DNA from: a virus
Strand: one strand, 5' to 3'
Virus record (IMG/VR): IMGVR_UViG_3300030104_004642
Location: 51,003 to 115,002 of that record
Length of the DNA: 64,000 nt
Translations under genes and position numbers: made by a program
Notes under the pieces: generated by a model
Told to the model about the DNA's origin: nothing
The model's input: the letters and a program-made list of their open reading frames with translations, nothing else
The model's database searches: none
In this document: one piece after another, positions 1 through 64,000 of the stretch
Layout of the letters: each line of letters starts with the position of its first letter
Numbering within the stretch: the stretch's first letter is position 1

Positions 1-221
1 TTCAGGGGATTGAAGAATACCCTCTTTGCCCATTCCAGGGATTTAAAATCAATACCCTTACGAACATCAAAGGCATCACCCATGTGAATCACAGTGGTGA
101 TACCTTCCTCTTTTAGTGATGGAAAGAAGATGTCCTCAAAGAACTTTTCAAAGTAGTCATGAAACAACTTGGAACCTTTTCTTGCTCCAAAGTGTGTATC
201 AGTAATAACTGCTACTCGCAT
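1..221 (-). CDS. gp47: Recombination endonuclease subunit gp47 (Mre11/SbcD-like), 5' part, runs off the window edge
   Basis: Manual translation from ATG at 221 gives MRVAVITDTHFGARKGSKLFHDYF...IHMGDAFDVRK, with metallophosphoesterase DxH and GD motifs. TGATG overlap with the gp55 stop; T4 synteny. Not in the ORF track. Confidence 0.93.
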   Translation of the reverse strand, partial: MRVAVITDTHFGARKGSKLFHDYFEKFFEDIFFPSLKEEGITTVIHMGDAFDVRKGIDFKSLEWAKRVFFNPL

Positions 222-727
222 CAGCTCCTCAACTTGCTATGGACAGCATCCTTGATAGAATTGTACTCGCTATAGTTGGTGCTGTCAAGGTCATTGGAAT
301 CAAAGACCTCATCAAAGTTGGTTTTCTCCAGAATCTTGTTCTTGATTTCCAGTTGCTTCTTCTCCTGCTGGATCCTTCTCAGGAATGCGTAGTAAATGAT
401 TTGGGTGAAATAGGCAAATGGATTCTTGGATTTCTCTGGATTAAAGTTATGGATATATCTTACACAGTTCTCAATACCATCACAGATCATATCATCCTTA
501 AACATGTAGTTCACAAAGTTAGGCTTATATGATAGGTGGTTAGCAATCTTCAGGAAGCACTCACCAATATATCTGGGGATCTGTGGTTTAGGATTACCCC
601 TCTCCTTTGCCCTTGCAACATCAATAGCATACTGTTCAAGGGCTGCTAAGAAGTCCTTATTGTTTACATAGTGTTCTGACTTCTTAGGTCTTGGCATAGT
701 CGTATAAGAGAAGGGCATAATAATCAT
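221..727 (-). CDS. gp55: Late-transcription sigma factor gp55 (likely start MPRPKK at 697)
   Basis: HYVNNKDFL, YIGECFLKIANHLSYKPNFVNY and NPFAYFTQIIYYAFLRRI motifs; next to gp47. Confidence 0.96.
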   Translation of the reverse strand: MIIMPFSYTTMPRPKKSEHYVNNKDFLAALEQYAIDVARAKERGNPKPQIPRYIGECFLKIANHLSYKPNFVNYMFKDDMICDGIENCVRYIHNFNPEKSKNPFAYFTQIIYYAFLRRIQQEKKQLEIKNKILEKTNFDEVFDSNDLDSTNYSEYNSIKDAVHSKLRS

Positions 728-742
728 TTATCTACTGGAATT

Positions 743-771
743 ATTATAACAGGAAAACAAAACGTTGACAA
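743..771 (-). promoter_or_regulatory. Sigma70-type promoter for gp55
   Basis: Minus strand TTGTCA-N17-TATAAT with extended -10 (TGn). Confidence 0.7.
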
Positions 772-793
772 CTATACACTTTACCAGTAGACT
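765..793 (+). promoter_or_regulatory. Divergent sigma70-type promoter, antisense to the upstream operon
   Basis: Plus strand TTGACA-N17-TAGACT; its -35 overlaps the -35 of the gp55 promoter. Confidence 0.5.
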
Positions 794-820
794 AGGTTTG
801 TTGCCTTTGAAGGATCAGCC

Positions 821-1207
821 TTAGCTAGATTTATAGAGTTTCTCTAAGACCTCCTTAGCATCCTGAACAGATGAAAGATATCCCATCTTCCTATCTATCT
901 GAGCATGATTACCCTTATGCATCTTTCTGATGTAATCCTGATAATAAAGGATCATCTCAATATCCTCTGATTCAGACATTGTAAGAACATCATCCATATT
1001 GACCATAAACATATCATCCTTACTTGACTTAAGCCAGGGTTCAAACTTATGTCCTACAACTGTTCCCCTAACCTTAACCTCCTCTACAACAATAGGGTTA
1101 GAGATTAAAAGCATGGTCCTATCATCATCCACATCTGCTGCTACCTTGGCAAAGATCTCATCCCCACCCTTAAACTTGATTGTACAATAGAAATCATCTT
1201 CCAGCAT
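821..1207 (-). CDS. Conserved cyanomyovirus hypothetical protein (possible Sm-like fold)
   Basis: 128 aa, TIKFKGGDEIFAKV...FEPWLK pattern; usual position between uvsW and gp55. Confidence 0.75.
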   Translation of the reverse strand: MLEDDFYCTIKFKGGDEIFAKVAADVDDDRTMLLISNPIVVEEVKVRGTVVGHKFEPWLKSSKDDMFMVNMDDVLTMSESEDIEMILYYQDYIRKMHKGNHAQIDRKMGYLSSVQDAKEVLEKLYKSS

Positions 1208-1216
1208 ACACTCCTC

Positions 1217-2680
1217 CTACTCTTTTATGTTGATTGATATGATGTCATAATTGAATTGCTCTTGAACATAAATCTTCACCCTCTCAATGAAATGATTCAG
1301 TGTATAATTCTTTCTTGATCCTAAGGTAAGATCATCAGCAATATCATATAGTTTTGCTTTCACCTTGTTTTTGCCTTTTCTAAGGACTCTACCAATGCTC
1401 TGTAAATTCCTAATACGAGACTTTGATGGAGAGGCAAAGATTACATTGTGTAGATTTTTAATATTAATTCCTGTACTGAATGTTCCATAAGAGGCAACAA
1501 TGATTGCATCATTCTGTTGCTCTGTGATTTCCCTTACCTGTTCCCTGTCTTCAGCATCTACACCGCCATGAACAAAGAAGACTTGTCTCCCTTCCCTGAC
1601 CTTGTTATTTATCATTTCGTAAAGTATGGCACCATGTGCCTCAACCCTACTGAATAGGATAAGACTGTTACCCTTCAGATCAACAGCAAGGTTGGTGATG
1701 AACCTGTTCCTTTTTTCATTACCAATCAGGAATTGAATCTCATCCTCATAGGTATCAAACTTCTTAGGTTTGTATTTTAGAACAAGGCATTGGATATCCA
1801 GTGTTGCAAGGTGACCCTCATCAATTAGTTTCTTGGTTTGGGTTACCTTGTATGATGGTCCAAACAATCCCTCTAAGACCCATTTATGGGTCTGTGTGCC
1901 ATCTAAAGTACCTGTAAACCCATATCTATACTTTGCATGGTGTAACTTGTCCATGATACAGATGAGGGACTTACTCTTAAAAAGGTGCGCCTCATCACCA
2001 ATGATGACATCATACTCCTCAAAGAATGACCTATCCAGTTGATAAACAGATTGCCAGGTGGTGATGGTCACCTCATTGGTATTGACCCTCTCCCTGCCAG
2101 CATAGATCCTGTGACAGTGATTCTCAGCATCCCAACCATAATCCTGAAAATCCTTAAACATCTGCTCCACAAGTGATGTGGTTGGAACCACAAGTAGGAT
2201 CTTCCTACCAGCATTCACATGGAACCTGACAATGGTGTAAATCATGAATGACTTACCAGATGCTGTTGGTGAGATCAACAACTTCCTGTTATATCTCAGG
2301 GCATCATGAACAGCATCAATCTGATAGTCCCTTGGTTTTATTGGTGTGATTGCTTTCATAAAGTCCTTCACACCCTCCTCTGAGATCATCTCATTGACCT
2401 CAAATGGTGGACCATAGAACTTATTGTCCACAAACTCATAGGTGTATCCTGATGTCTCACAGAACGCAACAACCTTATCAAGAAGACCCACATAGATCCT
2501 CTTGGTCTTCATGTTGAATAGATGTACATATCCATCCCAATACTTACTCCTGTATTGGGGCATGAATTTCTTATTTGGTACTTCAAAAGTGAATCTATCC
2601 CTTAACTCATATTCAATATGAGGTTCAGTTTTAACTTGCAGATAGACCTCGTTAATCTTCTGAATACTCAGATCTGCCAT
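1217..2680 (-). CDS. uvsW: UvsW SF2 DNA/RNA helicase
   Basis: PRDYQ, SPTASGKS (Walker A), GDEAH, TGT and QSIGRVLR motifs. Confidence 0.97.
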   Translation of the reverse strand: MADLSIQKINEVYLQVKTEPHIEYELRDRFTFEVPNKKFMPQYRSKYWDGYVHLFNMKTKRIYVGLLDKVVAFCETSGYTYEFVDNKFYGPPFEVNEMISEEGVKDFMKAITPIKPRDYQIDAVHDALRYNRKLLISPTASGKSFMIYTIVRFHVNAGRKILLVVPTTSLVEQMFKDFQDYGWDAENHCHRIYAGRERVNTNEVTITTWQSVYQLDRSFFEEYDVIIGDEAHLFKSKSLICIMDKLHHAKYRYGFTGTLDGTQTHKWVLEGLFGPSYKVTQTKKLIDEGHLATLDIQCLVLKYKPKKFDTYEDEIQFLIGNEKRNRFITNLAVDLKGNSLILFSRVEAHGAILYEMINNKVREGRQVFFVHGGVDAEDREQVREITEQQNDAIIVASYGTFSTGINIKNLHNVIFASPSKSRIRNLQSIGRVLRKGKNKVKAKLYDIADDLTLGSRKNYTLNHFIERVKIYVQEQFNYDIISINIKE

Positions 2681-2706
2681 AATGAAATCTCACCTGGCAC
2701 TATTTA

Positions 2707-2910
2707 TTACATGGTATTGAAGGTGTGCTCTAATAATATTTTCTTTGTCCAATCCCTTGCCTGCCAAAGATACTCCTGTTCTTCTGTTGGTCTAGCAGGT
2801 GCTCCTGGCCAGTTTTTAATTGCTTCACTTATTGCATAATGTAGTACCCTTACATCATTTATTCCAAGTGTAACATCATAAAAAATGTCCTGGTGCTCTT
2901 CTGAGTTCAT
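2707..2910 (-). CDS. Hypothetical protein
   Basis: 67 aa, ATGA-coupled to uvsY, WPGAPARPTEEQEYLW core. Confidence 0.7.
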   Translation of the reverse strand: MNSEEHQDIFYDVTLGINDVRVLHYAISEAIKNWPGAPARPTEEQEYLWQARDWTKKILLEHTFNTM

Positions 2911-3341
2911 CCTATTCCTGAGGTGAAACGTAAAAATTCTATTGAGTTTTTAATTTGATATGTTCTATTAGTTATCTGTTTAAGTATTTCTTCCAAATAC
3001 CTTAACATAGTTTCATAGTAGTCAATCTTTAGCGAAACTCCTGAGAGTTTCTCATCTGCATCCAAATATTTTTGCATAGTTTCCTTATCCCTAATTTTTT
3101 TAGGAAAGGGATTCTCAACATATACTTCTGGTTCAGCTTTACCAGAAAAATATTCATAGCGTTCGTGTCTGATGTTTTTTCTCTGTTGTTCTGCTTTCTT
3201 TCTCAGCAGATAAATGTTATTATATATCTCATAATATTTAGAGTGTAGAACTGGAATATTCAGGGACTCAGTATGAAGATTATCTGGGTCCATCTTTGCA
3301 TCCCTTTCCCACATCTCTTGAATCTTATCAAGAGTGATCAT
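2907..3341 (-). CDS. uvsY: UvsY recombination mediator
   Basis: ESLNIPVLHSKY, YLDADEKL and RTYQIKNSIEF motifs; synteny. Confidence 0.93.
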   Translation of the reverse strand: MITLDKIQEMWERDAKMDPDNLHTESLNIPVLHSKYYEIYNNIYLLRKKAEQQRKNIRHERYEYFSGKAEPEVYVENPFPKKIRDKETMQKYLDADEKLSGVSLKIDYYETMLRYLEEILKQITNRTYQIKNSIEFLRFTSGIG

Positions 3342-3934
3342 ACAAATCCACTTCCCTTAACAATAGTATAATTCAAATACTTAAATGAAACCTGAGCAGT
3401 AAAGTATTCTGTATCCTGCATTGTAGCATCAAATTGAATGGTTGACAAGGAAAATGGGAACATATCCTGAAACTTCACCTTGAAATTTTCATTCTGCATG
3501 GCATCAAGGATAGTCAATGTTCCATCTGAAAAGAGGTTCATTGTTCCACTATTATCCCTTACTGTACCAACCTTCTCATCCTGAAACTCGTATATTTCTT
3601 CAAGACTCTCAGGAAAACCTATACCCCTGATCCAATTCTGAATTTCAATATAGTTTTGAAGTTCTTCATCAACAAGAAAATTAAGTGTAAGATCCTCAAA
3701 ATCAATAATCTCACCAGGCACAGGAATATCCCTCAATCCAGCGGTTGGTTGAATTGTGGTTCTCAAAGTCATACCAGGTATATTCACAGCATTTCCAAAG
3801 AATGATACCTTTGGTGCCCTTGCTATTGAAAATCTAAACCCTTGTGGTTGTAAAAAGTTTCTATTTTGAATAGGGGGTACACCAACAACTGCTGGTGTGC
3901 TCTGGGTTGCTTGTCTTGTCCTTACATCAGCCAT
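3338..3934 (-). CDS. gp3: Tail tube terminator / tail completion protein gp3
   Basis: NFLQPQGFRF, FLVDEELQNYIEIQNWIRGIG and FPFSLSTIQFDA motifs; downstream of gp23. Confidence 0.9.
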   Translation of the reverse strand: MADVRTRQATQSTPAVVGVPPIQNRNFLQPQGFRFSIARAPKVSFFGNAVNIPGMTLRTTIQPTAGLRDIPVPGEIIDFEDLTLNFLVDEELQNYIEIQNWIRGIGFPESLEEIYEFQDEKVGTVRDNSGTMNLFSDGTLTILDAMQNENFKVKFQDMFPFSLSTIQFDATMQDTEYFTAQVSFKYLNYTIVKGSGFV

Positions 3935-3963
3935 TATGTTTTTTGATTATTTATCCTCATAAC

Positions 3964-3989
3964 AAAAAAAGGCACCCCTGAGGGTGCCT
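3964..3989 (-). terminator. Rho-independent terminator after gp23
   Basis: Minus strand AGGCACCC-TCAG-GGGTGCCT followed by a T run. Confidence 0.9.
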
Positions 3990-4013
3990 GTAAATCCCAG
4001 ATATGGGGAAGAA

Positions 4014-5465
4014 TCACATGAGGTTTTTGACCAGGACTCTTCTGTAGTATCTGTTGCTGTTGACTCTGAGTCTTCCCAGACCCTGAGTTGTGCCTTCTGC
4101 AAAGGGGTTGGCAACCAGACCATATCTGGTCTTGAAGCCAATCTTGGGTTGGAAGGTGTTCTCTCCAACTGCACGTACCATCTGCAGGGGTACATAGGGG
4201 CAGTAGAACAGACCTGCATCATAAGGGGAAGAACCCTTATAACCAACAACATAATACTGGTTACCAGAGTTGCTAGCAGAGTTGTTAGCAGCCAGGTTAG
4301 CAGAATAGGGGTCAATGTAAACTCTGAACTTACCATTGATGGTGCCAGCAAAGGTGTTGCCAGTGTCATCAACATTCAGGTTTGCATTCAGGGCAGGGGT
4401 ATAATCCAGGATACCAGCCATGGTCAGTGCAGATGCTACATCAGCAGAGCACATGACAATGTTGCCCTTTCCTCTTCTTGTTCTTTGAGCGATTGCATTA
4501 GCATCTCTCTCAATTTGGAACAGAAGACCCTTGAACTTCTCAACAGACCATCTGCCATTAGAGTCAACATCCAGGTCAAACTGACCAGCAGTTGCTACAT
4601 TAGAGGCAGCGCCTTGCTCAGCAGACTTGTAGATAGTTCTGATAACTTCTCTGTTGATCTCAGCAAGGATCTCAGTGGAGAGAATGTTAGCAAGTTCTGC
4701 TTCAGCATTCAGGCCATGAATTGCTTTCAGGTCCTGAGCAAGTTCAAGACTGTACTCAGCCTTCAGTGCTCTAGACTTAGCAGTAACAGTGACTTTCTCA
4801 ATAGAGAATGCCATCTCATTGAACTGATTGCCTGTGCCATTGCCCAGGTTCTCAGCATCACCAGTTGCCATGCCCTGACCAACTGTGTAACCAGTTGAAG
4901 AGGCAGAACCAACAGGGTTAAGTACAGAAGGATTATCACCATTCTGTGCAGTAGTACCAAGACCAGCAGCGACATCAGCCATGCCACCAGTCAGGTTGAA
5001 GCCATCATCCTGACCAGAGAAGGCAGAATCAACTTCATTGTAGAATGCTTCAGTACCAGATTGATCAGTGTATCTGGAACGCATTGCAAAGATCAGTCCA
5101 GTAGGACCAGACATTGGCTGAACACCAGCCAGATCATATGCAACCAGGTTAGGCATTGCACGTCTGATCAGGGAGATCAGAACAGGGTCAAAACCAGCAA
5201 CAGGACCAGCAGCGGTTGCATTAGCACCAAAGCCAGCAGTTGTAGCGGGGTTGCCAGTAGGTTGACCAGCAGCGTTACCACCCATGGTGGGCGTTTCCAT
5301 CAGGTTGATACCCTGACTAAACGCAGCTTCTTCTCTCAGAAACTTTTCTTGGTTTTCCAGCAGGACAGCAGTAACAGCTCTTCTATGGTTATCCTTGATA
5401 CCATCAAGACCTTCATAGTCTAGGAGAGGTGCCCACTTTTCCTGCAGATGTTCAGATTGAAACAT
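4014..5465 (-). CDS. gp23: Major capsid protein gp23
   Basis: FDPVLISLIRRAMPNL, GVQPMSGPTGLIFAMRSRY, KSRALKAEYS and FQPKIGFKTRYG motifs. Confidence 0.99.
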   Translation of the reverse strand: MFQSEHLQEKWAPLLDYEGLDGIKDNHRRAVTAVLLENQEKFLREEAAFSQGINLMETPTMGGNAAGQPTGNPATTAGFGANATAAGPVAGFDPVLISLIRRAMPNLVAYDLAGVQPMSGPTGLIFAMRSRYTDQSGTEAFYNEVDSAFSGQDDGFNLTGGMADVAAGLGTTAQNGDNPSVLNPVGSASSTGYTVGQGMATGDAENLGNGTGNQFNEMAFSIEKVTVTAKSRALKAEYSLELAQDLKAIHGLNAEAELANILSTEILAEINREVIRTIYKSAEQGAASNVATAGQFDLDVDSNGRWSVEKFKGLLFQIERDANAIAQRTRRGKGNIVMCSADVASALTMAGILDYTPALNANLNVDDTGNTFAGTINGKFRVYIDPYSANLAANNSASNSGNQYYVVGYKGSSPYDAGLFYCPYVPLQMVRAVGENTFQPKIGFKTRYGLVANPFAEGTTQGLGRLRVNSNRYYRRVLVKNLM

Positions 5466-5510
5466 TTGCTTTTCCTTAAAATGGATTGTTTACAGTTTGA
5501 ATTAATTAAT

Positions 5511-6584
5511 TCAGTTTTGCTTGAAAGCACCCAGAGATCTCAGATAGGTCTCCATGGTGGAAGATGTGGCAGCAGTAGTGCTGTCTACACCCTCAGAAAG
5601 AGTCTGAGTTGAGGTTGCTTTAGCAGCAGGAGTTGATCTAGAGAAGTATGACTCCTTTAGAGTCTCCAACTTTTCACGATATTCGTCTTCACTTTCAAAC
5701 TCTACACTCTCAGCAAGTGAAGCGAGCTTTTCCTTCTGGGTCTCAGCAAGACCTGAGGAAACTTGAGTCAGAACGTCTTGAGCAGAGGACTCAGCGAGTC
5801 TCTTATTCAGACCAATGTTCTTATCAATTTGCTCATTGAGCTTGGTCTCCATGTCATCAAGTTTTTCTACCATGCTTTCCAGCACATCATATTTATCTTC
5901 AGGGATGGTTACATAATGTTCTTCAAAAAGTTCCTTCATGCCTGAGAGGAAACTCTCAGTCATTTCAGATTTAATACCATGTTCTACTGCCAGTTCATTC
6001 TCAGTCATCCACTCTTCGCAGACATACTCGAGATAGGCATCTACTCTTTCTTGAAGTGAGGTCTTGAGTTCTTCTCTTGCCTCATCAAGTTGAGCAGCAT
6101 ATTGTGTTTCCAGGGTTTCCTGGATTTCTTTTACTTTGGAATTTAGAGCAGCTTCAAAGACAACCTTTGCTTTTTCTCTAAACTCCTCAGAGAGTTCTTC
6201 ACCACCAAGGAGAGCATTGACATCTTCATCCATGTCATATGCTTCTGTTGTCTCTTCAGATTCAGCAACTACTTCCTCAGTAGTTACTTCCTCTTCTGCT
6301 ACAACTTCCTCAGTTGCTTCTGCTTCTTCTTTGGCCATTTTCTGCATACCATCAGCTTTTTTGGCACCCTTGTTGACTACATCAGCCACTGTCTTAATCT
6401 TGGGTTCTCTGAGTTTAGCAGAATCATCATCTGCCTTATAATTCTCAGGGGTAGGACCACCAAGATCCTCATAGGAACCTGCACCTGATGAATCCATAGG
6501 GTCTCCAGCCTTAGCACCAGAATTAACCGCAGTTTTGGATTGTGCTGTCTTTACTTCCATTTCTTGTAGATCTCCACGAGACAT
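5511..6584 (-). CDS. gp22: Prohead core scaffold protein gp22
   Basis: Acidic coiled coil with LSEEFREKAKVVFEAA and YLEYVCEEW; between gp21 and gp23. Confidence 0.95.
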   Translation of the reverse strand: MSRGDLQEMEVKTAQSKTAVNSGAKAGDPMDSSGAGSYEDLGGPTPENYKADDDSAKLREPKIKTVADVVNKGAKKADGMQKMAKEEAEATEEVVAEEEVTTEEVVAESEETTEAYDMDEDVNALLGGEELSEEFREKAKVVFEAALNSKVKEIQETLETQYAAQLDEAREELKTSLQERVDAYLEYVCEEWMTENELAVEHGIKSEMTESFLSGMKELFEEHYVTIPEDKYDVLESMVEKLDDMETKLNEQIDKNIGLNKRLAESSAQDVLTQVSSGLAETQKEKLASLAESVEFESEDEYREKLETLKESYFSRSTPAAKATSTQTLSEGVDSTTAATSSTMETYLRSLGAFKQN

Positions 6585-6618
6585 TTGAACTCTCCGATTG
6601 CCTTTTTTAAACTATATT

Positions 6619-6626
6619 TATTTATA
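6619..6626 (-). promoter_or_regulatory. T4-type late promoter (gp22/gp23)
   Basis: Exact TATAAATA on the minus strand. Confidence 0.85.
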
Positions 6627-6643
6627 AATTAAAACCTTTGATA

Positions 6644-7294
6644 TCAAAGGTTATTCAGGAAATAATTAAATACTTCCAGTTTTTTCTCATCCAGTTGCTT
6701 TTGATCAACCAGAGTATTAATCTCTTTGTAGGTTTTGGCAGCAAGTTGTTCCCTAAGGACACCACCATCCCATACCCATTCCTTTCCTTCCATAATACCT
6801 TCAACAAAGGCATCAGGAGCAGAGGGATCAGCAACAATGTCAGCAGCAGTTGCCAACATGAAGTCATCACCTACAATGTTTACTCCCTCTCTGGTTGGTT
6901 TCAGTGAACCAATACCTCTGGATGAAACACCAAGTTTGACACCTTCTCCAATAAGTGAAGAGGCAATCTTACCCATAGGGGTGCTCAGGAGTTTTGCCTT
7001 ACCAATAAAGTTTGAACCACTCTCTTTGAGTGACACAATTTTATGGGATACCCTATCCAGGTTTACAGTTGGTCCTTCTGGATGACCCAGTTCTCCCAAT
7101 GCTCTACCTGCTTGTACGTGGTTTTCATTGTATCTTTGAACTTCCTTTCTCAGGACGCTCATAGGATACATTCTACCATTTCTGTTTTGAAGGTCTCCCT
7201 GTAGGAAGATTCCCTCAATAAACATTGACTTCTTTCCACCAACGCTTTCTACAATGAAGTCAACAGTTTCTATTTCTTCTCTGATTAGTTTCAT
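6644..7294 (-). CDS. gp21: Prohead protease gp21
   Basis: NRNGRMYP, ALGELGHP, GVSSRGIGS and DIVADPSAPDAFV motifs. Confidence 0.97.
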   Translation of the reverse strand: MKLIREEIETVDFIVESVGGKKSMFIEGIFLQGDLQNRNGRMYPMSVLRKEVQRYNENHVQAGRALGELGHPEGPTVNLDRVSHKIVSLKESGSNFIGKAKLLSTPMGKIASSLIGEGVKLGVSSRGIGSLKPTREGVNIVGDDFMLATAADIVADPSAPDAFVEGIMEGKEWVWDGGVLREQLAAKTYKEINTLVDQKQLDEKKLEVFNYFLNNL

Positions 7295-7302
7295 TTGTGA
7301 CC

Positions 7303-7857
7303 TCAGGAGACTTGAACTTGTTGGATGAATGCTTTGCCAGTGCTGGCATTTGTAATAACAGAAACTTTCAATGACCTTCTCAATTCAGCATATGGTGTGT
7401 TGAAGGTCTCAGAAACAGAAGAAGAGTTGTTATCAACAACAATCCTTGTACTGAAAAAACCACCAACATCAGAAGATGTATCAATGCTGGTAATTTCTTT
7501 ATGAGTAAAATTATATGTTGATGCAGTTCCCTGCACAGTTAGTGAAACAAAGTCACCAACAGCAAAGGGACAACCTGTTCCTTCAGGAAAATCAAGAGTT
7601 GTGGTAGCACCCTTGGTCAAACCAACAACCCTTTGAGCAGCAACAGGTCCCATACTGATTTCTTCAGAACCACCAGAAGTGCCAACATAAATGTTAGATG
7701 TGGTGGCAGTTGGATTACCTGCTACAGCAACATGACATCCAGCACCCTCAGCAACAACCCTTAGAGTATCAGACTGTTGATTAAATGCTGCTGATGATGC
7801 AGCAGATGTACTAGTTGCTAGGACCTGCCCAGTTCCAACTGCTTTTAGTGCGCTCAT
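7303..7857 (-). CDS. Conserved virion structural protein, hypothetical
   Basis: 184 aa, Ser/Thr/Val-rich; late-promoter-like TCTAAATA at 7890-7897; within the head module. Confidence 0.7.
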   Translation of the reverse strand: MSALKAVGTGQVLATSTSAASSAAFNQQSDTLRVVAEGAGCHVAVAGNPTATTSNIYVGTSGGSEEISMGPVAAQRVVGLTKGATTTLDFPEGTGCPFAVGDFVSLTVQGTASTYNFTHKEITSIDTSSDVGGFFSTRIVVDNNSSSVSETFNTPYAELRRSLKVSVITNASTGKAFIQQVQVS

Positions 7858-7892
7858 TTTCCTTGAATTACAATGTACCTGTTAATATGTAT

Positions 7893-8123
7893 TTAGACCT
7901 GTTCTTCTTCTGGTTCAACTTCTGGTTCAACCTCAGATTCAACTTCCTGTTCAACATCCACCTCAGCAGATGCCTCAGTTTCATTATCAAAAATTGATTG
8001 TGAAATGTGGGGTGTTACAGTAGAAACTTTTTCAGCTGTTTTAGCATATAGCAATTCCTTAATAGCATCACTAATTTGATTAGGTGATTCATCCTTCACC
8101 AAAAGATCCATTAATTCGTCCAT
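7893..8123 (-). CDS. Small acidic prohead core protein (gp67-like position)
   Basis: 76 aa with a very acidic EVEP-repeat tail, directly after the portal gene; TATAAATA at 8156-8163. Confidence 0.65.
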   Translation of the reverse strand: MDELMDLLVKDESPNQISDAIKELLYAKTAEKVSTVTPHISQSIFDNETEASAEVDVEQEVESEVEPEVEPEEEQV

Positions 8124-8158
8124 ATTGTATAGATATTGTATAGGTTACAATGTTTTAT

Positions 8159-9808
8159 TTATATTTCCCCACCCTTGGGTGTTTCAAATTTGGTCTCATC
8201 AACCTCAGGTGCTTGGGGAGTAGCACCCAATAAACCACCTGTTGTATCACCAGGTGCAGGTGCGATTGGTTGTCCAGTAGCAGGATCAACATCCATCTGA
8301 CTTGGATCAGGGATTACACCATCCTTGATTTCCTTCTCAATCAGTGCGTCCTGTTCCTCAATCTCAATATCAGTCTGTCTCAGAATCTTACGTCTTACAA
8401 AATCATTAGAGTAATACTTACCAACATATGGTTCAGCAAGTGCTGCAAGATTGAGTCTTTCAGTGGTAAGTTCTGCCTCTTTGAGTTCAGCAAAGTGATT
8501 ATCATAGAGGAAGTCATACTGAATATGATCAGACATCTTCTCCCAATCTTCTGGGGTGCAGACATTTTTCAGAAGAAGTTGTGTTTTCAGAAGATCCTGG
8601 AACATATGAGAGAATCTCTTTCTCATTCTTCCAACAAACTTGGAGAACTTGATCTCATCCCTCAGGATCTCTGATGATCTGCCCAGTGAGAAACCACCCT
8701 CTCCCTGAATTCTTGTTTCAGGAACATTCAGGGATCTGTACAACTTCTGTTGAAAGTAGTTGATGTCAGTGATCTCTCCAAGATTCTGACCACCAGGAAG
8801 TGTGGTGATTTCAGTGCCCCTGCCACCCTCTCTTCTTGGCAACCAGAAGTCCTCCATCATGGACATATGCTTCTTATCATCCCTTATCTCACCAGTGTTG
8901 GAGTCATACACCAACTTGTTTCTATAACGCATCATCACATCACGCAGGTATTGCTCTGCTTTTACCTTGGGCAGGTTACCAACATCAATGTAGAAGATTC
9001 TTCTTTCTGGTGCCCTTGAAAGTCTGTAGATAACAAGAGAGTCCTCAATCATCATCAACTGATTAAGAGGTTTGATTGCTTTGTGCATCCAAGAGAGTGT
9101 TGCTCCCTTGTTTCTATCCACCAGTCCTGAGGTGCAATAGCAGATTGAATCCCTAGTAAGTTTTACACCACCTGCCCTTTGCTGTGTGCCATATCCAGTC
9201 TGCTTACCTCCATCAGTATAGACAAAGTATTCTTCAATAGGTGGGAATTGGAATCCATCATCACCTTGTTTGATGTATATTCCATCACCTTTCTTTTTGA
9301 CAATCTGTCTTACATAACGCATCTTAGATGCATCAATGTATCTCAGTTCTTGAATACCATCCTCTGGTTTCTTCTGATCAATGACCTTATTGTAGTACAG
9401 TCTTCCATCAATATACCAATTCCTGAAAATCTCATGTGCCTTGGTGTCAAAATCAAGGAGATCAAGAATATATCTAAACTCTTCTCTAATTTTTTTCTTG
9501 ATGCCATCACTAGCATTTAAATTTGATAGTTCAATCTCAACAGGTGAATCATTAGTATCAGAAACAATTGCTTCATTAACAATATCCTCAATAGCACTAT
9601 CACATTCAGGATACAATGACATGGACCTGTATCTTCTGATCAGATCATTCTCATTCTTATAGATTCCTTCAATATCTACATAAGAGCCAAAAAAACCAGA
9701 GCTAATATAGTTCTCTGACCCATCCTGATTATTGGGGGGTACAGGAGATACTAGCCCTGGTGGTTGCTTCTCAGAATCTTCAATTGAGAAACCAAATAAT
9801 CTTGCCAT
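8159..9808 (-). CDS. gp20: Portal vertex protein gp20
   Basis: IYRLSRAPERRIFYIDVGNLPKVKAEQYL and EDFWLPRREGGRGTEITTLPGGQNLG motifs. Confidence 0.99.
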   Translation of the reverse strand: MARLFGFSIEDSEKQPPGLVSPVPPNNQDGSENYISSGFFGSYVDIEGIYKNENDLIRRYRSMSLYPECDSAIEDIVNEAIVSDTNDSPVEIELSNLNASDGIKKKIREEFRYILDLLDFDTKAHEIFRNWYIDGRLYYNKVIDQKKPEDGIQELRYIDASKMRYVRQIVKKKGDGIYIKQGDDGFQFPPIEEYFVYTDGGKQTGYGTQQRAGGVKLTRDSICYCTSGLVDRNKGATLSWMHKAIKPLNQLMMIEDSLVIYRLSRAPERRIFYIDVGNLPKVKAEQYLRDVMMRYRNKLVYDSNTGEIRDDKKHMSMMEDFWLPRREGGRGTEITTLPGGQNLGEITDINYFQQKLYRSLNVPETRIQGEGGFSLGRSSEILRDEIKFSKFVGRMRKRFSHMFQDLLKTQLLLKNVCTPEDWEKMSDHIQYDFLYDNHFAELKEAELTTERLNLAALAEPYVGKYYSNDFVRRKILRQTDIEIEEQDALIEKEIKDGVIPDPSQMDVDPATGQPIAPAPGDTTGGLLGATPQAPEVDETKFETPKGGEI

Positions 9809-9857
9809 TATTATATACTAGGAGTCTTGTGCTCCTAGTATTTATTAACTTAAAATA

Positions 9858-10502
9858 TCATGCCAATGTGGGAGTAGCATTTCCATCATCTCTTCCCTGC
9901 TCATTCTTACCAATTCTGAAGTCCTGTACCTGGAAGGTTACAGTGAATTCTTCAATGGTATCAGTGGAATCATAACTCAGGTCAATGGCAGAAACTTCTG
10001 TTGGGAAGATGCCACTGAATTTATATGATCTCAGGATAATCTGCTCTTTGTTATCAGCAGGGTGCTTATCACCATTTCTGTTCTTACCTCTACCCAGTTG
10101 ACTTACATAAGCACTAGTCATGTAAGAACTGGGATTAGCAAGACCAGTGCCATGTGAAAGGTCACTGATGGTGTTCATCCAACCTTCAAAAGCAGATCTC
10201 AGGTTGAAATCCTCATCATTGATGATTGTAATGGTCCAAGGTTCAAATGTTCTGTCACCAGCAACTTTCAGGATTCTACCCCTGAAAGGAACTGGAATTT
10301 CAGCAACAGTTGAAGCAGGAAGCTGAGCAGCCTTGCAAAGGAATCTCAGATCATTCCGTGTTTCTTTTGACCACAAAGTTCCTTTATCTGAGATACCTGC
10401 AGGAAATGATGGAATAGAAACCTCAAATAGGTTGGGGCGGGCGCCCCCACCTTTTAGTCTATTCTTAAAACCTTCAATGTTCTTTGTGTTAATCTTTGAC
10501 AT
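9858..10502 (-). CDS. gp19: Tail tube protein gp19
   Basis: GGGARPNLFEV, FRGRILKVAGDRTFEPWTITI and IEEFTVTFQ motifs. Confidence 0.97.
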   Translation of the reverse strand: MSKINTKNIEGFKNRLKGGGARPNLFEVSIPSFPAGISDKGTLWSKETRNDLRFLCKAAQLPASTVAEIPVPFRGRILKVAGDRTFEPWTITIINDEDFNLRSAFEGWMNTISDLSHGTGLANPSSYMTSAYVSQLGRGKNRNGDKHPADNKEQIILRSYKFSGIFPTEVSAIDLSYDSTDTIEEFTVTFQVQDFRIGKNEQGRDDGNATPTLA

Positions 10503-10539
10503 GTTTGTTTACCTCTTGGTGTTATTGCTAGAATTATGA

Positions 10540-12750
10540 TCAGGAACCAGTAACTTCAGAGAAGCTAATGCCACCTCTTGTAGCAACAAAGGTAAGAGTT
10601 ACAAAGTTGATTGATCTTGCAGGTTGAATGAAGATGTCAGCTCTAAACTCATTATTATCAACAATATCAGGTGTGTTGTTAGTATCATCACAAATAACTC
10701 TAAAGTCTTCAATACCTCTCTGTGCCTGAATATCAGTCAGGAAAGGTTCAACAATATTGATAAAGTTTGCTCTGGTTGCAGCATCATTGAGTTCAAACAG
10801 TTGATCATTAGCAGCATCTTCAAGCGCTTGTTCAACAACAAGGAACAGTCTTCTGACATTGATTCTGTCAAAAGCAGACTTGTAACTGAGAGCAGTTTTA
10901 TCACCAAACAGAATTGTGCCAGCAGCATTTTGATTTACAACTGGGTTAATTCTATTGCTATAAAGTTGATCTCTCTGTGCTTTGTTGGGGTTGTATGCCA
11001 ACTTGACAACATTATTCAGTGTTCCTCTTGCCTGACCAGCAGGTGAGAACCAGGGCAGGAATACAGAATTGTTTCTTGCCATGATACCAGCAATGTCACC
11101 ATTCAGAGGAATAAATCTGAACTCATTGTTGAATCTGTCAAAGACATACTTATAACCACTATCAAATACAGCAAAGGATGATCCTGTAAGTTGTCCATAA
11201 TACTTCAGGACATTATTAGTAGCAGTAGTGGAGTTAGTTACATTAACCACATTTGCTCTATGGGGGGAGATAACTGCCTGACAATCCTTTCTTTGATCAG
11301 CAATAGAAATCAGAAGATTTGCTTTTGCTTGAGTAGAAAGTTCATCATTCATTGAACCACCCATAAGCAGGAAGTCCAGTGCTACCTCATCCTTATTATC
11401 AAACAGGTTATATCCATTAAGGATGTCACCAAGGGCAGCTGCCATTCCACCAGTAGCAGAATAATCTTGACCACCAGTCAGTGAGTATGAGATATTACCA
11501 ATAAGGTTAAACTTGACATTCTGTGCATTTACACCCCATGCACCATCACCTGCTGTGACAGGAGCAAATCCAGAGGAGAAACCACCAGCAACAGCGTTTC
11601 TTCCATTAGGAACATCTGTGTTGTTACCAGCAGCAGCACCAGCAAAGATATACTGTGAGTTATTTGCCAAGAAGTTCTTATAGTAGTTCTTGACAGGTGC
11701 ATTTCCATCCTCTTCAGAATCCTTTGCCTTAGAAAGGAAGAAGTTAGTTTCAAGGATGTTTCCATTGACTCCTGTTACAGCACCCTCATCATCAACAACC
11801 ACTACGTGATAGGCATCACCAGTAGCGTTTCTGGTTGAAGCATAGTTGTTGTCAACAGGCTTGGGAGCAAGAGTCTTCCAGAAGATTGTGCTGTTATCCA
11901 GTGCCAGTTTCTGTTGATCATACCAGTCAACAGATGATACTGTTGTGATTTGAGCACCAACACCAGTGCTACCACCAGTGTTAATACCAGCACTATTAAC
12001 TAAGAAGATACCCTTTGAAGCACCAATGGATTTGAGATCACTTGAACTCTCATAGGTGCAAGCATATTCAGTTCCTGCATCTGTTGTAGCAGCAGAAACC
12101 TGAGAAATGATCCTAACATCAATTGTGCTCAGTGCATTGGAAGAGGAATCAGTTGAGACACCAGTGATTATTGCTTTCAGATGACCAGCAAATGCTGTTG
12201 TTGTACCAGCACCAGGGACTGCTCCACTGATTGCCATGGTAACACCATGACCAACAACTGCACCAAAGGCAGAAAGGTCAGTGGTGGTAATACCAATAGT
12301 TTGGTCTGCCTGGTTATCAATAGTACAGACTTTTAGTTTATTATTGATTTCTCCTGCCTCTCTTGAAGCAAAGAACCAATCAGAGGCACTGGAATGATTT
12401 GCCTCATAATCATCATAATTTTTAATTTTAACATCTGTTGCTGCAATTGCTACACCAGCATTTGCATTCTTCAGGTTTGTACCATCAATTCTAACCACCT
12501 GGAGTGATCCACCATAGGTGAGGAATTCAGATGCAACCATCCAATCCTCATATTGATTATCGTTGTCCTGAGGTCTACCAAAGATCTCAAGCAATTGACT
12601 CTGATTTGTAATCAGAACAGATTCTTCAATTGGTCCACTTTTAAATGGTGCAGCAATAGCACCAATATTATCAAGAACATTATCAGGTCTACCAACTGTA
12701 AGGTCTACTTCCCTGACCAATACACCTGGAGATAATTGAGGAGTTGCCAT
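10540..12750 (-). CDS. gp18: Tail sheath protein gp18
   Basis: SPGVLVREVDLT, PWFSPAGQARG and SAFDRINVRRLFL motifs; late-promoter-like TCTAAATA at 12789-12796. Confidence 0.98.
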   Translation of the reverse strand: MATPQLSPGVLVREVDLTVGRPDNVLDNIGAIAAPFKSGPIEESVLITNQSQLLEIFGRPQDNDNQYEDWMVASEFLTYGGSLQVVRIDGTNLKNANAGVAIAATDVKIKNYDDYEANHSSASDWFFASREAGEINNKLKVCTIDNQADQTIGITTTDLSAFGAVVGHGVTMAISGAVPGAGTTTAFAGHLKAIITGVSTDSSSNALSTIDVRIISQVSAATTDAGTEYACTYESSSDLKSIGASKGIFLVNSAGINTGGSTGVGAQITTVSSVDWYDQQKLALDNSTIFWKTLAPKPVDNNYASTRNATGDAYHVVVVDDEGAVTGVNGNILETNFFLSKAKDSEEDGNAPVKNYYKNFLANNSQYIFAGAAAGNNTDVPNGRNAVAGGFSSGFAPVTAGDGAWGVNAQNVKFNLIGNISYSLTGGQDYSATGGMAAALGDILNGYNLFDNKDEVALDFLLMGGSMNDELSTQAKANLLISIADQRKDCQAVISPHRANVVNVTNSTTATNNVLKYYGQLTGSSFAVFDSGYKYVFDRFNNEFRFIPLNGDIAGIMARNNSVFLPWFSPAGQARGTLNNVVKLAYNPNKAQRDQLYSNRINPVVNQNAAGTILFGDKTALSYKSAFDRINVRRLFLVVEQALEDAANDQLFELNDAATRANFINIVEPFLTDIQAQRGIEDFRVICDDTNNTPDIVDNNEFRADIFIQPARSINFVTLTFVATRGGISFSEVTGS

Positions 12751-12832
12751 TAAATTACTCTCCTTAAGTTCTCATTATTGACTGAAATTATTTAGATTTT
12801 TCGAGTGTTTCAGTGGGGAAATAGGAAGTGAA

Positions 12833-13063
12833 CTACCAATCTGGATACTGCCAATCAACAAATGGTGTCTTTTTCTTTCTTGACTCTATGATTCTATTAA
12901 TAGTACATCCCTTACATTCATAAGAATAGGAGGACGCCACAGGTCCTCTATCTTTTCTTGTCCTGTAAAAACTATCTACTAAATTCATCTCCTTCTCACA
13001 AACCCTACACACCCTTGTGTCAAGTAAGAGATGACCTAATTTTATCTGCTCGTCAAAATCCAT
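12833..13063 (-). CDS. Hypothetical CxxC...CxxC zinc-binding protein
   Basis: CRVC...FYRTRK...YSYECKGC; start placed at MDFDEQ rather than the track's 13111. Confidence 0.7.
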   Translation of the reverse strand: MDFDEQIKLGHLLLDTRVCRVCEKEMNLVDSFYRTRKDRGPVASSYSYECKGCTINRIIESRKKKTPFVDWQYPDW

Positions 13064-13295
13064 ACTCTGGTTCTTCTTCCAATACTGTATGACTAAATTT
13101 TTCAACATCAAAATATGATGTACGATTCATCCTACCTTCCCTCTCATCCAGAACCTCATTAATGAGTATCTTCAACTCTTTAACAAGTTCAGGAGTTATG
13201 ACCCTTCTGGGGGTCACACTCATTGGATTAGTTCTACTTGCTTTCTTTGATTTTGTTCTGGAGATTCCCATCCCCTGTGTGTCAATCTTACTCAT
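13053..13295 (-). CDS. Hypothetical protein
   Basis: 80 aa, coupled to the purM stop; MSKIDTQGM...ELKILINEVLDER. Confidence 0.7.
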   Translation of the reverse strand: MSKIDTQGMGISRTKSKKASRTNPMSVTPRRVITPELVKELKILINEVLDEREGRMNRTSYFDVEKFSHTVLEEEPEYGF

Positions 13296-14224
13296 TTAAT
13301 CTCTCCAATTACCCAAGATCTCATTCCAAAGGGTGGTTCAGATATCAAGGTTTGAGTATCTATGACAGTTTCTTGCGGAACAATAACGCAGAATCCAATA
13401 CCAAGATTAAATACCTTTCTCATCTCTTTCTCCTCAATATCACCTGCTTCCTCAATCTTGTTGAATAACTCTGGACGTGGCCAAGACCAATAATCAACAT
13501 CAGCAGTCAAACCCTCAGGTAGACATCTGGGAAGATTTCCTGGAATACCACCACCAGTGATATGTGCCATACCTAAAATAGGAACCTCATCCAACAATGA
13601 TTGAATCAGTGGTGAATAGATTGTGGTTGGTTCTAGTAACTCTGGTATCTCCTTGTAGGTGATATAGTTTCTCCAGAGCATATCATTGATAAGAGAATAA
13701 CCATTGCTGTGAAGACCACTACTCTCAATGCCAATAATCTTATCACCAGGTCTGATATTAGATCCATTAACAATATCCCTTCTCTCAACTATCCCTGTGC
13801 AGAATCCACCAAGATCATATCCACTTGCAAACCTACCATGCTCAGCAGTTTCTCCTCCTAAGAGATCCATTTCTGCAATCTCACAACCCTTGATAATCCC
13901 AGAGATAATATCATCCACATTACTGTCTAGTTTTTTAGTGGATATGTAGTCAAGAAAATACAATGGTTTAGCACCACAGCAGATCACATCATTGACACAC
14001 ATAGCAACAAGATCCTGACCAATGGTGGTGTAATCAAAAGCAATTCTGCAGACATTGATTTTGGTTCCCACCCCATCAGCACCAGATACTAAAACAGGCT
14101 CCTCATATCCAGAGGGAACCTGAAACATACCATTAAATCCACCAATGGATGGAAGTTTTGTTTTGAGTCTATCCACAAAAGCATCACCTGCTTCTATGTC
14201 TACACCAGAAGATTTATAGTTCAT
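13292..14224 (-). CDS. purM: Phosphoribosylaminoimidazole (AIR) synthetase, auxiliary metabolic gene
   Basis: YKSSGVDI, DGVGTK, DLVAMCVND, GGETAEH, SSGLHSNGYSL, AHITGGG and FNLGIG motifs. Confidence 0.97.
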   Translation of the reverse strand: MNYKSSGVDIEAGDAFVDRLKTKLPSIGGFNGMFQVPSGYEEPVLVSGADGVGTKINVCRIAFDYTTIGQDLVAMCVNDVICCGAKPLYFLDYISTKKLDSNVDDIISGIIKGCEIAEMDLLGGETAEHGRFASGYDLGGFCTGIVERRDIVNGSNIRPGDKIIGIESSGLHSNGYSLINDMLWRNYITYKEIPELLEPTTIYSPLIQSLLDEVPILGMAHITGGGIPGNLPRCLPEGLTADVDYWSWPRPELFNKIEEAGDIEEKEMRKVFNLGIGFCVIVPQETVIDTQTLISEPPFGMRSWVIGEIK

Positions 14225-14489
14225 TGATGATACCCCTCCTTACAAGGTCAAGTCTTTCAAGTTTCCAAGCAATATAGTCAATGGTTGGAACACACTGTGT
14301 ATTCCAACCAACAAATCCATGTGTTTCACCTGATGGCATTACCCAACAAGGAGCATCATTATTTTCAAGATTTAATGACTCCCTGTATGCTTCATCACCC
14401 ATCATTATCACTGCTATTTCAGCCTCATTCAAGACACTGAAACAACTAAAACAACCTTCTTTAATGATATCAGGGATTTTCTGTTTCAT
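14214..14489 (-). CDS. Hypothetical protein
   Basis: 91 aa, overlaps its neighbours in operon fashion. Confidence 0.65.
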   Translation of the reverse strand: MKQKIPDIIKEGCFSCFSVLNEAEIAVIMMGDEAYRESLNLENNDAPCWVMPSGETHGFVGWNTQCVPTIDYIAWKLERLDLVRRGIINEL

Positions 14490-15033
14490 ATTTCAAGATA
14501 CATTCTTTCAATGATTTAATAGTCATGCCAGGTGTTGCTCCTGCCCATAGTGCCTCCCTTTCAATCCTTACAATTGTTGGATCTTTGAGTCCATACAGGT
14601 ATATTGCATTTTCTGTGTGTTCAGAGGGAACCACACCAGAATTCATATATATCCTTTCTAAACTTGTATTGTAAAGACCAGCCTTACAATCCTGAACCAC
14701 ATGCCAACCCTCATGTCTGAGCACATCAATAAGTGCTTCATCATCATTATCAATGTGACCCATATTTAAATAAATCACATTAGCATCTGAATAATATAGA
14801 CCACGATAGTTTTCCTTAAAGTAATAAGGGAATGCCTTATAAACTCCTATATGCAACTCTTCAAGATTAGTAAGGATATCCCTCACCTCACCCTCATAGT
14901 CCTCTGATTTTACCTCATAAACCTCGTAAACACAATCATTTCTTCTCATACATCCCCTACCATCATATTCAGATGACAATGCTGGTAATGTAATCAGTGA
15001 TGCTGTTGCTAATAACGTAAGTAGTTTTTTCAT
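14470..15033 (-). CDS. Putative secreted HExxH zinc-metallopeptidase-like protein
   Basis: Signal-peptide-like N-terminus (MKKLLTLLATASLITLPALS), LRHEGWHVVQDC and a downstream EREA. Confidence 0.65.
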   Translation of the reverse strand: MKKLLTLLATASLITLPALSSEYDGRGCMRRNDCVYEVYEVKSEDYEGEVRDILTNLEELHIGVYKAFPYYFKENYRGLYYSDANVIYLNMGHIDNDDEALIDVLRHEGWHVVQDCKAGLYNTSLERIYMNSGVVPSEHTENAIYLYGLKDPTIVRIEREALWAGATPGMTIKSLKECILKYETENP

Positions 15034-16685
15034 CTAAAATTCCACATGTAGTCCATTCCTCCACCCTTATCACCATATTCATCAGTGAACCATCTGTCAC
15101 CATCATCATCTACAAATGTAGAATCTTCTAGTCCATCATTGATGAAACCAAATGGTGCCATATCCTGCTCAATCTGATTCTTTTGTTCATCATACAATCT
15201 TTTTCTAACATCCTGATCAGTCAATTCCTTAAAGTAATCTTGTGCTACCAACCAGGCATAGATGACCAGACACATAGCAAGGTCATCATTACATCCTTCC
15301 TCTGCCTCAAAAGAATTGTGTTTAGATATAAAGGTGGTTAGTTCTGATATAATCTCATAATCATTGATAAAAAGTTTATCCTCTTCAATCAATGTCTTGA
15401 GGTTAAGGGAACCAACCTTCTTTACTGTCTTAGACATCTTCAATCCAAGTTGAGTTTTTTGTCCAGAGAATCCTTGTCCAACAGTTTGACCTGCTCTCCC
15501 CCTCATAGAGCACATTAGTAGGTTCTGATATTCTAAGTCATACTGTAGGATACTGGCAACCTGATCTCCAATATCATTTACCTCACATAACACAAAGGCT
15601 TCATTATATTTCCTTGCTAATTCCCAAATAATATTAGGGAATAGCATTGGTTTTATTGTGTTATTTCTATATTTTGCTACAACCTTATGAGGAAACTGTG
15701 TTATATCTGTGATGATAAAGGCAGAGTAATCATTACCCACTCCCCTTGCCACATCAACAGTCATCACATAATCATGTTTTCTCTTTGGAGGTTCATATAC
15801 ATCTAATCCAGCATTCCTTTGTATGGGGTTGTCATAAATTAGTGTTTTAAGTTTGCTTGGAGCAATCAGTGTATCAACAGATCCTAAGAACTCACACTCA
15901 AACTCAATCTTAAACTGCTGTTCAGAGGTGTTCTTGATTGTCTGTTTCTTCCACTTCTCATCCCTACCAGGAACCTCAGACCAGTGAACATCAGTTGGAA
16001 TATAATCATTACTCCCATTCTCAGCATCATGCCACATCCTGTAAAAGTGGTTCATGCCATGGGGCGTTGATACTATAATGACTTTTGTTGATTTACCAGA
16101 AGTAATAGTAGGATAAACAGATGCAAAGAAGGCATCAGCGATGTGATTTGGAACGAACGCGAACTCATCAAGGAAGAGGATATTGAACGACATGCCTCTG
16201 ACAGCACTTGCAGATGTAGAAGCTGCCAGTATCTTACTGCCATTCTCTAACTCCAATGATCCTTTGTTCCATGATAGAATACCCTGTTGCATCCATTTAG
16301 GCAAGTTCTCATATGCTACTTGCAACCTACTCAGAAGTTCTCTAGCAGTTGATGCTTTGTTAGCGAGGATGCCAATATTAACACTGTCATTAAAGACAAC
16401 ATGGTGAAGAAGAAAAGAAATAACAGTCGTGCTTTTGCCAGTCTGTCTTGGCATCTTGCAGATGTTAAATCTATTCTTGTAAAAGTTTTTAATAAGTTTT
16501 TCTTGGAAGTCATAGGTCTTAAATGGTTGTAGACCATGATCAAGAGTCACGATTTTAACATGATTCTGTGCAAAGTAGACAGGATCATCCTTACACTTCA
16601 AATACTCTTCAATATTTTCCTGTGTAAACTCAATTGGGGTATTAGCCTTCTTGAGATTAGGATTACCAAGATAAATTTCACTCAT
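15030..16685 (-). CDS. gp17: Terminase large subunit gp17
   Basis: PRQTGKS (Walker A), FLDEFAF (Walker B), VSTPHGMNHFY, DVARG and NDDLAM motifs. Confidence 0.99.
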   Translation of the reverse strand: MSEIYLGNPNLKKANTPIEFTQENIEEYLKCKDDPVYFAQNHVKIVTLDHGLQPFKTYDFQEKLIKNFYKNRFNICKMPRQTGKSTTVISFLLHHVVFNDSVNIGILANKASTARELLSRLQVAYENLPKWMQQGILSWNKGSLELENGSKILAASTSASAVRGMSFNILFLDEFAFVPNHIADAFFASVYPTITSGKSTKVIIVSTPHGMNHFYRMWHDAENGSNDYIPTDVHWSEVPGRDEKWKKQTIKNTSEQQFKIEFECEFLGSVDTLIAPSKLKTLIYDNPIQRNAGLDVYEPPKRKHDYVMTVDVARGVGNDYSAFIITDITQFPHKVVAKYRNNTIKPMLFPNIIWELARKYNEAFVLCEVNDIGDQVASILQYDLEYQNLLMCSMRGRAGQTVGQGFSGQKTQLGLKMSKTVKKVGSLNLKTLIEEDKLFINDYEIISELTTFISKHNSFEAEEGCNDDLAMCLVIYAWLVAQDYFKELTDQDVRKRLYDEQKNQIEQDMAPFGFINDGLEDSTFVDDDGDRWFTDEYGDKGGGMDYMWNFR

Positions 16686-16691
16686 ATTTTT

Positions 16692-19600
16692 TTATACAGT
16701 TGTTGTTGTCAGTGCGATACCTACATCTCCACCACTGAAGAAGTCATCAACCAGTTGCTGTGAATTGTTTATAGCACCACCTGCTCCATGACTAATGAAG
16801 ATTGGGTTGCCATCACAAGCCGCATCCTTAGTAGCAATGACTTCACTATTTGATTCATCAAAGATATCAAGAGTATTGTTAGAGTGATATCTGATCGAGA
16901 ACTTAGTGCTTCCAGGATTAGGGTCAGTCCACTTGGTGGCAGAGTAGTTAGAATTACCAGTGTTGAAAGTCATTCCACCCAAATCCACTATCTCCTCAGA
17001 GGTATTCGTCTTATAACTCCAGTCCCAAAGTCCAGTACTATTCTCCACATTAGTAAGACCAGATGTAGCATTACCAGTTTTCCATTCTCCAATGCGAGTA
17101 TTGGTCTGAGTGAGAGGAAGTTGCCAGTGCATCTTATATCCTGCTGCTAAACCATCCTTGTGTCTCCATACTTGGTCTGCTGCATAAGCAAGTGGGTTAC
17201 CAGTGCTGTGAATACCTACACCACCAAGATCTTGGTTCTCGGGGAATCCACCAATCCTCCAGTTCTTCCAGGGGTTGTAGTAGTTGGGTGGTTCGTGAGC
17301 AATCTCCCATCCATATACTTCAACACCTGTGGTGGATGTAGGAATTCTGGTTGAGTCACCTCCCATAGAGATAAAGACAGGATTACCATCCAGTGCAGAG
17401 TTGGATACTGCCAGTGTCTCCCTTACACCTGCTCTAACTACATCAAGTTTCAGTTTATTATCACCAGCATCATACTTTAATCTACAACTTTGTCCCGCAG
17501 TGGTTGTTGTTATATTTGCCTGAACGGTGACTCCACCATCCTGATATGCCTGTGTTTTTAACTCACCATCTCTACGGAAACGGAATCCAACACTATATGA
17601 TCCATCAAAGTTAGAATCTAGAACACCAATAATCATATTGTGTTTGGTAGAACCATTATTATTGATGGATAGTTGAGTCCAGATAAATTCTTCTCCTGGT
17701 CTCAATTTCTCACCCCAAGTAACATTGAAAGCACTATTGGTAATAGTCTTAAAACCATTAGAAACATCTAGCGACTCTGATGCTGTCTTCAAAGGCATCG
17801 TGTTTTGTTTTAAATTTAATGCAGTATTTCGATTGCTACCAGATGACCAGTCACGGTACTCCATGAACCAGTTTGCTTCATTCCACTCCCACTCATACTG
17901 AACATAGTCTGACAATACGTCATCAGAGTTATTCACAGATAGGAGATATGGATACATGTCACCACCATCAAGTGAATCATCACCAGTAATAATTACCTCA
18001 TCAGTATCTTCATCAAAGATATCCCAGGTGTTATCAGAGTTATATCTCCAAGAACAATTTCTTCCTGGCATAGCAAGAGTGGTGGTGCTAGTATCCAAAG
18101 CAGTGTAATTTGCATTGACAGTAGCATCCTCATGAGCAGTGAACTTCTCCTGATTAGTAAGTCTCCAAGTCATCTCACCTGCCTGATAGGCATTGTTCTC
18201 ACCACTACCTAGGTCTTCTGTTCCCTCAAAGTTTGTTGACCAATACTGATTACCAGCAGTTGTTGGAACTGTAAACTTAACCTTCATTCCAGGTCTCAAT
18301 GATCTATTAGATTTCCATACATCATTAGTTTTGGTTCCATTGTAGAAACTATGACCAGGACGATCTGAATCAGTATAAGATTTAATAGTAAAATCTTGTG
18401 ATCTAATTTGTGATACTGATGGAAGATTTCCTGGTGTTGATGCTTGAGTACCCTCTTCAGATGAGAAGTAGATATAAGTTTCAGTTGCTCCTACTCCAAC
18501 ATTTGCTGAGGAGAGTAACCAGTCATATGCAGTGGTGATTTCCCAGAGTTGTAATTTCTCTGTTTGGTGGTCAAATCTAATAGCATATGTCCCATTTTCA
18601 ACAACAATATCTTTATTCAGTTCAACACCCGTTCCAGCATAAGTTCCATTTTTTGCATCCCAATCATCATCTGAGACATCATAATACCACTTGGTAGACC
18701 AGTTTGATTTATTATTTACATTTGTAACACCTGTTACACCAGTGCCACCATTCCAAATACCAACATGAAGATCTTCAGCAGGAATTGCAAAGAGCATTTC
18801 TTCTCCTCTTTTCAACTTAGTTCCATAGTAAACTACACCCTTATCCTTATCATGTTGATTATTTTCTAGGTAATCATTTGTGTTATGAAATTTGAAATTA
18901 GTTTGATTCTGGTAGTATCTAACTGTGCTAATACCAGGAACATGAATGTTATCTGAAATAGCAAAAGAAATAGTAATTGGACTACCATTCTCAGCAGTAG
19001 AAGCAGTTCCAACCACATGATTGTTATCATCTTGATTGATAAGTTTTAACTTATTATCATCACCATCATATCTCAATATGAGATGATCTCCAGCTTGAAG
19101 ACCCTCATATCTATTACTGGCATGTCCAGTGTGGGCAAAACCAATAGAGTCATATGCACTACTCTCAAAAGATACATGATGACCATTGCCTAATGACCTT
19201 CTTATACGAAGCATCTTTTCCCACAGGGATTGATGACCAGCATTTGAGGGATCATATGAGGTAGAACCTCCCCACTTACCAACAAACACTGATCCAGTAT
19301 CTTCTGCCACATGACCCCATTCCATCTGTTGGTATGGTTTCAGTTGAACACCATAGTAAAATGGGTTGTTAGCAGTTGGTGGGTTGGTGGTCGTAATACC
19401 AGGACCCTCAGTAGAGAAACCAGCACCAGGACTTAGATATTGCTGATACCATTCAAACTCATTGATTGTTGTGTTGTGTGTTGGAACACCTGTGAGACCA
19501 CTGTAAGGAAAATTGGTAGCATTTGTAAGATCAAATGCTGGTTGTGCAATTGAATCACCAAGAGTAAAGTTAACTCCACCAAGTCCAGTGATGTGTGGAG

Positions 19601-20210
19601 AGAGTTGAGTAGAATCAATCAGTCCTGTAATTTTAGATCCATCTATACTATCAACGTCTCCACCCTCAATAAAGATGGTTGCAACGCCTGCAGTTGGTGA
19701 AGTAATAGTAGATATACCGCTACCTCTAAAATCAAATAACGTAACACCTGTACCAACATATCCACCACTGGTTGTAATACCAACCTGGTCAATAGATATA
19801 TTTGCGACATCATTTTGTACCGTAATAAGGTCAATAGCACCCTTGAAGTTGAGGGTAGTGCCTCCACCAACTAGTGCTCCGTTATTCTGAATATTAATTT
19901 CGTTAGACTTCTTATTCGCCTGGTCATTGATATAGTCAATAACTTGTGCCAGACTAAAACCAAGATCACCTACAAGGAACTGTCCAGTTTTGTTCTTAAT
20001 TCTAGTGGGAAGGATTCTTTTAAAAAGTCTCCTTGGTGTTACTCCATCCCTACTAAACTGGTCACTTCTAGTAATCCTAATTTTTCCTGGACGGTTAGGG
20101 TTTTCAATTGCCACAACAACACCACCCAGAGGTGCAGAGGGAACTCTTGTTCCTTGAAAGAAGATGGCGCCTTGACTGACATCTCCATGAATTGTTACGT
20201 TTCTTGCCAT
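16692..20210 (-). CDS. Large virion/fibre-associated protein with five tandem beta-rich domains
   Basis: 1172 aa, Gly/Thr/Asn/Trp-rich with visible internal repeats; in the gp16-gp17 island. Confidence 0.7.
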   Translation of the reverse strand: MARNVTIHGDVSQGAIFFQGTRVPSAPLGGVVVAIENPNRPGKIRITRSDQFSRDGVTPRRLFKRILPTRIKNKTGQFLVGDLGFSLAQVIDYINDQANKKSNEINIQNNGALVGGGTTLNFKGAIDLITVQNDVANISIDQVGITTSGGYVGTGVTLFDFRGSGISTITSPTAGVATIFIEGGDVDSIDGSKITGLIDSTQLSPHITGLGGVNFTLGDSIAQPAFDLTNATNFPYSGLTGVPTHNTTINEFEWYQQYLSPGAGFSTEGPGITTTNPPTANNPFYYGVQLKPYQQMEWGHVAEDTGSVFVGKWGGSTSYDPSNAGHQSLWEKMLRIRRSLGNGHHVSFESSAYDSIGFAHTGHASNRYEGLQAGDHLILRYDGDDNKLKLINQDDNNHVVGTASTAENGSPITISFAISDNIHVPGISTVRYYQNQTNFKFHNTNDYLENNQHDKDKGVVYYGTKLKRGEEMLFAIPAEDLHVGIWNGGTGVTGVTNVNNKSNWSTKWYYDVSDDDWDAKNGTYAGTGVELNKDIVVENGTYAIRFDHQTEKLQLWEITTAYDWLLSSANVGVGATETYIYFSSEEGTQASTPGNLPSVSQIRSQDFTIKSYTDSDRPGHSFYNGTKTNDVWKSNRSLRPGMKVKFTVPTTAGNQYWSTNFEGTEDLGSGENNAYQAGEMTWRLTNQEKFTAHEDATVNANYTALDTSTTTLAMPGRNCSWRYNSDNTWDIFDEDTDEVIITGDDSLDGGDMYPYLLSVNNSDDVLSDYVQYEWEWNEANWFMEYRDWSSGSNRNTALNLKQNTMPLKTASESLDVSNGFKTITNSAFNVTWGEKLRPGEEFIWTQLSINNNGSTKHNMIIGVLDSNFDGSYSVGFRFRRDGELKTQAYQDGGVTVQANITTTTAGQSCRLKYDAGDNKLKLDVVRAGVRETLAVSNSALDGNPVFISMGGDSTRIPTSTTGVEVYGWEIAHEPPNYYNPWKNWRIGGFPENQDLGGVGIHSTGNPLAYAADQVWRHKDGLAAGYKMHWQLPLTQTNTRIGEWKTGNATSGLTNVENSTGLWDWSYKTNTSEEIVDLGGMTFNTGNSNYSATKWTDPNPGSTKFSIRYHSNNTLDIFDESNSEVIATKDAACDGNPIFISHGAGGAINNSQQLVDDFFSGGDVGIALTTTTV

Positions 20211-20211
20211 C

Positions 20212-21339
20212 TTATGTTACTACGTTTACTGTAAGGGCCAACATTTCAAAGTCACCTTCATCACTTGCCCTTGCAGATAGGTTAAAGGAACCGGCATCAG
20301 TTGTGGTGAGTCCAGCCAGAGAATTACCAACATAGAAGTTGATAAGTGTCTCACTTATATAGTTCTGGTCAGCACCCTCATTACAGATGACTGCCTGCTC
20401 CCTAATCACACTAAAATGTGTTGTTCCAAAGGATTGAGTTGTAGGATTTGTGGTGAAATTCAAAGCAAAGTCAAGGTTAGTATTGTCAATATCAGGGTTG
20501 AATTGAGCAGCAATTCTTACAATGACTGATGAACCTGCATCAGTACCAGCAAGTGAGAATTCTGTTTGACCCGTTCCAATTGTAGCACCAGCACCAATCC
20601 AGGGGTCATTGTTATTAACATTCAACATCTTCAGGGGCATGAAGTCAGTCTTGTTTGTTCTTACCTGTGGTTGAACTAGAACAAATTCATCAGCAGGAAG
20701 AGTCTGAACCGTATTTGCCACACCAGTAGTGTAGTAATCAGTTGTGTATCTATAATATCCCTGATGTAAATCATTAAAGTGTGTTCCTAGTCCTATTGAA
20801 CTTACACCAACATAATCACTACCATCATGTTGGAGAAGTTGACCTTCTGTTCCAGAGTAGGATCCTCCTCCACCACCAGTTGCACCTACAAACTTACCTG
20901 ATGCTGCATCATACTTGAGGAACTTACCATCTACCTTTGCAGAGTCCCTATCTACATCATCCAGGAACTCAAGTCTTACCTCACCACCCCCACCAAGGGA
21001 TCCAAGTTGAACTTGTAATCTATTAATTAAAAGTTTTTGATTCTCCTGTAACTTAGCAAGTGAATCAATTTTGTCAGATAGAAGAGGGTCCTCTGTTCTC
21101 TCAGGGAGTAACTCAACAGATGATTCAATCAGAGTTTTCTTTTCTAATTTTGCTTTTTCAGCAGCAATCTTCTCTTGATTTAACCTAATCTCTTCATAGA
21201 GATTTTTTACATTCTCCTGTACTTCACGAACCCCATCCTCAACCAAAGTTTTGTATTCTGGTTGTTTGATAGGAACGTCTTCATTGTTGTCTAATGACTC
21301 TACAAGAACCTTGAGGTCATCAAGAGTTATCTCCTTCAT
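20212..21339 (-). CDS. Putative structural protein (coiled coil, GGGG hinge, fibre-like C-terminus)
   Basis: 375 aa; RLQVQLGSLGGGGEVRLEFLDDVD...LKYDAASGKFVG, shared with the 1307-aa protein. Confidence 0.7.
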   Translation of the reverse strand: MKEITLDDLKVLVESLDNNEDVPIKQPEYKTLVEDGVREVQENVKNLYEEIRLNQEKIAAEKAKLEKKTLIESSVELLPERTEDPLLSDKIDSLAKLQENQKLLINRLQVQLGSLGGGGEVRLEFLDDVDRDSAKVDGKFLKYDAASGKFVGATGGGGGSYSGTEGQLLQHDGSDYVGVSSIGLGTHFNDLHQGYYRYTTDYYTTGVANTVQTLPADEFVLVQPQVRTNKTDFMPLKMLNVNNNDPWIGAGATIGTGQTEFSLAGTDAGSSVIVRIAAQFNPDIDNTNLDFALNFTTNPTTQSFGTTHFSVIREQAVICNEGADQNYISETLINFYVGNSLAGLTTTDAGSFNLSARASDEGDFEMLALTVNVVT

Positions 21340-21342
21340 TGA

Positions 21343-22815
21343 TCAACAGTTCCATGCTCTTAATGACTTATTTATCCTGCTATCAGGATCACTTGCTGTC
21401 TTCTTAGAGGTCAACTTTTTCTTCATACCCTTCATTCTTGCGCAAAAAGACGCTCTACGCTTGTTGCCAACTTTCTTTGAAGGTCTTTTAAGATCGCTTC
21501 CTGGGTTTTCTTGTTCATACGACTTTCTACCTTTTTCATTCAAACCTCCTTCTTTGTTTTTACCAGACTTTTTTGTCCATGCTGCTGCCTCCTCTACTTC
21601 TGTAGATTCAGTTTCTTCACCCATCTGTATTAGGGGTTCACCAGGTTGATAATCAGTCTTATCATATCTCTTAAGATGACAACCAGGATATACCTTATCA
21701 AGTGCAGCCTGAACTTCTGCCCTTGTGGGTGCTCCTACCTCAGGGAAGAAGATCTTCATCATCATGTATTTACCCCTCATGGTGAATGCCACAAGATAGA
21801 TATTGCCAGTCTTGGCAGGAACTCTTACTGCTTCAGTAACTGCCTCACATTTCATTTCATTTTCAATATCAGGACAATCTTTCATCCCATGAACAGGACA
21901 GAACAACCCTTTATGGTTATGGGCACATTTTTTCTTTTCTTCACTGATGCCTGCCTTTCTCAGTCTACTTGCCTGACTAGTATGCATCTTTACAGCAGCA
22001 TCTAGTTCTTTAGCAATCTTCTTTACATTTTTAGGAACTTCTTTTTTCTCATTTACAACTTCAACCTCAAATCCTGCCCTTCTCATGGCATCAATCTGGA
22101 TCTGAGAGAACTCAGGGAGTGCAAGAAACTCCTCTTTCTTTGTAGATTTACCATAGTTCTTAGCACCCTTCTTACGGCACTGAACCAATCTTCCAGAGGC
22201 ATATGCAGAAGGCCAGACACTGGCAGATGCTTTCACCTTATGATAACAAGCATCCTTCTTACCTTCCTTTTCAAGGATGGTCTCTTCCTTTTGGGTTTTC
22301 TTCTTGGTGTTCACGTGAATTGCACTCCCTTTTCTGTCTGGATTAGGATCATTTGCTCTCTTGCGTCTTACAGAAGCACCCCTTTCTGCCTTAGACATGC
22401 TTGCTGCCTTATCTTTTGATAAGCACTTTGGTTTGGGACCATCACCTTTTCCATCACCATCTTTATCATCACGAGCACATTTACCAACCCTTTCACCCTT
22501 GGTGTTATAGCGGTCCCATCCACCACCACCTGCTCCACCACCACCTCCTTTACCAAACCATGCTCTTAGATCCTCACTTACGGATCCACCATTGCCACTC
22601 CCAGACCCATTACCACCATTGCCATTACCATTGCCATTAGAAACATTACCATTTTTCTTACCATTCTTTTTAGTGGTACTATCATCATCCTCAGTGTGTC
22701 CATTCTCCTTACGAAGCATACCAGCAGGTCCAACCATCTTGAACCCTTTTGGAATGTCTTTGCACACCTTGTCAGTGTAACAATAATATTTGCCGTCTGG
22801 ACACTTCTTTTTCAT
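21343..22815 (-). CDS. Conserved modular basic late protein (candidate internal head protein)
   Basis: 490 aa of Lys/Cys-rich modules with an Asn-Gly linker; exact TATAAATA upstream. Confidence 0.8.
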   Translation of the reverse strand: MKKKCPDGKYYCYTDKVCKDIPKGFKMVGPAGMLRKENGHTEDDDSTTKKNGKKNGNVSNGNGNGNGGNGSGSGNGGSVSEDLRAWFGKGGGGGAGGGGWDRYNTKGERVGKCARDDKDGDGKGDGPKPKCLSKDKAASMSKAERGASVRRKRANDPNPDRKGSAIHVNTKKKTQKEETILEKEGKKDACYHKVKASASVWPSAYASGRLVQCRKKGAKNYGKSTKKEEFLALPEFSQIQIDAMRRAGFEVEVVNEKKEVPKNVKKIAKELDAAVKMHTSQASRLRKAGISEEKKKCAHNHKGLFCPVHGMKDCPDIENEMKCEAVTEAVRVPAKTGNIYLVAFTMRGKYMMMKIFFPEVGAPTRAEVQAALDKVYPGCHLKRYDKTDYQPGEPLIQMGEETESTEVEEAAAWTKKSGKNKEGGLNEKGRKSYEQENPGSDLKRPSKKVGNKRRASFCARMKGMKKKLTSKKTASDPDSRINKSLRAWNC

Positions 22816-22837
22816 TTTATATAAAAAGGTCTCTTAG

Positions 22838-22845
22838 TATTTATA
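22838..22845 (-). promoter_or_regulatory. T4-type late promoter
   Basis: Exact TATAAATA on the minus strand, overlapping the stop of the 57-aa ORF. Confidence 0.8.
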
Positions 22846-23014
22846 GACCAATGATTGTAAGGGGATTAGACATCACAGTTGCAACCCCAGATGTATTATC
22901 AAATTCTATCCTGTTACTCTCATAATCAAGTTTTTTCATATTTCCTAAATCTACACCATCACTTGCAATACCAACACTTCCTCCTCCATTTACCTCGCTT
23001 ATAAGTCTAGGCAT
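22841..23014 (-). CDS. Small hypothetical structural protein (57 aa, not in the ORF track)
   Basis: MPRLISEVNGGGSVGIASDGVDLGNMKKLDYESNRIEFDNTSGVATVMSNPLTIIGL; TAATG-coupled to the upstream gene and fills the gap exactly. Confidence 0.75.
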   Translation of the reverse strand: MPRLISEVNGGGSVGIASDGVDLGNMKKLDYESNRIEFDNTSGVATVMSNPLTIIGL

Positions 23015-23346
23015 TAGTTAGCAGTCTCCAACACTGATAGAAGAACTTTGAGAGATGAATTAGCACCAGCACTTGCCTTAATGGAGTCATTGGTTTGAAG
23101 AACCAATTTACCATCAAGGGGCACATAAGCATCACTCACAGGCACAGAAGCATCTTTAATAATCTCAGTGGTTGTGCTACTTCTCACATGAGACATGGTG
23201 AATGTGGTTGCTGATGAAGCAACATTGGTTACATGAGCATATAATACAATCCCTGTATAACCTGTGGGTGCTGTATATACTGTTTGATCTGAGGTTGTTA
23301 AAACAATAGTCTCTGTCTTAAACCTATTGAGTGCTAATTGTGCCAT
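23014..23346 (-). CDS. Hypothetical virion protein
   Basis: 110 aa, beta-rich, VYTAPTGYTGIVL...GKLVLQTNDSI; abuts the fibre gene. Confidence 0.75.
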   Translation of the reverse strand: MAQLALNRFKTETIVLTTSDQTVYTAPTGYTGIVLYAHVTNVASSATTFTMSHVRSSTTTEIIKDASVPVSDAYVPLDGKLVLQTNDSIKASAGANSSLKVLLSVLETAN

Positions 23347-26300
23347 TTAACTAAGTGCTAGAATGAAGGGGGTCATTTCTGAGAACAAACTCTTAGAGAA
23401 TGCTCTACCACTGATTGTTCCTGTTGCCTGATTGATTTGCAAATCATCACCAATTCTGAAGTTACCAGACTGGTCTGTGCTGGTATATATCACTCTGCCT
23501 CCATTTTGACTGACTGCTTCATTTGCCTGGATTGTTACTCCTCCTCTCTTTGGAGTAGCACCAGTGATTGTATTTCCAGAACCAATATATTCAAATGTGT
23601 GGGAACTAGCAACAATCTTACTTTGTTGGAAGAAGAAAGCAGTGGACCCCACTCCAACAGTGTTGAATAAGTTTTCAGCAAGGGTTAATGTAGTAATTCC
23701 AGAGGATATGGGTGTAGCACTATTTATTGTGAAGTAGGTATCTGACATCACTGCTGTTGCAGTGGCAGTTGTTCCTGAATCAGGGGCAGAAATGGTGATT
23801 GTGGCAGTGCCTGTGTACTGACTTCCACTACTAATAATATCAATTGATGTAACATTACCACCCTCTATGGTTGCAAAGGCAGTTGCAACCTCTCCATTTG
23901 GTCCTGAGGGGGTTGAAACAGTGACTGAGGGTGTGGAAGTATATCCACTTCCCCCATTAGTGATTGTAATTGATTCTACTGACTTAAAGAGAGTATCAAA
24001 GAAGACAACCTGACCATCATATGGTCTTGTGGTAACAGCACCAACATTAACAATCACTGTATCCTGACCAGCAGCAGCAGAGGTGGTAACTATACCTGTG
24101 AACTGTTGATCACTTACACCATCAGCAATAAGACCAAATGTACCAAAACTACAATTACTATTGGCAACATCAGCCTGACCACCTTTGTGAACAGTGATTG
24201 CTTTATCACAGCAAATTGTAAACACTGAGACTAATTGAGCATAACCCTCATTAGTTACAGCAACACCAACACCACCCTGATTATATTGGGTGAAAGCATC
24301 AACATTCATTGACTTAGTTTTTTCTGCCTTATCACCATCAATTAAAACACCAATACCTGTGGTTGTGTCACTTGTGCAGTTTTGAATATATGGTCCTTTC
24401 CATTTACCACCACCAACATTAGTAGCACCACCAGTTGGGAAAGCAACAGCAGCTGCTGGATGAACATGACCAGAGAAGGTCATATTTGCTAACTTGCAAC
24501 CCTTCTTGACATGGAATATATCCTGTGTTGTGTTGTTTGGGAGAACCTTTACAGTCCTTAGATCATCACCAACAACAGCACTAAATGCTGGAAGTTCTAT
24601 TGGATTATTTTCCACATAGTTTCCAGACAATACCTTAATTACAGATCCAGTATTTGCAATACTTACTGCACCAGCAATGGTCAATTTAGCATTATCAATT
24701 GATGTTCCATTATTGGTATCATCACCATCCTTGGCAACATAGAAAACATTAGGAGCAGAGTTGATACCAGTGGCACCAGCATCAAGTGTGACATTCTCAC
24801 CCAGGATGATTGTGGAGTTTGTAACAGTAACAAGACCAACACTGACTGTATTGTTGTCACCATCAATCACAACAGATGCTGAACCAACAGTTAGGATGCC
24901 AAGTATTCTGGCATCACCATCAACCAGCAATGCTGTATTACCAGAACCAATATGTACTGTTCCAACACCAGTGTTAAAGGTTGATATACCAGTTACACCA
25001 AAACTACCAGAACCAGTGATGTTTTTGCTATTAAGATCAAGATTGCCACCAAGTTGTGGTGTTGTGTCCTCTACAACATTGGTAAGCAGAGTTCCAGAAT
25101 CTGATGGTAGGGTGAGGGTGATATTACCAGAGAAGTCAGAATGTGCTGGTGCCTGAATCCTGGCATAGTGAGCATTACTTGCCTCACAATACAGGTCAAT
25201 CCTACCAGGAGATCCATCGTCACTAAAAAGTTTAATTTGGTTTGTCAGTGTGGATACACCAGTAACATTTAATGAATCAGATTCAATGTTACCTGTAATA
25301 TTGATACCACCACTGGTTGTCTCAAACTTCTCAACATCATTGAAGTAAAGTCTTACACCCTCATCATCCTGAAATACAGCAGATGACTTACCAGACTTTG
25401 CCTGAATGATGATGTTACCACCATCGTCATCATCTACATTGTTCCTGATGAATAATGGACCTGTGTTATTATCAATGAATGATTGATTACTATCATGGTA
25501 TAGTTGTAAATCAGCACTAGCACCAATCTGCAACTTCTTACCATCAGTAATAATTTCAATATTATCCCTACCAGTAATAATACCAAGGGAATCTACATTC
25601 TTTACATCCTCATATGTGACTGTTCCACCAACTGTTACATTTCCTGTTGCCTCAATATCTCCAATAACATGAAGTGAAACTCCTGCCTTTGCAGTTGTTG
25701 TTCCAATACCAACACTCTTTACAGTGTGAATACCAACATTATCAACACCCCAAGTACCAGCAGCACCAACAGATCCTTGAATTGCAGTGCTGGCAATACC
25801 AACCCATTTTGAGGTGGTAGAATTATAAATTAGTAGTTGATTATCTGTTCCATCAAATGTTACATCATCAAGGTCTTTGATGAATCCTGCTCCACCACCA
25901 CCCATGGTGGATAGTTGTGTCTGAATTCTACTAATGAACAACCTGTAGTGTTTTGACAGGTCATCAAGAGTGGCAAATTTTTGGTCAAGAGGTGTCAGTG
26001 GGTCAGTTTGTTTACCAGCAGTTTCTTTCTCGTTGGGAGGTTCATCAAGCAGACCCTCAGTAAGAGTTTTTTGCTGCTTTTTAATGACATTTGCAATTTT
26101 GTAGAGTTCAGTGATCAGACCTTTGATGTTGGTCTTTACATTTTTGACCTCAACTTGCAGTTTTTTTATGTCTTTGTCATAATATTTGACCTCTGGAAGA
26201 GAATTGAACTTTTGCTCTACTTCTTCTTTTAAATCAGTGTAAAAAGAGATGATTTTCTCATCTGTCTTGATACTTTCATTCTCAATAGACTTAATTTGTT

Positions 26301-27270
26301 CCTTTAAAGTCTGTTTGAGTTTGTTTTGCTCACCTAATATTGATTTTTTTAGTTTTCTATCATCATCTTTGAATTCTTTGTGATGATCATAAACCCTGAG
26401 GGTCATTTCCCTCAGTTCTTTGTAGATTTTTTCCTTAGATTCAGTTAATCTGATGTTTGTGGAGTCTAAATTCTCAGAAAGATTCTTTGAATCTACTCTT
26501 TGTTCAAAATCTTTGGTTTCAATAACCTCATTTAACTCAGAAACCCTTGAATCTATTTTTTCCTTGATAATATCAAGGTGCCCCTGTACCTTTTTGAAGT
26601 CATCATCAATAATTCCAAAGGTTTTACCAATCCATGAGAAATCTGGAACCTCATTTACCTTCTGAACCCAGTCAGGGAAGGTTGGAATACTCTCATTGAC
26701 CTGTTCAATCCTTGATTTAAGGGCATCAAGGTCATTTTCATAGTATTTTACCTCTGGAAGGGACTCAATTTCTTCCTTAATTCTTGATATTTTACCATAA
26801 ATGAGTTCAATATCACCCTCATAGTACCTGACCTCAGGAACTTCTGGGATTTTTTGCTCAATTTCAGTTAATTTTTCTTCAAATTCCTCATTTTTTGATT
26901 TTAAATCAAAGATTTTATCACTTTTGAGATCATAAATTGAAAAATTCTCTTGAATTTCAGCAATTTTTTCACTTATCTGACCAATCTCTTCATCATATGA
27001 CTTGATCTCAGGTATTTCAGGTATTTCTTTTCTTACATCATTAACTAATTTGACCAGTTCTTGCCATTCTGGTGCTTTTACTACGTCAATAACCTCTGCA
27101 AATGTATTTCCATCTGCATCTTCAATGGTTTGATCCTCTTCAAGAGGGTAAGTCTTATATTCTTCTACTGATGGTAATTCTTCTTTCTCTTCAATGAAGT
27201 CCTTATAAGAGGGAAGATTGCTCTCCTCTAGATAATCATTTATTGACGGCAAGTCCTCTTTATTAGACAT
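23347..27270 (-). CDS. Large fibre-like structural protein (N-terminal coiled coil, C-terminal putative beta-helix)
   Basis: 1307 aa with PEV(K/R)YY repeats, a GGGG hinge, DTTPQLGGNLDLN and FYVAKDGDDTNNGTS...TIAGA (typical beta-helix cap). Confidence 0.75.
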   Translation of the reverse strand: MSNKEDLPSINDYLEESNLPSYKDFIEEKEELPSVEEYKTYPLEEDQTIEDADGNTFAEVIDVVKAPEWQELVKLVNDVRKEIPEIPEIKSYDEEIGQISEKIAEIQENFSIYDLKSDKIFDLKSKNEEFEEKLTEIEQKIPEVPEVRYYEGDIELIYGKISRIKEEIESLPEVKYYENDLDALKSRIEQVNESIPTFPDWVQKVNEVPDFSWIGKTFGIIDDDFKKVQGHLDIIKEKIDSRVSELNEVIETKDFEQRVDSKNLSENLDSTNIRLTESKEKIYKELREMTLRVYDHHKEFKDDDRKLKKSILGEQNKLKQTLKEQIKSIENESIKTDEKIISFYTDLKEEVEQKFNSLPEVKYYDKDIKKLQVEVKNVKTNIKGLITELYKIANVIKKQQKTLTEGLLDEPPNEKETAGKQTDPLTPLDQKFATLDDLSKHYRLFISRIQTQLSTMGGGGAGFIKDLDDVTFDGTDNQLLIYNSTTSKWVGIASTAIQGSVGAAGTWGVDNVGIHTVKSVGIGTTTAKAGVSLHVIGDIEATGNVTVGGTVTYEDVKNVDSLGIITGRDNIEIITDGKKLQIGASADLQLYHDSNQSFIDNNTGPLFIRNNVDDDDGGNIIIQAKSGKSSAVFQDDEGVRLYFNDVEKFETTSGGINITGNIESDSLNVTGVSTLTNQIKLFSDDGSPGRIDLYCEASNAHYARIQAPAHSDFSGNITLTLPSDSGTLLTNVVEDTTPQLGGNLDLNSKNITGSGSFGVTGISTFNTGVGTVHIGSGNTALLVDGDARILGILTVGSASVVIDGDNNTVSVGLVTVTNSTIILGENVTLDAGATGINSAPNVFYVAKDGDDTNNGTSIDNAKLTIAGAVSIANTGSVIKVLSGNYVENNPIELPAFSAVVGDDLRTVKVLPNNTTQDIFHVKKGCKLANMTFSGHVHPAAAVAFPTGGATNVGGGKWKGPYIQNCTSDTTTGIGVLIDGDKAEKTKSMNVDAFTQYNQGGVGVAVTNEGYAQLVSVFTICCDKAITVHKGGQADVANSNCSFGTFGLIADGVSDQQFTGIVTTSAAAGQDTVIVNVGAVTTRPYDGQVVFFDTLFKSVESITITNGGSGYTSTPSVTVSTPSGPNGEVATAFATIEGGNVTSIDIISSGSQYTGTATITISAPDSGTTATATAVMSDTYFTINSATPISSGITTLTLAENLFNTVGVGSTAFFFQQSKIVASSHTFEYIGSGNTITGATPKRGGVTIQANEAVSQNGGRVIYTSTDQSGNFRIGDDLQINQATGTISGRAFSKSLFSEMTPFILALS

Positions 27271-27312
27271 TCTATTAGTAATAATACTTTGGGATTTCTC
27301 TCCCTTGATGTA

Positions 27313-27687
27313 TTATTTATCAGGATTATTATTCTTCAATAACTTTTGCAATTCTGCTGTTGAACCAACAAATAAGGCATTGTTAACTGTGGTTGGACCC
27401 TTGCTTACTCTTTCTTCTTCTACATCTTTTAACTTCTGTTGTAAGGTCATCAGTTTATCAGTTGCATCAGCAACATTCTTGATCAACTGACCAGCAACCT
27501 CATATGCCCTTGGCATCTCACTCTCCTGTGCAAGTTCTAAGATACCATTAATTGCTTCCTGACCCTTTTCAATGATTGAATATAGGTTACCCCTGGTGTA
27601 TTCATAATCTTTTTCTACATCATCCTTTGTCAGATGAGCAGGTTTTTCTTTACCAGGAGTCACATCTATAATATTATCTTCTGTCAT
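27313..27687 (-). CDS. gp16: Terminase small subunit gp16
   Basis: DYEYTRGNLYSIIEKG, PRAYEVAGQLIK and NNALFVGSTAELQK motifs. Confidence 0.95.
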   Translation of the reverse strand: MTEDNIIDVTPGKEKPAHLTKDDVEKDYEYTRGNLYSIIEKGQEAINGILELAQESEMPRAYEVAGQLIKNVADATDKLMTLQQKLKDVEEERVSKGPTTVNNALFVGSTAELQKLLKNNNPDK

Positions 27688-28694
27688 CAGAAGGTGCTCC
27701 CATCAAAACCAAAGTTATCTCCAATATCAATGAAGTTAGCATCTGCTGCCTCAATACCAAGGACAGATGCTCCCAGAACATGACTGGCAGCAGTGGTTTT
27801 ATCTTGACCCCTCTTAACTGTGAGTTTGTTTCCATTAATTTTGTCAACAAACATCTCCTCCTCACCAACAGTAACATATTGCTTGACAGTAACTGCTGAT
27901 CCATCATCAACAGTGATGACAGTTTCTGTGGTATCAACATCCTCCGCAAGTTGGGTCAAAACATTGCCATTGTAATCTTTGGTTGCTCTTGGAACAACAC
28001 TATATGTGACATCCCTTTGATATGATTGACCAGAGGATGTTCTCTGACCAGCAACATATCCAACTTGTACCTTCTTAATGACATCACTGGATACATCAGA
28101 GATAGGACCATAAAGATTGGTCTTAGCAACAAATCTGAGTGTATAGACAAGTGCTCTTCTTGTATCAAAATTACCCTCATAATCATCCTCCATTGAAACA
28201 CTTTCCAACTGGACAGGAACATTGACTACCTCTTTCAGACTACCAAGTAATTTGATAGGAAGGGTATATGATGGTTGAAAGTATGGGAGGATCTGTTCAA
28301 TAGTTTGAAGTGCATCATCATTTAACTTAGTCATAATTGACAATTCAAAACCCATATTGTATGGGACAGGCATAAAGACCTTCTTGGTCTTTGTGCCATT
28401 ATCAGTTACAGGATGAAATGCTTGTGTTTGAGTTGCCTTTCTTGTTGGGTCATATTGAAGATCAGTAAATTCAAATGACATCCTTGGTAGAGTCATTTGA
28501 ACTGGTTTATTCAGATCTGCTTCCTGCTGCAATCTGGCGAGGAACTTCTGGGTAGGACCATATGCAAGAGGAACCTTAATGACACTATAAGTATCATTAT
28601 TTGCATCCTTCTTATGGATCTCAATCCCATTGAAGAGAGATCCAAATGCTATGATTACTGATCTGAAGATCTCATTGTAAAAATGCTCAAACAT
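27687..28694 (-). CDS. gp15: Tail sheath stabiliser / completion protein gp15
   Basis: KVPLAYGPTQKFLARL, LPRMSFE and QILPYFQP motifs. Confidence 0.95.
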   Translation of the reverse strand: MFEHFYNEIFRSVIIAFGSLFNGIEIHKKDANNDTYSVIKVPLAYGPTQKFLARLQQEADLNKPVQMTLPRMSFEFTDLQYDPTRKATQTQAFHPVTDNGTKTKKVFMPVPYNMGFELSIMTKLNDDALQTIEQILPYFQPSYTLPIKLLGSLKEVVNVPVQLESVSMEDDYEGNFDTRRALVYTLRFVAKTNLYGPISDVSSDVIKKVQVGYVAGQRTSSGQSYQRDVTYSVVPRATKDYNGNVLTQLAEDVDTTETVITVDDGSAVTVKQYVTVGEEEMFVDKINGNKLTVKRGQDKTTAASHVLGASVLGIEAADANFIDIGDNFGFDGSTF

Positions 28695-28718
28695 TTTATT
28701 ACTACTTTTTATTATTTA

Positions 28719-30101
28719 TTAGGGCATACCAAAGGGGTTAGTTTTGGTGAAGTCAATTATGTCATCTGCCAATATTTCAATGTTGTCATTGTCAGCAAAT
28801 CCACTAACCACATCATCCTTGTTGAGGACTCTAAGAGCAAATGATGCTCCAGAATCTTGACCAATAATATTCTCTCCAACAAGGAATGAACCATCAACAA
28901 TTGATACCTGAAGGGTGTTATTGACAGCATCCCATTCTTTAACCCTAGCAGTGGTTCCAGATACAGATCCTGTTACAATCTCATTAAAGACATAACTTCC
29001 AGTGGCAGCACTGGCAGGAGGAGAATCAAATGTGATTGTTGGATTGGTTGTATATCCACTTCCAGGATTTGTAATATATGCTGCTATGACAGTGCCAGCA
29101 GCATTGATTCTTGCAACACCAGAGGCAGTCACTCCTACACCTGGTGATGAGAATGTAATGTCTGGATGTGATGTATAACCAGAACCAGCATTGGTAATAG
29201 TAATAGAAGCAGCACTAACATCAGTTGACAGTCCAGTGGTTGCTGCTGCCCCACCACCTCCACCACCAGTGAAGACAATTGATGGAGCAACTGTATAACC
29301 AGCACCAGCATTAGACAGTAATACTGCCATCACAGAACCATTCTTGCTTCCAGTGCAGTTAACAAAATCTGTTGATAGTGAGGCAATACCAACAGCAGTG
29401 ACACCACCTGAGGGGGCAGATGAGAATCCAACTGTTGGTGCAGTGGCATAACCACCACCCATATTGGTTATATTGACAGAGGTAATAGTACCAGTTGCTG
29501 TTGATGCTGTTCCTGCTGCTGTTATAGACTGTCCAATCAGGGTAAGGGTCTGTATATAACCAATCTGCTCAATCTCATCATCAATGGTCTCTACACCAGT
29601 ATCAATAACCTCATCCTCATATCTGTAAAGTTGAAGACTCAGTGTGTAGACATAATTCTTTTGTAGTTGATAGAATGGTTGCTCATGCTCAACATAGTTA
29701 ATCTCAAACAATCTATCACCAAGTGGGAAGTAGACCAGATCACCCTCCTTTGGTCTGGTTGCTAACTCAATGTTGGGAATATTTTTGATTAGTGGTGTAA
29801 TATATCTTTCATATCTGTCCCTTGATATAACCAGTTTAAGATCATCCTGATTTTCAATACCAAACTTGGATAACAAGGTTCCTTGTCCACCATATCCCTC
29901 ATAACTATCAAGATATGCTTCTAATGGATAAGCATTATCAAATTCTGATTGAATAACTTCCCTTATGACAGTATTTTTTGTCACATACCTTCTGGGGATA
30001 TAGTAAATCTCAATACCATACATCTTCAACTGTTCGTTGACTAAACTCTGTATGAGATTTTGCTCTGACTTTTGACTATTGAGAAAGTATGGATTTAACA
30101 T
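28719..30101 (-). CDS. gp14: Neck protein gp14
   Basis: RPKEGDLVYFP and VEHEQPFYQL motifs, with an inserted block of TNxGxGY repeats. Confidence 0.93.
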   Translation of the reverse strand: MLNPYFLNSQKSEQNLIQSLVNEQLKMYGIEIYYIPRRYVTKNTVIREVIQSEFDNAYPLEAYLDSYEGYGGQGTLLSKFGIENQDDLKLVISRDRYERYITPLIKNIPNIELATRPKEGDLVYFPLGDRLFEINYVEHEQPFYQLQKNYVYTLSLQLYRYEDEVIDTGVETIDDEIEQIGYIQTLTLIGQSITAAGTASTATGTITSVNITNMGGGYATAPTVGFSSAPSGGVTAVGIASLSTDFVNCTGSKNGSVMAVLLSNAGAGYTVAPSIVFTGGGGGGAAATTGLSTDVSAASITITNAGSGYTSHPDITFSSPGVGVTASGVARINAAGTVIAAYITNPGSGYTTNPTITFDSPPASAATGSYVFNEIVTGSVSGTTARVKEWDAVNNTLQVSIVDGSFLVGENIIGQDSGASFALRVLNKDDVVSGFADNDNIEILADDIIDFTKTNPFGMP

Positions 30102-30102
30102 A

Positions 30103-30966
30103 TCAACCTATCAGATCCAGTGGTGGGAGTTCATATCTACTCAACATCTCAACCTTGATTTCATCAAGTTCCCTTTGAGCATCATCATAAAGTTGTCTGC
30201 CATTAAACTCAACACCACCAGGCAATTTCACACCTGTAAATTTGATCAAGTTTTGACCCCACTGCCTCTTGATTAGTGAAGTGAGATATCTCTTGAGAAA
30301 TACATCATTATAAACCTTCGTATAATCATTTGGATTGAGTGCCCTGTAAGCCTCAATGATAATAAACTCATCCTCCTTTATGTTATCCCAATCTACATCA
30401 AGATACAATCTATCCTGTCTGATGTTATATCTAATTCTTTTATGAGTATTCAGCAGGAAGTCCATTGTCTCAAGATAACTCATGGACATGGAGTATGAGA
30501 GCAAATCAGTGCTTCCAAAGTAGTAAATATCATTCAAGAACAATTGGTACTTGAAACTAAACATATTAGAACTACTTGCTGCCTGAGCATCATCATATTT
30601 AAATATTCTCTCAATGCCTATGACTTGAGGTGGAACTTGAATGTAGTTACTATTTTCATAAAAAGCAAAATCTGTAGAATCCCCTCCTATTGTGGTGCTT
30701 ACTGTAGTTGAAGTAATACCAGTTTGAGTGGTGGCACTTGATGCTCCTGGTGGTCTTGCTTTTCCCCTTTCTACATCAGCAGCAGTAATTTGATATTTAA
30801 GAAATGTCTTTTCTACACCATCATAATGTCTCTCATTATAAAACTGAATGGCATCATCCATCAAGTCTTGAACTTGTTCTTCTGCGACATTAATTTCTAA
30901 GACAGGGGCACCCAACTGTCTTAAACAATAATCTATCAATTCTTGTCTTGAGGAAGGTTGTGCCAT
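30103..30966 (-). CDS. gp13: Neck protein gp13
   Basis: YCLRQLGAPVLEINV and KRQWGQNLIKFTGVKLPGGV motifs. Confidence 0.96.
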   Translation of the reverse strand: MAQPSSRQELIDYCLRQLGAPVLEINVAEEQVQDLMDDAIQFYNERHYDGVEKTFLKYQITAADVERGKARPPGASSATTQTGITSTTVSTTIGGDSTDFAFYENSNYIQVPPQVIGIERIFKYDDAQAASSSNMFSFKYQLFLNDIYYFGSTDLLSYSMSMSYLETMDFLLNTHKRIRYNIRQDRLYLDVDWDNIKEDEFIIIEAYRALNPNDYTKVYNDVFLKRYLTSLIKRQWGQNLIKFTGVKLPGGVEFNGRQLYDDAQRELDEIKVEMLSRYELPPLDLIG

Positions 30967-30994
30967 TATACACTATATCCTTTTCTATATTTAG

Positions 30995-31378
30995 TTAGAT
31001 GGAGAGACCTCCTTCCACCACTACATTTCCAGATGCCAATTTGAAAACAGTTCCTGCTGAACCTACAGCATTGATGTCAAAATAATATCTACCTGGATTT
31101 AAAGAAGAAGTAATAGTATCAGTAAGGGAGATATTAAATTCACCATTAGCAGCAGATGTGATACCACTTGTGAATTCTGTGATTCCTCCACTTGATGCCC
31201 CTATTGCTACTGATTTTTTGATACCTGCCTTAATTGTGAAAACAGACAGGTCAAAAACTGCTTTACTTTCTTGCTTTACTGCAAATGTTGTCTTAAAATC
31301 AGCACCCTGTAAAATGGTAAGATTCACGCCATAAGCAGTTTGTGAATCAGGGTTAAAAGTGATTGTGTTGTTAGCCAT
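30995..31378 (-). CDS. Hypothetical virion protein
   Basis: 127 aa, NLTILQGADF...LNPGRYYFDI. Confidence 0.75.
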   Translation of the reverse strand: MANNTITFNPDSQTAYGVNLTILQGADFKTTFAVKQESKAVFDLSVFTIKAGIKKSVAIGASSGGITEFTSGITSAANGEFNISLTDTITSSLNPGRYYFDINAVGSAGTVFKLASGNVVVEGGLSI

Positions 31379-31592
31379 TGATTACTGCTTTTAACATTGA
31401 TTTGATTTCATCTAAATCACCCTTTAAATCATCTACTTTTTTTTCAAGGGAGTCAACTCTTTCCTTATCAGATAATTGTTTCTCCCTATTTTTTATGTAT
31501 GCTTCAAACTCATTTTTATCTGTGTTGATAATAGCATTATTGCTTTTATCCCTTGATAAATTTTTGTTTCCATTAACAGGTACAAATGTCAT
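31371..31592 (-). CDS. Hypothetical coiled-coil protein
   Basis: 73 aa, LSRDKSNNAIIN followed by a C-terminal heptad pattern. Confidence 0.75.
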   Translation of the reverse strand: MTFVPVNGNKNLSRDKSNNAIINTDKNEFEAYIKNREKQLSDKERVDSLEKKVDDLKGDLDEIKSMLKAVING

Positions 31593-34500
31593 GCCAGTGC
31601 TATTGCTCTTAGGTTTCTAAATTGAGGAACAATTGCCTGGTTGGTTGAAGTACCAATCAATTTAAGTCTGAAAGACTTAAATGGTGGCAGACTGTCCATG
31701 GTAAATTTATATTCAGTGAAATCATTAATAGCAGGTGTTTGAGTCAGATTGTCATTCTTCTCCTTAGGAAGATCTGGTGTTCCATTAGAGGCAGCAGGAT
31801 TAATAACCCTGCCAAACTGATCAATATTATTAATACCAGGGAATGGAATAAATTTAGTTTCAGCAGCACTTACATCCTGATCAAGGGCATAGAACATTCT
31901 GACATCACTTGATGTTGAAATATAACCATCAATGAACACTTTCAATGATGTTGCTGGATTTTCAAGTGTAATGTTCTTGGTAACATAGATCATGCTGTTT
32001 GGATCATTTGGAATTCCAACAACCCTTGGATCAGTAGCAAAGTTAGTGATAGGTCCATCAACCCTGTTAGACACAAAGATAACAGAGGAGTGGTTCAAAT
32101 CAATCATTGGAGAAATTCTCTTATCATATGTAAGCATATCAAGGTTAAGAGTAAATGACTTACCACCTGGAAGTGTTGTAAGATAGTTTTGTTGATTTAC
32201 CTCAGAGGCAACCATCCTTTGTGTGGTAAAGTAGTTCTTCTTATTGAACTGAACATCCTCAAATCCCTGATCAACATAGGATACCTCTCTACCACTTACA
32301 GAAGTTTCAGAAACTGTTCTTGCAGAGGCAAGGACAAATGATCCCTCTGGTGATGTTGATGTGACACTGGGAACAATCAGTGAGTAGGGGATATTATATG
32401 TTCCCTTAGCACCTCTTGCTGAGGCACCATCAAGGACAAAGTTCTCAACAGGAATAAATGTGCCACCAATACTTGTTCTATTGGTCCCATTGCCATTATC
32501 AGACATATCAAGCTTGATATGATAGTGATCAATGCCAATTGGATCAGCTTTGGTAACCAAAGAAAGATCATGAACTGTATTGATTCTTCTCAGAGAGACA
32601 TTAGAAAATTCATACTTTCTAACAACCTCATTAGTTCCATAAGTGGCAGCATTTCCTTCTACTGCCCTGGCAATTCCTGTAAGTGAACCAGATGTACCAG
32701 ATCCAGGTGTAACTCCATCATAAGAAATAATCTCAGTACCAATTTGAACATATCCAGGGTTAGTATTTGAAACACCCACATTTTCAAATGTATCAAATCC
32801 AGCAGTGTTAGCAATAGAAATTGCTCCTGTGCTTGATTTTGGATAATCAGTAAGGAGGAGGGTTGGTTCCTCAACTGATTTTAGACCAGACAGTTTTACT
32901 CTATTAGTATTAGAGTACATTCCATGATTTCTTTGATAGATCTTGAGGTGTAGACCATCCTCAAGAATAGTGGTATCAGTAGGAATAACAGCACCCCCAA
33001 CACCAGCATTAAGAGCTACCCTTGTGCCACCAGTTGAATCATATTCCAGGAAATCATTAGCATTAGTGCTAAACTCACCTTGAACATTACTAACAATCAA
33101 TCTATTATTTGCTGTGATGATGCCAACTGTCAACTTCATTCCATCACCAAGTTCCTCTGTTCCAAATGCAAGAGGAGCAAAGACATCACCTAAAACAACA
33201 TTGGTTCCACCAGCATTAATGGTTGCTCCAATGGCAATACCATCCTTAATATGAAGATCAGCAGTTACATCTGACCCTCTTCCTGTCAGGGCAGTTAAAG
33301 CAACACCAGTAAATGTTAGTTCACCAGATTGTGGTGTAAATCCAATACCAGGATTAGTGATTGTAAGATCACCAGTTGCAATACCTGTAAACTGCTCAAG
33401 AATACCAGTAGCACCAGTGTTCTGTTGAGTGACCCTATTGCCAGGTACTAATGGGTAGGATACACTGATTTGATTTACAGTTGTACCAATACCAACACTT
33501 GCAGTTCTTGAAAGTGCCTGAACACCACCAGAACGAATTTGCTCATTCTTCTTATCAAGATTGGGGTTATAGAACTGAACATTACCAGATCCAACAAAGT
33601 CTGCTCTGTGAAGAACAAACTTCATATCTTCATACTGACTTGGAGTCCATACAGTTGCATTCTGTGACTTGAACAATGAACCCAAAAGTGGTTGCTCAGT
33701 AACCAGAACTCTACCTTGCTCAGTAGCAAGAGTTGTCACATCTGCTTCACCAAGTCTGGAGATCCAAAGGTTGTAAGTAGTGGTATCAGCCATAACAACC
33801 AAAGCATAATCACGACCAGAGGAAAGATAAACAGGTGACTCAAATCTGAATGTTGTAACAGCAGTTCCATCATCAGATACATTTACATCATCAGGATCCA
33901 AGGTTACTTCAGAGAAAGCCAAGATCTTTTGATTTGGTGTGCCAAGGGTGGTCTCCCTAATTTCAATTGAGACTGGAAGTTGAGTATCCTTAGTTTGGAA
34001 GAACAGATCAATCTTAGTAGCATAAATTCCTTTCTTAGAGTCAATCTTGAAAGTTTGTGCTAAGGGGTCACCTCTCCAAACTGGCGCTGGTGGTGGTGGA
34101 GGGGGAGGAGTTGGTCTAAGTGTTCTACTATTGATAATATCAAAGTTGACATCAGAATCTAATTCTTGCTGCTCAGCATCCACATCTGAAGTGGTTACCC
34201 TGGCATTTCTAAGTGAAAGGGTAACCTCTTCTGTTGTATCAATATCACCCTGTGAGAAGAAGATTTCTTGAGCAGAGGTTGTAGTTGTGCCTTGAATCAG
34301 GTTATTAACACTACTACTTGACAGTTTAAATACGTTTCTTCCAGTATTAAACTCAGCAAAATCTTCTTCCTCAGGACCAGGAACATTGAAGGAACCAATT
34401 AGAGTACCAACCCTATCAGTTTGTAAATTGATGCCCTGAACACTTGCCTCAGCACCACTTGATTGACCCCTGAGGATCATACCAGTCTCAATATTTCCAG

Positions 34501-37500
34501 AGAACTCAGGATTTTCCTCTGAGGCAAGACTTGCAGTATCAATATTCAATATAGAGGATTCAGTTCCGTATGTAGAAGCAACATTTGTGCCTCTAAGATA
34601 TGGATTGCTATCATAGAAGTCAGTGGGATTGTTATAAGCACCATACTTATGATTTGCCTGAGCAACTCTTGCTGTAAATGTTACATCTGACTGACCAACT
34701 GGTGTCCCTTGGATAGTTTCACCAACAATGAAAGTGCCACTGTTCATTGTGATTTGAGTTAGTTTGGGAGTACATCTCAAAGTAACAGGACTGTTATCAA
34801 AGAAAGCAAATACTGTTGTATTTGGTTTCATTCTTGTGGCAGTAAATTCAATATTTCTCTCCCTCATCTTATTAGCAATTGCTCTGCTAATAACCCTGGA
34901 TCCAAGAGAAGCAGCCTCAGTTAATACCTCATTAATGGTTTGTTGAGTACCAGTTCTATTCTGCTCAATAGTAACTGAACCTTCAATGGTTGTTGAATTG
35001 ATAGTTGATAGTTGAGCATTTCTTCCACTAAGACCTAAATCAGCAGTGGATCTACCAGTTCTAGCTGCTGCAGCAGCAAATGTTTCATTCTGAGTGGATC
35101 CAGTTAGATCAAAATTGATTCCAGTAGTTTCCCAGGAGTCCCAAAGAACAGGTGATACACCAGTTCTAAGTCCATCATCACCATCTTGGGTTTCTATATT
35201 CAGAGCCTGAGCAATACTTTCAAAATTACCCTCAATTACAACATCACCAACTCCTTCATTAACCTCTGGTTCTTTGGTGCTTACCCAAACATCAGTGGTT
35301 GGATTAAGTTTTACAGAACCCTCATAGAAATCAATCAGGAAGGGAGTTACATTCTCAACTCTTGTTCCATAAGGTTGAGTAATTTCAGCAACCTCAGAGT
35401 AGTTTAGACTGATAACATCACCAGTTCTCCTTACACCCTGTCCTGAAAGGGCAGCAAACCTGGAGTCAGTGTTAGCATCTGTTTCAGTCCCTATACCAGC
35501 AATGGTGCTATTACCAACTTGAAGATTAACTGCTGTTGAGTAGTGAGCAGGTCTAAGAACCTTGTTCTTTGGATCAATACTATTTCTAATACCAATAGAA
35601 ACATCCTGAGGTGTGAATGATGAGAAGTTGTCAATGAAAATGCCAGACTTAAATCTATTAAGACCATTGACATCAGAGACAAAAGTATTGAGAGTATTCT
35701 GCTCAAGCATATTCAATGATGTATAATATTCAAGGTTCTTGATTCTGGTATCAAGTTTTGCGATATCAGTCATCTGATATCTCTTATGCTGAATAAACTT
35801 AACCTTTGAATCTTTTACAGAGAACAGATATGGTGGACTGTAAATATTTGCAATGTTCAAAGAACCTGGAAGAACATCAGGCAGTTCTGGAATATCTGCT
35901 GGAGCACCAAGGGTAACTTGAATATCACCATCCCTGGTCAAATAAACCCTGTCTGCTCTTCCTAAGTAATAATCATACTTGAGGATAGTATTCTGATCAC
36001 TTGAAATGATGTGCTTAGAACTATGATTTCCATTATTAAAAGTTCTACCATCAAATTCAAATGGAGATGCAGCACCAGCAGTCACTGAATAATCACTTAC
36101 CCTTGGTCTAACATCAATGAGGTCAGAATTTCTAAATCCATTAACAGATTGAACATCATTACCATAATCACAATTAATGTAAGAAGCTGCTGTTGTAAAA
36201 TCTCCAGTATCATTTGGATCATAATCCAGATTTCCATAGTAAACAAGAAGTTTCTTAGATGGTGTTGCTACACCACTATGTCTAACAATTCTTGACAGAT
36301 CATATATTGTCTTTCTTTGACCATTATCAAAACTATAATTCTTTGTGATATTAGGAGAACCAACTGTTAGATCAGATACATTTGCTTGTACTCCTGATTT
36401 GGCAAAGATAATGATTTCATTGTCCCTGAAAACTTTATTGTTCAGGTAAGCAAATTTAATTTGAGTTGTGCCTGGTTTTTCAAGAATGATTGCCTTTGCC
36501 TGTGACAGATTACCAGTAATTGTATCACCAATCACAACATCAGTTGTGTTAGCATTTGGACCTGTCATATTAGAACAGGTCATCATTGGAGGTAGTGGTT
36601 GATTTACATCAACTGATTCAAATACTGCATGAACCCTGTAAACATCAGGAACATTCAGTGAGATAATTTCATCCTGCACCCTTGTTCCAAATGGGAATGA
36701 TCCATATGTAAGACCATCATTCAATGTTGTACCTGCTAAACCAACAGCATCAGTACCTGATGCTGGATCATTTGATTTGTCAACAATTATAGCCTTAACA
36801 ATATTCTTTCTCTTAATTTTAGAGGTAATTTTGTTCTGAATAACCTCACCAATCAGAATTGCTTTACCATCATTACTGTGACTCAATCCTTGAATATTGA
36901 GAGTTGTTCTATCAGAGTTAAATGTGAACTTGTCAGCAGTAAGATTTTGTGTTACACCATCATCACTCTGAAGTGAATATCTTTCTGGGTCAAATGATGC
37001 CCAGGTCTGAGTCAATACATCATCAACAGGAATAGTTCCAATATCACCATTAGTGCTGATTGTTACTTCTCTTGTAATTCTAAAACTGGATACTGAATTG
37101 AGTGTATCTACACTTCTTACATTATTATGTGGAAGGACACTAAACAGGGTATCATTTCCAGCAATGTTGCCACTGTTTGAGGTTGTTTGAAGTTTTGTAG
37201 TTACAATCCTCAGATCATTTACATCAAAGTTTGCTGTTGGGAGTTCACCATCAACCACACCAGTGATGGTTGTAACACCAGAGATAGCAAAACTAGTTGC
37301 TCCAACAGAGACAATCCTTGCCATTGATGGATCAAGTTTACCAGGTCTCTCAAAAGTGATGAGATTACCAGCTGTGACAACACCTACAAATGAATTTCCT
37401 GATAGTGCTGCTGAGGTAACTGTTGAAACACCAGCACTGTCAGCAGAGATTTTTGCATTATCAAGAGTGAAAGATTTCTGTTGTTTTATGTCAGCAGAAA

Positions 37501-39178
37501 ATGTTTTTGAGATGCCAACATTACCAAATACTGATTTTACATCACCAAGAGAATATTTTTTATGATCAACAAGTGTTCTACTAATTGTAGGATAACCATT
37601 AAATATGAGTTGCTCACCTCTTCTAAATTCACCCTGCACACTCATAAGGGTGTGACCTGCACCAGTAGTGGCAAACTTAGTAAAACCAGTTGCACCACTT
37701 TCCTGACCCTCAACTAATGTTGACTTAACAAGTGTAGCATCAATGTTTAGGGTTATTTCTTCTTTTAGTTCAATATCAAATAAGGAAAGATCCCAGGTGT
37801 TTAACGCTGAATTAGCAACATCATAGGCACCCTGTTCCAGGGCAAAATCATAAATCCTTGCTTGACCAATTTCTGCTCCATCAGCAGTGAATTTATTTTC
37901 TCCAACCCTTTGATCCCTTAGAGAAAGGGTATTAGTAGTGTTAAATCCAATAGGAGCACTACCAGTTACATTATTGACTGCTAATGTGGGTGCAAAATCA
38001 AAACTTACACCAGTATTACCAACTGATCTTGTTGTTCTTGGTTTTGGAACATCAATAAATTGGGGTGATTTAATTTCAGCTTCATAACCCCTTACATATG
38101 CTCTACCAGGAGATACTTGAACAATCATCAAGTCATCTGAGGGAACATTACCACTTTGAGTTGTCTGACCAGTTGTATAAACACCCCTATTACCCTCCAG
38201 ATTGTTTAAACTCTCTTTGAGTTTAGTCTGCATCTCAGTAATATAGTAGTGACCAGATTCTTCAAATGTTCTTTTTGCTAATTCATTACCAAGTACATTA
38301 TACTTGGTCTGATTATTGATAGCATTCTTCAGTTTACCATTGAAGACCTCAGCAATTTGCACAAATCCCTGAGTGTCAAAGTCACCAACTGGTTTCTTTG
38401 CTAATGTGGCAGTAATTTTAAGCCTATCAGCACCTGGTGCTGTAAAATTATTAAAACCACTGGCATTATCATACAGTGACCTATCATCATCTGCTGTAAC
38501 AATCTTTTCTTCAATTTGGAAACCTATTCTATAACTAGAATTGGTCAGATATTGATCAAGAATCAGAATTTGACTATCAACAGTGACAAAATTTCCTCTC
38601 AGGTAGAAAATACCTGGACTTTGGATAAATGCAGTTCCAGTAGAGGCAGAACCAGAAGTAACTGTATTGGCAAAACCCTCACCAGCAGCAATAAATGAAC
38701 TTCCAAATGCTAATGCACTTTCTGATGTAAGAATCTCATCATCAAAGAAAGTTTCACTTGAATTTCCATCACTACTTGAATCTTCATAGTTCAGATAAAG
38801 GGTATAGTTACCCAATTCAGACTCTTGATTAGTAATAAATGTTACTACTCTTGCTGAAACACCAGATGTTCTTCCTGTGATCTTTTTTCCAATAAGATCA
38901 CTGAGATAAAGATTTACAGGAACACCCAAGAACTCAGGTTGAATCTGAATGCTTTGGAATTTTGATTTGTATGATGAATTTCCAGGAATGACAACACTAC
39001 CCTCTTTAAAAAGGTTATCACCCATTGCTTCAATCTGCCCTTGTAGGATAGATTGTATATTGTTTAACTCTCTTGCCTGAATTGGGTAGGCAGGTTTGAA
39101 CAGTACCTTATTAAAATTTTTAGTTGCGTCAAAATCATCAAAATAAGGAGCAACATTGAGATTAGTTTCCTGTGGCAT
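31589..39178 (-). CDS. Large baseplate/tail structural protein (VrlC-like)
   Basis: 2529 aa; MPQETNLNVAPYFDDF, QARELNNIQS, APGADRLKI, RYQMTDI and DPLAQTF motifs; follows gp8. Confidence 0.85.
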   Translation of the reverse strand: MPQETNLNVAPYFDDFDATKNFNKVLFKPAYPIQARELNNIQSILQGQIEAMGDNLFKEGSVVIPGNSSYKSKFQSIQIQPEFLGVPVNLYLSDLIGKKITGRTSGVSARVVTFITNQESELGNYTLYLNYEDSSSDGNSSETFFDDEILTSESALAFGSSFIAAGEGFANTVTSGSASTGTAFIQSPGIFYLRGNFVTVDSQILILDQYLTNSSYRIGFQIEEKIVTADDDRSLYDNASGFNNFTAPGADRLKITATLAKKPVGDFDTQGFVQIAEVFNGKLKNAINNQTKYNVLGNELAKRTFEESGHYYITEMQTKLKESLNNLEGNRGVYTTGQTTQSGNVPSDDLMIVQVSPGRAYVRGYEAEIKSPQFIDVPKPRTTRSVGNTGVSFDFAPTLAVNNVTGSAPIGFNTTNTLSLRDQRVGENKFTADGAEIGQARIYDFALEQGAYDVANSALNTWDLSLFDIELKEEITLNIDATLVKSTLVEGQESGATGFTKFATTGAGHTLMSVQGEFRRGEQLIFNGYPTISRTLVDHKKYSLGDVKSVFGNVGISKTFSADIKQQKSFTLDNAKISADSAGVSTVTSAALSGNSFVGVVTAGNLITFERPGKLDPSMARIVSVGATSFAISGVTTITGVVDGELPTANFDVNDLRIVTTKLQTTSNSGNIAGNDTLFSVLPHNNVRSVDTLNSVSSFRITREVTISTNGDIGTIPVDDVLTQTWASFDPERYSLQSDDGVTQNLTADKFTFNSDRTTLNIQGLSHSNDGKAILIGEVIQNKITSKIKRKNIVKAIIVDKSNDPASGTDAVGLAGTTLNDGLTYGSFPFGTRVQDEIISLNVPDVYRVHAVFESVDVNQPLPPMMTCSNMTGPNANTTDVVIGDTITGNLSQAKAIILEKPGTTQIKFAYLNNKVFRDNEIIIFAKSGVQANVSDLTVGSPNITKNYSFDNGQRKTIYDLSRIVRHSGVATPSKKLLVYYGNLDYDPNDTGDFTTAASYINCDYGNDVQSVNGFRNSDLIDVRPRVSDYSVTAGAASPFEFDGRTFNNGNHSSKHIISSDQNTILKYDYYLGRADRVYLTRDGDIQVTLGAPADIPELPDVLPGSLNIANIYSPPYLFSVKDSKVKFIQHKRYQMTDIAKLDTRIKNLEYYTSLNMLEQNTLNTFVSDVNGLNRFKSGIFIDNFSSFTPQDVSIGIRNSIDPKNKVLRPAHYSTAVNLQVGNSTIAGIGTETDANTDSRFAALSGQGVRRTGDVISLNYSEVAEITQPYGTRVENVTPFLIDFYEGSVKLNPTTDVWVSTKEPEVNEGVGDVVIEGNFESIAQALNIETQDGDDGLRTGVSPVLWDSWETTGINFDLTGSTQNETFAAAAARTGRSTADLGLSGRNAQLSTINSTTIEGSVTIEQNRTGTQQTINEVLTEAASLGSRVISRAIANKMRERNIEFTATRMKPNTTVFAFFDNSPVTLRCTPKLTQITMNSGTFIVGETIQGTPVGQSDVTFTARVAQANHKYGAYNNPTDFYDSNPYLRGTNVASTYGTESSILNIDTASLASEENPEFSGNIETGMILRGQSSGAEASVQGINLQTDRVGTLIGSFNVPGPEEEDFAEFNTGRNVFKLSSSSVNNLIQGTTTTSAQEIFFSQGDIDTTEEVTLSLRNARVTTSDVDAEQQELDSDVNFDIINSRTLRPTPPPPPPPAPVWRGDPLAQTFKIDSKKGIYATKIDLFFQTKDTQLPVSIEIRETTLGTPNQKILAFSEVTLDPDDVNVSDDGTAVTTFRFESPVYLSSGRDYALVVMADTTTYNLWISRLGEADVTTLATEQGRVLVTEQPLLGSLFKSQNATVWTPSQYEDMKFVLHRADFVGSGNVQFYNPNLDKKNEQIRSGGVQALSRTASVGIGTTVNQISVSYPLVPGNRVTQQNTGATGILEQFTGIATGDLTITNPGIGFTPQSGELTFTGVALTALTGRGSDVTADLHIKDGIAIGATINAGGTNVVLGDVFAPLAFGTEELGDGMKLTVGIITANNRLIVSNVQGEFSTNANDFLEYDSTGGTRVALNAGVGGAVIPTDTTILEDGLHLKIYQRNHGMYSNTNRVKLSGLKSVEEPTLLLTDYPKSSTGAISIANTAGFDTFENVGVSNTNPGYVQIGTEIISYDGVTPGSGTSGSLTGIARAVEGNAATYGTNEVVRKYEFSNVSLRRINTVHDLSLVTKADPIGIDHYHIKLDMSDNGNGTNRTSIGGTFIPVENFVLDGASARGAKGTYNIPYSLIVPSVTSTSPEGSFVLASARTVSETSVSGREVSYVDQGFEDVQFNKKNYFTTQRMVASEVNQQNYLTTLPGGKSFTLNLDMLTYDKRISPMIDLNHSSVIFVSNRVDGPITNFATDPRVVGIPNDPNSMIYVTKNITLENPATSLKVFIDGYISTSSDVRMFYALDQDVSAAETKFIPFPGINNIDQFGRVINPAASNGTPDLPKEKNDNLTQTPAINDFTEYKFTMDSLPPFKSFRLKLIGTSTNQAIVPQFRNLRAIALA

Positions 39179-39184
39179 GATTTC

Positions 39185-40741
39185 TTAGAATTGCAAAATG
39201 ATTTTGACGTCTTCTTTCTGGGTTGTAGACCTTGTTACTGGTGGTCTATTGTCAACATATATGATATTGCCAGAATATTTTTTGGACTCAGGATTCGCAA
39301 CTCCCATTGTAAATTCCTGACCCAGATTATATGTCTTACTATTTATTACAGTGCTTATACCTGTAAATGAAGTGCTGATCTGTAAAGTGGCAGACCCACC
39401 AATAATGTCTACACCTCCTCCTGTGTTAGTCTTAGCATCTCCATCAAATAGTATGTTATTGAAACCATATTCTGGACTTACATTTTGTGTTCCATCAGAG
39501 TTAAAACCTACATTCGTCCTATCCTGCCAATATTTCAATACTCCTGTTGTCTGGTCATATGAAACAACTCTACCAACAGCAGTTGACCCAACTCCAATTG
39601 TTTGAGTGATTTCAGAGTCAGGACTATACACAACAGAACTATAACCTGTTCCTGTCAACCTAAGGGCATAAGTTGCTGCTGCCTTGTCTGATGATAAAAG
39701 ACTGGTTGAACCAAACTGTTGTGGATTCTCCACAAGTCCAACCCTGGCAAATTGATTACCAGTGATAAAATCTGGATTATCAATATCATTATCATATCTT
39801 GCATAAGTAAGAACATTAAATGCTCCTAACTCAGTGTAAATATCATGACCATGACCACCTGGTGGGGGAATAATCACATTAAAAACTGGTGCTGTTGTAC
39901 CAGTCAAACCTTTCTCTGAAAGATCAATTGTTCCAAAAGTATAACCTGAACCACCTTGAGTAACCACAACTGATTGAACCTTACTGTCAGCATTAATGAC
40001 AACAGTTGCTTTACCATCAGATCCATCACCTTTAATTGACACATTAGTGTAGGTATTGGCATTACCCAATCCAGCACCTCTGTTTCTGATTGTGATAACT
40101 TTGAGTTGTCCACTGGAAGCAGCATTAGCTTTTACAGTGCTTGTATCAGTTGTATTGCCCCAATCATTTGGGACTGGGATGTAATTAGTTGAATCAAATT
40201 TTATGGCATCACTTGGTTTGATAGTATAGAGATACTTCCAAATATATCCATCACCACTGGAACCTGCTGCTCTGGGTTCTAAATCAGTAAATGTTGGTTC
40301 ATCAAGTGAGGGACTTCCTTTAAAATTGTTTTCTGGAAGGGCATTATTATAAAGACAAATATAAACTCTAAAATCACTATTCATTACAAAGAAATTTGCT
40401 GAATAGATGTTAAATGAACCAGATGGTTGTGAGGGGTTTGCCCTTGTAATATCATTTCTCCACATATCATAGATGTTGCCAGAAGACCAAGTATTCTTGG
40501 TAACAACCTGTGCCACATCACCAGAATTTACCTTTTTCAAGGCAATCATTGTGTCCCAATAATCATTGGTTTGATCTAAACTATCTTTGGGGGATGGGGG
40601 AGAAGCCTCCCAAGTAGATGAATAATCAGTCGCATTGGGAAGACCAATGAATGTATAATAAGAATTTGAGGAGGATTGAACTCCTGCCACAAAGTTCTTA
40701 GCATTCAAAATACGAAGCTGATCAGTTATAATCGCAGCCAT
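39185..40741 (-). CDS. gp8: Baseplate wedge subunit gp8
   Basis: FRVYICLYN, DGYIWKYLYTI and SGNIIYVDNR...EDVKIILQF motifs. Confidence 0.93.
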   Translation of the reverse strand: MAAIITDQLRILNAKNFVAGVQSSSNSYYTFIGLPNATDYSSTWEASPPSPKDSLDQTNDYWDTMIALKKVNSGDVAQVVTKNTWSSGNIYDMWRNDITRANPSQPSGSFNIYSANFFVMNSDFRVYICLYNNALPENNFKGSPSLDEPTFTDLEPRAAGSSGDGYIWKYLYTIKPSDAIKFDSTNYIPVPNDWGNTTDTSTVKANAASSGQLKVITIRNRGAGLGNANTYTNVSIKGDGSDGKATVVINADSKVQSVVVTQGGSGYTFGTIDLSEKGLTGTTAPVFNVIIPPPGGHGHDIYTELGAFNVLTYARYDNDIDNPDFITGNQFARVGLVENPQQFGSTSLLSSDKAAATYALRLTGTGYSSVVYSPDSEITQTIGVGSTAVGRVVSYDQTTGVLKYWQDRTNVGFNSDGTQNVSPEYGFNNILFDGDAKTNTGGGVDIIGGSATLQISTSFTGISTVINSKTYNLGQEFTMGVANPESKKYSGNIIYVDNRPPVTRSTTQKEDVKIILQF

Positions 40742-40761
40742 TTTATTAGGACTTTTTTGTT

Positions 40762-40769
40762 TATTTATA
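40762..40769 (-). promoter_or_regulatory. T4-type late promoter (gp8)
   Basis: Exact TATAAATA on the minus strand. Confidence 0.8.
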
Positions 40770-40774
40770 GGGGA

Positions 40775-43700
40775 TTAGATATAGTTTTTAAATTTCAGTG
40801 ATTCAGTTCTATTGACAAGAGCAGATGTGGATATACCACTTACACCATCCTGACCATAGAAGTCAAAAGTTTGTGGATTCACTCTTTCAGCAAATTCAAT
40901 CTTACCCCAACTAAAACTTCCTTCATCAAAACTTGTAGTGTGAGCAATACCTGGACCAAATGTGTCAACATTACAAACAATTCTTCTAACTGATGTCACA
41001 ACACCAACATTGGTTTCATGAACAACTTCAACTCTCTCTGTTGTTGCTGTGGCAACCTGATAAACACAATCTAAGAATGTTGTAGCAACAGAAACAGGTG
41101 AAGCAAATGTACTACCTATTGATACATGAGTATTTTGAATTACAACATAGTCACCAGCAGACAGGGTGCTTACTGTGATAGCAGTTCCTACAAGAGAGGC
41201 ATCTCTCATAATGGAATTGATTGGAATATAGGTGTCAAAGAACAATTGTGGGTTGGAACTACTACCAGTGCTACCAAGACCAACTATGACTCCACTATCA
41301 CCAGTGTAGGAATTGACATTAATTGTTTCATGAGTTAATTTTGGTTCCTCAATCAATACAAGTGGAGCAGCAGAATAACCTGCACCACCATCAGTTACAG
41401 TCAGTGAGGTAACAGATCCATTAGTAATTGTTGCTATACCAGTTGCTCTTGTGGTGGTTCCAGCAATTGAAACCTCAGGAGCAGCAGCATATCCTTGACC
41501 AGCATTTGTAATAGTAAGGGCAGTGATAGTTCCTGCTGTGCTTACTGTGGCAGTTGCTGTAGCACCTTCAACTGTATTTTGTGAAGTAAGAGTAATATTG
41601 TCTTGGAATGCCCTATCATTTGTTTCATTATTGCCATCAAACAAGGGTCTTACAGAATCAACATAAGCAACTGTTGAACCAATGCCTACTGATGATGTAA
41701 GGAATGAGGTTGGGAAGATATTAGGTTCATACTTGACCCTATCCTTACCAACAAATTTACCATTAATTTTTCTATCAATGGTCTGCTTACACCATTTCAC
41801 TGGTCTGTTGATGGTCTTATCAATTGCTAAACCAGGACCATCATAGAAGTTGGTTTTAGATGCATCAACTGTTGTGATACCAGTGATTACTCTCTCATTC
41901 TGATTAAGATTGGGTGTTTGATCATTTTCAACATCAGCAGATAGTTCAACAGAGTCACCAATCTTAATAGTTTCAAGAACATCTCTGAAAACAACATCAG
42001 TTGCACCAGCACCCTTGTAAAATAGGATTCTTGATGTATCACCCTCTGGAATACCTGATCCTGGACCCTTAGGTGCTTCATTGAATGTGATCAGACTTCC
42101 ACCCTCAAATGTGTAGGATACACCAGGTACTTGAAGAATATCATTGATAAACACCAAGATTGTTTGATTAACTTCAATATTTGAATCTCTTGCTGCCACA
42201 ATTGAAACTGGTTCACCTTGTAATGTGAGTGGGAATACTCTATTGATTCCATTAAAATTATCATCAATTCTGTCAAGAACTTGGAACTCACCTGGTGAGA
42301 AAGCATTAAATGAATCACTGTAAATATCTTGAATAGTGATTTGGAATTCATTAAATGAAATTGAGGAATCAAGAGGAATACCTGTAGTGCCACCAGTGGG
42401 AACAGTCAGTATTTCATTTTTTCCAAATCCAAAACCAAAGTTATTAATTTCAAATTCAATTACATTTGAACCCTGACCAACCTTTATATCAACAGTAGCA
42501 CTTTGACCAACACCTGTTGTGGAACTTGATGAGTATTCAAGAGGGATACCTTTATAACTCAGTGGTTGATCAATAACAACAATTGGAGGATTAGTAGTTG
42601 TATATCCAGATCCAGGATTTGTTATGTTAATGCTTGTAATATTACCATTAGTCACAACTGCCTCACCAACATGGGTGAGAACAGGAATAACACCATCATA
42701 TGTCTGTACACCCACATTGTAAGCAGTAACAACACCAGTCCTATAACCAGAACCACTGTTTCCAATACTGACTGATTGAATAGATCCAGTGAGTGAGACA
42801 ACAGCAGTACCACCAGCACCAACAAGGGGTTGATATCCAGATCCTTCTGAGGAACCAACTGAAACAATCATTCCACCAATAGGAAGATTGCCAAGGTTTT
42901 GATCATAACCAGTAGCAGTGCCAATATTACTTCCAGTAAATTGAGCAGTTGTTACACCAGCACTTTCAAAGTTCTGGTATTCTCCTTCCTCAAGAACCTG
43001 AACACCCTGTGGTGATTGGAATATATTATTGACAAGAACAATTGTATTTGATGTAATACCAGTTACATCTGCCCCATTGTTCTTCAGAATAAATTCACTT
43101 GTAATACCTGTGAACTGTTCAGATACATCATCAAAGACAAAGTTATCATTATATGTCTCAACAGTTCCACCTGTTGCACCTCTCTTGGTGAATACTCTTC
43201 CACTAAATGTAGATTTGGTAGAAATGTCAGTATAATCCCTTTCATCAGGTGCTGCTGTGGTTGTTGAAAGTGGAACATTTCCAAATGGAGCACTTACAAA
43301 ATTAATTGTATTACCACTGATGTTGAAATTACCAACAAACTTCTCAATAGTTGCTCCCCCTGAGTGAGGGGCAATTGTAGAACCAAGGATGGGTCTCTCA
43401 ACAAAAATAGTTGTACCAGTTCCAGTAGAGCTGGTAACCCTCATAAATTCATCATCTATCTTAATGATGTCATTTGCTGAAATTGTAGTAATTCCACTTG
43501 TTTTGAAGTCAGTGTCAAATACAATACCATTAGTGAGAGATGCAGTAATTCCAGTTCTTGTAAGAGGTGCCTGAATCATGTTATCAACAGAAACAAGCAT
43601 TTTAGTATTCTGTTTAGTGGCAGTAATGAAATGTGAATTTCCAACACCTACACCAGAGAACACAATTCTATTAGGATTAACCTGTAAAGCATCAGCAGCA

Positions 43701-46700
43701 GAGGTGCAGAATCCAATTTTAAAATCATTGACCTTACTTACAAAAAGATCTGTGGGCAACAGGGTTGTTGAACCAACACTTCCACCAAAATCTGTTGAAA
43801 CAATCTCTATTCTTTGATCAGTGCCAGTAACTGTGTACTTGACTGCCTCACCACTCTGGAAGAAGTGATTGGAAGATATAATTACATTATCATCAGTATT
43901 AACACCAGTAACACCATTAAACTGTCTTGTAAAGATTGGATCACCTTTGTGCAACAGATTGAAATTTGTTCTTATATCAGATTTTGTACCAAAATAGTTA
44001 CCAACTTGTGTCTTAAAGAGACCATCATTGTAATCAATTTGTGACAAGGTATTAGATGGCTGAATTTCTCTTAGATCAACAAAGAAGTTCTTAACTTCAA
44101 CAGCAATACCTGGATTAGGTGTATAAACAACATTTACAAAGTTACCAGATGTTGTAACACCAACAGTTCCAAGACCAGCATTTGTAGCAACATTGGCAAA
44201 TTCAACATATTGTTGAGTTGGTATGGTAAGTGCATTCAATACACCAAGTTCAAATATTTCATGATGATTGTTTGATGTATCCTCAACAGTTATTACCTGA
44301 TAAGAAGCAGCATACTTCTCATCAACAGATGCTGTGTCATAACTGCTTATAATATGAGCAGTTGGTGATCCAGAGGAGGCAATTGATGTATATCCACTAC
44401 CAACCCTGGCAGTGGTCATTGAGGTAAATCCAGTGAATGAAGTACCCCTAACAGCAGAGACAACCTGACTATATGATGTTGCTGCAATCCCTGCACTTGG
44501 ATGGAATTTGAGAACTACATTGACACCACTTATCTCAGCACTGTAGGTTCCAATACCACCAAGATACAATGAAGAGTTAGTTTCATCAATATTGTTATAT
44601 TCAACAATTGAACAATCAGTATCATTATGAATGATATTCAGTTCAGCAAAATGATGATCATCACCATGGGTAAGAAGGTTTAGAACCTTCATTGATCTAT
44701 AACTGGTTCCCACAGAAACAATGTTAGTGATAGTGCCAGTTGGTACATTGACCTCCTGGGTTTCAAATTCAATGATATCACCAAATGATGATGTACCAGC
44801 ACCTACCAACTCAGGACCAATGGCAAAGGCAAAGGATGAAACAAAGTAATTATTAACTGTAAATTTGACTGGATGGAACTCAAAATCAAATTCACCTGTA
44901 CCTGCTGTAATATCAAAGAATCCCAGATCTGGATGTGTGTGTAACTTGGCATAACTGGTCATGTATGCCAATTCATCATCAACAACAGCAGTTGATACCT
45001 GGAATTGTCTTTCATCAGTAAATGTTGTATCCTGAACAAGGAAAAGACTCTTTACAAATTTAACTGTTGGATCAAATGTTGATACGTTTGCAAAAGCCTC
45101 AGATCTCTCATTACTATTGAATTCAACACTTACATCATCAACACTCAGAACCCTATTTCCCTGTGACTCAAAGTAATCTGTTAGGATTATGTTATCAAAG
45201 AAAACATTATCTGATGCTCTGTTGCCATTTACAGTGAAAATATTCTCCCTTGCTTTATCAACATCATTCCAACAATGAATATTACCCTCACCAATACAAT
45301 CTACAATAAATGACATTTCAGTATCATTTACTGCTGGTGTGAGTTTAGTATTTGAAGTGCTTTCTACTTGCAAATCAGAGAACTTCTTAAATCCTGCTGT
45401 GTGATTTAAAGCACCAACAGTATTATCCCAAGTGGTTAGAGAAATGGGTGATTTCAGTGAATAAGAGAATCTCTGGTAGTAATCATTATCAGGTAACCTT
45501 TGAAGTGAATCATTAAGCATACCAGTTTCTCTCTGCCAACCATAATTAATGGTTGTTCCAGCACCAGTTGTAATATCACCCTTGAAGTCCCATCTTCTTA
45601 CCACCTGTCCTCTTGTTCTTGAGGCATCACCTACAATGATTGTACCAATGGGCATGTCAAACTGTGACTTGACCTTCAAAATGCCAGTATCCTTGTTATA
45701 ACTATCCACCCTTCCTGTTTTACCATCCCAAGTAACAATCTCATCATCAAGGAAATCGTTAGAAGCAAGTGTGGTTTCAAATATTGGAAGATAATTACCA
45801 GGAACAACTGATGCAGAATTAAGTGAAATAACATTACCAGGTATTTCAGTAGAAGTCAGATAATCCTTCAAGGTGTATTCAACATAGGCACCAGATCCAC
45901 CAGGATTTGTATTTACACCAACAACATCAAACAGGTTATTACTGTATTGACTTGAATTGTAACCCCTTCCAGTTGTGCCAACACCAATATTAACATTCTC
46001 AACATAAACAGTTCCACCAATTGCAAATGGATACTCATCATCACTGTTGAATTGATTTGTAAGATTCAACCTTACAGTCTTACCAGTCACATTGATTGAT
46101 CCAATCTCAAAACCATTTGAATTATTAACTGCAATAATTCTTGGAGTGACAGGATACATCCCTCTGGTATTAGTGGTAATAGTTACCTCTGGATCACCCA
46201 ACTCATAGGAGATGACACAATCAACAATCTCATCAGTAAAACCATCCCTCACAATAAGTTGTGGTGCAACCAAATAATCAATACCAGATGATGAAATTCC
46301 AATCCTATCAAAAGAGGCAAGGGGATTTATCTCAACAATCTCAGGAAGATTTGCAGTTGGTTTCAGGGTTTTATCAGTTGGATAATTCCATCCAATATTG
46401 TTAGATGCAAATTTCTGATTTCTAATTTGACCAATTGATTCTGATTCTGCATAAATGATTGCCCCTGTTCCTAATACAGTCTTAATTGAAGAGACACCAG
46501 GAATTTTTGTATATCCATAGTTGTTGTCAACAAGGTTTACATGCTCAATAGGACCCTGTGCATTTACTGATGTTGTTGTATAATCAGCATCAGCAGTAGT
46601 TCTATCATATGAAACAATAGCAGATGAATTATCAAGATCAAATACAAATGTTGTAGATCCAATTCCCACCAAACTATAAGCACCATCAAGAACAGACAAT

Positions 46701-49700
46701 GATTTGTAAATTGTGTTATAGGAGAACACATTTTCATCAATTACAAGTTTCTTTTCTTCTGTAACAAATGACTCATTTTGATTACTAAACTTATAATAGA
46801 GAGAAGGAGGAATATCTTTTATTTCAAGTGTTAATTCACCATCAACACCAACTACACCTGAAGTCTTGACATTGAAATCTTGATCTCCATCTGTTGTTAG
46901 ATATTGATTCACAAACAGAGAATCTGTAAAGATCTCCATTTTAAATGCTGGATACTGAATAGAGTTTGAAACAAATGCCAGTGATGGATCAGATAAATCA
47001 AATTTAAGATTTGTTACAGCATCTATACTTGGATTGATCTTAGATAATGTTCCAATACCAGCAGATGTAATGTCAATGAAGTTTGGAGAGATTTTATTCA
47101 ATTCAAACTTTTCATCAACAAGTTTGATTGAAGTTTCTGTATCAACATAGACATAATACATTTTTTCATCTACCAATCCACCAGATGGTGAGCTAGATTG
47201 GTGAATTACTTTATCACCAGTTTTAAATGTATTAGTTGCCACACCAATAGCATTTGATACAATATCAACATCAGATGCTGTGAAACCCTGTGGGTTGAAT
47301 ACTATTCTTCTATTGAAGTTGTTATACTTAACTGAGATGGTTTCCTCATTTTTTGGATTCAAATTAAATTTGATCTTATCATTGACAAACAAACCATGTG
47401 TGCTTGCAGTAGATACAGTTACTTTTGTTCTTCTTGCTTCACCAGTGATTATATCATCAAAATTAGTTTTCAATCCATGGAAAACACCAGTTCCTAAATC
47501 TGTAAAGAACAATAATCCAACTGTTGGATCATTAATCTCAACATATTGAGCAATGTCACCAGTTGATCCTACACCAACCTTATTAGATGATAATCCAATA
47601 AAGTCATCAGAAACAGGAGCAACAAACAATTGGGTAAATGAATCAAGGGTTGTATAAGCAACTCCTGTTTTTCCATTCCACACCTCAATTGTGTCACCAT
47701 TTGGTGTGTATGTTAAAACATCATTTATTTTTAGATTGTGACCTGGAATATAAATGGTCTGCTCAGGTGCAAAAATGTTAGTGATACCAGCACCAGGATT
47801 CTTAAAGTTTAGTGTGATACCAGCACCCACAATGCCATCAGTGGTTGAAGTGCCAATACCAACTGACTCACTTGGTTCAAAGTAAAATTCAGTATTTGAT
47901 CTCAGCAGTTTAGTAGTTTTTAAAGTTCCAACATTAATATTGAACTGTCTGGAATCCTGGAATAGGGGAAGATTGCCAGTATGAGCAAAACCAGGAGTTG
48001 AATCCTGTGTTCTTATAACCCTGATTCTATTGTTGAGAGGATCACTATTGAGAACTTTTAACCTCTCAGATTCAATTGTAATAATATCATTTGGTCTTAT
48101 GAAAGGATATTGGAAAGCACCACCAACAGTTAAGAATGTAACAATACCAGTGTTTGCTACAACATCAATATTTTCAAGAAGGACATATGAACCACTATTG
48201 ATACCAACATTGTAATTGCCATCAAAACCATCAAAGTATTGTGACAGACCACCAATTCTCAACATTGTATTATTAATAATGTTGTGAGGTTGTGTCATAA
48301 TTCCAACAAACCTGTCAGATCTACCAACATTGATAAATTCAATATTTGTGAATAAAGTAGTATCAATGTCAACATTATTAACCTGTCTTCCTTTCAGGGT
48401 ATCAACAACACCCCTTGCTGCCTTACCAAATGTATCACCCTTGAATTCAATCCTATCATTAACTTTATAATTATCACCACCAGTAAAGATACCAACCGTA
48501 TTAACACTTCCTTGTGATACACCTGTTACTTCAATTACCTGTTCTCTCTCTTTATTTGAATTGAAGATATAATCATAACCACCAAAGGGTGTGTTAATCT
48601 TGTAAGGAGTTGTAATTCTTCTCCAATTATTTTCAACCAGGTCATAATCAACATGATTGGATAATTTTTTGAAGTTAAATGTATTAGGTTTATGTTGGAA
48701 ACTATCACCAATCAGGTATGGGAAAATTGGTTTTTTAAGATTCTTAAATGGACCACCACTTTCTGTAATGTCATTGATGGTAGAAAAATAGCAATATGTT
48801 CCATCAGGATAATCAGGTGTTACACAGAATCTACCATTACTTCTGTTAAGATCACCAGTTCCCAAGTATTCATAATCCTCCACAAAGAAACCAAGAGGAT
48901 ATGTGTTAAGTGGGGGTCTATCAGATTTTGCAGATGCCTCATAACCAGAGATCATCCTCCTTACACCACCACCATCTTGTCTATCATATCCATATGGTCC
49001 ATAGATTGGGCAACCATCATATGCCCAACCAATAATTGGAGAGTGATACTTAGATCTTACTTCCTGTCCATTTAATTTTTTTAAATCAGGATGTTGATAT
49101 TGAATTTCACCATTTGATTTTCTACCATATACTACTGTTCTTAGATTTCTTGGAGCATAGAGATGAGCAAGTTGAAGACTATTGCTAATTGATCCCTCAG
49201 CAACAATGCAGTCATCATCAGTCAGTTTGCTTAACTTCTGCTCAAACTTGTTAATTGTCCATTGATTAATATTAGCAGATACACTACCCTCAGCACCTGA
49301 GGGTTCAATGATGATCTGTGAATCAGACCTGTAATTTATTCCACCTGAAACAACAATTACAGATTTGATTACACCATTCTCAGTAATTGGTGTAAGTTTA
49401 CAATATGAACCAAGAGTTGTAGTAAGATGTGGGGGTGAATTATAACCACTACCACCATTGTTTACAATAACCTGTTTGATGGTTCCATTCTCAATAATTG
49501 GTGTCAACTGACCACCAGATCCACTCTTAAGGATTGTGGTTGGTTTTCTATCAAAGTTAAAGATCTCTGATGATCCATAACCAACACCAGATGTACTTAC
49601 ATCAGCAGCACTGATCTGACCCCTGAAAAGTGGTTGAACAGTGGCATTGAATTCCTGTCCAAAATTGGTGTCCAGACCAACCCTTCCTTCAATGGTGACA

Positions 49701-52700
49701 GTGATTGGTTTGTAATTAAAACAACCATCACCCTGACCAGTAATATCAAGTACAATGTTATTATCAATGTAATATCTTCTATCAACAGATCCAGTTCCCA
49801 CCTCATAAAGTTTGAAATTATTATCATCAATCTTACCAACAAAGTAATCTGTATTGGTGCTAATACCACCAACTGGTGTGGTCTTCTCCTCATAGCAGAT
49901 TATATCATTAGTATTGTATCCATGGTTCTTAATGGTAAAAATATCCAATGCTGTGCTTATACCAGCAGAGATGATTGCCCTTTCCTGATTTTTATAACCA
50001 GATCCAGGATTTGCAATATTGATGGAACTGATTATCTTTTTCTTTTCAATTGTAGCAATTGATTGCAATCCATTTCCCAGACCATTTAAACTAATAGTGT
50101 TAATACCAGCATCAGCTTCATCAAAACTACCAAAGAGTTTAATTTTTGTACCATCAACAACCTTTGAAAAATACACTGCGTCAGTGGTCAAACCAACAAC
50201 AGGATTTCTCTTTGAGATGTATTGTACCTGTTCAATGTTTCTCAGGTTGTGGAATGTTGTAAATCCAATAATGTCATTTGTAATATCAACACCACCATCA
50301 ATATTATTAAGTGCAATACCTGCTTGGAATGGTATTACATGATCAGTCTTGATTAAGTTTATGAATGCCTGAGCATGAGTTGTTGGATTACCACCAGTGA
50401 TTTTGACAGTTGGAGTATCAATGTAATCAAATCCAGGATTAATAATATTCAGTTCTGACAGGGAACCCTCTACACTTATGGTGCCAGATGCTCCACTTCC
50501 AAAACCATCAGTAATTTCAAGCAAAGGTGGATTGATCACATCATAATCATTACCACCACTTGATACATCAAATGAGTCAATTCCACCATAGAAGATGACA
50601 TCAGATGATTTGTAATTATCAATTTCTACACCATTAATCAGAACACCAGTTTTTCCAGGTTTTGTTGTGAAAGTCCCTGCTTCCTGTGTTGGTTCATCAA
50701 TCTCCCTAAAAATCTTCTGTCCTATCAGATTCTTTTCATAGAATGGGTAGTATGTGAATTTGTTATTAGTAACAGATCCAGCAGGAGTAATGTATTTTTT
50801 ATTCAGTAAATCTGCCCTACTCATTGCCAATCTGATACTGAAGGCATCTATCCTTTGAATAAAATATACACCCTCTTCTACATTAGTGAACTTACTTAAT
50901 TTTGTATCAACAATATCAGGACCACCATCTCCAGATTCAGTGATGGTTGTTACTGTGTTAGCACTATAATAAACAGCATCACCACTGAAGAAACCATGAT
51001 CTCCACTGGATGACAGTGTAATGATATCAAAGTTTGCTGCACCTGTAAAAGAAATTATTTTATCATCACATCTTATCTCATCATCATAATTTGGAATACT
51101 ATCAGATGCTAAGAGATACTTATCTTCCTTGAGATAAACATTTTGAACATTAGCATTGTAATTTCTAATAGAAAGTTTTGTTGAATTACCTTTCAATAAT
51201 TGATTCTCAATAGAGAAACTCTGTGATAATGTTGATGCTGGGATTGTATTACCCAACTCAACATTTATTGATTTACTTGAAACAATGGATGTTACTTCAC
51301 AATTAAAATTAGTGGAAGAATCCTTGTTGGTAAGGACAAGTTTATATCCAGTTTTTAGATGATGATTCTCAAGGCAATCAATCTGATAGATGTTGTTAGA
51401 ACTATTGACAAGTGTGATGTCTGATACTTCTAACTTAAATTTAATATTATAGAACCAATCATTCTTAGAATCATCAACACCAAGGGTTTTTAGACTAATC
51501 CTATCACCCTTACTAAGACCAAAGTTCTTATCAACATACTCAACCTCTTTCAGAGTTGAGAGCAGTCTGAATCTAATCTGACTTTCAGTACCAACACCTG
51601 TGTTAGCATAAGTATAGTCATATTTTCTTACATCAATGGCCTTATCAAAACTATTAGTGGTTGTGGTAACACCAAGAAATTGTGTAAGGTTCTTGTCAGT
51701 GTAGGAAAGGATATTCTCATTTCCAGATGAATCATCAACTGATAACTGACCTGATGTGGGAAAATCAATGGTTGAATCAACATCAAGGAAGGTAGCACCA
51801 ATAGCTACTGTATTCAGAAGTTTTGTTTTTGAGTTAGGTTCAAACTTGCCACGGATTGTTCCATCTACATCAATGTCCCTTTGATACCCAGTATCAATTG
51901 ACATTTGATAGAAATCACCCTCTGCATTTATCTTCTCAACTTTTGTGCAAGTTCCCCTCGCATTAGTTGAATCCTGATAGATGGTACGATTTACAACCTC
52001 TAAGGGATCACCAACATATGCCTCAACAACATAATCCTGACTGACCTTGTATTCAGCATCAGAGGGTCTAATCAGTTGATTGTTGGGTTTTAGTATTTCT
52101 ACATCAACACCATAAATTGCTTTGAAAAGGATCTTGAATGATTCATCAGTTCCTTTTGCCTTATAGAAACTATCTGATCCCTTTACAAAGTTTCTCTGAT
52201 CAAGACCAGTGGCAAGGGTTCTACTCTCAAAACCAGGTGCAATCTGTGTCTTTAACTTATTAAAGAACTCCTGTAAGAACAGGACGTTCAAATTCTTTAC
52301 AACAGCACCCTTCTTGTGTGCTGCTGCCAGTGATGTCTTGAATACCTGTTTATCAGGGATAAGGGTATTAGTGTACTCAGTTACACCACTAAATCCCCTC
52401 TTACAGTTCTCAAAGGTGGTAGCAGTCTTATTTCCGTACTTAATTATCTCATCATCAATCTGAATGATACCATTAGTCTCAGGAAACTCATATGTAAAGT
52501 TGGTATCAGCACTAAGCGTGATGGTATTGCCAATAATTCCTAAGTCAGCACCTAACCTACTCTCTGTTTTAATGGCAGCAAGTTCATCAACCTTGACATA
52601 TTGATCAAGGTTTTCAATCAGATCAAGAGTACCACCCTGTACCTCTTGAGAGATATAATATTCTTGTAAGAAACTAACCAGTAGTGGAAAGTCATCCCTA

Positions 52701-52759
52701 ATATATGCTGGGATCTGGGATGCTATGACATCCTGTATCTGTACTCTATCTACCGCCAT
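40775..52759 (-). CDS. gp7: Baseplate wedge initiator gp7-like giant protein
   Basis: 3994 aa between gp6 and gp8; FYKAKGTDESFKILFK and DNDYYQRFSYSLKS...LNHTAGFKKFSD motifs; embedded HSPIIGWAYDGCPIYGPYG segment. Confidence 0.85.
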   Translation of the reverse strand: MAVDRVQIQDVIASQIPAYIRDDFPLLVSFLQEYYISQEVQGGTLDLIENLDQYVKVDELAAIKTESRLGADLGIIGNTITLSADTNFTYEFPETNGIIQIDDEIIKYGNKTATTFENCKRGFSGVTEYTNTLIPDKQVFKTSLAAAHKKGAVVKNLNVLFLQEFFNKLKTQIAPGFESRTLATGLDQRNFVKGSDSFYKAKGTDESFKILFKAIYGVDVEILKPNNQLIRPSDAEYKVSQDYVVEAYVGDPLEVVNRTIYQDSTNARGTCTKVEKINAEGDFYQMSIDTGYQRDIDVDGTIRGKFEPNSKTKLLNTVAIGATFLDVDSTIDFPTSGQLSVDDSSGNENILSYTDKNLTQFLGVTTTTNSFDKAIDVRKYDYTYANTGVGTESQIRFRLLSTLKEVEYVDKNFGLSKGDRISLKTLGVDDSKNDWFYNIKFKLEVSDITLVNSSNNIYQIDCLENHHLKTGYKLVLTNKDSSTNFNCEVTSIVSSKSINVELGNTIPASTLSQSFSIENQLLKGNSTKLSIRNYNANVQNVYLKEDKYLLASDSIPNYDDEIRCDDKIISFTGAANFDIITLSSSGDHGFFSGDAVYYSANTVTTITESGDGGPDIVDTKLSKFTNVEEGVYFIQRIDAFSIRLAMSRADLLNKKYITPAGSVTNNKFTYYPFYEKNLIGQKIFREIDEPTQEAGTFTTKPGKTGVLINGVEIDNYKSSDVIFYGGIDSFDVSSGGNDYDVINPPLLEITDGFGSGASGTISVEGSLSELNIINPGFDYIDTPTVKITGGNPTTHAQAFINLIKTDHVIPFQAGIALNNIDGGVDITNDIIGFTTFHNLRNIEQVQYISKRNPVVGLTTDAVYFSKVVDGTKIKLFGSFDEADAGINTISLNGLGNGLQSIATIEKKKIISSINIANPGSGYKNQERAIISAGISTALDIFTIKNHGYNTNDIICYEEKTTPVGGISTNTDYFVGKIDDNNFKLYEVGTGSVDRRYYIDNNIVLDITGQGDGCFNYKPITVTIEGRVGLDTNFGQEFNATVQPLFRGQISAADVSTSGVGYGSSEIFNFDRKPTTILKSGSGGQLTPIIENGTIKQVIVNNGGSGYNSPPHLTTTLGSYCKLTPITENGVIKSVIVVSGGINYRSDSQIIIEPSGAEGSVSANINQWTINKFEQKLSKLTDDDCIVAEGSISNSLQLAHLYAPRNLRTVVYGRKSNGEIQYQHPDLKKLNGQEVRSKYHSPIIGWAYDGCPIYGPYGYDRQDGGGVRRMISGYEASAKSDRPPLNTYPLGFFVEDYEYLGTGDLNRSNGRFCVTPDYPDGTYCYFSTINDITESGGPFKNLKKPIFPYLIGDSFQHKPNTFNFKKLSNHVDYDLVENNWRRITTPYKINTPFGGYDYIFNSNKEREQVIEVTGVSQGSVNTVGIFTGGDNYKVNDRIEFKGDTFGKAARGVVDTLKGRQVNNVDIDTTLFTNIEFINVGRSDRFVGIMTQPHNIINNTMLRIGGLSQYFDGFDGNYNVGINSGSYVLLENIDVVANTGIVTFLTVGGAFQYPFIRPNDIITIESERLKVLNSDPLNNRIRVIRTQDSTPGFAHTGNLPLFQDSRQFNINVGTLKTTKLLRSNTEFYFEPSESVGIGTSTTDGIVGAGITLNFKNPGAGITNIFAPEQTIYIPGHNLKINDVLTYTPNGDTIEVWNGKTGVAYTTLDSFTQLFVAPVSDDFIGLSSNKVGVGSTGDIAQYVEINDPTVGLLFFTDLGTGVFHGLKTNFDDIITGEARRTKVTVSTASTHGLFVNDKIKFNLNPKNEETISVKYNNFNRRIVFNPQGFTASDVDIVSNAIGVATNTFKTGDKVIHQSSSPSGGLVDEKMYYVYVDTETSIKLVDEKFELNKISPNFIDITSAGIGTLSKINPSIDAVTNLKFDLSDPSLAFVSNSIQYPAFKMEIFTDSLFVNQYLTTDGDQDFNVKTSGVVGVDGELTLEIKDIPPSLYYKFSNQNESFVTEEKKLVIDENVFSYNTIYKSLSVLDGAYSLVGIGSTTFVFDLDNSSAIVSYDRTTADADYTTTSVNAQGPIEHVNLVDNNYGYTKIPGVSSIKTVLGTGAIIYAESESIGQIRNQKFASNNIGWNYPTDKTLKPTANLPEIVEINPLASFDRIGISSSGIDYLVAPQLIVRDGFTDEIVDCVISYELGDPEVTITTNTRGMYPVTPRIIAVNNSNGFEIGSINVTGKTVRLNLTNQFNSDDEYPFAIGGTVYVENVNIGVGTTGRGYNSSQYSNNLFDVVGVNTNPGGSGAYVEYTLKDYLTSTEIPGNVISLNSASVVPGNYLPIFETTLASNDFLDDEIVTWDGKTGRVDSYNKDTGILKVKSQFDMPIGTIIVGDASRTRGQVVRRWDFKGDITTGAGTTINYGWQRETGMLNDSLQRLPDNDYYQRFSYSLKSPISLTTWDNTVGALNHTAGFKKFSDLQVESTSNTKLTPAVNDTEMSFIVDCIGEGNIHCWNDVDKARENIFTVNGNRASDNVFFDNIILTDYFESQGNRVLSVDDVSVEFNSNERSEAFANVSTFDPTVKFVKSLFLVQDTTFTDERQFQVSTAVVDDELAYMTSYAKLHTHPDLGFFDITAGTGEFDFEFHPVKFTVNNYFVSSFAFAIGPELVGAGTSSFGDIIEFETQEVNVPTGTITNIVSVGTSYRSMKVLNLLTHGDDHHFAELNIIHNDTDCSIVEYNNIDETNSSLYLGGIGTYSAEISGVNVVLKFHPSAGIAATSYSQVVSAVRGTSFTGFTSMTTARVGSGYTSIASSGSPTAHIISSYDTASVDEKYAASYQVITVEDTSNNHHEIFELGVLNALTIPTQQYVEFANVATNAGLGTVGVTTSGNFVNVVYTPNPGIAVEVKNFFVDLREIQPSNTLSQIDYNDGLFKTQVGNYFGTKSDIRTNFNLLHKGDPIFTRQFNGVTGVNTDDNVIISSNHFFQSGEAVKYTVTGTDQRIEIVSTDFGGSVGSTTLLPTDLFVSKVNDFKIGFCTSAADALQVNPNRIVFSGVGVGNSHFITATKQNTKMLVSVDNMIQAPLTRTGITASLTNGIVFDTDFKTSGITTISANDIIKIDDEFMRVTSSTGTGTTIFVERPILGSTIAPHSGGATIEKFVGNFNISGNTINFVSAPFGNVPLSTTTAAPDERDYTDISTKSTFSGRVFTKRGATGGTVETYNDNFVFDDVSEQFTGITSEFILKNNGADVTGITSNTIVLVNNIFQSPQGVQVLEEGEYQNFESAGVTTAQFTGSNIGTATGYDQNLGNLPIGGMIVSVGSSEGSGYQPLVGAGGTAVVSLTGSIQSVSIGNSGSGYRTGVVTAYNVGVQTYDGVIPVLTHVGEAVVTNGNITSINITNPGSGYTTTNPPIVVIDQPLSYKGIPLEYSSSSTTGVGQSATVDIKVGQGSNVIEFEINNFGFGFGKNEILTVPTGGTTGIPLDSSISFNEFQITIQDIYSDSFNAFSPGEFQVLDRIDDNFNGINRVFPLTLQGEPVSIVAARDSNIEVNQTILVFINDILQVPGVSYTFEGGSLITFNEAPKGPGSGIPEGDTSRILFYKGAGATDVVFRDVLETIKIGDSVELSADVENDQTPNLNQNERVITGITTVDASKTNFYDGPGLAIDKTINRPVKWCKQTIDRKINGKFVGKDRVKYEPNIFPTSFLTSSVGIGSTVAYVDSVRPLFDGNNETNDRAFQDNITLTSQNTVEGATATATVSTAGTITALTITNAGQGYAAAPEVSIAGTTTRATGIATITNGSVTSLTVTDGGAGYSAAPLVLIEEPKLTHETINVNSYTGDSGVIVGLGSTGSSSNPQLFFDTYIPINSIMRDASLVGTAITVSTLSAGDYVVIQNTHVSIGSTFASPVSVATTFLDCVYQVATATTERVEVVHETNVGVVTSVRRIVCNVDTFGPGIAHTTSFDEGSFSWGKIEFAERVNPQTFDFYGQDGVSGISTSALVNRTESLKFKNYI

Positions 52760-52762
52760 TTC

Positions 52763-54847
52763 TTAGTAAGAATATGTTGTTGTACTTGTGGACCCATTCA
52801 TACCAGTTGTAACAGTCACTGTTTGTTGTGTAGAAACCACTGGTTGTGTTCCAGTTGTTGATTGTGACAAGGTATCTGTTGTTGCTGATGTTTGTGGTGT
52901 TGGTGCTGCTAATACTGGTTTACCCCTTACAAGAACCCCATTAGAGTAGGAAGAGGAAACAATATAGTTACTACCAGATATATCATCACCAGAGGCAATC
53001 TCATCACTTACAGCATTAATTGATACCCTGGATTGATCAAGTTGAAGATATAGGTCTTGCTTTCCAATAACATCATTTGAGTATGGGACAGCAGATATCT
53101 CAATCAGTGGTTCACCTCTATTTACTACAGTAGAAATAATGTTTATTGGTGAAATCATCAGTTCACCCTTGACATAATCAATTGATCCCACATTTCTCCT
53201 TACAATAACAAACTCAGTATCAGAATTCAATTTAAAGAGGAATAATGAACCCTTCTTCAATGTTGAATCAGGTGTGTCACCAAGATATAGGGTTTCAGAT
53301 ATTCCTGCTACCTTGAATCCAGAGGACTTGATATTGAATCCAATCTCACCACCATGTGTTCCATGGCCATGATTCTTAACATAGAACCTATTACCAAAAC
53401 AAATCTCATACTCAGCAAAGGTATTCAATACACAATTAAGATCCCTGCGCATTGTCACAGTGGTTATGTTTGATGTGATTGATTGATGACTATTATCAAT
53501 CACATTCTGATACTTACTATATTTAAATCTTGCACCAAACTTATTCAACTCTGTTGAACCAGAATACTGATTAATATTATTCCTAACAAGACCAACTACA
53601 GCAGCAGATCCTGGTGCCTTATTCTCATTATAGTAAACAAATGAATTGGTCTCAATAAACAGGTATTTCAGGTCCACAATCTCTGGGATGATACCAGCAA
53701 CAGAATATTTCTTTAACTGTCTGGATACATCCTCCTTTATTGCTGATGATAGGAATACACCATTGATTGGTTTTACAGCAATCATCACCCTACCATACTT
53801 GGGTGGTGTTAATTCCTCACCACCAAATGCAGAAACTGATTCTGCCTCTGGATAAATCTTAGGAATCATTGTCTCATAATCAACTGCTGTAACAGCACGA
53901 TTCTGTGAGGCATAGATCTGGGTGGAGAACTTCTTGATTGACTCCACATCCTCAATATCAGCACCACCAAAACTCTGCTGATCAACAAACATTGTTGTGA
54001 TGTTGTTGGTCAATGCACCACCATTATTATTAACCAACTGACCAGCATAGGTCAATCTTGCTATATTATTACCCTCAATACCATTTGATACAATATAACC
54101 AACCTCAATCACATTTGGTTCTGTTACTGGTAGACCAAAGATGCCATCACCAAACAATATCTCATATCGCTCATTCTCCACCTCCTGCAGGAAGTAGATT
54201 GGTGAATCTGCACCAATCTCAAATAAACCCTTTGATTCCTTGTATTCCCTCAGTATATTGGAACCAGATGACTCCCTTACACTAACCCTGATCAGGTTGG
54301 TATCAATCCCACTATTGGGTAGGATATATTTCTGATTGGGTGTCCTTGAACTAACATTAAAACTCTGTGTGAGGTATGATCCCTCATACACCGTGATCCC
54401 ATCAAACAATGCCAACCCATCATCATTCACACCAACAGTGATGTCCTCTGGTATGGAGAAGGTCAATGACTGTGGACCAAAGGTTGATGCTGATACAGCA
54501 ACTATACCCCTTTTCAGGGTGACTGCAACAGTTGTTGTACCACTGACATCAACAGCAAATGATACCTTTGCAGTTGCTGATCTCCTTGGTCTTGGGGTAT
54601 ATCCAATATTCTTTGCCAATGATACCACATTCTCCCTCAATGTGGCACTATCAATGAAGACCTCATTGGTCACCATATTGGCATTATAAGAATTGATGTA
54701 TGTATTATATGCTAACAGATCAATGATGGTGGAAAGGTTAGAACCCTCAAAATCATAATCAGTGAAGTTTGAATTCGCACGAAGGTAATCCTTTAAGGAT
54801 GTTTTGATCTGATTAAAATCTAGATTGCTGAAATTTACTAAAGGCAT
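52763..54847 (-). CDS. gp6: Baseplate wedge subunit gp6
   Basis: LDFNQIK, DYDFEGSNLS, DSATLRENVVSLAK and QNRAVTAVDY motifs. Confidence 0.96.
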   Translation of the reverse strand: MPLVNFSNLDFNQIKTSLKDYLRANSNFTDYDFEGSNLSTIIDLLAYNTYINSYNANMVTNEVFIDSATLRENVVSLAKNIGYTPRPRRSATAKVSFAVDVSGTTTVAVTLKRGIVAVSASTFGPQSLTFSIPEDITVGVNDDGLALFDGITVYEGSYLTQSFNVSSRTPNQKYILPNSGIDTNLIRVSVRESSGSNILREYKESKGLFEIGADSPIYFLQEVENERYEILFGDGIFGLPVTEPNVIEVGYIVSNGIEGNNIARLTYAGQLVNNNGGALTNNITTMFVDQQSFGGADIEDVESIKKFSTQIYASQNRAVTAVDYETMIPKIYPEAESVSAFGGEELTPPKYGRVMIAVKPINGVFLSSAIKEDVSRQLKKYSVAGIIPEIVDLKYLFIETNSFVYYNENKAPGSAAVVGLVRNNINQYSGSTELNKFGARFKYSKYQNVIDNSHQSITSNITTVTMRRDLNCVLNTFAEYEICFGNRFYVKNHGHGTHGGEIGFNIKSSGFKVAGISETLYLGDTPDSTLKKGSLFLFKLNSDTEFVIVRRNVGSIDYVKGELMISPINIISTVVNRGEPLIEISAVPYSNDVIGKQDLYLQLDQSRVSINAVSDEIASGDDISGSNYIVSSSYSNGVLVRGKPVLAAPTPQTSATTDTLSQSTTGTQPVVSTQQTVTVTTGMNGSTSTTTYSY

Positions 54848-55249
54848 TTACCTGGTCTGCTCTAAGGCGAATGAAATTTGTTGTGGTGCTGCATCAATAC
54901 CAACAATAGTATAATTGATCCTAACATCAAAGGAATTATTTGGTATATTAGGACTCACCCTTACATCATTTAACCTCACCCTAGGTTCGTACTTGATAAT
55001 TGTGGTTTCAACCTGCTGTTGGATATTAGATGCTGTAATCTGATCCAATGTTTCAAATAGTGATTCATAAACATCAGAACCAAGATCAGGTTGAAATGGT
55101 CTGTCACCAGGTACTGTTAATATTAAATTACGTATTGCCCTTGAGATAGCATTTTCATTCTTCAAACCAATCAGATCCTTATTCAAAGGATTGGACTGAA
55201 ACGTCGCACTGATATCTTTAAATGGTTTATTTACCCTTTGGACAGGCAT
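54848..55249 (-). CDS. gp25: Baseplate wedge subunit gp25
   Basis: NLILTVPGDRPFQPDLGS and YEPRV motifs. Confidence 0.95.
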   Translation of the reverse strand: MPVQRVNKPFKDISATFQSNPLNKDLIGLKNENAISRAIRNLILTVPGDRPFQPDLGSDVYESLFETLDQITASNIQQQVETTIIKYEPRVRLNDVRVSPNIPNNSFDVRINYTIVGIDAAPQQISFALEQTR

Positions 55250-55276
55250 TAAGATAACGACACTAGGATATGTCTT

Positions 55277-55284
55277 TATTTATA
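55277..55284 (-). promoter_or_regulatory. T4-type late promoter (gp25 operon)
   Basis: Exact TATAAATA on the minus strand. Confidence 0.8.
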
Positions 55285-55298
55285 GGGGTAATTCAGGA

Positions 55299-56057
55299 TT
55301 ATTGAACATCCTCATATCTGCCATCCTGTGAATGATATGTATCAATGGGATCCTCCAGGGGTTCAATATCCTCCCTCTCCTTGGATGTCTTCCAGAAGTA
55401 TGAATCCTCATCACCAAGTCCCATCCTGTCATGACCATTCTCCACCTGATAGAACTCCGTTGATACCTTAAAGTCAGGCATCTTGGGATTATCAGGTGTC
55501 AGGCTGTTATCATAGATCCTGGTCCTATTATTAGGATACAGGCAATACTGACCGTTATTGAGTTGGATAAGGTTATGTGACTTATGCTCAGAAGGCAACT
55601 CAGAGGTGCTGTAATCAACAATATCAGGGTCCTGGTGGTAGTTGTCTATCGTGCACACATAGGTGCCCTTCTGGATGCCATGGTCCCTTGTGTACACCTC
55701 AAAGTCCATTGACCCAATGAATGCCTTATTAATGGCAACAAGACCATAATCCATACAGTTCCAGAACTGTAGGTTGAACAGGTTCATATCAGGATCAGGT
55801 GTCCTGGGTGATGATACAAATGCACTGATTGGTAATTTATCATACATCGCAGCATACTCAGGAAGGTAGGTCTCAAAATAGAATGCCCTACCAGGTATGC
55901 TCTTTGCTGATACCCACCAACCCCTAACAAACTCACCCCAACCAGAGGTATGGTCAGTGAGATATTCTTTTCTTACATAAACCTCTACATTAGGAAGGTT
56001 ACATATTAAACATGCCATAGAGAACAGAGATTTTTCCGCGCTGTTGTATCTATACAC
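55299..56057 (-). CDS. Conserved hypothetical protein (likely start MACLICNLP at 56018)
   Basis: VYVRKEYL, KSIPGRAFYFE, LQFWNCMDY, EHKSHN and YPNNR motifs. Confidence 0.8.
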   Translation of the reverse strand: MYRYNSAEKSLFSMACLICNLPNVEVYVRKEYLTDHTSGWGEFVRGWWVSAKSIPGRAFYFETYLPEYAAMYDKLPISAFVSSPRTPDPDMNLFNLQFWNCMDYGLVAINKAFIGSMDFEVYTRDHGIQKGTYVCTIDNYHQDPDIVDYSTSELPSEHKSHNLIQLNNGQYCLYPNNRTRIYDNSLTPDNPKMPDFKVSTEFYQVENGHDRMGLGDEDSYFWKTSKEREDIEPLEDPIDTYHSQDGRYEDVQ

Positions 56058-56195
56058 ATAAATTCATAAAAAAATACCCCTCAGAGCATTCCAAGGAGCA
56101 TTATTAAAAAACAACATATGGTGAAGGATACTATAACAGAACAACTGATGATCAGTTGTTTGAGGGTGAATGATGAACCATTACCCCCATGATGT

Positions 56196-56345
56196 TCACC
56201 CCCTGCCTTGTCCACGATCACGCTTCTTAGCAGGTCCCCTGCTGGATGCAGCATACTTTGTGTGCTTCCCCTGTCCCTGTCGTGTCTTCTTGGGTTGGGA
56301 TTCAATGAATACTGCACCCAACAGTGATTTCTTTACCTTTGCCAT
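56196..56345 (-). CDS. Small, highly basic protein (49 aa, not in the ORF track)
   Basis: MAKVKKSLLGAVFIESQPKKTRQGQGKHTKYAASSRGPAKKRDRGQGRG, preceded by a strong SD (AGGAGG) 6 nt upstream. Confidence 0.8.
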   Translation of the reverse strand: MAKVKKSLLGAVFIESQPKKTRQGQGKHTKYAASSRGPAKKRDRGQGRG

Positions 56346-56374
56346 AATTTACCTCCTGTTTCGTATACTCAACC

Positions 56375-57151
56375 TCAGATAACCCTTGTCTTCTCATGTC
56401 CAACCCTGATGCGTGGATCACACCAGATCTCAAATCCTGCCTCAATAGCATCTAAGCAGAATGATACATCCTCCCCACACATATCCTGTACAGCACCAGA
56501 TTCAAAGACCTGCATCTTGGGTGCAAACCATGGATACTTCATCTTCTCATCCTCAAATACACCATTCTGGATCATCACCCATCCAAATCCTGTATAATCA
56601 ACAGTGAATGGTTTCTTCCTATTCTGGATGCTATCAACCATCTCATGATTCATCACACCACCATTATTCCTGAAATCATTCTCCTCCAACCAATGCGCCA
56701 CTGATGTGGTCTTTCCATCCTCTGTACTATACCAACCAGCAGTGATCTCCTTCTCCTCTCCCTCAGCATTCAATGATAGATCACATAACTGCCAGAACTT
56801 CTCAGTGCTGAATACAATGTCACTATCAATCCATAACTGATAATCATACTTCAACTTACCATCCCATGGCACCTGATCTGGTCCACGCAATACATTTGCT
56901 CCCAGACACTTACAACGTGCAAAGTTAACCATGGATGAGTAATCCTGACTGATCTGAATACTCATACCATTCTGTACCATATCAAAGCACAGTTGCACAA
57001 AGTTCTTTAAAAATGTATATGATACACCACGCCCAGGTAGACAGAATACAACAGTCTTACCCTTCATCCTTGCCTTGATGGCATCATAATCCCATTCTGG
57101 TTCCTTCTTCTTTGGGGGCGCTGATGCCTTTACAGTAAATCCTTTTGCCAT
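56375..57151 (-). CDS. Glycosyltransferase-like protein (GT-A fold)
   Basis: WIDSDIVF (DxD), TGFGWVMI, GEDVSFC and VGHEK motifs. Confidence 0.8.
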   Translation of the reverse strand: MAKGFTVKASAPPKKKEPEWDYDAIKARMKGKTVVFCLPGRGVSYTFLKNFVQLCFDMVQNGMSIQISQDYSSMVNFARCKCLGANVLRGPDQVPWDGKLKYDYQLWIDSDIVFSTEKFWQLCDLSLNAEGEEKEITAGWYSTEDGKTTSVAHWLEENDFRNNGGVMNHEMVDSIQNRKKPFTVDYTGFGWVMIQNGVFEDEKMKYPWFAPKMQVFESGAVQDMCGEDVSFCLDAIEAGFEIWCDPRIRVGHEKTRVI

Positions 57152-57174
57152 GATTGATAATTCACTACAATGTC

Positions 57175-57203
57175 AGTTTAGCAGTTTATATAGTCCCTGT
57201 CAA
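57175..57203 (-). promoter_or_regulatory. Sigma70-type promoter for the glycosyltransferase-like gene
   Basis: TTGACA-N17-TAAACT on the minus strand. Confidence 0.7.
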
Positions 57204-57240
57204 CTCAGACCTTTGGTCTTCACTAGTGAGGTAAACCTCC

Positions 57241-57444
57241 CTAGTAGGAACTCTCCTCCCTGGTCCTTAGGGTCTCCACCACCTCATAGGTGATGTCATC
57301 CACATCATACTTAGTATCCAATAACTTCACCATCTCCCTTAATGTATTATACGTATCAGTAAACTTATTCTCATCTAAACAATTATAAACACATTCTCCC
57401 CTCAGGTAAATATGGTAAAATTTTTCTGTGGGAATTTTTTTCAT
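57241..57444 (-). CDS. Hypothetical protein
   Basis: MKKIPTEKFYHIYLRGECVYNCL...EESSY; the track's longer N-terminus crosses a homopolymer run and looks non-coding. Confidence 0.7.
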   Translation of the reverse strand: MKKIPTEKFYHIYLRGECVYNCLDENKFTDTYNTLREMVKLLDTKYDVDDITYEVVETLRTREESSY

Positions 57445-57641
57445 ATAAATCGTTTCTATTTTTGAATTATATAGAGGTATAAAAAAAGAGACCAATATAA
57501 GTCTCAGGGGTATATACTTTTGTAGGTTGCCATAGACCGGTCTTTTTCGTAGGGGGGGGGTCATAATCCTTAGGGTTTACTACGCCCCCCAGGGCACCAA
57601 CGCTTACCCCCATAAACACTGTCATTTTGGATAACACTGTC

Positions 57642-57671
57642 AGTCTACCACATGTGCCCCCTATGTGTCAA
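57642..57671 (-). promoter_or_regulatory. Sigma70-type promoter at the edge of palindrome cluster 1
   Basis: TTGACA-N18-TAGACT on the minus strand. Confidence 0.5.
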
Positions 57672-57674
57672 CCT

Positions 57675-57787
57675 GTGTGGTCCACATAGTAATACTGTGT
57701 GTTACACATAGGTTTGATAAGTATTACTTACTGTGGGCCACATAGATTATATGGGCCACAATAAGTTTTCCTTATTGTGTAACACAT
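57675..57787. repeat. Palindrome cluster 1: five copies of ATGTG(T/G)N(A/C)CACAT-like 13-mers
   Basis: Copies start at 57675, 57697, 57731, 57749 (degenerate) and 57775. Confidence 0.85.
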
Positions 57788-57806
57788 AGGGGTCACACAG
57801 TAGGTA

Positions 57807-57950
57807 TCAGAATTCCAGTGTAATACTGGTGTCATTCTCCACAAGATTCACACCATTATCTGCGTCTGCCTGAATAACATCCAGGATCTGCAAGATCTCT
57901 GACCCAGTGTTACCCTGTGCCAGCATTCCAAGAGCAAGAGTGCGTGTCAT
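57807..57950 (-). CDS. Small hypothetical early protein
   Basis: MTRTLALGMLAQGNTGSEILQILDVI...; has its own sigma70 promoter upstream. Confidence 0.65.
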   Translation of the reverse strand: MTRTLALGMLAQGNTGSEILQILDVIQADADNGVNLVENDTSITLEF

Positions 57951-58049
57951 GATGAAGTAGTTTGTGTTACTTAGTGTGAAATGTGGGCAGTTTATAGTCA
58001 TACCAAGGACTGTTAAAGTTTAAGAGTTATCTGTGTCCTTCACCCTTAT

Positions 58050-58078
58050 ATTATATGACCCCTTGGTGTATCTGTAAA
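58050..58078 (-). promoter_or_regulatory. Sigma70-type early promoter
   Basis: TTTACA-N17-TATAAT on the minus strand. Confidence 0.8.
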
Positions 58079-58115
58079 GGGGCATTGTGCAGGTTCTGAG
58101 AGTGTCTGAGAGGGG

Positions 58116-58144
58116 TTGACATAACTGGGAGTTGATGATAGACT
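58116..58144 (+). promoter_or_regulatory. Sigma70-type promoter reading into palindrome cluster 2
   Basis: TTGACA-N17-TAGACT on the plus strand. Confidence 0.55.
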
Positions 58145-58194
58145 GCACGCTAAAATAACAACACCCAGGTACATTTATTGGACCAATAAAAACC

Positions 58195-58357
58195 ATGTGT
58201 TACACATACTTTTCATGTGTTACATATGCCCCCTATGTGTTACAAATACAGGGGTTCTCATGTGTTACACATAGGATGGATTTATGTGGTCCACATATAT
58301 CTGTGTGGGACACATATGTGTAACACATACATTTAGTGTGGTCCATGTGTAACACAT
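58195..58357. repeat. Palindrome cluster 2: eight copies of ATGTG(T/G)N(A/C)CACAT-like 13-mers
   Basis: Copies start at 58195, 58215, 58235, 58260, 58284, 58303, 58316 and 58345. Confidence 0.9.
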
Positions 58358-58360
58358 AGA

Positions 58361-58543
58361 TTAGGTGATATTTTCCAGACTATTCTCTAGATTCCTCTGC
58401 ATTTGGTCAAGGAAATCTAATCCTTTCACAGTTGCAATCCTCTCATACTCATCAACAATCATTTTGAGATTATCCCTACAAGATGTTGGAAACCTCATCA
58501 GTTCTGTCTTACCTAACTTGGGATACTTTGAGGAGAAAGGCAT
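58361..58543 (-). CDS. Small putative DNA-binding protein (ribbon-helix-helix-like)
   Basis: 60 aa; basic N-arm, KTELMRFP strand, two amphipathic helices; flanked on both sides by palindromes. Confidence 0.55.
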   Translation of the reverse strand: MPFSSKYPKLGKTELMRFPTSCRDNLKMIVDEYERIATVKGLDFLDQMQRNLENSLENIT

Positions 58544-58560
58544 TACTCAGGGGGTCAAAC

Positions 58561-58602
58561 ATGTGTTACACATATTATAGTCTATGCGTAACACATAGTC
58601 AA
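58561..58602 (-). promoter_or_regulatory. Sigma70 promoter overlapped by two palindromic operators
   Basis: TTGACT-N17-TATAAT (58602-58574). One palindrome lies in the spacer (58584-58596) and one directly after the -10 (58561-58573). Confidence 0.8.
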
Positions 58603-58616
58603 CAGGGTGATAAGAA

Positions 58617-58874
58617 TTAGGGCGTAACCTCTCTCAGTAGGATATTGTATTCCTCTGAATTATCATTGAAATAGGATGTTATTTCATCCTGCATATCTGT
58701 CTCATCATACTGATCATAACTCTGAAAGAGTTGATCATATACAATCTCACATAGGGTATCAAGATCCATGGAATCAACAACCCTCTCACAGAAGACTTGT
58801 TTGAGTTTGTTTAGTTGTTCTGAGGTCATCTTATTAGAAAAATGAAGTGAACCTGGCGTAATCATTGTGTCCAT
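58617..58874 (-). CDS. Hypothetical early protein
   Basis: 85 aa, acidic, ERVVDSMDLDTL. Confidence 0.7.
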   Translation of the reverse strand: MDTMITPGSLHFSNKMTSEQLNKLKQVFCERVVDSMDLDTLCEIVYDQLFQSYDQYDETDMQDEITSYFNDNSEEYNILLREVTP

Positions 58875-59128
58875 TGGTTTGTTTTTACAAGATACTTTTT
58901 AATCTCAGTATAAAGGAATTTTTGTAGTTTGGGGTCAGTTGTTTTATCAAGGGCATCATATAACCTTGCTATGTAATCCTTCTCCCTCACCACATTGATG
59001 TTATCCTTGGTTGAGAATCCTAGGTCTTTCAGATTACTTCCTGCCTTTACTTTTGTCTTTCCAAAGTTACCAGTAATGTTGCCTGTGGTTCTGAACTTTG
59101 GTTTGATTTTGGAGAGGTTTGATGTCAT
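58862..59128 (-). CDS. Hypothetical early protein (basic)
   Basis: 88 aa, SKIKPKFRTTGNITGNFG. Confidence 0.7.
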   Translation of the reverse strand: MTSNLSKIKPKFRTTGNITGNFGKTKVKAGSNLKDLGFSTKDNINVVREKDYIARLYDALDKTTDPKLQKFLYTEIKKYLVKTNQWTQ

Positions 59129-59274
59129 TTAGTGATGATGTTTGAGGGTGGGTTTGTGAGTCTTTCCAGTGCTTCATTCCTCTCCTGAATCTTCTGGGTC
59201 ATATCAGAATTCAGCATACTAATCATTAGATTAGCACCTAGGATTGTGAAGATAACAAGTAGACAGATCCTCAT
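59125..59274 (-). CDS. Small membrane-anchored hypothetical protein (49 aa, not in track)
   Basis: MRICLLVIFTILGANLMISMLNSDMTQKIQERNEAL...; ATGA overlaps on both sides. Confidence 0.65.
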   Translation of the reverse strand: MRICLLVIFTILGANLMISMLNSDMTQKIQERNEALERLTNPPSNIITK

Positions 59275-59405
59275 AATTTAATCCTGATTTGTGTTTCTGG
59301 TTTGATGAAATCTGATGCCTCTTGTAACTTATCAGAGGTGAATTGTCTTGCATCATTACTATTCCACAACAGGGCAGCAATGATAACTAGGAGGATGATT
59401 TTCAT
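59271..59405 (-). CDS. Small membrane-anchored hypothetical protein (44 aa, not in track)
   Basis: MKIILLVIIAALLWNSNDARQFTSDKLQEAS...; ATGA overlaps on both sides. Confidence 0.65.
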   Translation of the reverse strand: MKIILLVIIAALLWNSNDARQFTSDKLQEASDFIKPETQIRIKL

Positions 59406-59761
59406 GAGAAGACATATCCATTGGTGAATTCTTTGGTGGTGAATACACTCTTACCATTGATTGCACCAGTGAAAAGTCTCACATACCACTGATAGTTCTT
59501 CTGGAATACTCCCTCACCAGTGATGCAAAATTCAGAACAGAGTGCATTTAGTCTGGATTTTGTGGTGTTTGATTGATACCCACCATCAAAGATCATCACA
59601 GAATCATCCTGAATTTCAGCAATCAAGTTATCATGCAGAAAAACAGAAGTAACAACAACCTCTTTACCATCATTATAGAAATTGATGACTTTAGTGTTGC
59701 CTGATTTCCAGTCAGTTTCTGATTTGATGGCATCAATCATCTGGGTTTCAATCTTTCTCAT
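59402..59761 (-). CDS. Conserved phage hypothetical protein
   Basis: 119 aa, MRKIETQM...DGGYQSNTTKSRLNAL...VFQKNYQWY. Confidence 0.8.
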   Translation of the reverse strand: MRKIETQMIDAIKSETDWKSGNTKVINFYNDGKEVVVTSVFLHDNLIAEIQDDSVMIFDGGYQSNTTKSRLNALCSEFCITGEGVFQKNYQWYVRLFTGAINGKSVFTTKEFTNGYVFS

Positions 59762-59819
59762 GGTTGGTTTGTTGCTTATACTATGGGGACAGTTTGGGGG
59801 TAACTAATAATCTACTTAA

Positions 59820-59942
59820 TTACTTTGTGTAATGAAGTGATGCCTTTGCTGGTCTTTTTGCCTTCAATCTGATAACCTTTGGTTGCAATCCTTCTGCCTT
59901 AAGTGAATCAATTGTGTCAAGCAGTTTGGAATAGGAATTCAT
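59820..59942 (-). CDS. Small basic hypothetical protein (40 aa, not in track)
   Basis: MNSYSKLLDTIDSLKAEGLQPKVIRLKAKRPAKASLHYTK; the only ORF between two 35-bp elements. Confidence 0.55.
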   Translation of the reverse strand: MNSYSKLLDTIDSLKAEGLQPKVIRLKAKRPAKASLHYTK

Positions 59943-60064
59943 TTTGAGGAGGGAATGTTTTGTGGTTCAGTGAAGCAAACCCCCAGAAACAATACTAGGA
60001 GAGAAGTGGGGGGGAGAAGACTGAACCCTTATACTATAAGGACACTTTGGGGGTAACTAACAAT

Positions 60065-60277
60065 CTATGGAAGAAGTTTTGTGGATGATATTATTAACAG
60101 GAATGTGAGCATGATAACAACATCCCATGATTTTGTCCTGATGAAGAATGGCACAGAGATAAAATCACCAATAAATTGCATGATCACACCCATTGATAGA
60201 TTAACATGAAGGATGATAAAATATGCTGTGACCACAAGGAATGACCCTATGATTCTTCCAATAGTATCAACCCTCAT
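60065..60277 (-). CDS. Small integral membrane protein
   Basis: 70 aa, almost wholly hydrophobic, VPFFIRTKSWDVVIM. Confidence 0.75.
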   Translation of the reverse strand: MRVDTIGRIIGSFLVVTAYFIILHVNLSMGVIMQFIGDFISVPFFIRTKSWDVVIMLTFLLIISSTKLLP

Positions 60278-60516
60278 CCAAACATCTGCTCAAATAGGTT
60301 ATCACAATTATCTGCCTGTTCCCTGCGATCACACTCATAATCAATGGCATCCCTCATTGATACCAACTCAATCTGTTTTTGTTTGAGTTTATCCATCTCC
60401 ACATTCAGATCATGGAGTCTGTTGTTAATATCAATCCTGTCCAATCCATTGACAGCAGTTACAGTGTGAACCATGCCATTGATTGTTACTTTTTTGTCTG
60501 AGATGATGTTTGTCAT
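60274..60516 (-). CDS. Hypothetical early protein
   Basis: 80 aa, coiled-coil-like, coupled to the next gene. Confidence 0.7.
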   Translation of the reverse strand: MTNIISDKKVTINGMVHTVTAVNGLDRIDINNRLHDLNVEMDKLKQKQIELVSMRDAIDYECDRREQADNCDNLFEQMFG

Positions 60517-60545
60517 AATGTTTTGTTTTTTTGTGATTTTGTGGT

Positions 60546-60710
60546 TTAGAGTGATGCTATGATCCAGCGTCTTGCCTCATAAGCAAGGAATTCATTCCTG
60601 AAAGTTGCTATCTTTTGCATATCTTCCTTCCAATACAATGCCCACTTATGTGAACCCCACACCCCCTTGATTAGGATGGGGTTGTCAATACCAAGGGGAT
60701 AGGGTTTCAT
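60546..60710 (-). CDS. Small hypothetical protein (54 aa, not in track)
   Basis: MKPYPLGIDNPILIKGVWGSHKWALYWKEDMQKIATF...; AC-rich leader after a 35-bp element. Confidence 0.65.
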   Translation of the reverse strand: MKPYPLGIDNPILIKGVWGSHKWALYWKEDMQKIATFRNEFLAYEARRWIIASL

Positions 60711-60761
60711 GGTTTGGTGTGTGTTATACTATGGGGACAGTTTGGGGGTAACTAACAATAA

Positions 60762-61037
60762 TCACAACTCACTTAGCATCTCATTCAGTTCAATGATGTT
60801 GAGAGAATCATCATCCCACTTAACACCATCAGGGGTAGCAGGAGTTAACTCAATCAACATATGAGAGAGTGACTTATATCCATGCTCTGCCCATTCCCTT
60901 GCTATGTTATACAAACCCTCATCATTACCTAACCAGAGTGCTACATTCCAGGTTTCATAGTTTGTCCAACCATTGTAGGATTGGTCTGTAAGTTGTGTCT
61001 GATAGGTTGTTTGAGTCATGCTTTGAGTGGTATCCAT
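60762..61037 (-). CDS. Conserved phage hypothetical protein
   Basis: YNGWTNYETWNVALWLGNDEGLY...TPDGVKW motif. Confidence 0.8.
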   Translation of the reverse strand: MDTTQSMTQTTYQTQLTDQSYNGWTNYETWNVALWLGNDEGLYNIAREWAEHGYKSLSHMLIELTPATPDGVKWDDDSLNIIELNEMLSEL

Positions 61038-61069
61038 ACCATAGGGACAGTTTAGGGGTAACTAACAAT

Positions 61070-61339
61070 CTACTCAAAAGGTTTCACCAATCCAGCAGCA
61101 TAAAACTCACCAATTAACCCCTCATAATCATCAGCAAGGGACCTATATGACATATCATTCTCATACACCTCAAACCCACAATCATCATCAAAGTGTTCAA
61201 TCAGTGCCATCAATTCATCATGATTGTAACCCTCATCATCCTCCTCTGGATTCATAAAATAACCTGCCTTAATATGCTCCACAATGTGAGGATAAAGGAT
61301 GCTCAGAAAATCATCCTTAGTCATTTTAGTTTGTGTCAT
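61070..61339 (-). CDS. Hypothetical acidic early protein
   Basis: 89-aa ORF whose stop overlaps a 35-bp element. Confidence 0.7.
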   Translation of the reverse strand: MTQTKMTKDDFLSILYPHIVEHIKAGYFMNPEEDDEGYNHDELMALIEHFDDDCGFEVYENDMSYRSLADDYEGLIGEFYAAGLVKPFE

Positions 61340-61374
61340 TTTGTTGGAAATGTGTGTGTGATGGTGTGTTAGAC

Positions 61375-61656
61375 TCAGACTAATTCTACCTGATATTGTA
61401 TCCTTGCCTCCTCATACATCTCATCCACTGTCTCCTGAATCACCTGATAAATGTAATCAGAATTACCAACTAAATTATAGGTTTGTTCAATAATATTAGG
61501 ATTGTCCTCACTTAAATCCCAATCAACATCACCATTTTCACCCCTGGGATGAATATCTTCCTTGGTATAAATCCATGCTCCACAGTAAGCATCTCCACCC
61601 TGTTGTTCAACCAGTTTGTTGACCCTTTCTTGCAGTTGTTTGAGTGTGTAATTCAT
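61375..61656 (-). CDS. Hypothetical early protein
   Basis: 93 aa, YTLKQLQERVNKLVEQQG...AWIYTKED. Confidence 0.7.
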   Translation of the reverse strand: MNYTLKQLQERVNKLVEQQGGDAYCGAWIYTKEDIHPRGENGDVDWDLSEDNPNIIEQTYNLVGNSDYIYQVIQETVDEMYEEARIQYQVELV

Positions 61657-61690
61657 TTTAGTGTGTGTGAGTTAGTGTTAGTTAGTGGGG

Positions 61691-61861
61691 TTAATTCCAA
61701 CCTGTGGATTCATCTGGTTCATCAAAATCATCCTCATCAGGTAATACAAAAGAGTATGTAACTTGCTCTTCTGTTAGTTCATCCCTGAACCATATGAGGG
61801 GACATTGATTTAACCAATCATTAAAATCAATGTGGGATGATGTAGTGTTTGGAATACACAT
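61691..61861 (-). CDS. Hypothetical early protein
   Basis: Probable start MCIPNTT; FNDWLNQCP motif. Confidence 0.6.
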   Translation of the reverse strand: MCIPNTTSSHIDFNDWLNQCPLIWFRDELTEEQVTYSFVLPDEDDFDEPDESTGWN

Positions 61862-61865
61862 GATG

Positions 61866-62078
61866 TTAGTTAGTGGGGAAGTTGGCACAGACAGCATCAC
61901 ATAGTGTGCCAAATAAATCATCCTGAGCCTCATCAATATTACTCATCTCACCCATCTCAGTACACTCATTCCTGATACTTTGGAAATACTCATCAACAAT
62001 GCAGTTAATGTCCTCCATTAGTTGTTCCCTTTGGGTCAACATTTCCAGTTTGTTGAGATCCATTGTTGTGGTGTTCAT
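61866..62078 (-). CDS. Hypothetical early protein
   Basis: 70 aa, REQLMEDI...LCDAVCANFP. Confidence 0.7.
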   Translation of the reverse strand: MNTTTMDLNKLEMLTQREQLMEDINCIVDEYFQSIRNECTEMGEMSNIDEAQDDLFGTLCDAVCANFPTN

Positions 62079-62299
62079 CAGTTGGAATAGATTGGTGAGA
62101 CAGTGAACCTTTTGTGTGGAATGTTTCTGAGTTGGATGATAGTCTCATCCACAACCCTTTCCATTTGATTGTGTAGACCATTGAATGTGGTGCAGGGTCT
62201 CTTCTTTACCTGATAGACTTTGGTGGGTTGATCAACATAATCAACCTCAATTTTGTAGAATCCTGAATGTTTTTGTGGCATGGTTGAAGTGTTTCTCAT
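62078..62299 (-). CDS. Hypothetical early protein
   Basis: 73 aa; the first ATG is formed by the 3' end of a 35-bp element. Confidence 0.65.
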   Translation of the reverse strand: MRNTSTMPQKHSGFYKIEVDYVDQPTKVYQVKKRPCTTFNGLHNQMERVVDETIIQLRNIPHKRFTVSPIYSN

Positions 62300-62334
62300 A
62301 CTATGGGTACAGTTTAGGGGTAACTAACAATCTA

Positions 62335-62505
62335 TCAATAGATGTTAGTCCATCTTTTGTGTTGTTTTGCAGTGATTTTTCCGTCTTTAAGTAGACCATC
62401 ACACACTAAAAGGAAGGTTTGAAACTTAAACTCCCTGTCTGAATCATAGGGTGTTGATTTACACTCCCTAATGATTTTTTTGAGTTGATTGAGTGTAATA
62501 GTCAT
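62335..62505 (-). CDS. Small hypothetical protein (56 aa, not in track)
   Basis: MTITLNQLKKIIREC...CDGLLKDGKITAKQHKRWTNIY. Confidence 0.65.
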   Translation of the reverse strand: MTITLNQLKKIIRECKSTPYDSDREFKFQTFLLVCDGLLKDGKITAKQHKRWTNIY

Positions 62506-62507
62506 GA

Positions 62508-62687
62508 TCACATTCCATTCATAAAGTCATGAATTGCAGCATGATATTCTTCCTCTGTATTGTATGTTCTACCATACATTGTCAGAGGAAACTCTTTCTT
62601 TTGAAACATTGTTGATGCTACCTGAACATCAGTTTTGTCATAACCCATCTCAACTAGGGTTTGAATGTAAGGATTGTTGTTTGTCAT
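62508..62687 (-). CDS. Small hypothetical protein (59 aa, not in track)
   Basis: MTNNNPYIQTLVEMGYD...YGRTYNTEEEYHAAI; ATG formed by the 3' end of a 35-bp element. Confidence 0.65.
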   Translation of the reverse strand: MTNNNPYIQTLVEMGYDKTDVQVASTMFQKKEFPLTMYGRTYNTEEEYHAAIHDFMNGM

Positions 62688-62738
62688 ACCATAGGGACAC
62701 TTTACAGGTAACTAACAATCTATTTCAAAAGTTTGCCA

Positions 62739-63452
62739 CTAACATACACCACCCCAGATTTCTTGCAGTGCATAAACATCAGCAGGCATCAGGGGGTTTT
62801 TGATACCCCAGTCCAAAAAGTTGTAGGACATTGCAGTATCCCTATTGGTATAATCTGGATTTGCACCATCACCAAAGGGATGAGATAATCCTAATGTGTG
62901 AAGAATCTCATGGGTGATTAACCTCCTATTGTAATATGAAACCCTCTCCTTTCCCCTCCTGTTTGTGTTAGTCTCATTCCAACTTGTCAACCAGGTTGCA
63001 TATATTTTATCACCTTCATTATATGCTAAACCATTTGCCTGAGAAAACTGTTCACCAAACTTGTCATAGTTATCAACATCATCCACAATAACATCAGCAA
63101 GGTTTATATCATGCTGCATCTGCATCTTTGTATTAGTTACCCTGTCAATCTTTCTTATCATCCTCCTGGTATATCTTCTCTGCTTTTTTGGAATACTTAA
63201 ATCCACATAAAAATCAACCTTGTTATCATCCAGGAACCCCCAGTTTTCCTTCATCCATGGACCCCAAGTTTCAGAGATAAGTCCATTTACCAGTGGATCT
63301 GTCACAGTTGTGTTACAATCTTTATCCCAAGGTTTGGGAGGTTCTACCACTTCAGGTTCAAGAACATGTTCAGTTATTGTACCAAGATTCAAGGGATTTG
63401 TGTCTGTTTCAGTTGATTGGTGGAATCCACCATTAAGACAGGCAACACACAT
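62739..63452 (-). CDS. Metzincin (M10 matrixin/serralysin-like) zinc metalloprotease
   Basis: HEILHTLGLSHP (HExxHxxGxxH), Met-turn TAMSY and C-terminal PADVYALQEIWG; start placed at MCVACL. Confidence 0.85.
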   Translation of the reverse strand: MCVACLNGGFHQSTETDTNPLNLGTITEHVLEPEVVEPPKPWDKDCNTTVTDPLVNGLISETWGPWMKENWGFLDDNKVDFYVDLSIPKKQRRYTRRMIRKIDRVTNTKMQMQHDINLADVIVDDVDNYDKFGEQFSQANGLAYNEGDKIYATWLTSWNETNTNRRGKERVSYYNRRLITHEILHTLGLSHPFGDGANPDYTNRDTAMSYNFLDWGIKNPLMPADVYALQEIWGGVC

Positions 63453-63500
63453 AATTGATTGATTGTGATAATAAAAGGACAGTTTAGAGGTAACTAACAA

Positions 63501-63740
63501 TCATACCAAACTTAATTGCTCTCTGAGAACAGTATCAACACGATCTAACTCCTTCCAAATATATTCTTCCTCTGCTAAACAGGACAGAAAATCTACCTCA
63601 ATCCAGGTATCTTCATCATCATCATAACTATCATCCGTGAACATTGGAGTCATAAAGAGATCATCACCTATAATAGTGAAGGCAGCACCTAACACCTCAG
63701 ATTCAAGAATTGGATTGTTTGAGACTTTTGAAATGATCAT
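63501..63740 (-). CDS. Hypothetical acidic early protein
   Basis: 79-aa ORF whose stop overlaps a 35-bp element. Confidence 0.7.
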   Translation of the reverse strand: MIISKVSNNPILESEVLGAAFTIIGDDLFMTPMFTDDSYDDDEDTWIEVDFLSCLAEEEYIWKELDRVDTVLREQLSLV

Positions 63741-63766
63741 GATTTGTGTGTGTTGATGTAATTAAA

Positions 63767-64000
63767 TTAGAGTTTTCCACCTACAAAACTATCACCAATC
63801 ACCCTTGTATATTGCTCCAATGTGCCATCCTGCTCACATTTTAGATGCCATCTGGTCATCTTAACTGCCTCATCCTTTTCAAGGGCTGTCAACATTTTCC
63901 TGCCCTCCTTTGTCATTGTTGAGTGTAATCCATATCTAGTTTCCCAGACATAAAATGTATCATCTATAAGGATTGACCCCTCTGGGATCTCAACAATTTG
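63767..64000 (-). CDS. Hypothetical protein, 3' part (enters from the window edge)
   Basis: Open frame ...IDDTFYVWETRYGL...TRWHLKCEQDG...FVGGKL*. Confidence 0.7.
   Translation of the reverse strand, partial: QIVEIPEGSILIDDTFYVWETRYGLHSTMTKEGRKMLTALEKDEAVKMTRWHLKCEQDGTLEQYTRVIGDSFVGGKL

Follow-up and report, generated by a model that had tools for sequence, protein, structure and literature searches.

Small ribbon-helix-helix (RHH) proteins such as omega, ParG and CopG act on repeat arrays or on symmetric promoter elements. With omega (pSM19035) and ParG (TP228), one small dimer occupies arrays of 7–10 short repeats (7-bp heptads or 4-bp boxes), controls several promoters, and serves in partition together with a ParA ATPase. 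CopG of pMV158 binds cooperatively, as several dimers, to a 13-bp symmetric element over its own promoter, and this single operator region, in a system without distal arrays or a convergent promoter, controls plasmid copy number. In the immI region of the temperate phage P22, the small proteins Arc and Mnt dimerise through an N-terminal ribbon and regulate their own synthesis from single operators inside sigma-70 promoters, and opposed promoters (Pant and Pmnt) are accompanied by an antisense transcript, sar RNA (P22 annotation). The oriE region of phage T4 (RepEA/RepEB) combines an early promoter, spaced short direct repeats and small early proteins.

A substantial fraction of ocean Synechococcus and Prochlorococcus is lysed by T4-like cyanophages. 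To our knowledge, Alt, Mod, AsiA and MotA of T4 are absent from these phages, and we know of no phage-encoded repressor assigned in them so far. Their lack of the T4 proteins that reprogramme host RNA polymerase has been described (PMC2984593). In an uncultured phage of this group we found a locus at which a candidate regulator and its sites can be named together: a 60-aa protein (ORF60), most likely a new small repressor of its own promoter that gates neighbouring early transcripts, and 15 palindromic dyads around its gene.

The locus shares features with each of the systems above. As in P22, the candidate is a small phage protein with a predicted N-terminal ribbon as its dimer contact, and the DNA suggests operators inside a sigma-70 promoter, autoregulation, and opposed promoters with an antisense transcript. 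The ORF60 strand M-R-F-P can be aligned with L-R-W-P of Arc and F-R-M-P of Mnt, without statistical support, and homology is not detectable at a probability of ~1% (hhalign of the ORF60 profile, 1.1% against P22 Arc and 0.3% against P22 Mnt). Unlike P22, the phage here is lytic and T4-type, sites come in arrays of 5–8, and helix A of ORF60 is 7 residues longer than in the P22 RHH repressors. Arrays that one small dimer would read at several promoters recall omega and ParG, whereas the repeats here are 15-bp dyads, a ParA ATPase is absent, and there is no sequence similarity. The symmetric element over the protein's own promoter resembles that of CopG, whose system lacks distal arrays and a convergent promoter. 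With T4 oriE the locus shares the T4-type phage background, the early promoter, the spaced short repeats and the small early protein; in contrast, the repeats are dyads, nothing here indicates replication, and the ORF60 module is absent from most cyanomyoviruses.

The window, meaning the whole stretch of 64,000 nucleotides that was analysed, makes up the right-hand 64 kb of a 115,002-base IMG/VR contig that represents ~60% of the genome; coordinates below are those of the window. Genes neighbouring the locus match Kyanoviridae Gp96, DUF7326, PHROG 2626 and a glycosyltransferase, the last with 76–80% DNA identity to Synechococcus phages S-B43, S-B05, Bellamy and S-T4. From 39 kb to 64 kb every gene is on the minus strand, and the gene order runs from small early-type genes through the ORF60 cassette to baseplate genes, so the early/late boundary proposed for this locus in the original prediction is the right placement. 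The first gene after the cassette has homologues at the same place in L126, L102, L112, L128, S-B43 and Bellamy, and its PHROG 2626 match (E = 1.8e-13) covers residues 46–107 of a longer ORF.

57241-57444, minus strand: downstream 67-aa gene, PHROG 2626, first gene after the cassette.

The motif ATGTGKNMCACAT occurs exactly in 6 copies in the window against 0.10 expected (at most one in each of 100 shuffles), and in 14 copies when one mismatch is allowed, against 1.78 expected, a count that no shuffle reached. Allowing two mismatches added a fifteenth dyad at 57749, and the eight other matches in the window at this threshold are scattered and weakly symmetric. The 15 dyads form three groups, at 57675-57787 (5), 58195-58357 (8) and 58561-58596 (2), and the exact 12-mer core TGTGKNMCACAT is found nowhere else in the 115,002-base contig. 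Both the noted grouping (5, 8 and 2 copies within ~930 bp) and the noted confinement of the motif to this locus were thus borne out. The dyad had been described as 13 bp long with symmetry preserved by co-varying variants. The palindrome itself stood, and its length was revised to 15 bp, T-ATGTG-NNN-CACAT-(A/G), given that a T precedes the 13-bp dyad in 93 of the 101 copies pooled over nine loci. The symmetry does not hold at positions 6 and 8 in some copies, with asymmetric centres such as GGA at 58303 and, elsewhere among the lineages, GGG or GAG. Dyads starting at 58195, 58215 and 58235 are exactly 20 bp apart, as had been noted, and start-to-start spacings across the same 101 copies peak at 20, 23–25 and 13 bp. 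A spacing of 13 bp corresponds to abutting dyads and one of 20–25 bp to about two helical turns; such spacings are typical of cooperative operator arrays. A role of the dyads as an RNA hairpin or terminator was rejected, the stems being 5 bp with a 3-nt loop and no U run.

Two dyads coincide with the promoter of ORF60, which matches the sigma-70 hexamers at 11 of 12 positions:

58361-58543, minus strand: ORF60, 60-aa predicted dimeric RHH-like DNA-binding protein (homologues and AlphaFold2 models).
58574-58602, minus strand: P1, the ORF60 promoter, sigma-70-type TTGACT-17-TATAAT.
58561-58596, unstranded: operator pair, dyads 15 and 14, with centres 23 bp apart.

Dyad 15 (58584-58596) fills the P1 spacer, and dyad 14 (58561-58573) lies directly against the -10 box, over the expected +1; both positions are as noted earlier for this promoter. 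P1 with a spacer dyad is present in the window and in L138, L141, L145 and L128; in L145 and L128 the spacer dyad has switched to the lineage's own variant while keeping its position in the 17-bp spacer. A candidate operator pair ~23 bp apart, at about -52 and -28 from the ATG, was detected at 18 of 22 homologue loci (at most one mismatch), and the remaining loci have upstream dyads at other spacings. Repression of P1 by ORF60 itself would follow directly from this geometry.

ORF60 belongs to a small family with eight close relatives in a 5.8-billion-protein collection, and a profile search of 1.84 billion representatives recovered 27 clusters at E ≤ 0.001, nearly all of ~60 aa. G11 is invariant, and K6, Y7, T13, R17 and P19 are nearly so. 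Searches of Pfam and PHROG with ORF60 and nine relatives returned no family match, and those of the ESM Atlas and PDB with ORF60 no match. The RHH families of Pfam (RHH_1 PF01402, Arc PF03869 and relatives) gave nothing at E ≤ 10 for the ten members tested, and a PDB search with the family profile gave E ≥ 0.078. The search for loci related to the member P0011 gave none. A tblastn search of ORF60 and two distant members (P0014 and P0022) against 50,697 phage records was without a match; thus no cultured carrier of ORF60 is known.

The AlphaFold2 monomer model (26-sequence alignment, pLDDT 84.5) has residues 1–19 extended, with a strand at ~13–19, followed by helices at 20–40 and 42–58 and G41 at the turn between them. 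This is the strand-helix-turn-helix topology, spanning some 45–60 residues and with a turn glycine, that characterises RHH proteins, with a 21-residue helix A that is longer than in the classical members. The homodimer prediction scored 0.89 and the highest of three controls 0.00, with 100% agreement in contacts between runs and a partner pLDDT of at least 90; in calibration, 20 of 30 proteins known as pairs of one chain scored this high, as did 1 of 23 known as single chains, counts that are only approximate for ORF60 because its own alignment was used. The closest predicted contacts (16-16, 15-17, 18-14, 19-13 and 20-13) describe a putative antiparallel two-stranded N-terminal ribbon, the hallmark of RHH proteins; this pairing of strands between chains is a property of the dimer prediction only. 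Four fold searches (Foldseek and VIA-align), with two monomer models rather than the dimer as queries, found unrelated helical hairpins as best hits (Z of 5.4 and 5.3 for the two models), and the solved RHH antitoxins MazE6, TacA1 and CdbA reached Z of only 3.2–3.5. Of the original suggestion of an RHH protein, the ribbon-paired dimer is supported by prediction, whereas no sequence or fold search places ORF60 there. Because neither the monomer fold searches nor the profile comparison with Arc and Mnt was significant, we call ORF60 RHH-like, a predicted rather than a proven member.

The protein and the dyads occur together. We compared 22 homologue loci (39–100% identity; three on viral contigs and twenty in metagenomes, of which one duplicates a viral locus), and dyads lie directly upstream of the homologue's ATG in all 22. 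The Tara contig L129 is 100% identical. An array is found just past the homologue's stop in most loci, and a second one further on where the sequence extends far enough; the two most distant members whose sequence continues beyond the stop showed no downstream array. Motif-only loci with several copies proved to be the same cassette cut at contig ends, and a scan of viral contigs with one 14-mer of the motif gave mostly single chance matches. S-B43 and Bellamy have neither ORF60 nor these dyads. This co-occurrence, together with the conserved position of the dyad in the promoter spacer, agrees with the proposal that protein and sites form a self-contained module.

Co-variation of the dyad centre with the strand residues had been set in advance as a check, and the central triplet was found to track residue 15. 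Strands of the form T[EK][LIN]MR or TKLIR go with TAA/TTA centres (142 of 154 dyads), TVKTR with GGG (16 of 23, most others being GAG or GGT) and TER[MV]R with GGA (8 of 9). At residue 15, Leu, Ile or Asn is thus paired with TAA, Lys with GGG or GAG, and Arg with GGA, a pattern that counts as three independent specificity classes only, and related sequences share history. Since residue 16 pairs with 16' in the predicted ribbon, residue 15 would lie next to its two-fold axis, and Lys or Arg opposite G-rich centres is chemically sensible. The near-invariant T13 and R17 may correspond to the invariant dyad arms. The co-variation lends indirect support to sequence-specific binding of the dyads by the predicted ribbon.

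The remaining 13 dyads form two arrays, set among three more promoters, all conserved and none of them noted in the original prediction:

58195-58357, unstranded: array B, 8 dyads and a degenerate one at 58333-58345, from the ORF60 stop to the start of the convergent transcript.
58116-58144, plus strand: Pas, convergent promoter TTGACA-17-TAGACT with TG before the -10, hexamers conserved.
58050-58078, minus strand: P2, micro-ORF promoter TTTACA-17-TATAAT, hexamers conserved and spacer variable in four aligned loci.
57807-57950, minus strand: micro-ORF, 47 aa, MTRTLALGMLAQGNTGSEILQILDVIQ..., protein conserved while the DNA diverges.
57675-57787, unstranded: array A, 5 dyads directly upstream of P3, from the dyad search.
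57642-57671, minus strand: P3, promoter TTGACA-18-TAGACT, hexamers conserved and spacer drifting.
57480-57636, minus strand: P3 transcript, a ~150-nt leader or small RNA with an intrinsic terminator at its end.

Array B extends from the ORF60 stop to 44 nt past the expected Pas start, with start-to-start spacings of 20, 20, 25, 24, 19, 13 and 29 bp. Its dyad 13 ends at 58357 and the stop codon occupies 58361-58363, in agreement with the noted 3-bp gap between the eight-copy cluster and the ORF. Its equivalents in the 17 close relatives (≥61% identity) whose sequence extends beyond the stop have 2–8 copies and begin 7–39 bp after it. The dyad of array A nearest to P3 is 4 bp from the -35 box, and the -35 flank and spacer of P3 hold the dyad-like half-sites GACACAT and CACATGTGG; in L102 this stretch reads as two full dyads. 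Equivalents of array A have 1–7 copies (at most one mismatch; 3–7 in groups 1–2) and start ~450–715 bp past the stop, and L141 has its second array at ~380–497 bp instead, within the leader that separates P2 from the micro-ORF.

The ~1.1-kb cassette is 81% identical to that of L126, and the alignment shows four promoters with conserved hexamers and drifting spacers. For Pas this pattern was seen in all 11 loci of groups 1–3. Since the hexamers of Pas, P2 and P3 are kept while their spacers drift, we consider them real promoters with the arrays between them. Pas reads into array B, antisense to ORF60 and with no conserved ORF behind it, and stands back to back with P2. The micro-ORF is conserved in L126, L102, L112, L128 (two copies) and L141, and has homologues in the cultured phages S-B43 (QDH50506, identified by visual inspection of its ORFs), Bellamy (gp102) and S-SCSM1; an upstream ATG at 58001 is not conserved. 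A toxin-antitoxin pairing of the micro-ORF with ORF60 was rejected, the micro-ORF having its own promoter 360 bp away and occurring without ORF60 in S-B43 and Bellamy. The P3 terminator consists of a stem at 57488-57505 and a T run, and the stem keeps its pairing through two-sided (compensatory) changes in nine loci. Rfam gave no match for the P3 transcript, nothing relevant emerged when the region was scanned against Rfam and for tRNAs, and the transcript's fold was not better than that of shuffled sequences (z = -1.1). Bellamy has Pas, P2 and P3 without ORF60, and S-B43 has P3 without it, so these promoters predate the ORF60 module, which was added on top of them. A mobile insertion was also considered and rejected, the region being syntenic with the small genes at the same place in all relatives.

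We think it probable that ORF60 and the dyads constitute a self-repressing small dimer with extra operator arrays. Early in infection, host sigma-70-type RNA polymerase would fire the near-consensus P1. ORF60, a small dimer with a predicted ribbon-helix-helix layout, would recognise the 15-bp dyad T-ATGTG-NNN-CACAT-A, and as it accumulates it would occupy the spacer and +1 dyads of P1 and switch off its own synthesis. It would also coat arrays A and B. With eight sites between the ORF60 stop and Pas, array B could block polymerase from both sides, namely antisense transcription into ORF60 and the upstream early genes, and read-through from P1. Array A, whose five sites abut or overlap P3, could repress the ~150-nt P3 RNA and the genes behind it. 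We have less confidence in a roadblock or insulator that separates the convergent P1 and Pas units, and in the repression of P3, than in the autorepression. The cores of Pas and P2 lie outside the arrays, and an effect on these two promoters is conjectural. The shifting of array position between relatives counts against the operator-array reading. A further idea, which we regard as possible and rather unlikely, is that ORF60 and its arrays gate the ancient ORF-less promoters Pas and P3 that are common to many T4-like cyanophages; if so, they would time early-gene shut-off by preventing or allowing antisense transcription into the block of early genes.

A close variant of the self-repressing dimer is a titration timer, in which the arrays act mainly as decoys and P1 is shut only after 13 higher-affinity sites per genome have filled, with a delay that would scale with phage DNA copy number. 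The 13 array sites against two at the promoter would suit such a timer, as would the P1 spacer dyad, which always deviates (ATGCGT or ...ACATAT) while many array copies are perfect, and the freedom of array copy number to change from 2 to 8 between relatives. Pure decoys need no fixed position, however, and in most loci the arrays keep theirs relative to Pas and P3; the L141 array lies in the micro-ORF leader, as expected of a roadblock. On balance we judge a timer of this kind unlikely. The proposal of a binder other than ORF60, either a host factor or another phage protein, with ORF60 merely a regulated gene, starts from the TGTG/CACA arms, which recall CRP-type half-sites, and from GTTACA, which recalls the cyanobacterial HLR1 element. 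The TGTG-N3-CACA spacing fits neither TGTGA-N6-TCACA nor the direct repeats of HLR1, variants such as TGTGGTCCACA lack TTACA, and NtcA, CRP, LexA, PhoB and HLR1 sites were all rejected on spacing and core. Phages without ORF60 also lack the dyads, and the change of dyad centre with the ORF60 strand contradicts an outside binder, which makes this proposal highly improbable.

The original prediction had also offered an iteron-like origin or a centromere-like site, and neither fared well. As an origin, the dyads would be iterons and Pas or P3 would provide an activating or priming transcript, as at T4 oriE. Two conserved promoters read into non-coding DNA here, a 44-bp stretch of ~68% A+T separates the Pas start from the first dyad, G and C runs in the P3 RNA could stabilise an RNA-DNA hybrid, and cyanophage Syn9 is predicted to have one theta origin (PMC2984593). 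Against this, cumulative GC skew keeps declining across the locus and does not turn there; skew is a weak test when all genes share one strand. Dyad number, spacing and location differ between close relatives, extending in L148 into the coding sequence, and Bellamy and S-B43 keep Pas and P3 without dyads or ORF60. At 60 aa, ORF60 lacks any initiator or helicase-loading domain, and the surroundings of the repeats yielded no initiator domain either. Taken together, these points make an origin very unlikely. A centromere-like or DNA-organising site, at which ORF60 would coat the arrays to segregate, compact or mark the genome, finds a precedent in omega and ParG, which bind short-repeat arrays and also repress promoters, and in the arrays of 5–8 closely spaced sites seen here. 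Yet the neighbourhood holds no ParA-type ATPase or partner gene (no ORF in 55299-60516 is a ParA-type Walker ATPase, with no match in Pfam or PHROG), the best-conserved sites are inside a promoter, and a lytic T4-type virus packages by the headful; such a site is barely credible.

The self-repressing dimer with arrays is a known type of switch that is not yet described in ocean T4-like cyanophages; our searches of the literature turned up no account of such a module there, as the original prediction had supposed. The natural series, in which residue 15 is Leu, Lys or Arg and the centres are correspondingly TAA, GGG or GGA, makes a direct bench test of specificity simple. Pas and the P3 RNA are two conserved non-coding transcription units that deserve study in Bellamy and S-B43. 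As read from the DNA, what appears to be new here is the presence of 15-bp dyad arrays after the stop codon, facing a conserved ORF-less promoter, the lytic T4-type cyanophage setting, and the occasional placement of dyads inside the coding sequence, where three are found in L148 and one in L128.

The gene neighbourhood of ORF60, the 60-aa predicted dimeric RHH-like protein encoded amid the palindromic dyads that are its predicted operators, contains the following elements in the window (bare coordinates) and in relatives, including the cultured phages Bellamy and Synechococcus phage S-B43 (MN018232; locus L127), both without ORF60.

58116-58144 (+); Bellamy 2846-2874: Pas, a sigma-70-type promoter, TTGACA-17-TAGACT, with conserved hexamers
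57480-57671 (-); S-B43 5090-5289 (-); Bellamy 3185-3400: promoter P3 and its ~150-nt transcript, upstream of the PHROG 2626 gene
57807-57950 (-); L128 3265-3408 and 3455-3625; S-B43 5650-5802; Bellamy 2501-2644: micro-ORF
57175-57203 (-): fourth promoter-like site, TTGACA-17-TAAACT, immediately upstream of the glycosyltransferase gene

Pas is oriented opposite to every neighbouring gene, and no ORF lies downstream of it. Its hexamers and the initial ~35 transcribed bases are kept in 11 metagenome loci and in Bellamy, and its RNA product is a candidate for an antisense transcript conserved among cyanomyoviruses. The P3 transcript contains two GACAGTG repeats and a run of 7-13 C residues, and ends in a terminator whose stem shows compensatory changes. 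A search against Rfam returned no match for this RNA, whose role may be that of a leader, attenuator or small RNA.

The micro-ORF family (30-56 aa) shares the core GN(T/N)G-x-(E/Q)IL-x-IL(D/E)-x-I with a free C-terminus, and was assigned to no family in Pfam or PHROG. Its members occur in the cultured phages S-B43, Bellamy and S-SCSM1, and locus L128 carries two copies, indicating a duplication. This locus and S-B43 also carry further elements.

L128 2489-2716: diverged ORF60 paralogue, 58 aa, beginning MRPLKYAHLGEMRLQRVP
L128 3-959: GIY-YIG-type endonuclease ORF
S-B43 5590-5645 and 5860-5925: dyads of another kind around the micro-ORF
S-B43 5312-5563 (-): 83-aa ORF without annotation, with a winged-helix-like motif at its end

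Upstream of the paralogue, the 17-bp sequence AGTTATGTTAACAAAAC occurs twice, 33 bp apart, the second copy stopping 1 nt short of the ATG; together, the paralogue and this pair would be a further specificity in the ORF60 family. Another family member (39% identical; L148 221-391) has three perfect dyads within its coding sequence, translated as HVLHI, CVTH and YVLHI; none was detected in the 914 bases that follow. C(V/G)TH recurs at the inter-helix turn in several other members, so operators inside genes may be widespread in the family.

The S-B43 dyads are of GGCC-N-TATATG and CTTATATAAG types, unlike the ORF60 set, and one lies inside the P3 spacer (near 5265-5285). With the 83-aa ORF, they may constitute a second regulator-and-site system at the position of the ORF60 cassette.

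Three viral contigs (L102, L042 and L112) start inside or just past dyad arrays, and therefore assembly apparently fails at the arrays; the number of dyads per array may be unreliable when taken from short contigs. The site before the glycosyltransferase gene has near-identical copies in four relatives (L138, L143, L145 and L146) and embeds TATAAAC, and may represent overlapping early and late promoters.

Follow-up and report, generated by a model that had tools for sequence, protein, structure and literature searches.

A probable transcription-start signal and gene seam repeated through a small-gene array of a T4-like cyanophage

Seven copies of a 35-bp element divide an array of small genes in the DNA analysed here, a window of 64,000 nucleotides taken from the 115,002-bp viral record IMGVR_UViG_3300030104_004642. 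These repeats represent, in one lineage, a two-part signal for gene starts that is widespread and in many cases includes the start codon of the gene behind it. In the block of small, early-type genes of this T4-like cyanophage (Kyanoviridae), each copy is probably a signal that acts at the level of DNA to start transcription. It would also double as a seam between genes, a second role explained by the crowding of about ten copies in the same orientation into 5–15 kb. The RNA would most likely begin at the purine right behind a 16-base core; units in which an ATG comes next (copies 4, 5, and 6) would yield leaderless messages, and the other units messages with a leader, either of about 15–20 bases or longer and untranslated. 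Transcription machinery common to all of these phage-host pairs would presumably read the core, and a putative factor that differs between lineages the adjoining 14-base upstream box. No site-specific recombinase would be needed for the phage, through recombination of its own, to acquire, lose, or relocate promoter-plus-gene modules at or beside the copies.

Organization of the array

All seven copies lie on the minus strand, as do the genes described below, and are gap-free, with zero to three mismatches to the consensus of the initial annotation, whose account of their number and shared orientation is upheld; none arose in 100 shuffles of the sequence. Extending the search to the whole 115,002-bp record, as that annotation had proposed, revealed no eighth copy by either a weight-matrix scan or a core-only scan. 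The array lies 0.5–4.7 kb from the contig end and, judged by its synteny with a relative that is 89% identical (L010), probably continues past it.

Read along the minus strand, a 79-aa ORF (63501–63740, PHROG 4138) that is missing at the same place in L010 lies directly 5′ of copy 7 (63468–63502). This is the most degenerate copy, with three mismatches and TTTATT as its TATAGT part; its counterpart in L010 is more eroded still, having lost the hexamer and one base of the box. Copy 7 heads a 237-aa ORF (62739–63452) with an HExxHxxGxxH zinc-protease motif. Copy 6 (62686–62720, core 62688–62703) is followed by a 59-aa ORF (62508–62687, PHROG 649), a gene that the element precedes in four of four arrays; the proposed RNA start, 62687, is the A of its ATG, and the same fusion recurs in CDS 071 of phage SynMITS9220M01. 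Behind it is a 56-aa ORF (62335–62505, PHROG 336), usually the final gene ahead of the next element, here copy 5 (62298–62332, core 62300–62315, ATG at 62299). The unit at 61375–62299 holds three small ORFs, the first of 73 aa (PHROG 5495) and the third of 93 aa (PHROG 1255), with a second that can be read either as 70 aa from an ATG (61866–62078) or, in another frame, as 81 aa from a TTG (61691–61936; 80 aa from the first ATG). An 89-aa ORF specific to the window's genome (61070–61339) is inserted, relative to L010, directly 5′ of copy 4 (61036–61070, core 61038–61053, ATG at 61037), behind which lies a 91-aa ORF (60762–61037, DUF7249/PHROG 871) preceded by the element in three of four arrays. 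In copy 3 (60726–60760) the slot behind the core holds ATA, not ATG, and the ATG of the gene comes 15 bases after the element; the unit at 60065–60710 comprises ORFs of 54 aa, 80 aa (PHROG 3146), and 70 aa, and the block of element plus 54-aa gene occurs at a different site in L018. An ORF-free leader of 88 bases (59943–60030), of a type also found after copies in L012 and L014, follows copy 2 (60031–60065). The remaining stretch (59402–59942) contains a 40-aa ORF, then copy 1 (59778–59812), the last of the array, and then the 119-aa Kyano_Gp96 ORF (PF23790) that copy 1 heads, with its ATG 16 bases after the element.

Anatomy and distribution of the element

The 35 bases are made up of the 14-base upstream box, which in the window contains GTTAGTTACC, the 16-base core (AAASTGTCCYYATRGT), and a purine-T start. 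The core is common to at least 120 viral contigs (the count being a lower bound) and to the cultured Synechococcus phages SynMITS9220M01 and S-SM2, and so to a large group of cyanophages, whereas the box is private to the lineage. Among 554 copies from 91 contigs, box identity is 0.84 within contigs but 0.46 between them, with 49 box types distinguished, whereas core identity is nearly the same in both comparisons (0.88 and 0.85); identity of the flanks is about 0.3 either way. The suggestion in the initial annotation that the repeats form a phage-specific class of early promoter stands in so far as the element behaves as a phage-specific gene-start signal, but its core is not peculiar to this phage. 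The further idea of a dedicated reader becomes more plausible, since the box is uniform within genomes and replaced between them while the flanks are not homogenised.

Arrays of the same element family occur in 12 viral contigs, and the copies invariably point the same way as the genes. Cultured SynMITS9220M01 carries 12 of them (36.3–50.0 kb) and S-SM2 about 10 (42.7–57.1 kb); both sets occupy the block of small ORFs that lies upstream of the baseplate genes gp25, gp6, and gp7. A search of 596 Gb of prokaryote genomes with the core gave 97 matches, against about 555 expected for an equally degenerate random 16-mer, and only a few of the matched stretches proved in a follow-up scan to hold a second core copy; as the matches are taxonomically scattered, mostly single, and below the chance expectation, the core is not a host motif. 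The element has no stable or shared fold (z-scores −0.8 to +1.5) and no terminator-like hairpin adjoins any of the seven copies, in agreement with the absence of hairpins remarked on at the outset. No Rfam family matches the element, and no Shine-Dalgarno sequence was found ahead of the genes that it heads.

Stop and start codons at the element edges

Upstream stop codons crowd the 5′ edge of the element. Three ORFs (with ends at 60065, 61070, and 63501) overlap it by 1–2 bases, two (with ends at 60762 and 62335) fall 1–2 bases short of it, and the remaining two stop 7 and 18 bases short. The overlaps and abutments described for five copies are therefore as first reported, but what had been called a fusion of element and stop codon amounts to ordinary gene packing combined with a stop-rich 5′ edge.

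At 61037, 62299, and 62687 the last two bases of the element and the next G form an ATG, exactly as the initial annotation had it. The ATG at 62687 is the sole possible start of the 59-aa ORF, whose PHROG 649 alignment begins at residue 1 and which varies among relatives, over its N-terminal codons, by third-position changes that preserve the residue (as judged by eye). The ORFs at 61037 and 62299 have a second in-frame ATG 18 bases downstream, which matches the spacing of about 15–16 bases in copies that lack the adjoining ATG, and the DUF7249/PHROG 871 alignment of the ORF at 61037 begins near this second ATG. Among 534 copies, 525 have a purine immediately behind the core, 486 have a T in the position after that, and 229 (43%) have an ATG directly adjoining the core. 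In 217 of those 229 copies (95%) the frame set by that slot runs for 30 codons or more without a stop, compared with 122 of the 305 others (40%; odds ratio 27, p = 5e-44). The 217 open frames fall into 42 protein clusters, and 76 of them have no other start nearby. A conserved family of about 300 aa starts at the element ATG in SynMITS9220M01 and S-SM2 and 15 bases later in L010.

Because the slot frame is open so much more often when it holds an ATG, and across 42 families, the ATG must lie within the mRNA. Transcription most likely begins at this ATG or shortly ahead of it, which would give leaderless or short-leader messages, although the in-frame rule could also be obtained from read-through transcripts alone.

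Transcription initiation at the element

Sigma-70-like and T4-late promoters are present as separate signals in the window's genome, and the element would accordingly represent a third class of promoter, presumably an early one; there are 11 TATAAATA sites, each of them on the coding strand, and two sigma-70 matches of 11/12 (58602–58574 and 58078–58050). A sigma-70 scan of the seven copies reached 9/12 only in copies 5 and 6, through flank bases and TAAAST, and no −35 hexamer is conserved across copies, in line with the original view that this is not a consensus sigma-70 promoter. The TAGTAT/TATGGT segment then offered as a −10 box is probably not one, because the ATG right behind the hexamer is used as a start codon. 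Counting against the start signal proposed here, initiation immediately behind TATAGT would be at odds with sigma-70 geometry, no alternative polymerase gene is detectable in the complete relatives, and the only sigma-like ORF is a late factor of the gp55 type.

It is conceivable that each copy is an ordinary promoter of the host polymerase, with TATAGT (or TAGTAT) as its −10 box, RNA starting about seven bases later near a conserved CAC, and the private box, at about −36 to −23, serving as the site of a phage activator in place of a −35 box, as the MotA box does. The hexamer-adjacent ATG would then be present only in transcripts reading through from upstream units, and read-through is likely since no terminators separate the units. 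TATAGT does keep, in most copies, the A and T that matter most in a −10 box, the private box is located where a −35 or MotA box would be, the eight bases after the hexamer are semi-conserved in the manner of a discriminator and start region, and no alternative polymerase gene was found in the complete relatives. We nonetheless consider this arrangement unlikely: in the 76 copies in which the hexamer-adjacent ATG is the only nearby start, the element's own transcripts would lack a start codon, and these copies include the family of about 300 aa, which follows the element in every array that contains it. The two copies that reach 9/12 do so with a different hexamer from the one required. MotA gave no match, in a search run without a positive control, and T4-like cyanophages are stated to lack motA and asiA (PMC5780444).

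A signal at the level of RNA, within a long polycistronic early transcript, would account for the stop codon at the 5′ edge of the element and the start codon at its 3′ edge, for the use of that ATG in frame, and for the missing Shine-Dalgarno sequences; the element would then be a processing site before the ATG slot or a site at which ribosomes land independently of a Shine-Dalgarno sequence. Such a role is improbable, given the lack of a shared fold and of an Rfam match and a distance from element to working start that varies between 0 and over 80 bases, unlike that of a ribosome-positioning signal. We know of no precedent among endoribonucleases for an unstructured 30-base recognition site with a lineage-private half.

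The length of the gap-free block, its lineage-specific part, and its ending at the inferred start would also suit a contiguous promoter of about 30 bp, with TATA and a purine start, for a phage-encoded single-subunit or other non-canonical RNA polymerase, and the TCCCTATAG segment resembles the −8 to +1 segment of T7. In T7-group promoters, the private part is at −8 to −12 and not beyond −16. No T7-type polymerase (PF00940) was matched in complete SynMITS9220M01 and Syn9 (Syn5 positive control, 4e-77), nor in the window's genome, where the search had no working control; no multisubunit, beta-like RNA polymerase was matched in the complete relatives (14 of 14 control genomes positive). A polymerase of this kind is thus a very remote prospect.

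Returning to the two-part start signal, initiation might be of a non-sigma-70 mode, in which RNA begins at the purine after TATAGT, some 40% of early units are leaderless, and the box is recognised either by a phage protein that is particular to the lineage and delivered with the DNA or by a polymerase activity of a kind so far overlooked. This proposal is tentative and, on balance, doubtful; if true, the dozens of box types among ocean cyanophages would reflect the diversification of a specificity system.

Gene exchange at the element

The element travels with the gene on its 3′ side. Five gene families are preceded by it in three of three to six of six arrays, and the majority fraction is 0.92 for being preceded by an element, as opposed to 0.79 for being followed by one. 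Homology breaks off at 116 of the 172 element junctions, compared with 64 of the 162 other array junctions (odds ratio 3.2, about 1.7-fold), the comparisons not being independent of one another; gain and loss breakpoints are thus commoner at the element than at other gene junctions, the outcome that the initial annotation had looked for among relatives. By a cruder test of gene order, synteny breaks were no commoner at element junctions than at others (odds ratio 1.0), and for this reason the link of the element to gene differences between close relatives is weak. Two genome-specific ORFs lie directly 5′ of copies, and a 362-bp gene indel that separates L019 from L009 (95% identical) is flanked by a 7-base repeat equal to the 3′ end of the element; many breakpoints lie away from elements.

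The absence of an integrase noted from the window extends to a recombinase scan, which found no tyrosine recombinase in the window's genome, SynMITS9220M01, or S-SM2 (14 of 14 control genomes positive). The array had nonetheless been likened to an integron, and same-orientation repeats bounding small unrelated genes, with breakpoints enriched at them, are what a cassette system built on a recombination site would show, but the comparison fails and the idea is hardly credible, as there is neither a tyrosine recombinase nor, by fold analysis, an attC-like inverted repeat in the element, which sits 5′ of the gene with which it travels and carries its start codon, and many breakpoints are elsewhere.

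Comparison with known systems

Doron and colleagues, in work from 2016 on Syn9 and P-TIM40, reportedly described a "novel early regulatory element" of T4-like cyanophages that is repeated, unlike a sigma-70 promoter, and placed ahead of small early genes, and that is said to be abundant and conserved in genomes and metagenomes. We take the window's element to be probably the same. Their scheme of novel early, host-like middle, and T4-like late classes reportedly has three members, which match the three motif classes in the window's genome, and the window's array lies in a block syntenic to gp55–gp93 of Syn9. Syn9 itself, however, has no exact member of the element family; it has a looser five-copy repeat (...TATTCTATAAG), with the ATG 17–19 bases later, that shares only its layout and a CTATA segment with the window's element.

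The middle promoters of T4, with a MotA box at −30 and a −10 box, are likewise in two parts, with a phage-specific upstream box that replaces the −35 box. The window's element differs in having a conserved spacer and start region as well, in a start codon position that argues against the middle-promoter geometry, and in the lack of a MotA match in the uncontrolled search. T7-group promoters resemble it as a contiguous conserved block with TATA, a purine at the inferred start, and a specificity part that each lineage has as its own, but no such polymerase gene is present in SynMITS9220M01 or Syn9 and the private part is placed differently. Integron cassette arrays also separate small unrelated genes by same-orientation repeats; attC, however, sits at the 3′ end of its cassette, while the repeat described here, with no integrase and no attC structure, is 5′ of its gene and resembles an expression signal.

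The promoter-early stem-loops (PeSLs) of the T4-type phages RB49/phi1, PST/T4, and nt-1/KVP40 (Arbiol 2010, PMC2839356; Comeau 2014, PMC4122927) share with the window's array many co-oriented copies of a promoter-type motif (the promoter role being, in the window, a putative one) between small ORFan genes of a plastic region. Both have a lineage-specific sequence and an association with gene differences between close relatives. The window's element differs from a PeSL in having no stem-loop and only 0–18 bases between stop codon and element, in lacking a TTGACA-N17-TATAAT-like pair, and in possessing a private half and, often, a start codon. The element works like a PeSL minus the stem-loop and is not an integron.

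Occurrence and genomic setting of the repeat

A large part of the ocean's main photosynthetic bacteria falls victim to T4-like cyanophages. The way in which these phages switch on their first genes is poorly understood, and the MotA/AsiA system of T4 is absent there (motA and asiA are both missing from cyanophages; PMC5780444). The array in the window is a real and well-defined feature: one lineage's version of a gene-start signal that is widespread among cyanophages and probably already in the literature. It is not a new kind of mobile-cassette system. The present analysis adds numbers for the two-part structure, statistics on the start codon, grounds for excluding several readers and a link to gene shuffling that is measured but moderate.

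The 35-base consensus of the initial annotation matches the window seven times with 0–3 mismatches (59778–63502) and shuffled sequence not at all. All seven copies lie on the minus strand, as does every gene of the array region, confirming the single orientation first described; equally borne out are the stop codons that overlap or abut the 5′ end of the element in five copies (60065, 60762, 61070, 62335 and 63501) and the fusion of the element to an ATG in three (61037, 62299 and 62687). The ORFs of the cassettes match PHROGs of unknown function, DUF7249 and Kyano_Gp96, the last being part of the gene content by which the source virus is classed as a T4-like cyanophage. A 237-aa ORF among them (62739–63452, minus strand) carries a zinc-protease motif, HEILHTLGLSH (HExxHxxGxxH), has no Pfam or PHROG match and is possibly a metzincin-like early protein.

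The window forms the final 64 kb of a 115,002-bp IMG/VR virus record with an estimated completeness of 60%. The initial annotation had proposed a scan for more copies in the remaining genome; none turned up when the whole record was scanned with a weight matrix and with the core alone. Since only 0.5 kb separates the array from the contig end, and since the related contig L010 (89% identical) carries further units upstream, the window's array is probably truncated by the contig end. Copies can also decay in place, as exemplified by copy 7 (63468–63502) and its L010 counterpart. The element was also found by BLAST in the cultured Synechococcus phages SynMITS9220M01 (M01; 12 copies, 36.3–50.0 kb) and S-SM2 (about 10 copies, 42.7–57.1 kb). 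In complete genomes all genuine copies are co-oriented inside one block of small, mostly unnamed genes, which in these two phages lies directly upstream of the gp25/gp6/gp7 baseplate genes and is syntenic to gp55–gp93 of cyanophage Syn9.

A lineage-private box joined to a shared core

A pattern scan of viral contigs located the same element in the arrays of 12, always co-oriented with the downstream ORFs. At least 120 viral contigs contain its 3′ half by itself, AAASTGTCYCTATAGT, with upstream sequence that differs contig by contig. Mean pairwise identity was calculated for 91 contigs with at least three copies each (554 copies). The 14 bases 5′ of the core (the box) are 0.84 identical within a contig and 0.46 between contigs, the 16-base core 0.88 and 0.85, the eight bases 3′ of the core 0.58 and 0.54, and the farther flanks about 0.3 in both comparisons. 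This profile, together with the 49 box consensus types in the same set, describes an element in which a lineage-private box is followed by a core that is universal and then by a start region that is semi-conserved. The box contains GTTAGTTACC in the window's copies, TTACTCACC in M01 and GGGGGGTCG in S-SM2. The identity boundaries are sharp, which argues that selection acts on the box in each genome and that gene conversion alone does not account for its uniformity.

Two variations of this plan were observed. At many loci with GGGGGGAC-type boxes (e.g., L121, L072, L044 and the S-SM2 locus L162; about 100 copies), AGGGAC in the box is an exact inverted repeat of GTCCCT in the core, 9 bases apart, an arrangement that would fit a hairpin or a binding protein with two-fold symmetry, in lineages of this type only. 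The core of the S-SM2 copies is mostly AAAGCGTCCC, whereas the CpG-depleted genome of the window has AAASTGTCC there; core position 5 thus accepts C or T and, in the window's genome, follows the genome-wide loss of CG.

The built-in start codon and the probable site of RNA initiation

In a set of 534 non-redundant copies, 525 have a purine directly after the core, 486 have T as the second base, and in 229 the core is followed immediately by an ATG. This ATG opens a frame of 30 codons or more in 217 of the 229 (95%); the same frame is that long in 122 of the 305 copies (40%) without an ATG (odds ratio 27, p = 5e-44). The 217 open frames fall into 42 protein clusters, and for 76 of them the first 20 codons hold no other ATG in frame; where a second ATG follows, it is found at 15, 18 or 21 bases. 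In copies without the built-in ATG the gene mostly starts 16–19 bases downstream, in any frame. In M01, S-SM2 and many contigs the built-in ATG is the start of a conserved family of ~300 aa, whose L010 member begins 15 bases later, and the alignment of the window's 59-aa gene to its PHROG begins at residue 1. By the frame statistics, this family and the 59-aa alignment, the built-in ATG is judged to be part of the message and to be translated.

Should the element act as promoter for the gene that it heads, RNA would have to start at or before the built-in ATG. Such a start would point to leaderless or near-leaderless messages, as is also implied by a start codon built into more than 40% of about 530 copies, and it would make TATAGT, like the TAGTAT/TATGGT hexamer of the initial annotation, an unlikely -10 box. 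The frame rule could alternatively be produced by read-through transcripts instead of an RNA start at the element. Hairpins begin at the first base after the core in several copies with long leaders; once upstream context was included, or a strict hairpin finder used, 5′ hairpins at the proposed start site did not differ from controls. Copy 2 (60031–60065) is followed by an 88-base leader without an ORF (59943–60030, minus strand), for which only a weak hairpin is predicted (z = -1.07), and leaders of the same type follow copies in contigs L012 and L014.

Candidate readers and other signal classes

A two-part signal with a lineage-private half implies a dedicated reader. The sole sigma-like ORF found is a gp55-type late factor, and the record contains 11 T4-type late sites, TATAAATA (e.g., 55284, 40769, 22845, 8163 and 6626, minus strand). 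They are confined to the coding strand, and ten of them lie 7–34 bases upstream of the next ATG. These sites are the T4-type late promoter class and lack the core, which rules out a gp55 late promoter as the identity of the element. Two 11/12 matches to the sigma-70 consensus (58602–58574 and 58078–58050, minus strand) flank a 60-aa repressor gene and TGTGTWACACA palindromes, and are probably a host-like, perhaps middle, promoter class of the phage. Because the genome holds both of these classes, the element is a third signal class beside them. It is not the operator of the neighbouring repressor, whose palindrome differs from the private box.

A host motif is likewise excluded, the 16-mer core being rarer than chance in 596 Gb of prokaryote genomes (97 hits, mostly single and taxonomically scattered, with roughly 555 expected); a second core copy is present in only a handful of the 97 stretches. 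One metagenome-assembled genome, CALCDB01 (labelled Verrucomicrobia; L166, L178, L187, L199, L225 and others), has a different repeat family that includes the same 16-mer, often at contig ends and with unrelated flanks, and that may be a mobile element breaking the assembly. The single-cell genome of Prochlorococcus sp. AG-402-I20 (L205) has one true phage-type copy, GGGGGGACG box plus core, which suggests cyanophage DNA in that assembly. A T7-like promoter is ruled out by the lack of a polymerase gene, PF00940 having no match in M01 or Syn9 (positive control Syn5, 4e-77). No RNA polymerase beta-like gene was found, with matches in 14 of 14 control genomes, nor was MotA, in a search that had no positive control. 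Structured RNA (no Rfam match, no fold common to the copies), an antisense promoter (no consistent hexamer pair on the plus strand) and, in a comparison by eye, NtcA, Pho-box, LexA and HLR1 sites and the T4 RegA RNA target do not fit.

Gene shuffling and comparison with known systems

Gene-family maps of 14 arrays display strong mosaicism. The element is tied to the downstream gene, since five families have it before them in each array in which they occur; the majority fraction is 0.92 for 'preceded by' the element versus 0.79 for 'followed by'. The initial annotation had proposed that the element doubles as a homology anchor. Breakpoints are indeed commoner there, homology between relatives ending at 67% of element junctions versus 40% of other gene junctions in arrays (odds ratio 3.2, from comparisons that are not independent), but a gene-order test revealed no excess of breaks at element junctions, and the element marks sites of gene-module exchange only moderately. 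Two ORFs specific to the window's genome (63501–63740 and 61070–61339) lie directly 5′ of copies, and a block of the element plus a 54-aa gene is located elsewhere in contig L018. Contigs L019 and L009 (95% identical) differ by a 362-bp gene indel with a 7-base repeat, equal to the 3′ end of the element, on its flanks, and a second indel starts 27 bases after another copy.

The integron-like array that had been suggested was not upheld: the search for a recombinase found no integrase in the window's genome, M01 or S-SM2, with matches in 14 of 14 control genomes, and the element has no inverted repeat. The array therefore works not like an integron but in the manner of the PeSL cassettes of other T4-type phages (Arbiol 2010, PMC2839356; Comeau 2014, PMC4122927), by recombination of the general or microhomology kind. 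Cyanophages are not treated in the PeSL paper, and the element departs from the PeSL definition in both the stem-loop and the sigma-70 consensus.

Searches of published full text for pieces of the element returned nothing relevant, and no motif appeared in the available text of papers citing Doron 2016. Syn9 itself (NC_008296) has only a looser look-alike repeat, whose five copies on the plus strand (46344, 47259, 48613, 51055 and 53051) end in TATTCTATAAGAGTCAAAG, or TACTATAAGAGTCAAAG at 47259. Four small genes (gp63, gp68, gp73 and gp78) have their start codons 17–19 bases after the Syn9 repeat, and boxes of the GTGKCAC type stand farther upstream; it resembles the element in layout but differs from it in sequence. 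For Syn9, Doron et al. in 2016 reportedly assigned the early genes to a novel element, the middle genes to host-like promoters and the late genes to T4-like ones, a scheme that the three signal classes of the window's genome match.
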